DNA of 32,000 nucleotides, from NCBI RefSeq assembly GCF_000020025.1, contig NC_010628.1, positions 3,390,001 through 3,422,000 of the forward strand. Direction: 5' to 3'. Under the pieces are notes generated by a model. It worked only from the letters and a program-made list of their open reading frames with translations. It was not told the origin of the DNA and ran no database searches. The translations under genes were made by a program, and so were the position numbers. This DNA is from Nostoc punctiforme PCC 73102 (GTDB lineage Bacteria; Cyanobacteriota; Cyanobacteriia; Cyanobacteriales; Nostocaceae). The stretch's first letter is position 1. Every line of letters begins with the position of its first letter. This document shows, piece after piece, positions 1 to 32,000 of the stretch.

Positions 1-968
1 GTTAGCGTTGAACTTTGTCCAGAAGCAAGTAAAGCAATGCCAAAAATAGCACTGGCAGCACTAACTCCTAACAATGGTGAAAGTAATTTATAAGCGTCTT
101 GAATTTCTGCCACATGCTGATTACCAGAAAAATGAAATGTTGCGGCAGACACAATTAAAATTGCTGAGTTGATAAATAGTGCTAAAGATAAAGCAAAAGT
201 TGAATCAATTGTACCAAACTTAATTGCTTCCCATCTTTTTTCAGTATTAGGCTGCCAACTACGGGTTTGTACAATTGAGGAGTGTAAATATAAGTTGTGA
301 GGCATCACTGTCGCCCCTAAAATACCAATAGCAATGTAGAGCATTTCTGGATTCTGTAAAATCTCTTTCTTGGGCAGATATCCCAATAAAATTCCCCCCA
401 TATCAGGGCGAGAAAACAGAATTTCAGCTGTAAAACAGATGCCTACTGTTCCTACCAGCATTATTACTAGGGCTTCTGTATAGCGAAAGCCTTTATGTTG
501 CAAAAATAACAATAGTAGGACATCCACTGCTGTGATGCAAACACCCCATACTAAGGGAATACCGAATAAAAGTTGCAGTGCGATCGCACTTCCTAGTAGT
601 TCTGCTAAATCACAAGCTGCGATCGCAATTTCACACAGTACCCACAAGCAAAAACTAACCTTTGGACTGAAATAGTCTCGACAAGCCTGTGCTAGATCTC
701 GCCCTGTAGCAACTCCCAAACGTACACAGAGTGATTGGAGTAATATTGCCATCAGGTTCGACAGCAGGATCACTGTTAATAGAGTGTACCCAAACCTTGA
801 ACCCCCAGCGATATCTGTTGCCCAATTTCCAGGATCAATATATCCCACTGAAACCAGATACCCTGGCCCTGTATAAGCCATCATCTTGCGCCAAAAGCTG
901 CTGCTGTTAGGAACTCCAATGCTACGGTGAACCTCTGGTAAGCTAGGTTTGTTTTCTGGGGGAGTCAT
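1..968 (-). CDS. mntH: Nramp-family divalent metal (Mn2+/Fe2+) transporter, N-terminal part; the 3' end runs off the window
   Basis: My own minus-strand translation from the ATG at 968 reads MTPPENKPSLPEVHRSIGVP...AYTGPGYLVSVGYIDPGNWATDIAGGS...MPHNLYLHSS...LLASGQSSTL. DPGNWATDI and MPHNLYLHS are Nramp signatures. The frame is open to position 1. It is absent from the ORF track because no stop lies in the window. Confidence 0.8.
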   Translation of the reverse strand, partial: MTPPENKPSLPEVHRSIGVPNSSSFWRKMMAYTGPGYLVSVGYIDPGNWATDIAGGSRFGYTLLTVILLSNLMAILLQSLCVRLGVATGRDLAQACRDYFSPKVSFCLWVLCEIAIAACDLAELLGSAIALQLLFGIPLVWGVCITAVDVLLLLFLQHKGFRYTEALVIMLVGTVGICFTAEILFSRPDMGGILLGYLPKKEILQNPEMLYIAIGILGATVMPHNLYLHSSIVQTRSWQPNTEKRWEAIKFGTIDSTFALSLALFINSAILIVSAATFHFSGNQHVAEIQDAYKLLSPLLGVSAASAIFGIALLASGQSSTL

Positions 969-1090
969 TTGCTGTGCCGTCAAATCTTCTCATATTCTTT
1001 TCATATTCTCATAAAATATAGAATAAACATCAACCTTTAGGTAAGTATGGACAAATCACTTGGGTTAGCGAGATTTTGCCTGGGAATATA

Positions 1091-1123
1091 CCCCCTAACT
1101 CACGGTTTTAATAAGTTAGGGGG
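1091..1123. repeat. Perfect 10-bp inverted repeat hairpin (CCCCCTAACT-N13-AGTTAGGGGG), possibly a terminator for the SulP gene or part of the mntH upstream region
   Basis: The arms at 1091-1100 and 1114-1123 are exact reverse complements. The hairpin sits between the SulP stop (1221) and the mntH start (968). There is no clean U-tract. Confidence 0.4.
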
Positions 1124-1220
1124 TATCTAGCTTTCAGGTTTTCAGTGCGTAAATCCTGAAGTATTAGGTTTTACTTGTCATTACAAACATCAATTTTGCT
1201 CTGTTAACAGCAAAATATTC

Positions 1221-2894
1221 TCAGTCATTTAATTCCTTCAAATCAGCCGCGACAGGTTGAGAACATCTTTGGATTTGAGGAGAGATAGAGCAAATTGCAT
1301 CTGTCGTTGTTTCAAAACAATTTGATAATCCAATTGTTTTTAACAATCCTGTTCGTTCTAATAGTTGTTTGACTTCGGGTTGTAAACCTGTGAGAATTAA
1401 GCGGCAATTGTGCCGTTCTAAGTCGTGGTAAATATCCTCTAAAGCTACTAATCCAGTTGTGTCCATATTTGGTACAAAGCGCAGCCGGAGAATTAAATAT
1501 TTCACTTCCGGTTCATCGCGGAGGAAGGTAGCAAAGCGTTCAGCAGCACCAAAAAATACGGGGCCATCTATGCGATAAACGGCAATTTCCTTACCTAATT
1601 CCAGAGGAGTACCAGGGGGAAATACTTCGGTTTCAGGTATTTTAACTAGACTTAAATCGCTCATCCGTTTGATGAACAATGCTCCGGCTGCAATCAATCC
1701 TACTTCTACAGCGAGAACTAAATCAAACAAGATTGTTACTAGCCAGGTGAGAATCATTACCGCAAAGTCAGAGTAGGTAGCACGCATCAATAAACCAATG
1801 GCTTCCCATTCAATCATCCGCACACTAACTACCATCAGAATGCCAGCAAGTGCTGCTAAAGGAATCTGTGCTGCTAGGGGTGCTAAAGTTAAAACAATAA
1901 TAGCTAAAGCAACACCGTGAATTACCCCAGATAGTCGAGTTTTGCCGCCCGAACGGACATTGACAGCAGTCCGAGCGATCGCACCTGTTGCCGGGATGCC
2001 GCCAAAAAATGGGATAATAATATTTGCCAATCCTTGACCAATTAATTCGCGATCGCTATTGTGTTTTTCGCTCACTGTCATCCCATCAGCCACTACCGCC
2101 GACAGTAACGATTCAATACTTCCCAGTGCAGCCAAAGCCAAAGCCGGATTAATCAGTTCTCGAATCACACTAAAATCATTCCAGTGGGGAATGCCTTGAG
2201 GCATTGGTAAAGATTGCGGAATGCTGCCAATTGTGGGTACATCCAGATGAAAATAAGTTGCTATCCCCGTTGCCAACACCAATCCCACTAAAGAACCCGG
2301 TATTGTCGTATTAATCCTGGGCCAGAAAATGTTGGCTGCCATTACCAATGTTGCTAACCCAACAGCAGCCCAATTTAGAGCTTCTACATGAGTTAAACTT
2401 TGCCAAAGCCCCGGCAAAAAGTGTTCACTACGTGGTATTCGTAAACCAAAAAAATTATTTAATTGACCACAAAATATAATCACGGCAATACCATTGGTAA
2501 AGCCTGCCGTCACTGGATAGGGAATAAACTTCACTAGCTGCCCAAGTTTGGCAACTCCCAAGGCAATCTGGATAATTCCAGCCATTACCCCAGCAATCCA
2601 AACTTTCTCAAGGCCGTACTTGGCGACAATTCCCACCAAAACCACAGCCATTGCACCTGTCGGCCCTGTAATCTGTACTGGCGAACCACCAAAAATTGCC
2701 GCGACAATTCCCGCTACAATAGCGGTATAAAGTCCCGCCTTTGGTTCTACACCACTCGCTACCGCAAAGGCTAAAGCCAAAGGCAATGCTACCACTGCTG
2801 CTGTTAGTCCACCCGTCAAATCGCCACGCAGTCCACTAAACCAGCGATTCAGACGTAAAAGCTGTGGTTCTTTGAGGATATTAGAGATTGCCAT
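1221..2894 (-). CDS. SulP-family anion transporter with C-terminal STAS domain (DauA/YchM-like rather than clearly BicA)
   Basis: The 557-aa ORF has a multi-TM N-terminal part (LTGGLTAAVVALPLALAFAVASGV, ITGPTGAMAVV, PYPVTAGFTNGIA). Its soluble tail (AVYRIDGPVFFGAAERF...LILRLRFVPNMDTTGL) is typical of a STAS domain. Confidence 0.9.
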   Translation of the reverse strand: MAISNILKEPQLLRLNRWFSGLRGDLTGGLTAAVVALPLALAFAVASGVEPKAGLYTAIVAGIVAAIFGGSPVQITGPTGAMAVVLVGIVAKYGLEKVWIAGVMAGIIQIALGVAKLGQLVKFIPYPVTAGFTNGIAVIIFCGQLNNFFGLRIPRSEHFLPGLWQSLTHVEALNWAAVGLATLVMAANIFWPRINTTIPGSLVGLVLATGIATYFHLDVPTIGSIPQSLPMPQGIPHWNDFSVIRELINPALALAALGSIESLLSAVVADGMTVSEKHNSDRELIGQGLANIIIPFFGGIPATGAIARTAVNVRSGGKTRLSGVIHGVALAIIVLTLAPLAAQIPLAALAGILMVVSVRMIEWEAIGLLMRATYSDFAVMILTWLVTILFDLVLAVEVGLIAAGALFIKRMSDLSLVKIPETEVFPPGTPLELGKEIAVYRIDGPVFFGAAERFATFLRDEPEVKYLILRLRFVPNMDTTGLVALEDIYHDLERHNCRLILTGLQPEVKQLLERTGLLKTIGLSNCFETTTDAICSISPQIQRCSQPVAADLKELND

Positions 2895-3217
2895 ATTCAG
2901 TTTGAACTCTTATAGACAATTTTTTGCTGCACACATAGATGTGATATAATATGTGGCAAATTAAGCATAATACCCAAAATATTAAAAAGCCACGGGTAAA
3001 AGCCCCTTTATTATAGACATCTCGGAAAAAAGTCAAAATTATATTGTTATTAGTTTGTAGGGTGCAGTCTTAAAGAATCCACTCATTTTGGTTTTAGATG
3101 AAGCTACCTTAGAGGTGGATAAGATTTCGAGCAATTCTATTCCTTCATAAAGGACTAGGTTTAAGTGCCTCAGAGGATATTTTAAAAGTGGTATGTTGTG
3201 ATTTTAATCGAAATTAT

Positions 3218-3306
3218 TACCCCCCTCTTAATCCCCCCTTATAAAGGGGAGAAACAAGAAAATCTAGTTCCCTCACCTTTATAAGGGGAGGGTTAGGGTG
3301 GGGTAA
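3218..3306. repeat. MITE-like composite hairpin repeat (outer TTACCCC/GGGGTAA arms enclosing two CCCCTT-ATA-AAGGGG-type hairpins)
   Basis: Read directly from CCCCTTATAAAGGGGAG and CCCTCACCTTTATAAGGGGAGGG. It lies in the divergent SulP/ABC intergenic region. This kind of sequence is typical of dispersed Nostoc intergenic repeats; copy number cannot be checked here. Confidence 0.4.
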
Positions 3307-3400
3307 AAAATATTTGATACATCAATCATGACTTTTAAAACATCCTCTCATCAATCTGTCTGAATTAAGCCTTCAATCTTCAGATTCAGGACTCGAGACT

Positions 3401-5251
3401 TTGTTATGTGGTAATATCAACTGCACGAAACCGCAAAAAGCCGTGGCTACTGGATTAAAATCTCATCAGATATCAAGAAGGCGTAAACATTCAACGCATC
3501 CTCTCCAGCGCTTGCTTGAGTATGGACATCAGTATCGTAAACAAATTTGGCTAGCGACTACTTATTCTATCCTCAATAAATTTTTCGACTTGGCACCACC
3601 AGGCTTAATTGGCGTGGCTGTGGATGTAGTAGTCAAGCAACAGGATTCTATAATTGCCCAGTTAGGGGTACGCGATGTCTTTGGACAATTTTTGATTATT
3701 TCTTTTCTCACTGTCATCATTTGGATACTAGAATCTGTTTTTGAATACGCCTACGCTCGACTTTGGCGGAATTTAGCTCAGAATATTCAGCATGACTTGC
3801 GTTTAGATGCCTACAAACATTTGCAAGAGTTGGAATTGGCTTATTTTGAAGAACGCAGCACTGGCGGCTTAATGTCTATCCTCAGTGATGATATTAACCA
3901 ATTAGAGCGTTTTTTGGATGGAGGAGCAAATGATATTATTCAAGTTTCTGCAACTGTTCTAATTATTGGCGCTGCTTTCTTTATTTTGGCTCCTAGTGTC
4001 GCGTGGATGGCTTTGTCACCGATGCCATTTATCCTCTGGGGTTCTTTTGCTTACCAACGACTGCTTGCGCCTCGCTACGCCGATGTCCGGGAAAAGGTTG
4101 GTTTCCTAAATTCGCGTTTGTCAAACAATATTAGTGGAATAACTACCATTAAAAGTTTCACTGCCGAAACTTATGAAGCCTCTCGTTTGGAATTAGATAG
4201 TGAAGCTTATCGCCGCAGTAACTCCAAGGCAATTACTCTTTCTGCTGCTTTTGTACCGTTAATTCGGATGCTGATTTTAGTGGGTTTCACAGCATTACTC
4301 TTATATGGTGGCATGGCAGCAGTTTCTGGACAAATGTCTGTAGGTACTTACAGTGTATTAGTGTTTTTAATCCAGCGCTTGCTATGGCCTTTAACAAGAT
4401 TAGGCGAAACTTTTGACCAATATCAACGAGCAATGGCTTCTACTAATCGAGTCATGAATTTGTTAGATACTCCTATCGCCATTCATACAGGAAATGTGGC
4501 GTTACCTGTGAATGAAGTGCGCGGTGAAGTGCAATTTAAAAATGTTTATTTTGCCTATAAAGATAGATTTCCAGTAATTAAAAATCTGTCTTTGGATATT
4601 CCGGCTGGAAAAACCATTGCAATTGTCGGTTCAACAGGTTCTGGTAAAAGCACTTTAGTCAAGCTTTTGTTGCGGTTATACGAAGTGCAAACAGGAAACA
4701 TTACTCTCGATGGTATTGATTTGCAAAGTTTAAATTTGCAAGATTTACGGCGCTGTATTGGTTTGGTGAGTCAAGATGTTTTTCTATTTCATGGCACTGT
4801 AGCAGAGAATATTGCTTACGGTAGCTTTGAGACTACAGAGCAAGAAATCATCACGGCGGCGAAGATAGCCGAGGCGCACGAATTTATTGTTGAATTGCCC
4901 GAAGGTTATGAGACAATTGTGGGGGAAAGAGGACAAAAGTTATCTGGTGGACAAAGACAACGGATTGCGATCGCCCGTGCAGTCTTAAAAAATCCACCCA
5001 TTCTGATTTTAGACGAAGCTACCTCGGCAGTGGATAATGAGACAGAAGCTGCAATCCAGCGATCGCTCGAACGGATTACAGTAGATAGAACTACAATTGC
5101 GATCGCTCATCGTCTATCCACCATCCGCAATGCCGATTGCATTTATGTCATGGAACATGGGAAATTAGTAGAGTCAGGAACCCATGAGCAATTGCTGGAG
5201 AAAGACGGGATTTATTCCGGCCTCTGGCGTGTACAGTCAGGTTTGAGATAA
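3401..5251 (+). CDS. ABC transporter, fused permease/ATP-binding (MsbA/multidrug-exporter type)
   Basis: Has a six-helix ABC_membrane region, Walker [10 protein letters not shown], signature [14 protein letters not shown] and Walker [13 protein letters not shown]. The start is uncertain (TTG at 3401; a GTG near 3443 is equally plausible). Confidence 0.9.
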
Positions 5252-5289
5252 GTTTCGCCTATTGTCTGTGTCTTCATTACGAATTATTT

Positions 5290-5718
5290 ATGTTTTTTGG
5301 TAATAGTCAACCAGAATCAGGTGATACTAAGTGGCGTCGCCAGTTGGATAAGTTTGTCAAAGCAAATCAGCAAGAGTTGGCGGCGCTGTTTTGGGGATTG
5401 TGGTTAGCAAATGGTGACAGTCAGGGTACTGTTGGTATTGATTTGCAACCAACGCCGCATTTTGTTTATTGTCCGAAAGAGCAGATAGAGAATTTAAATA
5501 ATAGAGTTGAAAATCGGCTGCAAGAAATTTTGGGAATTGTCGAGAATCACAAGCCGGAAGTGGAAGTTGTGATGATTGGGATTGGAAAGGGGGAAATTAA
5601 GTTGATTCAGTTTGCACCGGAACCAGCACCACCGATTTGTTTTGAGCAAGTTGGGAAGGATGTGGATGGGTTATTGGAAGTTTTGGAGCAGAGGATGAGT
5701 GAGTATTTTTCAAGCTAA
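5290..5718 (+). CDS. Hypothetical protein (142 aa), probably co-transcribed with the ABC transporter
   Basis: Clean ORF starting 38 bp after the ABC stop, with composition like its neighbours. I recognise no motif. Confidence 0.55.
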   Translation: MFFGNSQPESGDTKWRRQLDKFVKANQQELAALFWGLWLANGDSQGTVGIDLQPTPHFVYCPKEQIENLNNRVENRLQEILGIVENHKPEVEVVMIGIGKGEIKLIQFAPEPAPPICFEQVGKDVDGLLEVLEQRMSEYFSS

Positions 5719-5751
5719 TAACTTGATGAATATTATTTTCATAATTAAACT

Positions 5752-6570
5752 TTGATGCTATCTATACAGGTCGATTTTTCTATGTCCTCAAACATAAAGA
5801 AAATTAAAAGCTGGAAAGAAGATTATGCTCAATTTTTTGAATCTCCAAGTCGAGAAACTTTTCGTGAATTACTCCGCAACCATACAGGAGAGTATGATGA
5901 TCTAGACTTTAAAAGTGAACTTGTTTCGGAAGATGAAATCGCCAAGAATATTCTTGGCATGGCTAATAAATCCGGTGGTGTAATTATTTTTGGTGTTGAG
6001 GAAAACAAACAAGATAACAGCTTTTATTCTAAGGGATTGCCTGATTTAAATGATAAAACTGATTTTAAAAATAAAGTCGAAAAATATATTCCGTCTCAGT
6101 TAAATTTTGATGTTATAGATTTTTCATACGAAGAATCAGAATATTCAAAACTAAAAGGGAAACTATTCCGGGTTGTGATTATAGAATATAATCCACGATA
6201 TATTCCCTTTTTGCCTAAGAAAGATAGTGATAAAATTAAGCGTTATCACATATTTATTAGACACAACACTAGCACTATCACTGCTGAATATGAACATTTG
6301 CAAGATATTTTAAATCGTAGAGTAGAAACGACATATTCCTCTACTACAGAAATGTCTCTAGCTGAACACCTTGCTCAATTAAAAGAACTATATTCAATGA
6401 TACAAAAGAATAAACCTGGTTCAGCTTTGGCTTTGAACTTTTTGGAAAATACATATTTTACACAGCAAAATCCATATTATCCAAAAGAAGAATATGATGC
6501 TTTTATTAGTAGAATGATTTCTGTAAAGAAAGAAGTAATAGAAGCTATAATCCAAAGAAAAGAACCTTGA
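5752..6570 (+). CDS. AlbA_2 / Schlafen-type divergent-AAA putative DNA-binding domain protein, in an AT-rich segment
   Basis: The N-terminal pattern DDLDFKSEL...EIAKNILGMANKSGGVIIFGVEE matches the AlbA_2 (PF04326-like) core as I remember it. The gene is visibly more AT-rich than its flanks. The likely true start is the ATG at 5782 (MSSNIKKIK). Confidence 0.5.
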   Translation: MMLSIQVDFSMSSNIKKIKSWKEDYAQFFESPSRETFRELLRNHTGEYDDLDFKSELVSEDEIAKNILGMANKSGGVIIFGVEENKQDNSFYSKGLPDLNDKTDFKNKVEKYIPSQLNFDVIDFSYEESEYSKLKGKLFRVVIIEYNPRYIPFLPKKDSDKIKRYHIFIRHNTSTITAEYEHLQDILNRRVETTYSSTTEMSLAEHLAQLKELYSMIQKNKPGSALALNFLENTYFTQQNPYYPKEEYDAFISRMISVKKEVIEAIIQRKEP

Positions 6571-7060
6571 TCGCACTTTTATTACCAGGATCGAGTGTTC
6601 CTAATTTCTCGGCTGCAACTCTAAGAATTGAACGACTTTCAGTAGTATGAACCAAATGGACAAAAGCAGCAATAACCCGTTTTCTGTCGGTTAATTCCAG
6701 CGTTTTTCTAGCTGTCTTCACCAATGGTTTTGGTAATATCTGCCAATCTCGCTTATCTTGCCGAAAATAGGCATAACTCCATTTGAGTAACTGTTCTACA
6801 ATTGCATCACCCAAACTACATTCTGGGAACTGGGATAAAGCCTCAGCCGCCAAAAAATAGGCGCGATAACGATAAAAATCGCCGCAACCGTCATCACAAT
6901 CTATTAAAGCTTGGATAAAATCTTCTTTTTGCTCCTTAGCTACATCCTTTTGGCTGAACCAGTGGACAATCTCTGCTTTCCACTCCGGCTCAAAGATGCG
7001 GTAAATGCCTTGATTTAAATCGCTGCGATCGTGGTTAAAGAAATACTGCCAATCATGCAT
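6545..7060 (-). CDS. Hypothetical protein; looks like the N-terminal region of a HEAT-repeat protein that ends as the first HEAT-like repeat begins (possibly truncated)
   Basis: The 171-aa product ends ...RVAAEKLGTLDPGNKSAIKVLFFGL*. The AAExLGxxxPGNxxAI pattern is the PBS-lyase HEAT-like repeat signature. The 3' end overlaps the convergent AlbA_2 gene by 26 bp. Confidence 0.45.
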   Translation of the reverse strand: MHDWQYFFNHDRSDLNQGIYRIFEPEWKAEIVHWFSQKDVAKEQKEDFIQALIDCDDGCGDFYRYRAYFLAAEALSQFPECSLGDAIVEQLLKWSYAYFRQDKRDWQILPKPLVKTARKTLELTDRKRVIAAFVHLVHTTESRSILRVAAEKLGTLDPGNKSAIKVLFFGL

Positions 7061-7199
7061 TGCCTCCTACCCACTTCGAGATGTGGGACGAAAGGGACTT
7101 AAATGAATTTTGCTACATCAGTTGGCTTGTTGTCAAGTCTGGACGCAATGAGTATCCTTGGTTGAAAGCCAGAGGATTCCTAAACTTTTGTGAGGTTTT

Positions 7200-7793
7200 A
7201 TGAAAGAGATCAAAAATAAAATTACAAATAAATTAGAGCGATTATTGGAACAATGGTTAGTACCTCGTCTAGTACGCTGGGGAGAATATCTAGAAACTAA
7301 AATTAGGCGCTACAAGCATCAAGAACTCAAGAGTAAATTAAAATTTTCTGGCTCAGGTCTACGATTTAAGCGAGATATTAAAATTGACCATCCGCAAAAT
7401 GTGTCTCTGGGAAATAAAGTCTATATCGGCCCGGATGTCTTCTTAGATGGACGTGGTGGAATCACAATTGGCGACAATACCACACTCGGATTTAATGTTA
7501 TTATTCTCTCTGCAAACCACGACTATCAAAGTAATGATTTGCCTTATGAACATAATGTCTACATTCATAAACCTGTTGTCATTGGCCGCAATGTTTGGAT
7601 TGGCGGAAATGTTCTAATTATTCCGGGAGTTACTATTGGAGATGGTGCAATTGTGGCGGCTGGTACTGTTGTAACTGCGAATGTTGAACCTTTAGCAATT
7701 GTTGGAAATCAACCGATGAGAACAATTAAATACCGCGACAAGGAACATTATGAAAAACTCGCTAACAAGCAAGAGAATCAGGATATCTCATAA
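7200..7793 (+). CDS. Hexapeptide-repeat (left-handed beta-helix) acyl/acetyltransferase
   Basis: Contains imperfect hexapeptide repeats (IGPDVFLDGRGGITIGDNTTLGFNVIIL ... IGRNVWIGGNVLIIPGVTIGDGAIVAAGTVV), typical of maltose/galactoside O-acetyltransferase-like enzymes. Confidence 0.8.
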   Translation: MKEIKNKITNKLERLLEQWLVPRLVRWGEYLETKIRRYKHQELKSKLKFSGSGLRFKRDIKIDHPQNVSLGNKVYIGPDVFLDGRGGITIGDNTTLGFNVIILSANHDYQSNDLPYEHNVYIHKPVVIGRNVWIGGNVLIIPGVTIGDGAIVAAGTVVTANVEPLAIVGNQPMRTIKYRDKEHYEKLANKQENQDIS

Positions 7794-7837
7794 TTACACG
7801 ATAGTAGGGTGGGAATTTTAATCCCCACCCTACTTGC

Positions 7838-9220
7838 CTAAACTAGGGCTGGCGTATTTGCACGCTTGACTTGAGGTGTAGCAACCATCCGCATTCCGGC
7901 CGGTGTAGCGACAGTTAATCCACGGCGCACAGGATGCACAGGACGTTTATTAACTAGCGATACTTGAAATTCAGATAGAACAGTTGCTAAGACAATTTTC
8001 ATTTCATACTGGGCAAATGCCATCCCAATACAACGACGATTACCGCCACCAAAGGGTAAATATTCATAAGGTGAATATTGTCTTTCTAAAAAGCGTTCTG
8101 GCTTAAACTGTTTGGATTGTGGATAAACTTCTTCGCGATGATGCGCTAAATAAATACTGGGGACTATTGCCGTTCCCTCTCGCAGCTCGTAGCCCATAAT
8201 TGTAATTGGAGTTTTCACAATCCGCACGAAAGCAGTCATGGCAATTGGGTAAATTCGCAATGTTTCTTGGCAAACTGCTGTCAAATAGGGCAATTTAGCC
8301 ACACTACTCAAATCGGGGTTAACTCCAATGGTGTTGAGTTCCTGTAGCAACTTCTCCCGCACCTCTGGCAAATGGTCAATCCAGTAAAAAGCCCATGTCA
8401 ATGCAGAAGCAGTAGTTTCATGTCCCGCTACTAGCAGCGTCATTAACTCGTCGTGTAATTCTTCGTCTGACATCCCTTGACCATCGTCGTAACGAGCAGC
8501 CATCATCAAACTTAGGATGTCTTGGCGATTTTGATCGGTTTGGGCGCGACGTTCCCGAAGCAAAGTATAGATAAGTAGATCAACTTTTTGCCGTTGTAGC
8601 AGAATCCTACCCCACGGACTCCACGCACCAAAATCTTTTTGTATGAAACGGAAAAAGAAGGCGCTGGACATTATGGGCGAACTGATGAAGTCTAGTAAGT
8701 CACTTAGCGATCGCCTTAGTTCTTCAAAAAGCTCTCCCTCATTCAAACCAAAGACAACCCGTAAGATAACACGCAAAGTAATTTCTTGCATCGACTCACG
8801 GATATTAAAAGGCTTGCCAATTTTCCATTCATGGCTCACCTGTTGGGTTATTTTCCGAATATCCTCACCATAAGCCCGCATCCTTTCGCCATGAAAGGGG
8901 GGAGCTAATAGTTGCCGTTGGCGCTGGTGGCGATCGCCATCCACTAACATAAAGGAGCGATCGCCAAGTAAAAATCTTAGTCCTGTGTTTCCCCTTCCAA
9001 CCTCAAAATGCCTCGAATCAGCAGTAAAAATCTCCTCAAGCGCTTGAGGTTGACTAAAGTACACAATATGGTTATCAGACCGACTACTCCTGATTGTGAA
9101 AGTGTCACCATAGGTTTTGGCAAAATCATCGACATATTTCACTGGCTGACTAATAAACTTGATCGTTCGCAACCAGCGCGGCATTTGAGGCCCATCAGGC
9201 AGATTGTAAGTTGCTGTCAT
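7838..9220 (-). CDS. Cytochrome P450 (CYP110-like)
   Basis: Has the heme-binding loop FGGGNRRCIGMAFA, I-helix AGHETTA and the ETLR motif. The ORF extends to 9304, but MTATYNLPDGPQMPRWL (ATG at 9220) resembles the usual N-terminus. Confidence 0.9.
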   Translation of the reverse strand: MTATYNLPDGPQMPRWLRTIKFISQPVKYVDDFAKTYGDTFTIRSSRSDNHIVYFSQPQALEEIFTADSRHFEVGRGNTGLRFLLGDRSFMLVDGDRHQRQRQLLAPPFHGERMRAYGEDIRKITQQVSHEWKIGKPFNIRESMQEITLRVILRVVFGLNEGELFEELRRSLSDLLDFISSPIMSSAFFFRFIQKDFGAWSPWGRILLQRQKVDLLIYTLLRERRAQTDQNRQDILSLMMAARYDDGQGMSDEELHDELMTLLVAGHETTASALTWAFYWIDHLPEVREKLLQELNTIGVNPDLSSVAKLPYLTAVCQETLRIYPIAMTAFVRIVKTPITIMGYELREGTAIVPSIYLAHHREEVYPQSKQFKPERFLERQYSPYEYLPFGGGNRRCIGMAFAQYEMKIVLATVLSEFQVSLVNKRPVHPVRRGLTVATPAGMRMVATPQVKRANTPALV

Positions 9221-9308
9221 AGGAGTTTGTAAATTTGATGGCTTCTGAATTTTATTGTTACGACTTTTCATGTTACTTAGGGTTACAGAAAGCGGTATAT
9301 TCATGATT

Positions 9309-9336
9309 GGGGACTAGAGACTGGAGACTGAGAACT
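9309..9336. repeat. STRR1-type heptamer tandem repeat (GGGGACT AGAGACT GGAGACT GAGAACT)
   Basis: Four consecutive heptamers read directly. GGGGACT is a circular permutation of the complement of STRR1 (CCCCAGT), which is known from heterocystous cyanobacteria. Confidence 0.7.
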
Positions 9337-9353
9337 GAAAAGAGAATAATAAA

Positions 9354-9386
9354 AACTCTTGTACAGACGCGATTCATCGCGTCTCT
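9354..9386. repeat. Dispersed 33-bp hairpin repeat, copy 1 (AACTCTTGTACAGACGCGATTCATCGCGTCTCT)
   Basis: Contains a 9-bp perfect stem AGACGCGAT/ATCGCGTCT. A near-identical copy (2 mismatches) lies at 11886-11918 in the same orientation. Confidence 0.8.
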
Positions 9387-9388
9387 AT

Positions 9389-9416
9389 TCCTAACTCAGC
9401 ACTCCTAACTCAGCAC
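9389..9416. repeat. Perfect 14-bp tandem duplication (TCCTAACTCAGCAC x2)
   Basis: Read directly at 9389-9402 and 9403-9416, just upstream of the ParA-like gene. Confidence 0.85.
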
Positions 9417-9442
9417 TCAAGAGGCAGCATCGGAAGCAAGCA

Positions 9443-10075
9443 GTGCCAAAAATCATCGCTATTCTCAACGGTAAAGGAGGAGTCGGCAAAACGACTACCG
9501 CAGTCAATCTGGCTGCAAACTTTGCGAAGAAAAAAAAGGTGTTGCTGATTGATGCAGATATTCAAGGTTCTGCCAGTTGGTGGTTTGGGCGCAGTCAGCA
9601 AGGAATGGGATTTGATTTATCTCAAGAAACAGATCCCAAGCTTTTAAGTGATTTAGGAAAGATAACAGGTTACGATTTAGTAGTGGTGGATACGCCTCCC
9701 GCGCTGCGCTCTGAAGCATTAGTAGCGGTAGTTGCGATCGCAGATTATCTAGTTTTGCCTACACCCCCATCCGCAATGGATTTAGCTATCCTCGTGGAAA
9801 CAGTTAAGGAAGCCGTCATCCCCGTGGGAACCCCCCATCGGGTACTGCTAACTAAAGTCGATACGCGCAGTATTGGGGAAGCGCTAGAAGCAAAAAACAC
9901 TCTCACTAGATTAGGTATTCCTGCTTTTAATACCTTTATCCGTGCTTATAAGGCTCATGAACGAGCGGCGCTTGAGGGTGTAGCGATCGCTCAATGGCGA
10001 GGAAGTAATGCACGAGAGGCGGAGTTAGACTACCGTCGTGCAGCTGATGAATTACAGCGTGATTGGAGAAAATAA
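9443..10075 (+). CDS. ParA/MinD-family deviant Walker-A ATPase; candidate Type-2 McdA (carboxysome positioning)
   Basis: Starts MPKIIAILNGKGGVGKTTTAVNLA (signature lysine present) and has Walker B LVVVDTPP. It is 210 aa with a GTG start. It is coupled to a downstream coiled-coil partner and close to ccmK3/ccmK4. Confidence 0.85.
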   Translation: MPKIIAILNGKGGVGKTTTAVNLAANFAKKKKVLLIDADIQGSASWWFGRSQQGMGFDLSQETDPKLLSDLGKITGYDLVVVDTPPALRSEALVAVVAIADYLVLPTPPSAMDLAILVETVKEAVIPVGTPHRVLLTKVDTRSIGEALEAKNTLTRLGIPAFNTFIRAYKAHERAALEGVAIAQWRGSNAREAELDYRRAADELQRDWRK

Positions 10076-10077
10076 TA

Positions 10078-10698
10078 ATGGCTAGGAAACAAAGTCTCTC
10101 TGACTTACTACAAGAAGAGGCACAAAAATTTACACCCCCAGAAGGTGAATCTGCGATCGAGGTTACAGCAAAAGCAATTACCGAAGAACAGGCTTCATCT
10201 GATGAAGAATCCTCAGCACAAACATCTGAGCCAAATTCTACTAAGCGTACAAGCCCAACTAAAGCTGATTTAGAAGCGACTGTTAAAGAGTTGACAAGTA
10301 ATTTAGAAACAAGCCACAAAAAAGAAGCATCTCTTGGACAAGAAGTTGCTGATTTGCAATCAAAATTATCTAAACAAAAAACATTTGTATCAGAACAAAA
10401 ATCATTACTAGAACAACTAACAAAAGAACTTGAAGAAACTAAAAAAACAGCACTGCAACTTGCAGAAGCAAATTCCAAGCTTATAGAAGAAATTAATGCT
10501 TTAAAACAAACAGCAGAAGATAATTCTAAAAAACTTGTTGTCAAAGAAAGTACTGCTATTAAACCAGTCAAAGATCATTACAATCCACTTAACTACAAAA
10601 AATCACATCGTTCATCGGAAACATTAGCTCAAAATCAACCACAAAATCAACCAGTAGAGTATCCTGAAAGTTCTAATGAGATGTGGTTACTTGACTAG
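10078..10698 (+). CDS. Acidic coiled-coil, Q-rich protein with a Trp four residues from the C-terminus; candidate Type-2 McdB
   Basis: The ATG at 10078 lies 2 nt after the ParA stop (TAA TA ATG). It has a charged, low-complexity N-region and a central heptad-like stretch (LQSKLSKQKTFVSEQKSLLEQLTKELEETKKTALQLAEANSKLIEEINALKQ). The tail is QNQPQNQP and the C-terminus is ...SSNEMWLLD. Confidence 0.55.
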   Translation: MARKQSLSDLLQEEAQKFTPPEGESAIEVTAKAITEEQASSDEESSAQTSEPNSTKRTSPTKADLEATVKELTSNLETSHKKEASLGQEVADLQSKLSKQKTFVSEQKSLLEQLTKELEETKKTALQLAEANSKLIEEINALKQTAEDNSKKLVVKESTAIKPVKDHYNPLNYKKSHRSSETLAQNQPQNQPVEYPESSNEMWLLD

Positions 10699-10723
10699 TA
10701 CAGCTTGGCGCAAATCAAGCTAA

Positions 10724-10756
10724 CTTTAACAAGGGGGATTATGCCCCTTGTTAAAG
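10724..10756. terminator. Strong hairpin (13-bp perfect stem CTTTAACAAGGGG / CCCCTTGTTAAAG) between convergent genes; probable bidirectional terminator
   Basis: The arms at 10724-10736 and 10744-10756 are exact reverse complements with a 7-nt loop. It lies between the stop of the McdB-like gene and the stop of the hydrolase gene. There is no long U-tract. Confidence 0.5.
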
Positions 10757-10863
10757 GCAAACTTCCGACAGCGTAAAATAGAGTATTTTTTTAAAACGTT
10801 CTCTCTAAATACATCCAAATAAAGTGCAAGAGATGCAGCAGACTTCTTGGGTTTTAACTACAA

Positions 10864-11751
10864 TTAAACTCGAAAGTCTAAAATATGCTGTGCAGTAATT
10901 TGTGGTTGTTCCAGATGCGGAAGATGACCACAATCTTGAATCCAGAAGAGGGTACTGTGGGGAATTGCTCTTTTAAATCTCATCGCATCCTTAGTACCCA
11001 AAATTTTATCAGAATCGCCCCATAAAATTAGCGTTTGTTGCAGAATTTGTGATATTTTTTTAAATCTAAAAGCACTGTAACCACCACTTTTAGTAAAAGC
11101 AATCAAAGCTTGATTCCAACTGGGCATTTGAAGATGTAATGCGCCACAACATAAAGCATCCACAGAAGCAAGACTTTGATTTTTATATCCAATGCGAGAA
11201 ACGCGATCGCGCACCTTTAGATTACTCAAAAATTGAGTTGCGAAATAATCCAATGGGGGAAACATGAATTTACTTAACGGTGAACCACCAGCTAACCCCG
11301 CACTATCAATCAACACCAGCTTTTTTACAACTTCCGGGTAAGTCAGCGTAAAATCAATCGCCGTCGCACCCCCCATCGAAGCGCCCACTAAAATAACAGG
11401 TTGGTTAATTAAGCTTTTCCAGAAATAATAAAGATGGGTTTTAATCGCAGTTGGGCTATAAGCAATTCCTGAGAGTCTATCTGTAAACCCAAAACCCAAC
11501 AAATCCACAGCCCACGTTTCATTATCTCTAGAGAGTAGTGGCAAAAGCCGCCGAAATTCTAATACAGAACTGTCAAAGCCGTGAATTAATAAAATAGGAG
11601 TTCCACCACTCCCTTGCTTAACATAAGTTGTGGTAACTGGTTGATTAATTAAAGGAGTAGCGATCGCAGCAGTTTGAATATTCTGAGCTAGTGCGATCGA
11701 GGCAGATTCTGTCAGTTGCCCAACTGCTTGAGGAAGAAAATTCGGAAACAT
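10864..11751 (-). CDS. Alpha/beta-fold hydrolase
   Basis: Has the oxyanion HG motif (LLIHGFDSS), a nucleophile elbow GASMGG, and a C-terminal DCGHLPHLEQP (catalytic His). Confidence 0.85.
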   Translation of the reverse strand: MFPNFLPQAVGQLTESASIALAQNIQTAAIATPLINQPVTTTYVKQGSGGTPILLIHGFDSSVLEFRRLLPLLSRDNETWAVDLLGFGFTDRLSGIAYSPTAIKTHLYYFWKSLINQPVILVGASMGGATAIDFTLTYPEVVKKLVLIDSAGLAGGSPLSKFMFPPLDYFATQFLSNLKVRDRVSRIGYKNQSLASVDALCCGALHLQMPSWNQALIAFTKSGGYSAFRFKKISQILQQTLILWGDSDKILGTKDAMRFKRAIPHSTLFWIQDCGHLPHLEQPQITAQHILDFRV

Positions 11752-11885
11752 AAATTTCAGTTTATCGTATTAGCTTGCTTTGGTGCATCGCTGATTTTGT
11801 TAAACAACAAAATTACACAAACTAATATGCTCAAGTATTATTTGTAATACATAAAACATAGTTTAGCGGCTAATCAAAATATTCT

Positions 11886-11918
11886 AACTCTTGTAAAGAC
11901 GCGATTAATCGCGTCTCT
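11886..11918. repeat. Dispersed 33-bp hairpin repeat, copy 2 (AACTCTTGTAAAGACGCGATTAATCGCGTCTCT)
   Basis: Matches 9354-9386 at 31 of 33 positions and has the same 9-bp stem. It is upstream of ccmK3. Confidence 0.8.
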
Positions 11919-12019
11919 CCTAATTCCCACCACTAAAGAAAATTTTGCAAAATGTCAAAATTGGGACTAAAGCCACGTACAATTGATATCGCCTATCCCT
12001 TATTCCAGGAGCTAATGCC

Positions 12020-12331
12020 ATGCCAATGGCGGTTGGCGTAATTGAAACTTTAGGTTTTCCTAGTGTTTTAGCCGCAGCAGATGCAATGGTCAAAGCTGCC
12101 GCAGTCACGATTGTGTATTATGGTCAAGCCGAAAGCGCTCGTTTGTTAGTCGCTGTCCGGGGACACGTTTCTGAAGTCAATAGAGCTGTTGAAGCCGGAA
12201 TCGAAGCTGGAGAGCAAGTCAAGGTTGGTACAGTAATCACCCACTATATCGTTCCTAATCCTCCCGAAAATGTGGAAACCATATTACCAATCCATTTCAC
12301 TGAAGAATCAGAACCTTTCCGCATGTTCTAA
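12020..12331 (+). CDS. ccmK3: Carboxysome shell protein CcmK3 (BMC-H domain)
   Basis: Starts [34 protein letters not shown] and has the CcmK3-typical HYIVPNPPENV near the C-terminus. It is paired with CcmK4 as in other beta-cyanobacteria. Confidence 0.85.
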   Translation: MPMAVGVIETLGFPSVLAAADAMVKAAAVTIVYYGQAESARLLVAVRGHVSEVNRAVEAGIEAGEQVKVGTVITHYIVPNPPENVETILPIHFTEESEPFRMF

Positions 12332-12416
12332 GCAATTTTGCTATCAAAATCTGTAGCGAAGCTTCGTACAATTAACTTGTAGCCCCCATATCGTTTATTC
12401 ATACAGGAGATTAATA

Positions 12417-12764
12417 ATGTCATTACAGGCAGTTGGAGCACTTGAAACGAAAGGTTTCCCGGCGGTGCTAGCAGCAGCAGATGCTATGGTAAAAGCTGGT
12501 CGAGTCACCCTTGTTGGATATATCAGAGTGGGTAGCGCCCGTTTTACAGTTAATATTCGTGGCGATGTTTCTGAGGTAAAAGCGGCTATGGCTGCTGGTG
12601 TTGAAGCCGCAGAGAATGTATATGGTGGTACCCTAGAATCCTGGGTGATTATTCCTCGTCCTCATGAAAACGTCGAAGCTGTTCTACCAATTGCTTATAC
12701 AGAACAAGTCCAAGGGTATCGAGAATCTGTAGAAAATCCCATTGTCAGATCGAACAATCGATAG
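12417..12764 (+). CDS. ccmK4: Carboxysome shell protein CcmK4 (BMC-H domain)
   Basis: Contains [57 protein letters not shown]...[11 protein letters not shown], which closely resembles Synechocystis CcmK4 as I recall it. Confidence 0.85.
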
Positions 12765-13598
12765 ATTCAACCTCCTGCGGGGGAATTCAAAACGAAGAAT
12801 CCCTACAAATGAATTTATTGAGAAGTCTATTTTAAGGCTTCTGACCATTAAAGCTTTTGAGGGTTGCATTCTTTCTGTTTTTAGATTTTGCAGAAGTTGA
12901 ATTTTGAAGCAGAGGGAAGCAACAATCAGAGTCAATAGTCAAAATCCATATTGACTGTTGACTATTCATTTTTACGAATGTAAACGTTTTATATAACAGC
13001 TTATTAAACTCCTCTGAAACACTAATTTACGTATATACATTTAGATAAAATAAAAATATATTAAGAAATTTAACTTAATACAATTCAGTTAAGGCTCGAT
13101 CCTCTTGCGTAATTCCCCTTAGAAAAGAGGGAATTAAGCTATTTTAAGAGGGTTGAAGGAATGTTATAGGGCAAAATCTGATGAACACCAAGCGTATTAA
13201 GATTTAACTAAGTATTTTACTACGTATGGGATTGTAGAGGGGTGAAACTTATACGGGTGAAATAACGTCTGAGATTGAGTTAAATTAGATTGGTTCCTTC
13301 TATACTGTTACAAAATATCAGATATCCCCGATCCTATCTCGTGCAAAGGTGTATCCCCACCACTCTAGGCAGATTTCTGTTCTCAGTTAAAAAATATAAC
13401 TTTACAAAAAGCTTAAATTCACAGAGTTGCTCTAAATGCTTCATTTACAAGGGTTTTGGGCATTTTGGGATTGAGAGAAAAACATCAATGTAGAAATTTC
13501 TGCATAATTCTAGTGAATTAGGACGTAATAAGAGTAGAAACACTGAGCTATTTTCATGAAACTCATGAAATCTGGGGCAGCTGCCAGTTAACAATTAG

Positions 13599-14795
13599 GT
13601 GGGACAAATGGGGGTTGTGATGCAAACTTCAAAATTGAGTTTCGAGGAATGCAATCTCAGTATGACAACAGATATGGAAAAACTGGCTTTAGATTGGCAA
13701 AAGCGCTTGGCTGTTGAATGTCCAGAGCAGAATGAAGCTGCTAGGCAAAGTATTATTCTCTGGCTATTTGGATCTGACTCAAAACGCTTTGATCTGTTGA
13801 ACCCGAAGGAACTTGAGATCGCCAAACAAGCGATGGAATATCGCTGGAGGATTTTACGTCAACGTTATTTGGGATTTGGGCGAGAACGTGCTTATCGCAA
13901 CTTGATAACGCGACTAGGGAGTTTAGTGACATTACGGAATAAGATTCAGACTTGGGTTTCCCTCAGCCGCGATCGCCAGCGCAGTGTGATGGATGTATTG
14001 CAAGAAGTACTCCAAGAATTACTGCAAACTGATGCCTATATGCAACAACAAATGGCCGATCTTGCCAAATATACAAGCGATAGGCGATTGGCTGATGCTC
14101 TGCTATTTGCCACTGTAGAAGAATATTGTTTGCGGCCAGTACGCAATCAACCCCTATTAGCTTATCGGTTTGTAAATTACTTGCGTCGCACTCAGCGCGG
14201 TGGCTTAACCCAAGTGCCTGGTCGTGACATGATTAAACTGGTGTCAGAAGAAGTCCTCACCGACGACAATGACAATCGAGTTAACTTAGTGGATAGTCAG
14301 GCGATCGCAGAATATCAAGAAACACAACAACTAGAAGAACAACAGGCCCTACGTCAGTCCGTCCAAAAAGAATTTGAAAATTATTTACAAGAAAATCTGG
14401 GAAAAGACGCAGTAGAATGGCTACGACTCTATCTGCAAGGTAAGTCCCAAGAAGAGATCGCCCAGAAACTAGATAAGCAGACTAAAGAAGTCTACCGTCT
14501 GCGAGAAAAAATTAGTTACCATGCTGTGCGTGTTTTTGCCCTCAAAGGTAAACCAGAGCTAGTAGACAGCTGGCTCTCAATTTCCTTACAAGAACATAAC
14601 TTAGGGTTAACGCAAAACCAATGGCAACAACTTGATGAAAAATTGACTCCTCTGGGGCGGCAGATTCTAGATTTGCGGAAAGCAGGTAACTCAATAGAAA
14701 CAATAGCTCAACAGTTAAAGCTCAAAACCCATCAAGTGTTAGGCGAATGGACAAAAATTTATCTTGCAGCCCAAGCTTTAAGAACCCAAGAGTAG
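13599..14795 (+). CDS. HetZ-family protein (hetZ ortholog or HetZ-related paralog), with C-terminal sigma-70-region-4-like HTH repeats
   Basis: About 395 aa. The C-terminal pattern WLRLYLQGKSQEEIAQKL...VYRLREKISYHAVRVFAL...WLSISLQEHNLGLTQNQWQQL...RQILDLRKAGNSIETIAQQLKLKTHQV..W.KIYL is the architecture I associate with HetZ proteins. The start is ambiguous (GTG 13599, ATG 13608 or ATG 13620). Confidence 0.55.
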   Translation: MGQMGVVMQTSKLSFEECNLSMTTDMEKLALDWQKRLAVECPEQNEAARQSIILWLFGSDSKRFDLLNPKELEIAKQAMEYRWRILRQRYLGFGRERAYRNLITRLGSLVTLRNKIQTWVSLSRDRQRSVMDVLQEVLQELLQTDAYMQQQMADLAKYTSDRRLADALLFATVEEYCLRPVRNQPLLAYRFVNYLRRTQRGGLTQVPGRDMIKLVSEEVLTDDNDNRVNLVDSQAIAEYQETQQLEEQQALRQSVQKEFENYLQENLGKDAVEWLRLYLQGKSQEEIAQKLDKQTKEVYRLREKISYHAVRVFALKGKPELVDSWLSISLQEHNLGLTQNQWQQLDEKLTPLGRQILDLRKAGNSIETIAQQLKLKTHQVLGEWTKIYLAAQALRTQE

Positions 14796-14890
14796 CCAAT
14801 TTAGGGGGAGTGAGACAAGGCAAATGGAGAGTGGCGAAGTGGAGGAGTAGGGAAAGTAGGGGATTAGGGTAAGAAGAAGTATTAATTATT

Positions 14891-14911
14891 TGCCCAATGC
14901 CCAATGCCCAA
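14891..14911. repeat. Heptamer tandem repeat TGCCCAA x3 (STRR-like)
   Basis: Three perfect copies read directly, downstream of the HetZ-family gene. Confidence 0.8.
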
Positions 14912-15069
14912 TCCTCAGTATTATCCCCAATCCATCATCTAAAATTCATCTTCTAGTTACGTCTACTTAAGTATATATAATTGAAATTTTAACAATCAAA
15001 CAAAGTATCTTTATTAACTACCTACTCAATTAGAGGCAAAATATAAATAAACACCACGCAATCAAACCT

Positions 15070-16287
15070 ATGCTGTCTTCCGAGGGCGAACTAAATGATA
15101 CCGCAGCAAATCTACAGAAAATCCTAACTGCTACTCAAACTAGATGGGAGGAAGGAGGGGAACGCGAGCAAATGTTCCAACTGATTGATAATCTTTTATC
15201 CTTTGAAGCTTGCCTCTACCATCAGATTTTGCCCTTGGGATTAGAGGACAAAAACCTCTTGCTAGGTATGGTTTATCCCCAAGACAGTGAGGCACTAGAT
15301 TATGTTGGTCGCATTTTGTCTTATATCAATTGCACAATGGTGATTGAGGCGATCGCAAGCGACTCTCACCGCAGAATATTATCAGCCTACCTCAACCATA
15401 AGAATACATCTCAGCTAGATGCAAAACTTGTGCATGAGTCAACAGAGGACTTTCCCCAACAAAATACTGACAAACCTATTCCCTCACTAAATGTCGACTC
15501 AGAATCAAATCAGCACCCAATATTGATGGCGTTTCAGACACAAAAGCGTCAACATTCTGGACAGCGTGTAGACTTGCCTCCTATCCCAGAGCTAGATCAA
15601 TCATCTCAAACTTTAAGGAGACAAGAGGGCGAGACATCCGTTGCAGCAGCAAACAATTTACCTATTTTGCCTACACAAGTTCCTGAATTACTTACTTCCA
15701 TTGAGTTGCTGCCAACACTACCACCTAAAAAATTACTAGAGGAATTACTAGGGCGAATTCTAAGTGGGGGAATTGGTCGGCTGTATTTAGAAAGACAAGC
15801 TTACGAAGGCAGGATACTGTGGAGTGATAATGGAATATTGCAGTCTGTATTAGACAAACTGCCGCTCTATGTTTTCCAAGGAGTACTGAATGAATTAAAG
15901 CGGTTTGCCTCCATGCCTCTCACCACGCTTGCGGAACCAAAACAGGTAGAGAAGGAATACGTATATCAAAAAAACCGCTTGTTATTACGCTTGCGAGTTA
16001 TGCCGGGAACCTACGGTGAAGAGGCAACACTCCAAGTCTTGCGGGGAGCAGCATTAAAGTTCTATCAACAACAGCAATTAATGCGTCTGGGACGTGATGC
16101 TTTAGGAATTTCTCAGCAACTAAGTTTCAAATTACATGAACTACAAGAACGGCTTTTGTTGAATCCCAGCCTTGACTCTCAGCAATCAGAGGCTTTAGCT
16201 ACACTGAATCAATTAGTGAAAAATTTAGACCAACAGATCAAAATACTGGCAATACATAGCAATCCACCAACAGACAGCAAATTATAA
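15070..16287 (+). CDS. Protein with an N-terminal T2SS-E N-terminal-like (GspE_N/MshEN-like) domain and no ATPase domain; position and size are compatible with a PatU-like partner of HetZ
   Basis: LLSFEACLYHQILPLGLEDKNLLLGMVYPQDSEALDYVGRILSYINCTMVIEAI resembles the T2SSE_N fold repeat (hh.P..h....l.lam.dP.d..a.d.l). There is no Walker A anywhere. The middle is disordered and the C-terminal part is Q-rich. Confidence 0.4.
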   Translation: MLSSEGELNDTAANLQKILTATQTRWEEGGEREQMFQLIDNLLSFEACLYHQILPLGLEDKNLLLGMVYPQDSEALDYVGRILSYINCTMVIEAIASDSHRRILSAYLNHKNTSQLDAKLVHESTEDFPQQNTDKPIPSLNVDSESNQHPILMAFQTQKRQHSGQRVDLPPIPELDQSSQTLRRQEGETSVAAANNLPILPTQVPELLTSIELLPTLPPKKLLEELLGRILSGGIGRLYLERQAYEGRILWSDNGILQSVLDKLPLYVFQGVLNELKRFASMPLTTLAEPKQVEKEYVYQKNRLLLRLRVMPGTYGEEATLQVLRGAALKFYQQQQLMRLGRDALGISQQLSFKLHELQERLLLNPSLDSQQSEALATLNQLVKNLDQQIKILAIHSNPPTDSKL

Positions 16288-16488
16288 GTCTGTCAGTGAA
16301 AGCGCTGATTTCGATCGCGTACATAATTGTTATGTTGTAATCGGACTTTAGACCGATCAACCTTATAAAGTTCATCTCAAATAAATACAAATTTTGCGAT
16401 CGTACTCTGAGTAAGATTACGATTTAAACAAACTTTATAGTATCAAAGTTAGTTTCCCGCTCTTGAATCCATTTGTTGCAAATATTTC

Positions 16489-17172
16489 ATGCTAACTGAG
16501 GTTTTTAGTGAACTTTTCCCCTTGATGAGTACAGCCAACCCACAGACCTTAGAATGGCTACTCAACGTTGCAATTGAACATGAATACCCATCGGGGCGAG
16601 CCGTTGTGATGGAAGATGCCTGGGGTAACGCCGTTTACTTCGTGGTTTCTGGTTGGGTCAAAGTCCGGCGTACTGTCGGGGACGATTCAGTAGCTTTGGC
16701 AATTTTTGGTCGTGGCGATTTTTTTGGAGAGATGGCAATTTTAGATGAATCTCCACGCTCAACTGATGTCATTGCCCTTTCACCCGTGAAGTTGCTTAGT
16801 ATCTCCAGAGAGCGTTTTATTCAAATATTGTTTAAAGACCCGCAGTTACATCACCGGATGCTGCAACTGATGGTGCGGCGATTGCGGCAAATTAACCAGC
16901 GATTACAAATGCGGTCTTCACCACCAGCAGTCAAACTCGCTCATACCCTAGTAACTTTAGGTGAAAGCTATGGTCAGGAATCAGACTTAGGAAGAGAAGT
17001 TTTTAACATTCCCTTTAAAGATTTAGCAGAGGTGACAGAAATCGGCGTTGAAGAAACCACCAAAATCATGGAAAAGCTTCATGAAAAAGGGTGGATCAAA
17101 ATTGATAGCGCCAATAACATTACTTATCTTGTGAATTTGAAGCAGTTGATAAACTTGGCTGGCAAAGTGTGA
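16489..17172 (+). CDS. Crp/Fnr-family transcriptional regulator (canonical cNMP-binding domain plus C-terminal HTH)
   Basis: Has the canonical phosphate-binding cassette GDFFGEMAILDESPRSTDVIA and a C-terminal wHTH region (FKDLAEVTEIGVEETTKIMEKLHEKGWI). It is not NtcA; the sequence differs from the NtcA N-terminus I know. Confidence 0.85.
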   Translation: MLTEVFSELFPLMSTANPQTLEWLLNVAIEHEYPSGRAVVMEDAWGNAVYFVVSGWVKVRRTVGDDSVALAIFGRGDFFGEMAILDESPRSTDVIALSPVKLLSISRERFIQILFKDPQLHHRMLQLMVRRLRQINQRLQMRSSPPAVKLAHTLVTLGESYGQESDLGREVFNIPFKDLAEVTEIGVEETTKIMEKLHEKGWIKIDSANNITYLVNLKQLINLAGKV

Positions 17173-17346
17173 TTACTTTATCTGAAATAATCTATCACAG
17201 GTAGGGCTAGTATACAATTGCCCAAGCTACGTTAGTTATACTTAAAACTCTGCTTCAACACTGAGCGATGTCTAACGACAAGCCGCTCCCTGTCTACACA
17301 ATTGGGCTGTTAAGCGATCGATTCTTTGTCGTTCTAATTCCGCTCT

Positions 17347-17631
17347 TTAGCTTTCCTGTTCTGCTCTTTCCTCACCACTCAATAACAAATTACCTTGCAA
17401 ATACCACCAGCGCAGCCAGAGTAATTCCGCATTCTGATAAATTCCTTGCCATAAGCCTAGCTCAACTCCCAAAGGCGTAATAGGATAATCTTTCCACTCA
17501 TTTGCTGGTAACAATTGATATTTCCCTTCAATAATGTGGTACATTTTCACACTGGCTTTATTCATTTGATAAATGCCGTAAAAAGCTTGAAATAAAGTGA
17601 CTTGACGAGCCTCGCTCCCCACTAATCTCAA
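17347..17631 (-). pseudogene. Probable remnant (C-terminal ~90 aa) of an Uma2/DUF820-family endonuclease gene
   Basis: VKMYHIIEGKYQLLPANE...ITPLGVELGLWQGIYQNAELLWLRWWYLQGNLLLSGEERAEQE matches the conserved C-terminal half of cyanobacterial Uma2 proteins. The catalytic N-terminal half has no room, because the ORF start overlaps the hom stop. Confidence 0.35.
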
Positions 17632-18914
17632 AGTACACGCAGTAAGCTGGGAATGCTTTCAATCGCTTCCAAATTCTGAATTTCTGCCAAAGCTTGCCTA
17701 AAATTGCCTTCTGGCACATCATGGGTAACAACCACAATCTCTGCTAGTTCCCCTTGAAAGCCAGTTTGGACAATTGACTCTAAGCTAACGCCATAATTAC
17801 CAAAGCAAGTCCCCAATTTCCCGATAACTCCCGGTTGGTCATTGGTAAGGAAACGGGCATAAAACCGAGTTATCAGTTCTGCCATCGGCGCAATTTGGCA
17901 GTATTCTTGATGTCCACAAGCTATTAATGGATTTGCAACTGCTGTATTGGTTTTGAGGACAGCAACTAGATTTAAGATATCTGATGTCACAGCACTGGCG
18001 GTTGCACCAGCACCAGCACCAGGGCCGAAAAACATTACTTGCCCAATTGGTTCTCCTTCGACGAGAATGGCGTTGTAAACGCCGTTGATACTAGCCAAAG
18101 GGTGAGCTTGGGGCACTAAAGTCGGATGAACTCTAACGGAAAGTGGTGATGAGGGAGTATCACGTTTAGCGATCGCTAACAATTTAATCACAAATCCTAA
18201 TTTTTCGGCGTAGGCAATATCTGTTTTGCTGACTTGCCGAATCCCCTCAGTATAAACATCTTGTAGGTTGATGCGTCCACCAAAGCCTAATGATGCCAGG
18301 ATGGCAATTTTATCGGCTGCGTCTAAGCCATCGACATCGGCTGTAGGGTCAGCCTCAGCATAACCCAAACGTTGGGCATCAGCTAAGACATCGCTAAAGT
18401 TGCTGCCTTCTGTTTGCATCCGCGTCAGGATGTAGTTAGTTGTACCGTTCACGATGCCTGTGACAGTGTGAATGCGATTAACACTCAAAGACTGCTTTAG
18501 GGGTTGAATTACCGGAATACCACCACCCACGGCAGCTTCTAGCATGACGTATACGCCAGCTTGATTGGCAGTTGTGAAAATTTCCGCCCCAAACCGAGCG
18601 ATCGCTGCTTTGTTGGCGGTGACTACGTGTTTGCCATTACTCAAAGCTTTGAGAATTAGCGATCGCGCCGGCTCCAGTCCGCCCATCACCTCGACAACTA
18701 TATCTACCGCCGGATCGTTGACAATTGATTCTAAATCTGTCGTTACTACTTCTGTAGATAATTCTACTGCACGGGGTTTATCGAGCGATTTTACTCCCAC
18801 CCGATAGATTTCTATCTCTTGTAACAACGGGTGCCGTCCAGCCTTATCTTGCAACAACTGCACTGTCCCCGTTCCCACAGTGCCTAATCCGAGTATTCCT
18901 AATTTCACACCCAC
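17628..18914 (-). CDS. hom: Homoserine dehydrogenase
   Basis: Has the NAD-binding N-terminus VGVKLGILGLGTVGTG, a catalytic-domain sequence and a C-terminal ACT domain. The ORF runs to a TTG at 18944, but GTG at 18914 or 18908 gives the usual N-terminus. A hairpin at 18947-18972 sits upstream. Confidence 0.9.
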   Translation of the reverse strand: MGVKLGILGLGTVGTGTVQLLQDKAGRHPLLQEIEIYRVGVKSLDKPRAVELSTEVVTTDLESIVNDPAVDIVVEVMGGLEPARSLILKALSNGKHVVTANKAAIARFGAEIFTTANQAGVYVMLEAAVGGGIPVIQPLKQSLSVNRIHTVTGIVNGTTNYILTRMQTEGSNFSDVLADAQRLGYAEADPTADVDGLDAADKIAILASLGFGGRINLQDVYTEGIRQVSKTDIAYAEKLGFVIKLLAIAKRDTPSSPLSVRVHPTLVPQAHPLASINGVYNAILVEGEPIGQVMFFGPGAGAGATASAVTSDILNLVAVLKTNTAVANPLIACGHQEYCQIAPMAELITRFYARFLTNDQPGVIGKLGTCFGNYGVSLESIVQTGFQGELAEIVVVTHDVPEGNFRQALAEIQNLEAIESIPSLLRVL

Positions 18915-19002
18915 AATTTTTGCACCCAATTTCACCAAGAACAATTGTAGGTAGAGCGTTTGCCCTACCTACTGATGATTATCCTGCTTCCTTTGCCATT
19001 TG

Positions 19003-19104
19003 TCCTTCGTCCTTCGTTCTTTGTCTAAAACTAATACTTCGACTTACCTCGGCTCCGCTCGGCACGAGTCGCTCAGTACAAGTGACTAATGACCAATGAC
19101 TAAA
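19003..19104. repeat. Composite short-tandem-repeat block: TCCTTCG heptamers (19003-19023), a 14-bp imperfect tandem CGCTCGGCACGAGT/CGCTCAGTACAAGT (19056-19083), and STRR2-type GACTAAT GACCAAT GACTAAA (19084-19104)
   Basis: Read directly. It fills the petH-hom intergenic spacer immediately 3' of the petH stop. TGACCAA is the complement of STRR2 (TTGGTCA). Confidence 0.7.
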
Positions 19105-20439
<1,335 letters not shown>

Positions 20440-21629
20440 TTACTTAACCGTTTTTCAAAAAAAACTATTCCTATCCCATGCCAGCTTTAGTTTACCGGAT
20501 TTTCGTTTCACAAAACTGGCTCTCAAGGAAAAACGGCATCATTAAATTAATGCCTTGCTAAGTACACTCACCAAAGACATGCAGGCATAGCAAAAAACAC
20601 ACCTGTTCACCTTCTAAGGTAAATGATAAGTCTTATGGAGAATGTTAATAATGAGTCAATTTAATCTTTTTTTTGTTAACTACCACCCGCATCAACGAGA
20701 TAGTTTTTTACTTGACTAGGCAACGAGCAACTCACAATAGCAGATATTGATAGGAGAACTAGTTTGATTGCTGGAAGCTACCGTTCAGTTTACCTCCAAA
20801 ATTTGCCGTTGTGCTTACTTACTTCGAGGACTTAAATCGGAGAATACCAATACCAGAAGATTTTCTTCCCATTGGTTTTGCTTCACCAAATCTACTGCTC
20901 TCTCGAAATATTGTTAGCTATATTTTATGAACTGTTTATGGATAACTACATGACTATTACAACTTCAGCTACAAACATAACAATAGAGAGAACTGTGATT
21001 TTAGCACGTATAACCAGTTTCACTTGATGTGAAAAATCTGTCAACCTCTAGTCAGTACTTTGCCATAACCCAAACGCTTGTATTTGACCATATACATAAA
21101 TTTACAGCCAATAATTTGACTAATGCAAGTTGTTGGCTCATTCGTTGGGTAGATTTTTGCTTTGAATATCTTAATGATTGTCAAGTAGGAATTACAATTT
21201 AAGAAGATTAGGAAATTCGCGGCAATAATAATAAATTATACCTTATAGTCTTGATTGTATAGAGTCAGAAGTAGCAGTCTGATAAAGTTGCAACGCTGAT
21301 GGGCGGTGCTGATCCCCATTTTTAAATTAACAACTAAATCACCTAAAAATGATTCATGAACCACGCTAATTCTTCTTGACAGTAATCTTGTATGGGATAC
21401 CCCCTTCTGTTAAAATCAAATATACCACTAGGATTAAATACTTACCGGCACCAACATTCAGGCTAGTCCGACGAGTAGCAACTTAATTACTTTGTTGCCT
21501 ACCCGCTTGGTGTCTTATAGATGTGCTAGGTAGCAAGAACGCAGGATAAACCAAAGGGGTAAACTCCTGGCTTCAGAATCTGCTGTGTGAAAAAATATTG
21601 ACACAATTTTAGTATTTTAGAGGGGATTT

Positions 21630-22634
21630 ATGACAAGTAAGCCGGAACGTGTGGTACTGATTGGAGTAGCCGGAGACTCTGGGTGCGGGAAATCTACGTT
21701 TTTGCGTCGTTTGATAGATTTGTTTGGTGAAGATTTGATGACAGTCATCTGCTTAGATGATTATCACTCCTTGGATCGCAAACAGCGTAAAGAAACTGGG
21801 ATAACGGCACTAGACCCCAGAGCGAACAATTTTGACCTGATGTATGAGCAAATTAAAACGCTCAAAAGTGGTCAAGCGATTGATAAGCCGATTTACAACC
21901 ACGAAACTGGCTTGATTGACCCGCCAGAGCGAGTAGAGCCGAATCACATTATAGTTGTTGAAGGACTGCATCCTTTATATGATGAGCGGGTGCGATCGCT
22001 AATCGACTTCAGTGTTTATTTTGATATTAGCGATGAAGTCAAAATCGCCTGGAAAATCCAGCGAGATATGGCTGAACGCGGTCATCGCTACGAAGATGTC
22101 TTAGCGCAAATCAATTCCCGCAAACCTGACTTTGAAAAGTTTATCGAACCACAAAGAGAATTTGCCGATGTGGTTCTCCAAGTATTACCCACTAACTTGA
22201 TCAAAAACGACACAGAGCGCCGAGTCCTACGAGTACGTATGCTCCAACGGGAAGGTAAGGAAGGCTTTGATCCAACCTACCTATTTGATGAAGGCTCAAC
22301 AATTAATTGGACTCCCTGTGGACGTAAGCTGACCTGTTCTTATCCTGGTATGCAACTATACTACGGTTCAGATGTTTACTACGGTCGCTATGTCTCAGTA
22401 CTAGAGGTAGATGGTCAATTTGACAACTTGGAAGAAGTAATTTATATCGAAACCCATCTCAGCAATACATCCACCAAATATCAGGGTGAATTGACTCATT
22501 TGTTACTCCAGCACCGTGAGTATCCAGGTTCCAATAATGGTACTGGTTTCTTCCAAGTACTTACAGGTTTAAAAATGCGTGCTGCCTATGAGCGTTTAAC
22601 AGCTACGGAAGCAAAGTTAGCGGTTCAGGTTTAA
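21630..22634 (+). CDS. prk: Phosphoribulokinase
   Basis: VLIGVAGDSGCGKSTFLRRL (P-loop), DDYHSLDR and EGLHPLYD are classic cyanobacterial/plant-type PRK motifs. The protein is 334 aa. Confidence 0.95.
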   Translation: MTSKPERVVLIGVAGDSGCGKSTFLRRLIDLFGEDLMTVICLDDYHSLDRKQRKETGITALDPRANNFDLMYEQIKTLKSGQAIDKPIYNHETGLIDPPERVEPNHIIVVEGLHPLYDERVRSLIDFSVYFDISDEVKIAWKIQRDMAERGHRYEDVLAQINSRKPDFEKFIEPQREFADVVLQVLPTNLIKNDTERRVLRVRMLQREGKEGFDPTYLFDEGSTINWTPCGRKLTCSYPGMQLYYGSDVYYGRYVSVLEVDGQFDNLEEVIYIETHLSNTSTKYQGELTHLLLQHREYPGSNNGTGFFQVLTGLKMRAAYERLTATEAKLAVQV

Positions 22635-22662
22635 AAGCAGCAGTACTTGTGTCAAAGTTTGT

Positions 22663-22692
22663 GGGGACGCTTCCGGGTGTCCCCTTTTTTTG
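22663..22692 (+). terminator. Rho-independent terminator of prk
   Basis: GGGGACGC-TTCCGG-GTGTCCCC stem-loop followed by a T7 run (22685-22691), 29 nt after the prk stop. Confidence 0.75.
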
Positions 22693-22982
22693 TGTTATTA
22701 AATACATTCTGCCCACAAAATAATTACCATAAATTTATTTTTTTTACAGATACTTACCTTATAGTTAGTGGTTTTTATCAATATCAACAAGATACTAACT
22801 ACTGAAGTATAAATATTGTTATGATTTCATAAATTAATGTGAGTTTGATGGCTCCTAGGAAACTAAATTGTTTCTCTCAAGGCATAGCGAATGCCGTTCG
22901 TTGGAAGCTCACGTTAAATTAGGTAGTTGAACTAAATACCACATTTAGTCAGCAAAAAAACTCAAGTCAGGAGGAATTTGCT

Positions 22983-24257
22983 TTGTCTCGTCGATATTTA
23001 TTTACCTCCGAGTCAGTCACCGAAGGTCATCCAGATAAAATCTGCGATCAGATTTCTGATACCATTCTGGATGCCCTACTGACACAAGACCCCAGCAGCC
23101 GTGTCGCTGCTGAAGTAGTAGTTAACACTGGTTTGGTGCTAATCACTGGTGAAATAACCACCAAAGCAAATGTGAATTTCGTCAATCTCGCCCGCAAAAA
23201 AATTGCCGAAATTGGCTATACCAATGCTGATAATGGCTTTTCTGCTAACAGCACCAGCGTTCTGCTGGCTTTAGACGAACAATCACCCGATATTGCCCAA
23301 GGTGTTAACACCGCTCAAGAAACTCGCCAGCAAGATAGTGATGAGCTATTCGACAAAATTGGTGCAGGCGATCAAGGTATAATGTTCGGTTTTGCCAGTA
23401 ACGAAACACCAGAACTGATGCCCTTACCCATCAGTCTCGCCCACCGTATTGCTCGCCGATTGGCAGCAGTTCGTAAAACAGGTGAATTGTCATACCTGCG
23501 TCCTGACGGTAAAACCCAAGTAACTGTGGTCTACGAAGATGGGCGGCCAGTAGGTATTGATACTATTCTAATTTCCACCCAGCATACAGCTACGATTGGG
23601 GAAATTACGGATGAGGCGGCTGTACAAGCCAAAATCAAACAAGACCTCTGGTCAGCAGTAGTCGAACCTGTTTTTGGCGATATTGACGTTAAACCTAACG
23701 ATCAGACGCGTTTTTTAGTCAACCCCACTGGCAAATTTGTCGTTGGTGGTCCTCAAGGAGACTCTGGTCTGACAGGACGGAAAATAATCGTTGATACCTA
23801 CGGTGGTTATTCACGACATGGTGGCGGCGCTTTTTCTGGCAAAGACCCCACGAAGGTAGACCGTTCTGCGGCTTATGCGGCTCGCTATGTGGCGAAAAAC
23901 ATTGTCGCTGCTGGGTTAGCAGAAAAAGTTGAAATCCAGCTATCTTATGCTATTGGTGTAGCGCGACCAACAAGCATTTTGGTAGATACCTTTGGTACTG
24001 GCAAGGTGGATGAAGAAACCTTACTCGAATTAATCAACCAACACTTTGAACTGCGTCCAGCAGGGATTATCCATACCTTCAACTTACGCAACTTACCAAG
24101 TGAACGAGGCGGACGTTTTTATCAGGACGTCGCGGCTTACGGTCATTTTGGGCGGGCTGATTTAGACTTGCCTTGGGAACAGACCGATAAAGCCGAATTG
24201 TTGAAGCAAGCAGCAAACGAGTCACTTTCGGCAGCAATTGCTCAAGCGCTAACTTAG
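22983..24257 (+). CDS. metK: S-adenosylmethionine synthetase
   Basis: Contains [37 protein letters not shown] and [19 protein letters not shown]. It has a TTG start preceded by AGGAGGA. Confidence 0.95.
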
Positions 24258-24297
24258 ACTCATACGCGACTACAAAAACTTAGTTTATATATCTGAG

Positions 24298-24341
24298 GGT
24301 ATAAGCAACTTCAAAAGTTGCCTATACCTTTATTTATCTTT
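24298..24341 (+). terminator. Probable Rho-independent terminator of metK
   Basis: 14-bp stem (GGTATAAGCAACTT / AAGTTGCCTATACC, 1 mismatch) with a 3-nt loop, followed by the T-rich tail TTTATTTATCTTT. Confidence 0.6.
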
Positions 24342-24402
24342 CAATTGTCGCACGAAAGGCGGGAGTATCCCAACCGTTTTATTTTCAATGCAGGTTTATT
24401 AG

Positions 24403-24521
24403 ACCTCTTGCAAAAGTGCTTTTAGCAAGAGGTGGGAAAAGGGACTCATGTTAAAGGGGAAGGGAAAATACAAAACCTTTCCCCCTTTCCTCTTCCCCTT
24501 TTCCCGACTTCTGCAAGAAGT
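24403..24521. repeat. Nested inverted-repeat element in the convergent metK / shell-gene spacer
   Basis: Hairpin ACCTCTTGC...GCAAGAGGT lies at 24403-24433. An imperfect 19-bp IR pairs GCAAGAGGTGGGAAAAGGG (24425-24443) with CCCTTTTCCCGACTTCTGC (24496-24514). These enclose purine/pyrimidine-rich arms (AAAGGGGAAGGGAAAA / CTTTCCCCCTTTCCTCTTCCCC). Confidence 0.45.
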
Positions 24522-24765
24522 TTATTGTGTTGCCTTCAAACAAAAATGAGAGAATGAACAAACGAACCACATTCGCGCAGCGTCTCGTTAGAGAAGAACG
24601 CAAAGGTAAGAGTTTTGTAAAGGATTTTTGCGTCAATCAAGTGATTTTTGGAAAAATTGGATGCTCTCCGAAAGCTGAAATTAATTATGTTAAGGTTTTA
24701 AGCCAGCACCTTCGATGCTAATTGGTTTTTGATCATCTCCTTAGTGTCCAGATGCTTGATTCCCC

Positions 24766-26178
24766 TCAGCGACCGATTTCGACATCTTCGAGGATGCCGA
24801 GTGCGTCGGGGACAAGAACGGTTGCGGAGTAGTAGGCGGTGACGAGGTAGGAGATGATAGCCTTTTCGTTGATGCCCATGAATCGGACGGACAAACTAGG
24901 TTGGTATTCGTCCGGGATACCTGTTTGGTGTAGGCCAATCACGCCCTGATCTTTTTCACCAGTGCGGAGTATAAGGATAGAACTGGTCTGGTTTTTGGTA
25001 ATCGGGATCTTGTTACAGGGCAGAATCGGTACATTGCGCCATGTGATTATTTTGCTCCCATCCATGTCGATGGTGTCTGGATAAATGCCTTGACGGTTGC
25101 ACTGGCGACCGAAGGCTGCAATAGTGCGGGGATGAGCTAGGAAGAACCTCGACTTCCGCCGACGAGTGACTAATTCATCCAAGTCATCAGGATTGGGGGG
25201 ACCGCTGCGGGTGTAGATGCGCTGTTTGAGATCGGCGTTGTGTAACAATCCAAATTCGCGGTTGTTGATCAACTCGTATTCTTGACGTTCCCGCAATGCC
25301 TCAATTGTCAGCCGCAATTGTTCTTCCGTCTGGTTGTACGGTTGATTGTACAGATCCGCAACACGAGTATTCACTCGCAACATAGTCTGAGCAATGCTTA
25401 ACTGATATTCGCGGGGTGAAAGTTCGTAGTCAACAAATGTTCCCGGTAATGTCGTCTCAGTGCTATGACTGGTTGACAATGCGATCGCAGCTTCTCCATA
25501 CTTGTTTTGTGGAAGTTCTGCACGAATCCGAAACTGCTCAAGTTGAGCCTGTAAGGCCTGCGACTGGTTGAGCAGTTCCCGAAATGCCTGTTGTGGTAGT
25601 GCTAATACGGTGCATCGGGTCACAGCTTGGACTGTGAACTTCCAATTGCTTTCTGACTCCACCAACACGCGATCGCCAAAATAATCACCGTCAGCTAGCA
25701 TATCCAATAGAGGCTGCTCGTCATACTTGCCAATAGCAATCTTGTTTACCTTGCCATGTGCGATCAAGAAAAGCTGATTGGCTGGCTGACCTGACTGGAC
25801 TATGATATCACCAGGTGCGAACTCCTGCTGAACAAACCGACTTGCCAACGCCCTTAGCACCTCGGTATCGTCAAATCCTCGCAGCAAGGGCAACTCACCA
25901 AGTTCTTGGGGAATCACCTGCACCTCGGCTCCGGTGTTGGAGAAACTCAACCGCCCATCACCCACGGTATAGGTCAACCGACGGTTCAGCCGATAAGTGC
26001 CACCCTTCGTCTGCACCCACGGCAACATCTTCAACAACCACCGTGAGGTAATTTCCTGCGTCTGCGGTGCAGATTTGGTGGTCGTGGACAAATTACGCGC
26101 AGCATCTTTACTCAAACTCAGTTGTTGAGGTTGTCCACTCTCAACATTTAAATTTGATTCAATAAAATCCGTCATCAC
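24766..26178 (-). CDS. Family 2B encapsulin-like shell protein with inserted cNMP-binding-like domain, paralog 2 (conventionally annotated cnb / cyclic nucleotide-binding protein)
   Basis: 470 aa with no HTH. The N-terminal part reads [32 protein letters not shown] cNMP-like beta-barrel spans about aa 97-205. The C-terminal ~260 aa ([46 protein letters not shown]...[14 protein letters not shown]...[51 protein letters not shown]) resembles Family 2 encapsulin (HK97 fold) sequences as I recall them. It is the last gene of the geoA operon. Confidence 0.75.
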
Positions 26179-26269
26179 CTCATCCTCTAGTTACTAATAA
26201 AAGTGCGTCAACTGCCACATATACTTCAATTGCATACAGCCTTTTGCAGGTAAATAGACCACGCAGTAG

Positions 26270-26290
26270 GGGCACAGCATTGCTGTGCCC
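26270..26290. repeat. Intercistronic hairpin GGGCACAGC-ATT-GCTGTGCCC between the two shell paralogs
   Basis: 9-bp perfect stem with a 3-nt loop, read directly. It is a sequence type common as a dispersed repeat in Nostoc genomes. Confidence 0.6.
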
Positions 26291-26409
26291 TTACCAATAT
26301 TTGTGGTTCAATTAACTGAAAATTCCTGTAATGCTTGTAAGCTTTGATTTATCAGCATTAGAGCCAAATTAGTTCCATGTGCCAGTTGCGTAAGTCCTTT
26401 CACGAATAT

Positions 26410-27819
26410 TTAGCGCCCGATCTCAACATCTTCGAGGATGCCAAGTGCGTCAGGAGTGAGGACGGCTGCGGAGTAGTAGGCGGTAACGAGGTAAGAGATG
26501 ATCGCCTTTTCGCTGATGCCCATGAATCGAACAGACAAGCTGGGTTGGTATTCATCGGGGATACCAGTTTGATGTAAGCCGATCACCCCTTGTTTTTCTA
26601 CACCAGTGCGGAGCAAAAGGATAGAACTGGTGCGGTTATTGGTGATGGGGATCTTATTGGAAGGAAAGATAGGTACGCCGCGCCAAGATGTGACCTGAAC
26701 GCCGTTTACATCTACGCTTTGTGGATAGAGACCAAGGCGGTTGGCCTCACGACCGAAAGCAGCGATCGTGCGGGGGTGAGCCAGGAAGAATCCCGGCTCC
26801 TTCCATACCGTCGCTAACAGCTCGTCCAAGTCGTCGGGGGTAGGTGCACCGCTACTGCTATAGATCCGCTGCTTGAGGTCGGCGTTGTGCAGCAACCCGA
26901 ATTCGCGATTGTTGAGCAACTCGTGTTCTTGACGTTCCCGCAATGCCTCGATAGTCAGCCGCAGTTGTTCTTCTGTCTGGTTGTATGGTTCATTGTACAG
27001 ATCGGCTACCCGCGTACTTACTCGCAACACCGTTTGAGCAATGCTCAACTCATATTCTCTGGGTTTGAGTTCGTAATCAGCGAAGGTTCCCGGCAACTCA
27101 GCCTCTTGGGGATGATTAGCCGCCAGCTCAATAGCGGCTTCACCTTGGGGAGTCTGTGGCTGGCTCAGGCGAACGCGGAACTGTTCAACATGAGTTCGCA
27201 AGGCCTCGGACTGATCGATCGCCCTCTCAAACACCTCTTGGGGTAGCGACAAAACTATGGTTCTGGTAATTGCCTTGAGGGTATACTGCCAGGTGTCGTC
27301 GGACTGCACCACAGTTTCATCGCCGAAATGGTCGCCGTCGGCGAGCACATCGAACACGATCTGCTCGCCATACTTGCCAACACCAATTTTGTTTACCTTG
27401 CCACGAGCAATCAGAATGACGCGATCGGCAGGCTGGCCAAGTTCGACGATTACATCATCTGGAGCGTACTCCTGCTGAACAAACTGGTTTGCTAACCCGG
27501 TCAATACGTCAAGGTTGTTAAACCCTCGCAGCAAGGGCAACTCAGTAAGTTCCAGGGGAATCACCTGCACCGCAGCTCCAGTGTTGGTGAAAGTCACCCG
27601 TCCATCACCCACGGAATAACTCAACCGACGGTTGACCCGATAAGCGCCACCTTTTGTTTGCACCCACGGCAATAACTTCAATAACCAGCGCGATGTAATT
27701 TCCTGGGTTTGCGGTGCAGATTTGGCCGTTGTCGCCAAATTACGCGCCGCTGCTGTACTCAAGGTTAAATGGGGCTGCTGATCTTCTACATTCAAATTGG
27801 GGTCGTTAGAATACGTCAC
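26410..27819 (-). CDS. Family 2B encapsulin-like shell protein with inserted cNMP-binding-like domain, paralog 1
   Basis: 469 aa, collinear with the 24766-26178 product and with near-identical C-terminal ~55 aa. It has a GTG start at 27819 preceded by GGAGGA (27827-27832). It lies 96 bp downstream of geoA. Confidence 0.75.
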
Positions 27820-27915
27820 AACTTAATCCTCCACTTTTTAGTTACTAAAAAAATCGATCTCACGCGATCGCATACTGACCTTGAAAACTTTAGTCACCGA
27901 CAAAAAAACCTGACT

Positions 27916-30216
<2,301 letters not shown>

Positions 30217-30329
30217 TCATTTCGTGGCTGAGATTGGCAATTGATGAGCATCTTTACCAATCGCGCTACGTCCCCACGTGTAGTTTTTTGGTGGTGGCTC
30301 GTATCAAGGGAATAATTTGAAGAAAAATT

Positions 30330-30541
30330 CAGAATTCAGGAGCAAAGCCAAAGACACTCCACCTTTGGTCAGAATCAATCTGTAGGCGATTCAAACCCGC
30401 GACTGATAGCGTCTCGTAAAGAGCGTATTGAAGACCACCAAATCGTAGACTTGGTGGGAGTGCAAAAACGCCTGTTATTTATTTATTCGCCAGTCGTACA
30501 GAATACCCAACTGAATTCTGACTCCTAACTCCTGAATTCTG
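30330..30541. mobile_element. MITE-like segment bounded by 13-bp perfect terminal inverted repeats (CAGAATTCAGGAG ... CTCCTGAATTCTG) in the geoA upstream region
   Basis: The arms at 30330-30342 and 30529-30541 are exact reverse complements. An extra partial copy CTGAATTCTG lies at 30511-30520. There is no ORF inside. Mobility is not demonstrable from one copy. Confidence 0.3.
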
Positions 30542-30746
30542 TTTCGATAAAATGCTCTTAGTCCAGATAAAGAACTATGTGACTTTTAACTCAAGTTCCC
30601 TATAACTAAAGATAGGAGATTTGAAAAATCTGTTTTAGGTCTTACTCATTTCAGATGATGGCAAATGAATGTTTAGTAATTTATGGTGTTCTCATAATCT
30701 TTCATGGTTATAGAAAAAAAGCAATACGTAGGCTCAAGCATTTAAA

Positions 30747-30863
30747 CAGATAGTTAAACTAAAATTGAACAATTAGAAGACAGTTAAGACAGTTAAGCAG
30801 ATAATTAAACTAAAATTGAACAATTAGAAGACAGTTAAGACAGTTAAGCAGATAATTAAACTA
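30747..30863. repeat. 51-bp tandem repeat, ~2.3 copies (unit CAGATAATTAAACTAAAATTGAACAATTAGAAGACAGTTAAGACAGTTAAG), with an internal 9-bp tandem ACAGTTAAG x2
   Basis: Unit starts at 30747, 30798 and 30849 give an exact 51-bp period. The first two copies differ by one mismatch (TAGTT vs TAATT). It is extremely AT-rich and lies about 570-690 bp upstream of geoA. Confidence 0.9.
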
Positions 30864-31200
30864 TTTAATACTGTTATTAAACAATAATTACTGATTGTAA
30901 AATTTTGTAAATAAAGCAATACGGTTCGGTCCATCCACAAACCGAGTAGATCCTCTAAACCCAAATCTATATAAGTCTTCTCAATGATGATATAGATGAA
31001 AAAATTGTGGTTTCGCTAGATGCTTTTGACGTGATGCCTTTCTATTAAATTTTGCTTTTGTATTAGTACACGAAGCCGCTGCTAGAATCAAAAACCAACA
31101 TTGTAACAAGCATTTTTAACCACAAACCCAGCTATATGGCTCATATTTGATTCTTGAAAAAATTCAGTATAGCTCAAAGAGCCTTCTTGACTTTAGCAAG

Positions 31201-31332
31201 ATTGCCTATTGCCTGTTGCCTGCCTATCGCGCTTGCGCTGCGCTTCTCTACGAGAGGCTTGTCTGCGACACGCTCCGCGAACGCCAACGCGCACCACGCA
31301 AATAATTATGGCTACGCCACGCTGCGCGAACA
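31201..31332. repeat. GC-rich repeat island in AT-rich spacer: ATTGCCT heptamers x3, then GC-rich degenerate repeats (CACGCTCCGCGAAC / CACGCTGCGCGAAC)
   Basis: Read directly. The 69-aa ORF at 31154-31363 is just the translation of this repeat. Confidence 0.4.
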
Positions 31333-31380
31333 AAAATCAAATCGGATTACTATAATACATTAAATTTATTACAGAAGTCA

Positions 31381-31423
31381 GCAAAATAGGAAAGGGGTTT
31401 TTATTACCCCTCTCCTATTTTGC
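31381..31423. repeat. Long hairpin (17-bp stem, 1 mismatch: GCAAAATAGGAAAGGGG / CCCCTCTCCTATTTTGC)
   Basis: Read directly. It lies about 150 bp downstream of the stop of the minus-strand gene at 31572, so it could be that gene's terminator or a dispersed repeat. Confidence 0.55.
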
Positions 31424-31571
31424 AAAAGCTGCAATTGTGTAAAATAACAATTAAGATTTTCGGTTTTTTTTATAAGTTGGGAATCTTAGCCTTTCCAGTT
31501 AGTCTGAAGAAATCCTATTTGAACTAATACTCAACTGATTAGCTATCGCAATTAACTAATCAAGTATCTTT

Positions 31572-32000
31572 CTACTTCGTTACCTCTGCTCCTGCTTTGT
31601 TTAACTCATTAGATGAAGAAATAGATTCTGTCTTCTCTGATTTCCTGTCACTCGTTTGTTGCAATTGGTTGAGATGAATATTGTTCACTTGAACAATAAA
31701 GTATTCTAATGCTTGACTTGTCTTTTGTTGCTGTTGCGTTTCGTCAGATATATCATAGCAGCGATAAGGTGGAGTCACACCCAATATAAATTTTTCTTGT
31801 TCAGCTTCTAATAATTCAACTGCTGTGTTAGCAGCAAGTGAATTCTTCTGAAAAGGAAAAGAGATAACTATACTGGCAACTATAGAAGCAATAGCTGGGC
31901 AGAGTACAGGTAGCCATTTGAGCCAAGCTTGTCCTGCTTCTAATTTGTCTACCAGAACTAAAATTGGTGTGACTCCTGATAAAATCACCGCAATTTGCAA
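31572..32000 (-). CDS. C-terminal part of a DUF4231/SLATT-like two-TM protein; the 5' end lies off the window
   Basis: Two hydrophobic helices (IAVILSGVTPILVLV; LPVLCPAIASIVASIVISF) are followed by FQKNSLAANTAVELLEAEQEKFILGVTPPY. This resembles the SLATT/DUF4231 pattern (TM-TM, then F.e.w..yr...E.L..E...f......PY). The initial 'M' in the ORF track is an artefact of the window edge. Confidence 0.4.
   Translation of the reverse strand: MQIAVILSGVTPILVLVDKLEAGQAWLKWLPVLCPAIASIVASIVISFPFQKNSLAANTAVELLEAEQEKFILGVTPPYRCYDISDETQQQQKTSQALEYFIVQVNNIHLNQLQQTSDRKSEKTESISSSNELNKAGAEVTK

Follow-up and report, generated by a model that had tools for sequence, protein, structure and literature searches.

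A probable Type 2 McdA/McdB carboxysome-distribution pair next to shell protein genes on the chromosome of Nostoc punctiforme PCC 73102

The window, a stretch of 32,000 nt from the chromosome of Nostoc punctiforme PCC 73102, contains a gene for a ParA/MinD-type ATPase, directly followed by the gene of its partner protein, a convergent hydrolase gene and two genes coding for BMC-H shell proteins. Other genes in the window are prk, petH, hom, and metK. The features of the locus are listed below under the names assigned in this study.

5290-5718, plus strand: ccmS, encoding a β-carboxysome assembly chaperone of 142 amino acids (NCBIfam slr1911_CcmS), 3.7 kb upstream of mcdA
9443-10075, plus strand: mcdA, probable Type 2 McdA, a ParA/MinD-type ATPase of 210 amino acids with GTG start (ORF call, family matches, residue signatures)
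10078-10698, plus strand: mcdB, probable Type 2 McdB adaptor of 206 amino acids, an ORF beginning two bases past the mcdA stop codon
10078-10137, plus strand: N-terminal peptide of McdB (residues 1-20, MARKQSLSDLLQEEAQKFTP), basic then acidic, presumed to contact McdA and to stimulate its ATPase
10261-10557, plus strand: central coiled coil of McdB (residues 62-160; AlphaFold2 helix with unbroken heptad register)
10678-10695, plus strand: C-terminal motif EMWLLD of McdB with W203, presumed carboxysome-shell contact
10724-10756, no strand: inverted repeat of 16 nt (94% complementary, 1-nt loop) in the intergenic space where mcdB and the hydrolase gene converge
10864-11751, minus strand: α/β-fold hydrolase of 295 amino acids (Abhydrolase_1, E = 3e-26)
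12020-12331, plus strand: ccmK3 (inferred), BMC-H shell protein of 103 amino acids (Pfam BMC), directly upstream of a clear ccmK4
12417-12764, plus strand: ccmK4, BMC-H shell protein of 115 amino acids (Pfam BMC; best named PDB matches are CcmK4)

The ATPase has the N-terminus MPKIIAILNGKGGVGKTTT, with GTG as start codon. Pfam/NCBIfam scans gave matches to AAA_31, CbiA, and ParA families; the best NCBIfam match, ParA_partition, scores 122.9 and lies under its cut-off of 180. The criteria for Type 2 McdA and McdB were taken from PMC7182216, and each was checked on the sequence. Type 2 McdA is distinguished by a signature lysine, the motif GKTTT, a WW pair, F/E/P following an insertion, and the lack of the Type 1 extension (PMC7182216). 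All of these are found in the 210-residue protein: its P-loop reads GKGGVGKTTT with the signature lysine at K11, W46-W47 lie by the Walker A′ motif, F57, E62, and P65 follow a short insertion, and the Type 1 extension is absent. The original prediction of a 210-residue ParA/MinD-type ATPase with this lysine in GKGGVGKTT therefore holds. The stretch after WW is 7 residues longer than in the classical-type ParA 3cwq. The Walker A lysines K11 and K16, T17-T19, W46-W47, F57, E62, and P65 do not vary in the homologues from Calothrix, Trichocoleus, and two metagenomic loci.

The junction of the two genes consists of the stop codon TAA (10073-10075), the bases TA and the ATG at 10078, exactly as had been predicted. 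An alternative TTG at 10063, upstream of this ATG, would yield a protein of 211 amino acids; the ATG is favored because the N-terminus of the family is M-[AV]-[RK]-K. No family above cut-off was found for McdB in Pfam and NCBIfam, and neither an HTH, RHH, nor ParB domain was detected in these scans, in line with the predicted lack of a ParB-like HTH. Its homologues (n = 197) are all cyanobacterial and are labeled "hypothetical" or carry generic coiled-coil names; a profile search collected 311 clusters at 50% identity.

Type 2 McdB proteins are encoded directly downstream of mcdA, are polar and disordered, and have a basic-then-acidic N-terminus, a central, glutamine-rich coiled coil and a tryptophan within the last four residues (PMC7182216). 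The Nostoc protein shows all of these features save the glutamine-rich coiled coil, which is only weakly developed (7.1% Gln). Polar or charged residues make up 65% of it. At its N-terminus, R3-K4 precede D9/E13/E14, the family consensus being MARKRLSDLLREEAQK, and a short helix is predicted by AlphaFold2 at residues 7-17. From the behavior of ParA partner proteins (discussed in PMC7182216), this peptide is presumed to contact McdA and to stimulate its ATPase. The predicted charged, disordered N-region and central coiled coil are both recovered: AlphaFold2 places a single 99-residue helix at residues 62-160 (pLDDT about 90-96 at residues 61-150) between disordered flanks (pLDDT <50 at 24-57 and 183-199). 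The hydrophobicity power of the helix is 83 at period 3.5 vs. 8-20 at other periods, and its heptad contrast lies 6.1 sd over 500 shuffles (0/500 as high).

The protein ends in SSNEMWLLD, so that the tryptophan predicted four residues from the C-terminus of a 206-residue partner is W203. The sequence W-L-[LY]-D is unchanged in 19 Nostocales homologues, and 142 of 150 family representatives have a tryptophan in the last four residues. The invariant C-terminal tryptophan is needed for carboxysome association of the McdB proteins of S. elongatus and H. neapolitanus (PMC11321042), and the EMWLLD motif presumably contacts the carboxysome shell. The "Q-rich tail" pointed out earlier (QNQPQNQP) is present; however, it is a perfect and recent 12-nt tandem duplication (10630-10653) and not the glutamine feature which defines the family, because it is restricted to the closest relatives. 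Some relatives carry a duplication of about 40 residues in the tail.

Downstream of the pair, 1321 nt separate the mcdB stop codon (10698) from the first BMC gene start (12020), and the hydrolase gene on the minus strand is the only ORF with family support in between, which agrees with the described ccmK pair about 1.3 kb away behind a single hydrolase gene. Among named PDB chains, the ccmK4 product matches the CcmK4 chains 2a10 and 6scr best (E about 1e-42; CcmK1/CcmK2 chains about 1e-35). Its top two matches carry generic names (5vgu, 3e-51; 4ox6, 2e-47), the latter of which we take to be CcmK4 of S. elongatus. The 103-residue protein shows no clear preference among the solved chains of CcmK1, CcmK2, and CcmK4 (E 4e-30 to 6e-26) and is named CcmK or "BMC domain protein" in public records. 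From its place before ccmK4 and the systematic co-occurrence of ccmK3 and ccmK4 (PMC6788708), we infer that it is CcmK3.

The gene order was compared with related genomes. mcdA and mcdB are adjacent in 80 of 80 Nostoc species genomes, with McdA identities of 93-100% over these loci, and the orthologous loci lie on chromosomes of 7-8.5 Mb. In 68 of the 80 genomes ccmK3-ccmK4 follow the pair; the other 12 loci have no ccmK3-K4 within 6 kb downstream, contig ends cutting about half of these. The ccmS product scores 227 bits against slr1911_CcmS (cut-off 125) and is 83% identical to a Calothrix brevissima protein with Pfam CcmS; in 29 of 80 Nostoc loci, as well as in that Calothrix species, ccmS precedes mcdA at a distance of ≤6 kb. 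A ParA gene also directly precedes McdB-family genes in four more distant cyanobacterial loci (Calothrix, one assigned to Trichocoleus, and two other metagenomic ones). In one of these, the pair is preceded by three genes whose products carry NDH-1 antiporter-like and ChpXY domains; we read them as the CO2-uptake genes ndhF3-ndhD3-cupA.

Type 2 mcdAB beside ccmK3-ccmK4 have been reported in 41 species (MacCready, Basalla & Vecchiarelli 2020, Mol Biol Evol; PMC7182216). The Nostoc pair resembles these β-cyanobacterial systems in McdA signatures, gene order, McdB architecture, and ccmK3-ccmK4 position, and differs in nothing substantive apart from a coiled coil weak in glutamine and the QNQP duplication in the tail. 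The experimentally characterized Type 1 system of Synechococcus elongatus PCC 7942 likewise combines a ParA-type ATPase with a downstream adaptor, whose McdB shares the charged N-terminus, a coiled coil and the invariant C-terminal tryptophan. [quoted passage not shown] The solved McdA-like chain 6noo matches Nostoc McdA only in the P-loop (E = 8e-8).

The signatures of the ATPase, the architecture of its partner and the ccmK3-ccmK4 linkage support the reading as a Type 2 McdA/McdB (maintenance of carboxysome distribution) system, and it is very likely that the pair belongs to it. As such it is an ordinary chromosomal copy of an already described system, and the arrangement is not new, since it was described in 41 species (PMC7182216). 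In databases the pair bears no Mcd name; as expected, the genes are labeled "ParA family" or "chromosome partitioning protein" and "hypothetical protein".

These labels would suit a DNA partition module, in which a type Ib-like ParA and a small adaptor segregate a chromosome, a plasmid or an integrated element, and so would ParA_partition as best, though sub-threshold, NCBIfam match. Moreover, the ParAs closest to McdA beyond cyanobacterial chromosomes are plasmid-borne. The full-length identity to McdA is 64-67% for Thermus plasmid ParAs (e.g., pTthSNM1-1c, NZ_AP025598.1) and 57% for the ParA of pOSCIL6304.01 from Oscillatoria acuminata PCC 6304, and all have KGGVGKTTT, WW, and F/E/P. The McdA signatures are thus not exclusive to carboxysome systems: the signature lysine, proposed as a mark of Type 2 McdA, is present as K11 but occurs on these plasmids as well. 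The assignment therefore rests on the McdB partner and on synteny. It was unexpected that these supposedly McdA-specific signatures occur on plasmid ParAs whose partners share the N-terminal peptide of McdB. The plasmid adaptor gene lies directly downstream of ParA, like mcdB after mcdA, and its product starts with the basic-acidic peptide known from McdB (KRKRLAELVREE or KRRRLSDVVNQE), after which comes a linker rich in Pro, Glu, and Ala. Apart from mcdB genes, it was the only match to a profile of the McdB N-terminus (E = 0.009). However, it has neither coiled coil nor C-terminal tryptophan motif; its C-terminus is formed by a conserved domain (about 55 residues, YLT-VRKE-RL...RITENTLIR-A-DLLL) which is absent from McdB. 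This domain looks ribbon-helix-helix-like, with no match among Pfam families and PDB sequences, and the cargo of these pairs is presumably the plasmid itself. Since the signatures go with another kind of adaptor on these plasmids, the cargo is not set by the ATPase alone.

Type Ib ParA/ParF-ParG and Soj-Spo0J resemble the Nostoc pair in the deviant Walker A with signature lysine, the small ATPase (about 200-260 amino acids) and ATPase stimulation via the basic N-terminal peptide of the partner, which is presumed for McdB. But these classical ATPases match McdA far more weakly (3cwq, E = 5e-23; ParF, E = 5e-13; Soj, E = 3e-14 and confined to the P-loop region), and they work with a DNA-binding partner and centromere repeats, neither of which occurs at the Nostoc locus. 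The only repeat upstream of mcdA is a 2 × 14-nt tandem (9389-9416), absent as a conserved feature from orthologous loci; a comparison of these loci gave no conserved centromere-like array, and the upstream DNA itself is not conserved, which agrees with the original statement that no parS-like array is evident. McdB relatives were found on 0 of 72,556 plasmids, so that a plasmid-partition partner with centromere sites, named beforehand as the finding that would overturn the prediction, did not emerge. With ParAs of Nostoc plasmids only 31-36% identical to McdA and the locus lying among housekeeping genes in stable synteny on large chromosomes, DNA partition is highly improbable.

Somewhat less improbable, though still unlikely, is a ParA-type system with a cargo or main task other than carboxysome spacing: McdB together with CcmK3/CcmK4 might tune shell composition or permeability, or the pair might serve to place some other cargo, nucleoid-associated or cytoplasmic, and its linkage to ccmK would then be secondary. 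McdB can persist without McdA: in Cylindrospermum stagnale, mcdB still lies next to ccmK3-ccmK4, but of mcdA only a decayed fragment interrupted by stop codons is left. Sixteen species have only a McdB-like gene by ccmK3/K4, McdA-independent functions have been suggested, and positioning by Type 2 systems in their native hosts was called "speculative" (PMC7182216); a literature search found no later test of it. A conserved hydrolase of unassigned role also travels with mcdAB. On the other hand, a nearly identical mcdA is retained directly before mcdB in all 80 Nostoc genomes, which speaks for a functional ATPase with its adaptor. The two terminal motifs of McdB match those shown by experiment, in other McdB proteins, to mediate contact with ParA and binding to carboxysomes, and an alternative cargo gene with consistent linkage is missing.

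For the preferred Type 2 McdA/McdB reading, we infer carboxysome positioning, and its steps, its cargo and the CcmK3/K4 contact may be outlined by analogy. As in Type 1 and α systems, ATP-bound McdA dimers would coat the nucleoid non-specifically. McdB would dimerize via its central coiled coil and sit on the carboxysome shell via EMWLLD, with the CcmK3/CcmK4 hexamers encoded alongside as likely contacts. [quoted passage not shown] The basic N-terminal peptide of McdB (MARKQSLSDLLQEE) would stimulate ATP hydrolysis and release of McdA, whereby each carboxysome could clear McdA locally and drift up the remaining gradient as a Brownian ratchet. Carboxysomes would thus be spaced apart and inherited by daughter cells.

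The inverted repeat between mcdB and the hydrolase gene is possibly a terminator hairpin shared by both; it has no T-run, and a terminator scan made no call there. For the hydrolase itself no NCBIfam model scored over its cut-off. It lies beside mcdAB in 64 of 80 Nostoc loci and also in Cylindrospermum and Calothrix, and a 57% identical copy is located directly upstream of mcdA in the locus whose protein NCBI assigns to Trichocoleus sp.

The open reading frames called in the window reproduced those of the original prediction at the same positions, and the junction between mcdA, the gene of the ATPase, and mcdB, the gene of its partner or adaptor, reads TAA-TA-ATG as it had proposed.

Features at and around the mcdAB locus
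1221-2894, minus strand: SulP/STAS transporter, closer to DauA/SulP models than to BicA
5290-5718, plus strand: ccmS, chaperone of beta-carboxysome assembly (227 bits with NCBIfam, cut-off 125)
within 5752-7060: Schlafen/AlbA_2-domain protein of 272 aa (plus strand) and a family-less protein of 171 aa (minus strand)
9443-10075, plus strand: mcdA, ParA/MinD-type ATPase of 210 aa, GTG start, beginning MPKIIAILNGKGGVGKTTT
10078-10698, plus strand: mcdB, 206 aa, C-terminus ...NEMWLLD
10864-11751, minus strand: convergent gene for an alpha/beta hydrolase of 295 aa
12020-12331: putative ccmK3, BMC-domain gene, 103 aa
12417-12764: ccmK4, BMC-domain gene, 115 aa
13599-14795, plus strand: HetZ-related protein 2 gene, 3′ of ccmK4 (613 bits with NCBIfam, cut-off 400)

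Shell genes had been noted close by in the original prediction, and ccmK3-ccmK4 are located 1.3 kb downstream of mcdAB. On the upstream side, 3.7 kb separate mcdA from the chaperone gene ccmS, and ccmS, mcdA, mcdB, the hydrolase gene, ccmK3 and ccmK4 are all found inside 7.5 kb. In the PDB, the named chains most similar to the ccmK4 product are those of CcmK4 (2a10 and 6scr; E ~1e-42), and the chains that bear the names CcmK1 or CcmK2 reach E ~1e-35. The top two PDB matches of the product, 5vgu (3e-51) and 4ox6 (2e-47), are both generically named; 4ox6 is CcmK4 of S. elongatus. The first BMC protein is about equidistant to every solved CcmK paralogue in the PDB comparison. Its gene was taken as ccmK3, since it is located directly 5′ of ccmK4 and the two genes co-occur systematically (PMC6788708).

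The SulP transporter was rejected as BicA, scoring 313 bits against a BicA cut-off of 880. Further genes in the window have housekeeping functions (prk, petH, hom, metK), and scans for promoters and terminators yielded counts not above those of shuffled sequences. The Schlafen and 171-aa open reading frames are located between ccmS and a hexapeptide transferase gene and are absent from this position in Calothrix. With the Schlafen gene found in just 3 of 87 loci, a recent insertion is suggested.

[quoted passage not shown] The signature lysine noted in the original prediction is present in N9-G-K11-G-G-V-G-K16-T and is invariant in two protein alignments, A3 and A4. Alignment A3 comprises the McdA of the window and four further ATPases, each encoded 5′ of a family member, from Calothrix brevissima, a locus assigned to Trichocoleus and two metagenomic cyanobacterial loci. 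In it the threonines T17-T18-T19 are invariant, as is the double tryptophan in LLIDADIQGSASW46W47 across the five cyanobacterial sequences. Residues F57, E62 and P65 are invariant in both A3 and A4. Compared with the classical-type ParA 3cwq, the protein carries 2 + 5 = 7 extra residues after the double tryptophan, and its 210 aa can be aligned over the full length to 3cwq (209 aa) and ParF (206 aa) with no large insert. By Pfam and NCBIfam the ATPase belongs to the ParA/CbiA/AAA_31 group, with a ParA_partition score of 122.9, which is under the equivalog cut-off of 180.

These signatures have been described as absent from classical ParAs (PMC7182216), but exceptions were found on plasmids. 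ParAs that are 60-80% identical to the McdA of the window occur in 33 Thermus plasmid records; among the Thermus matches listed the ParAs are 64-68% identical, and most of the plasmids have a size of 19-25 kb. A ParA with 57% identity is encoded on pOSCIL6304.01 of Oscillatoria acuminata PCC 6304. One of the 33 Thermus plasmids, pTthSNM1-1c of Thermus thermophilus (NZ_AP025598.1; L088:2498-3480), and the Oscillatoria plasmid locus (L089:2498-3576) were compared with window positions 9443-10137, and both ParAs carry every Type 2 McdA signature (GKTTT, WW, F/E/P) at 57-67% identity. In practice, the sequence features of the ATPase thus appear to mark a ParA clade, not its cargo. The ATPase is thereby less diagnostic, although the features found in the McdA of the window are unaffected, and the assignment of the locus to carboxysomes has to be based on adaptor and synteny, as it is here.

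For the adaptor, the Type 2 criteria are an open reading frame directly after mcdA, a charged N-terminus with positive ahead of negative residues, a central coiled coil with glutamine-rich stretches inside it, and a polar, disordered protein (PMC7182216), as well as an invariant tryptophan in the last four residues (PMC7182216; PMC11321042). The McdB of the window begins MARKQSLSDLLQEE, and its N-terminal region is charged as the original prediction had stated. In M-A-R3-K4-Q-S-L-S-D9-L-L-Q-E13-E14 the basic residues precede the acidic ones, giving residues 1-6 a net charge of +2 and residues 7-20 one of -2. A central coiled coil had also been proposed, and an AlphaFold2 model made from a 19-sequence alignment predicts a helix at residues 62-160 of 206 with a pLDDT of 90-96 over most of its length. 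Its heptad register is unbroken, with a heptad contrast 6.1 sd above 500 shuffles, and its hydrophobicity shows a sharp peak at a period of 3.5 (power 83). The model further contains a short helix at 7-17, a region without confident structure at 18-61 and an unstructured tail. The predicted disorder is reflected in pLDDT values below 50 at 24-57 and 183-199, and 96 of the 206 residues, outside the two helices, are without predicted structure in this model. Published Type 2 McdBs are disordered to 64-68% on average by PONDR (PMC7182216). Polar or charged residues make up 65% of the protein and hydrophobic ones 21%. The tryptophan four residues from the C-terminus is W203 of 206, which is invariant in 19 homologues.

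The glutamine feature is the sole weak Type 2 criterion of this McdB. The sequence QNQPQNQP is present in the tail as described, but it does not represent the glutamine feature of the class, as it is a perfect 12-nt tandem (10630-10653, QNQP twice) whose duplication occurs in close relatives only. Glutamine makes up 7.1% of the helix and 7.8% of the whole protein, compared with 4.5-15% across family representatives, and no numeric threshold is set in the class description (PMC7182216). In addition, the tail length of McdB varies by duplication (columns 160-260 of the protein alignment A1): a segment of about 40 residues, KPVK..YNP.NYKKSH.SSE.LAQ.QP, is repeated in some Nostoc relatives (245-248 aa) and in two other homologues.

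A set of 5.8 billion proteins contains 197 detectable McdB relatives, and those with an organism name all belong to the Nostocales. The expectation that such pairs are usually labeled just 'ParA family' and 'hypothetical' was borne out on the adaptor side, all 197 being named 'hypothetical' or given generic coiled-coil names. A McdB profile matched 311 clusters (E up to 0.001) among 1.84 billion cluster representatives. A tryptophan in the last four residues is present in 142 of the best 150 of these clusters, and most of the exceptions resemble truncated fragments. The family members end in MWLLD, TWLYD, TWLL, GWVD, GWFD or SWCYD and share the N-terminal consensus MARKRLSDLLREEAQK. Both ends of McdB are conserved and the middle diverges freely, a sequence pattern which fits an adaptor that contacts the ATPase with one end and the cargo with the other, and which agrees with published descriptions of McdB. 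A search seeded with a distant member of the McdB family returned just unnamed, Trichocoleus or Thainema proteins and no named Type 2 McdB, and a search seeded with Tolypothrix PCC 7910 together with a cluster look-up gave no entry from Fremyella diplosiphon NIES-3275. The region encoding McdB is 100% identical in contig NZ_JADEXU010000069.1 of Nostoc sp. LEGE 12450. The exact 206-aa sequence is missing from a collection of 15 billion proteins, which holds McdA, CcmK3, CcmK4, the hydrolase and CcmS of the window; mcdB may be uncalled, or called with a different start, in the source assembly.

Type 2 mcdAB genes are often clustered with carboxysome genes, above all with ccmK3-ccmK4 (PMC7182216). 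The conservation of this arrangement was analyzed in the mcdAB loci of 80 species-level Nostoc genomes, which are the best 80 of a scan of genome contigs and all belong to Nostoc, and wider synteny was taken from five contigs. In all 80 Nostoc loci mcdA is located directly 5′ of mcdB, and the two genes are also adjacent in the Calothrix, the Trichocoleus-assigned and two other metagenomic loci. The McdA proteins of the Nostoc loci are 93-100% and the McdB proteins 70-94% identical. The genes ccmK3-ccmK4 follow within 6 kb 3′ of mcdAB in 68 of the 80 loci, with about half of the exceptions being cut by contig ends, and they also follow in Cylindrospermum. The hydrolase gene is located between mcdB and ccmK3 in 64/80 loci, and in five ccmK3 comes right after mcdB without it. 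Upstream, ccmS was found within 6 kb 5′ of mcdA in 29 of the 80 Nostoc loci as well as in Calothrix brevissima, whose locus has the order ccmS, hexapeptide transferase, P450, mcdA, mcdB and hydrolase. The HetZ-related protein 2 gene follows ccmK4 in 63 of the 80 loci and in Cylindrospermum.

Outside Nostoc, the locus whose protein is assigned to Trichocoleus sp. by NCBI has the order hydrolase, mcdA, mcdB. In one metagenomic locus mcdA-mcdB is preceded by a trio of genes whose products have domains of the NDH-1 antiporter-like and ChpXY kinds and which were read as the CO2-uptake genes ndhF3-ndhD3-cupA; a second one contains the mcdA-mcdB pair alone. The chromosome of Cylindrospermum stagnale PCC 7417 carries mcdB, the hydrolase gene and ccmK3-ccmK4, and mcdA persists only as a decayed fragment (L081:5300-6000) with 36% identity over residues 13-138 and stop codons. 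In a near-identical read-assembly contig (L082) a truncated P450 gene of 174 aa is located just 5′ of this remnant. At least some orphan McdBs thus arise through the loss of mcdA.

A ParA-type ATPase followed by a small protein could also form a DNA partition module of a type Ib-like ParA and its adaptor. Such a module would carry a centromere-binding partner with an HTH (ParB) or RHH (ParG-like) fold, but no DNA-binding domain was found in McdB with Pfam or NCBIfam, which returned just weak coiled-coil look-alikes (ATG16, crescentin rod, SMC), and the AlphaFold2 model consists of a single long helix and disordered regions. A plasmid or another mobile replicon would be expected as the carrier, whereas the orthologous loci are located on chromosomes of 7-8.5 Mb, McdB has no match on 72,556 plasmids (E up to 1e-3), and the ParAs of Nostoc plasmids are merely 31-36% identical to the ATPase of the window. 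Centromere repeats would be expected near the ATPase gene, but the sequence 5′ of mcdA differs from one orthologous locus to another and contains no repeat array; in ten of these loci the conserved part is limited to about 25 nt before the GTG start. The intergenic region between the P450 gene and mcdA (9305-9420) contains Nostoc-style heptamer-like repeats (GACTGGA/GACTGAG/AACTGAA), which vary between Nostoc strains. The same holds for a hairpin with a 12-bp stem (9362-9387) and two tandem copies of 14 nt (9389-9416), which were rejected as operator or centromere, given their lack of conservation at the orthologous loci. The counter-example named in the original prediction, homologues that are plasmid-partition partners with centromere sites, was not encountered, given the lack of McdB on plasmids, the lack of a repeat array and the distance of the Nostoc plasmid ParAs. 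A function in DNA partition is thus highly improbable.

Based on adaptor and gene order, mcdAB almost certainly belongs to the described Type 2 class, and a function of the pair in carboxysome positioning is very probable by analogy. By analogy with Type 1, as in S. elongatus PCC 7942, and with alpha systems, ATP-bound McdA would bind the nucleoid. Dimers of McdB would be located on the carboxysome shell via the tryptophan motif, with CcmK3/K4 as plausible contacts, and the N-terminal peptide of McdB would stimulate the release of McdA. The carboxysomes would then travel up the resulting McdA gradients, leading to their mutual spacing. A Type 2 pair would further be expected to have a McdB that localizes to carboxysomes, phase-separates and stimulates McdA, and its deletion to lead to carboxysome clustering. 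Among Type 2 McdBs, those of Gloeobacter, Fremyella and Fischerella have been reported to phase-separate in vitro, and the Gloeobacter protein has been reported to load onto S. elongatus carboxysomes. Type 2 positioning in vivo 'remains speculative' until its characterization in a native host (PMC7182216), and no native-host study was found in the literature searched. The grouping of ccmS to ccmK4 within 7.5 kb makes this locus a compact target for such a test, and it also opens the question of how carboxysomes are handled in heterocyst differentiation.

The locus is already known in kind, since the same arrangement has been published for 41 species and the census covered heterocystous Nostocales, e.g., Calothrix 336/3, Fremyella, and Fischerella (PMC7182216). 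The original prediction was correct, and the result is a useful re-annotation and not a discovery. Its value lies chiefly in annotation: hundreds of Nostocales genomes carry these genes as 'ParA family / chromosome partitioning protein' and 'hypothetical protein', and the label 'chromosome partitioning' misleads work on chromosome and plasmid segregation in the polyploid, filamentous Nostocales. Just two points go further than the literature read, namely the relatives on plasmids and the conservation of the hydrolase.

The plasmid relatives caution against calling McdA from ATPase signatures alone and offer a concrete, testable hypothesis on how a motor for DNA partition came to serve a protein organelle. 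Directly 3′ of parA, the Thermus and Oscillatoria plasmids encode short adaptors with a McdB-like start of basic, then acidic residues (VKRKRLAELVREE and MTKRRRLSDVVNQE, respectively). A profile built from residues 1-26 of 117 McdB representatives was compared with 9,584 open reading frame fragments, taken from the window and from all loci. It matched the mcdB frames of the window and of the mcdB-bearing loci and, apart from these, only the beginning of the adaptor from Thermus (E 0.009). BLASTP gave no match between McdB and the Thermus adaptor. In both plasmid adaptors the N-terminal peptide is followed by a Pro/Glu/Ala-rich linker and, at the end, by a domain of about 55 residues that is conserved between the two (YLT-VRKE-RL...RITENTLIR-A-DLLL). 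[quoted passage not shown] The C-terminal domain is possibly RHH-like by its sequence; it matched none of the Pfam families and gave no significant hit among PDB sequences.

Whether Type 2 McdAB and these plasmid modules form one family, in which the motor and the N-terminal peptide were kept and the cargo end was exchanged, appears evenly balanced. The exchanged ends may be a compact, possibly RHH-like DNA-binding domain on the plasmids and a coiled coil with a C-terminal tryptophan motif for the carboxysomes. If this is true, the published 'McdA-specific' signatures would mark this ParA clade and not carboxysome function, and the carboxysome system would probably be derived from a plasmid partition system or have given its motor to one. 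The adaptor peptides should then be interchangeable between both systems. The sequence identity of 64-67% between Cyanobacteria and Deinococcota suggests horizontal transfer between these phyla. A limited keyword search, which is no proof of novelty, found no link between McdA and Thermus plasmids in the literature.

The second addition is the hydrolase, which accompanies mcdAB from Nostoc to the Trichocoleus-assigned locus and, judged by this gene order, may be a third functional component. The 295-aa protein of the window reached the cut-off of no NCBIfam model. In the Trichocoleus-assigned locus a copy with 57% identity (L085:4307-5194) is located directly 5′ of mcdA.
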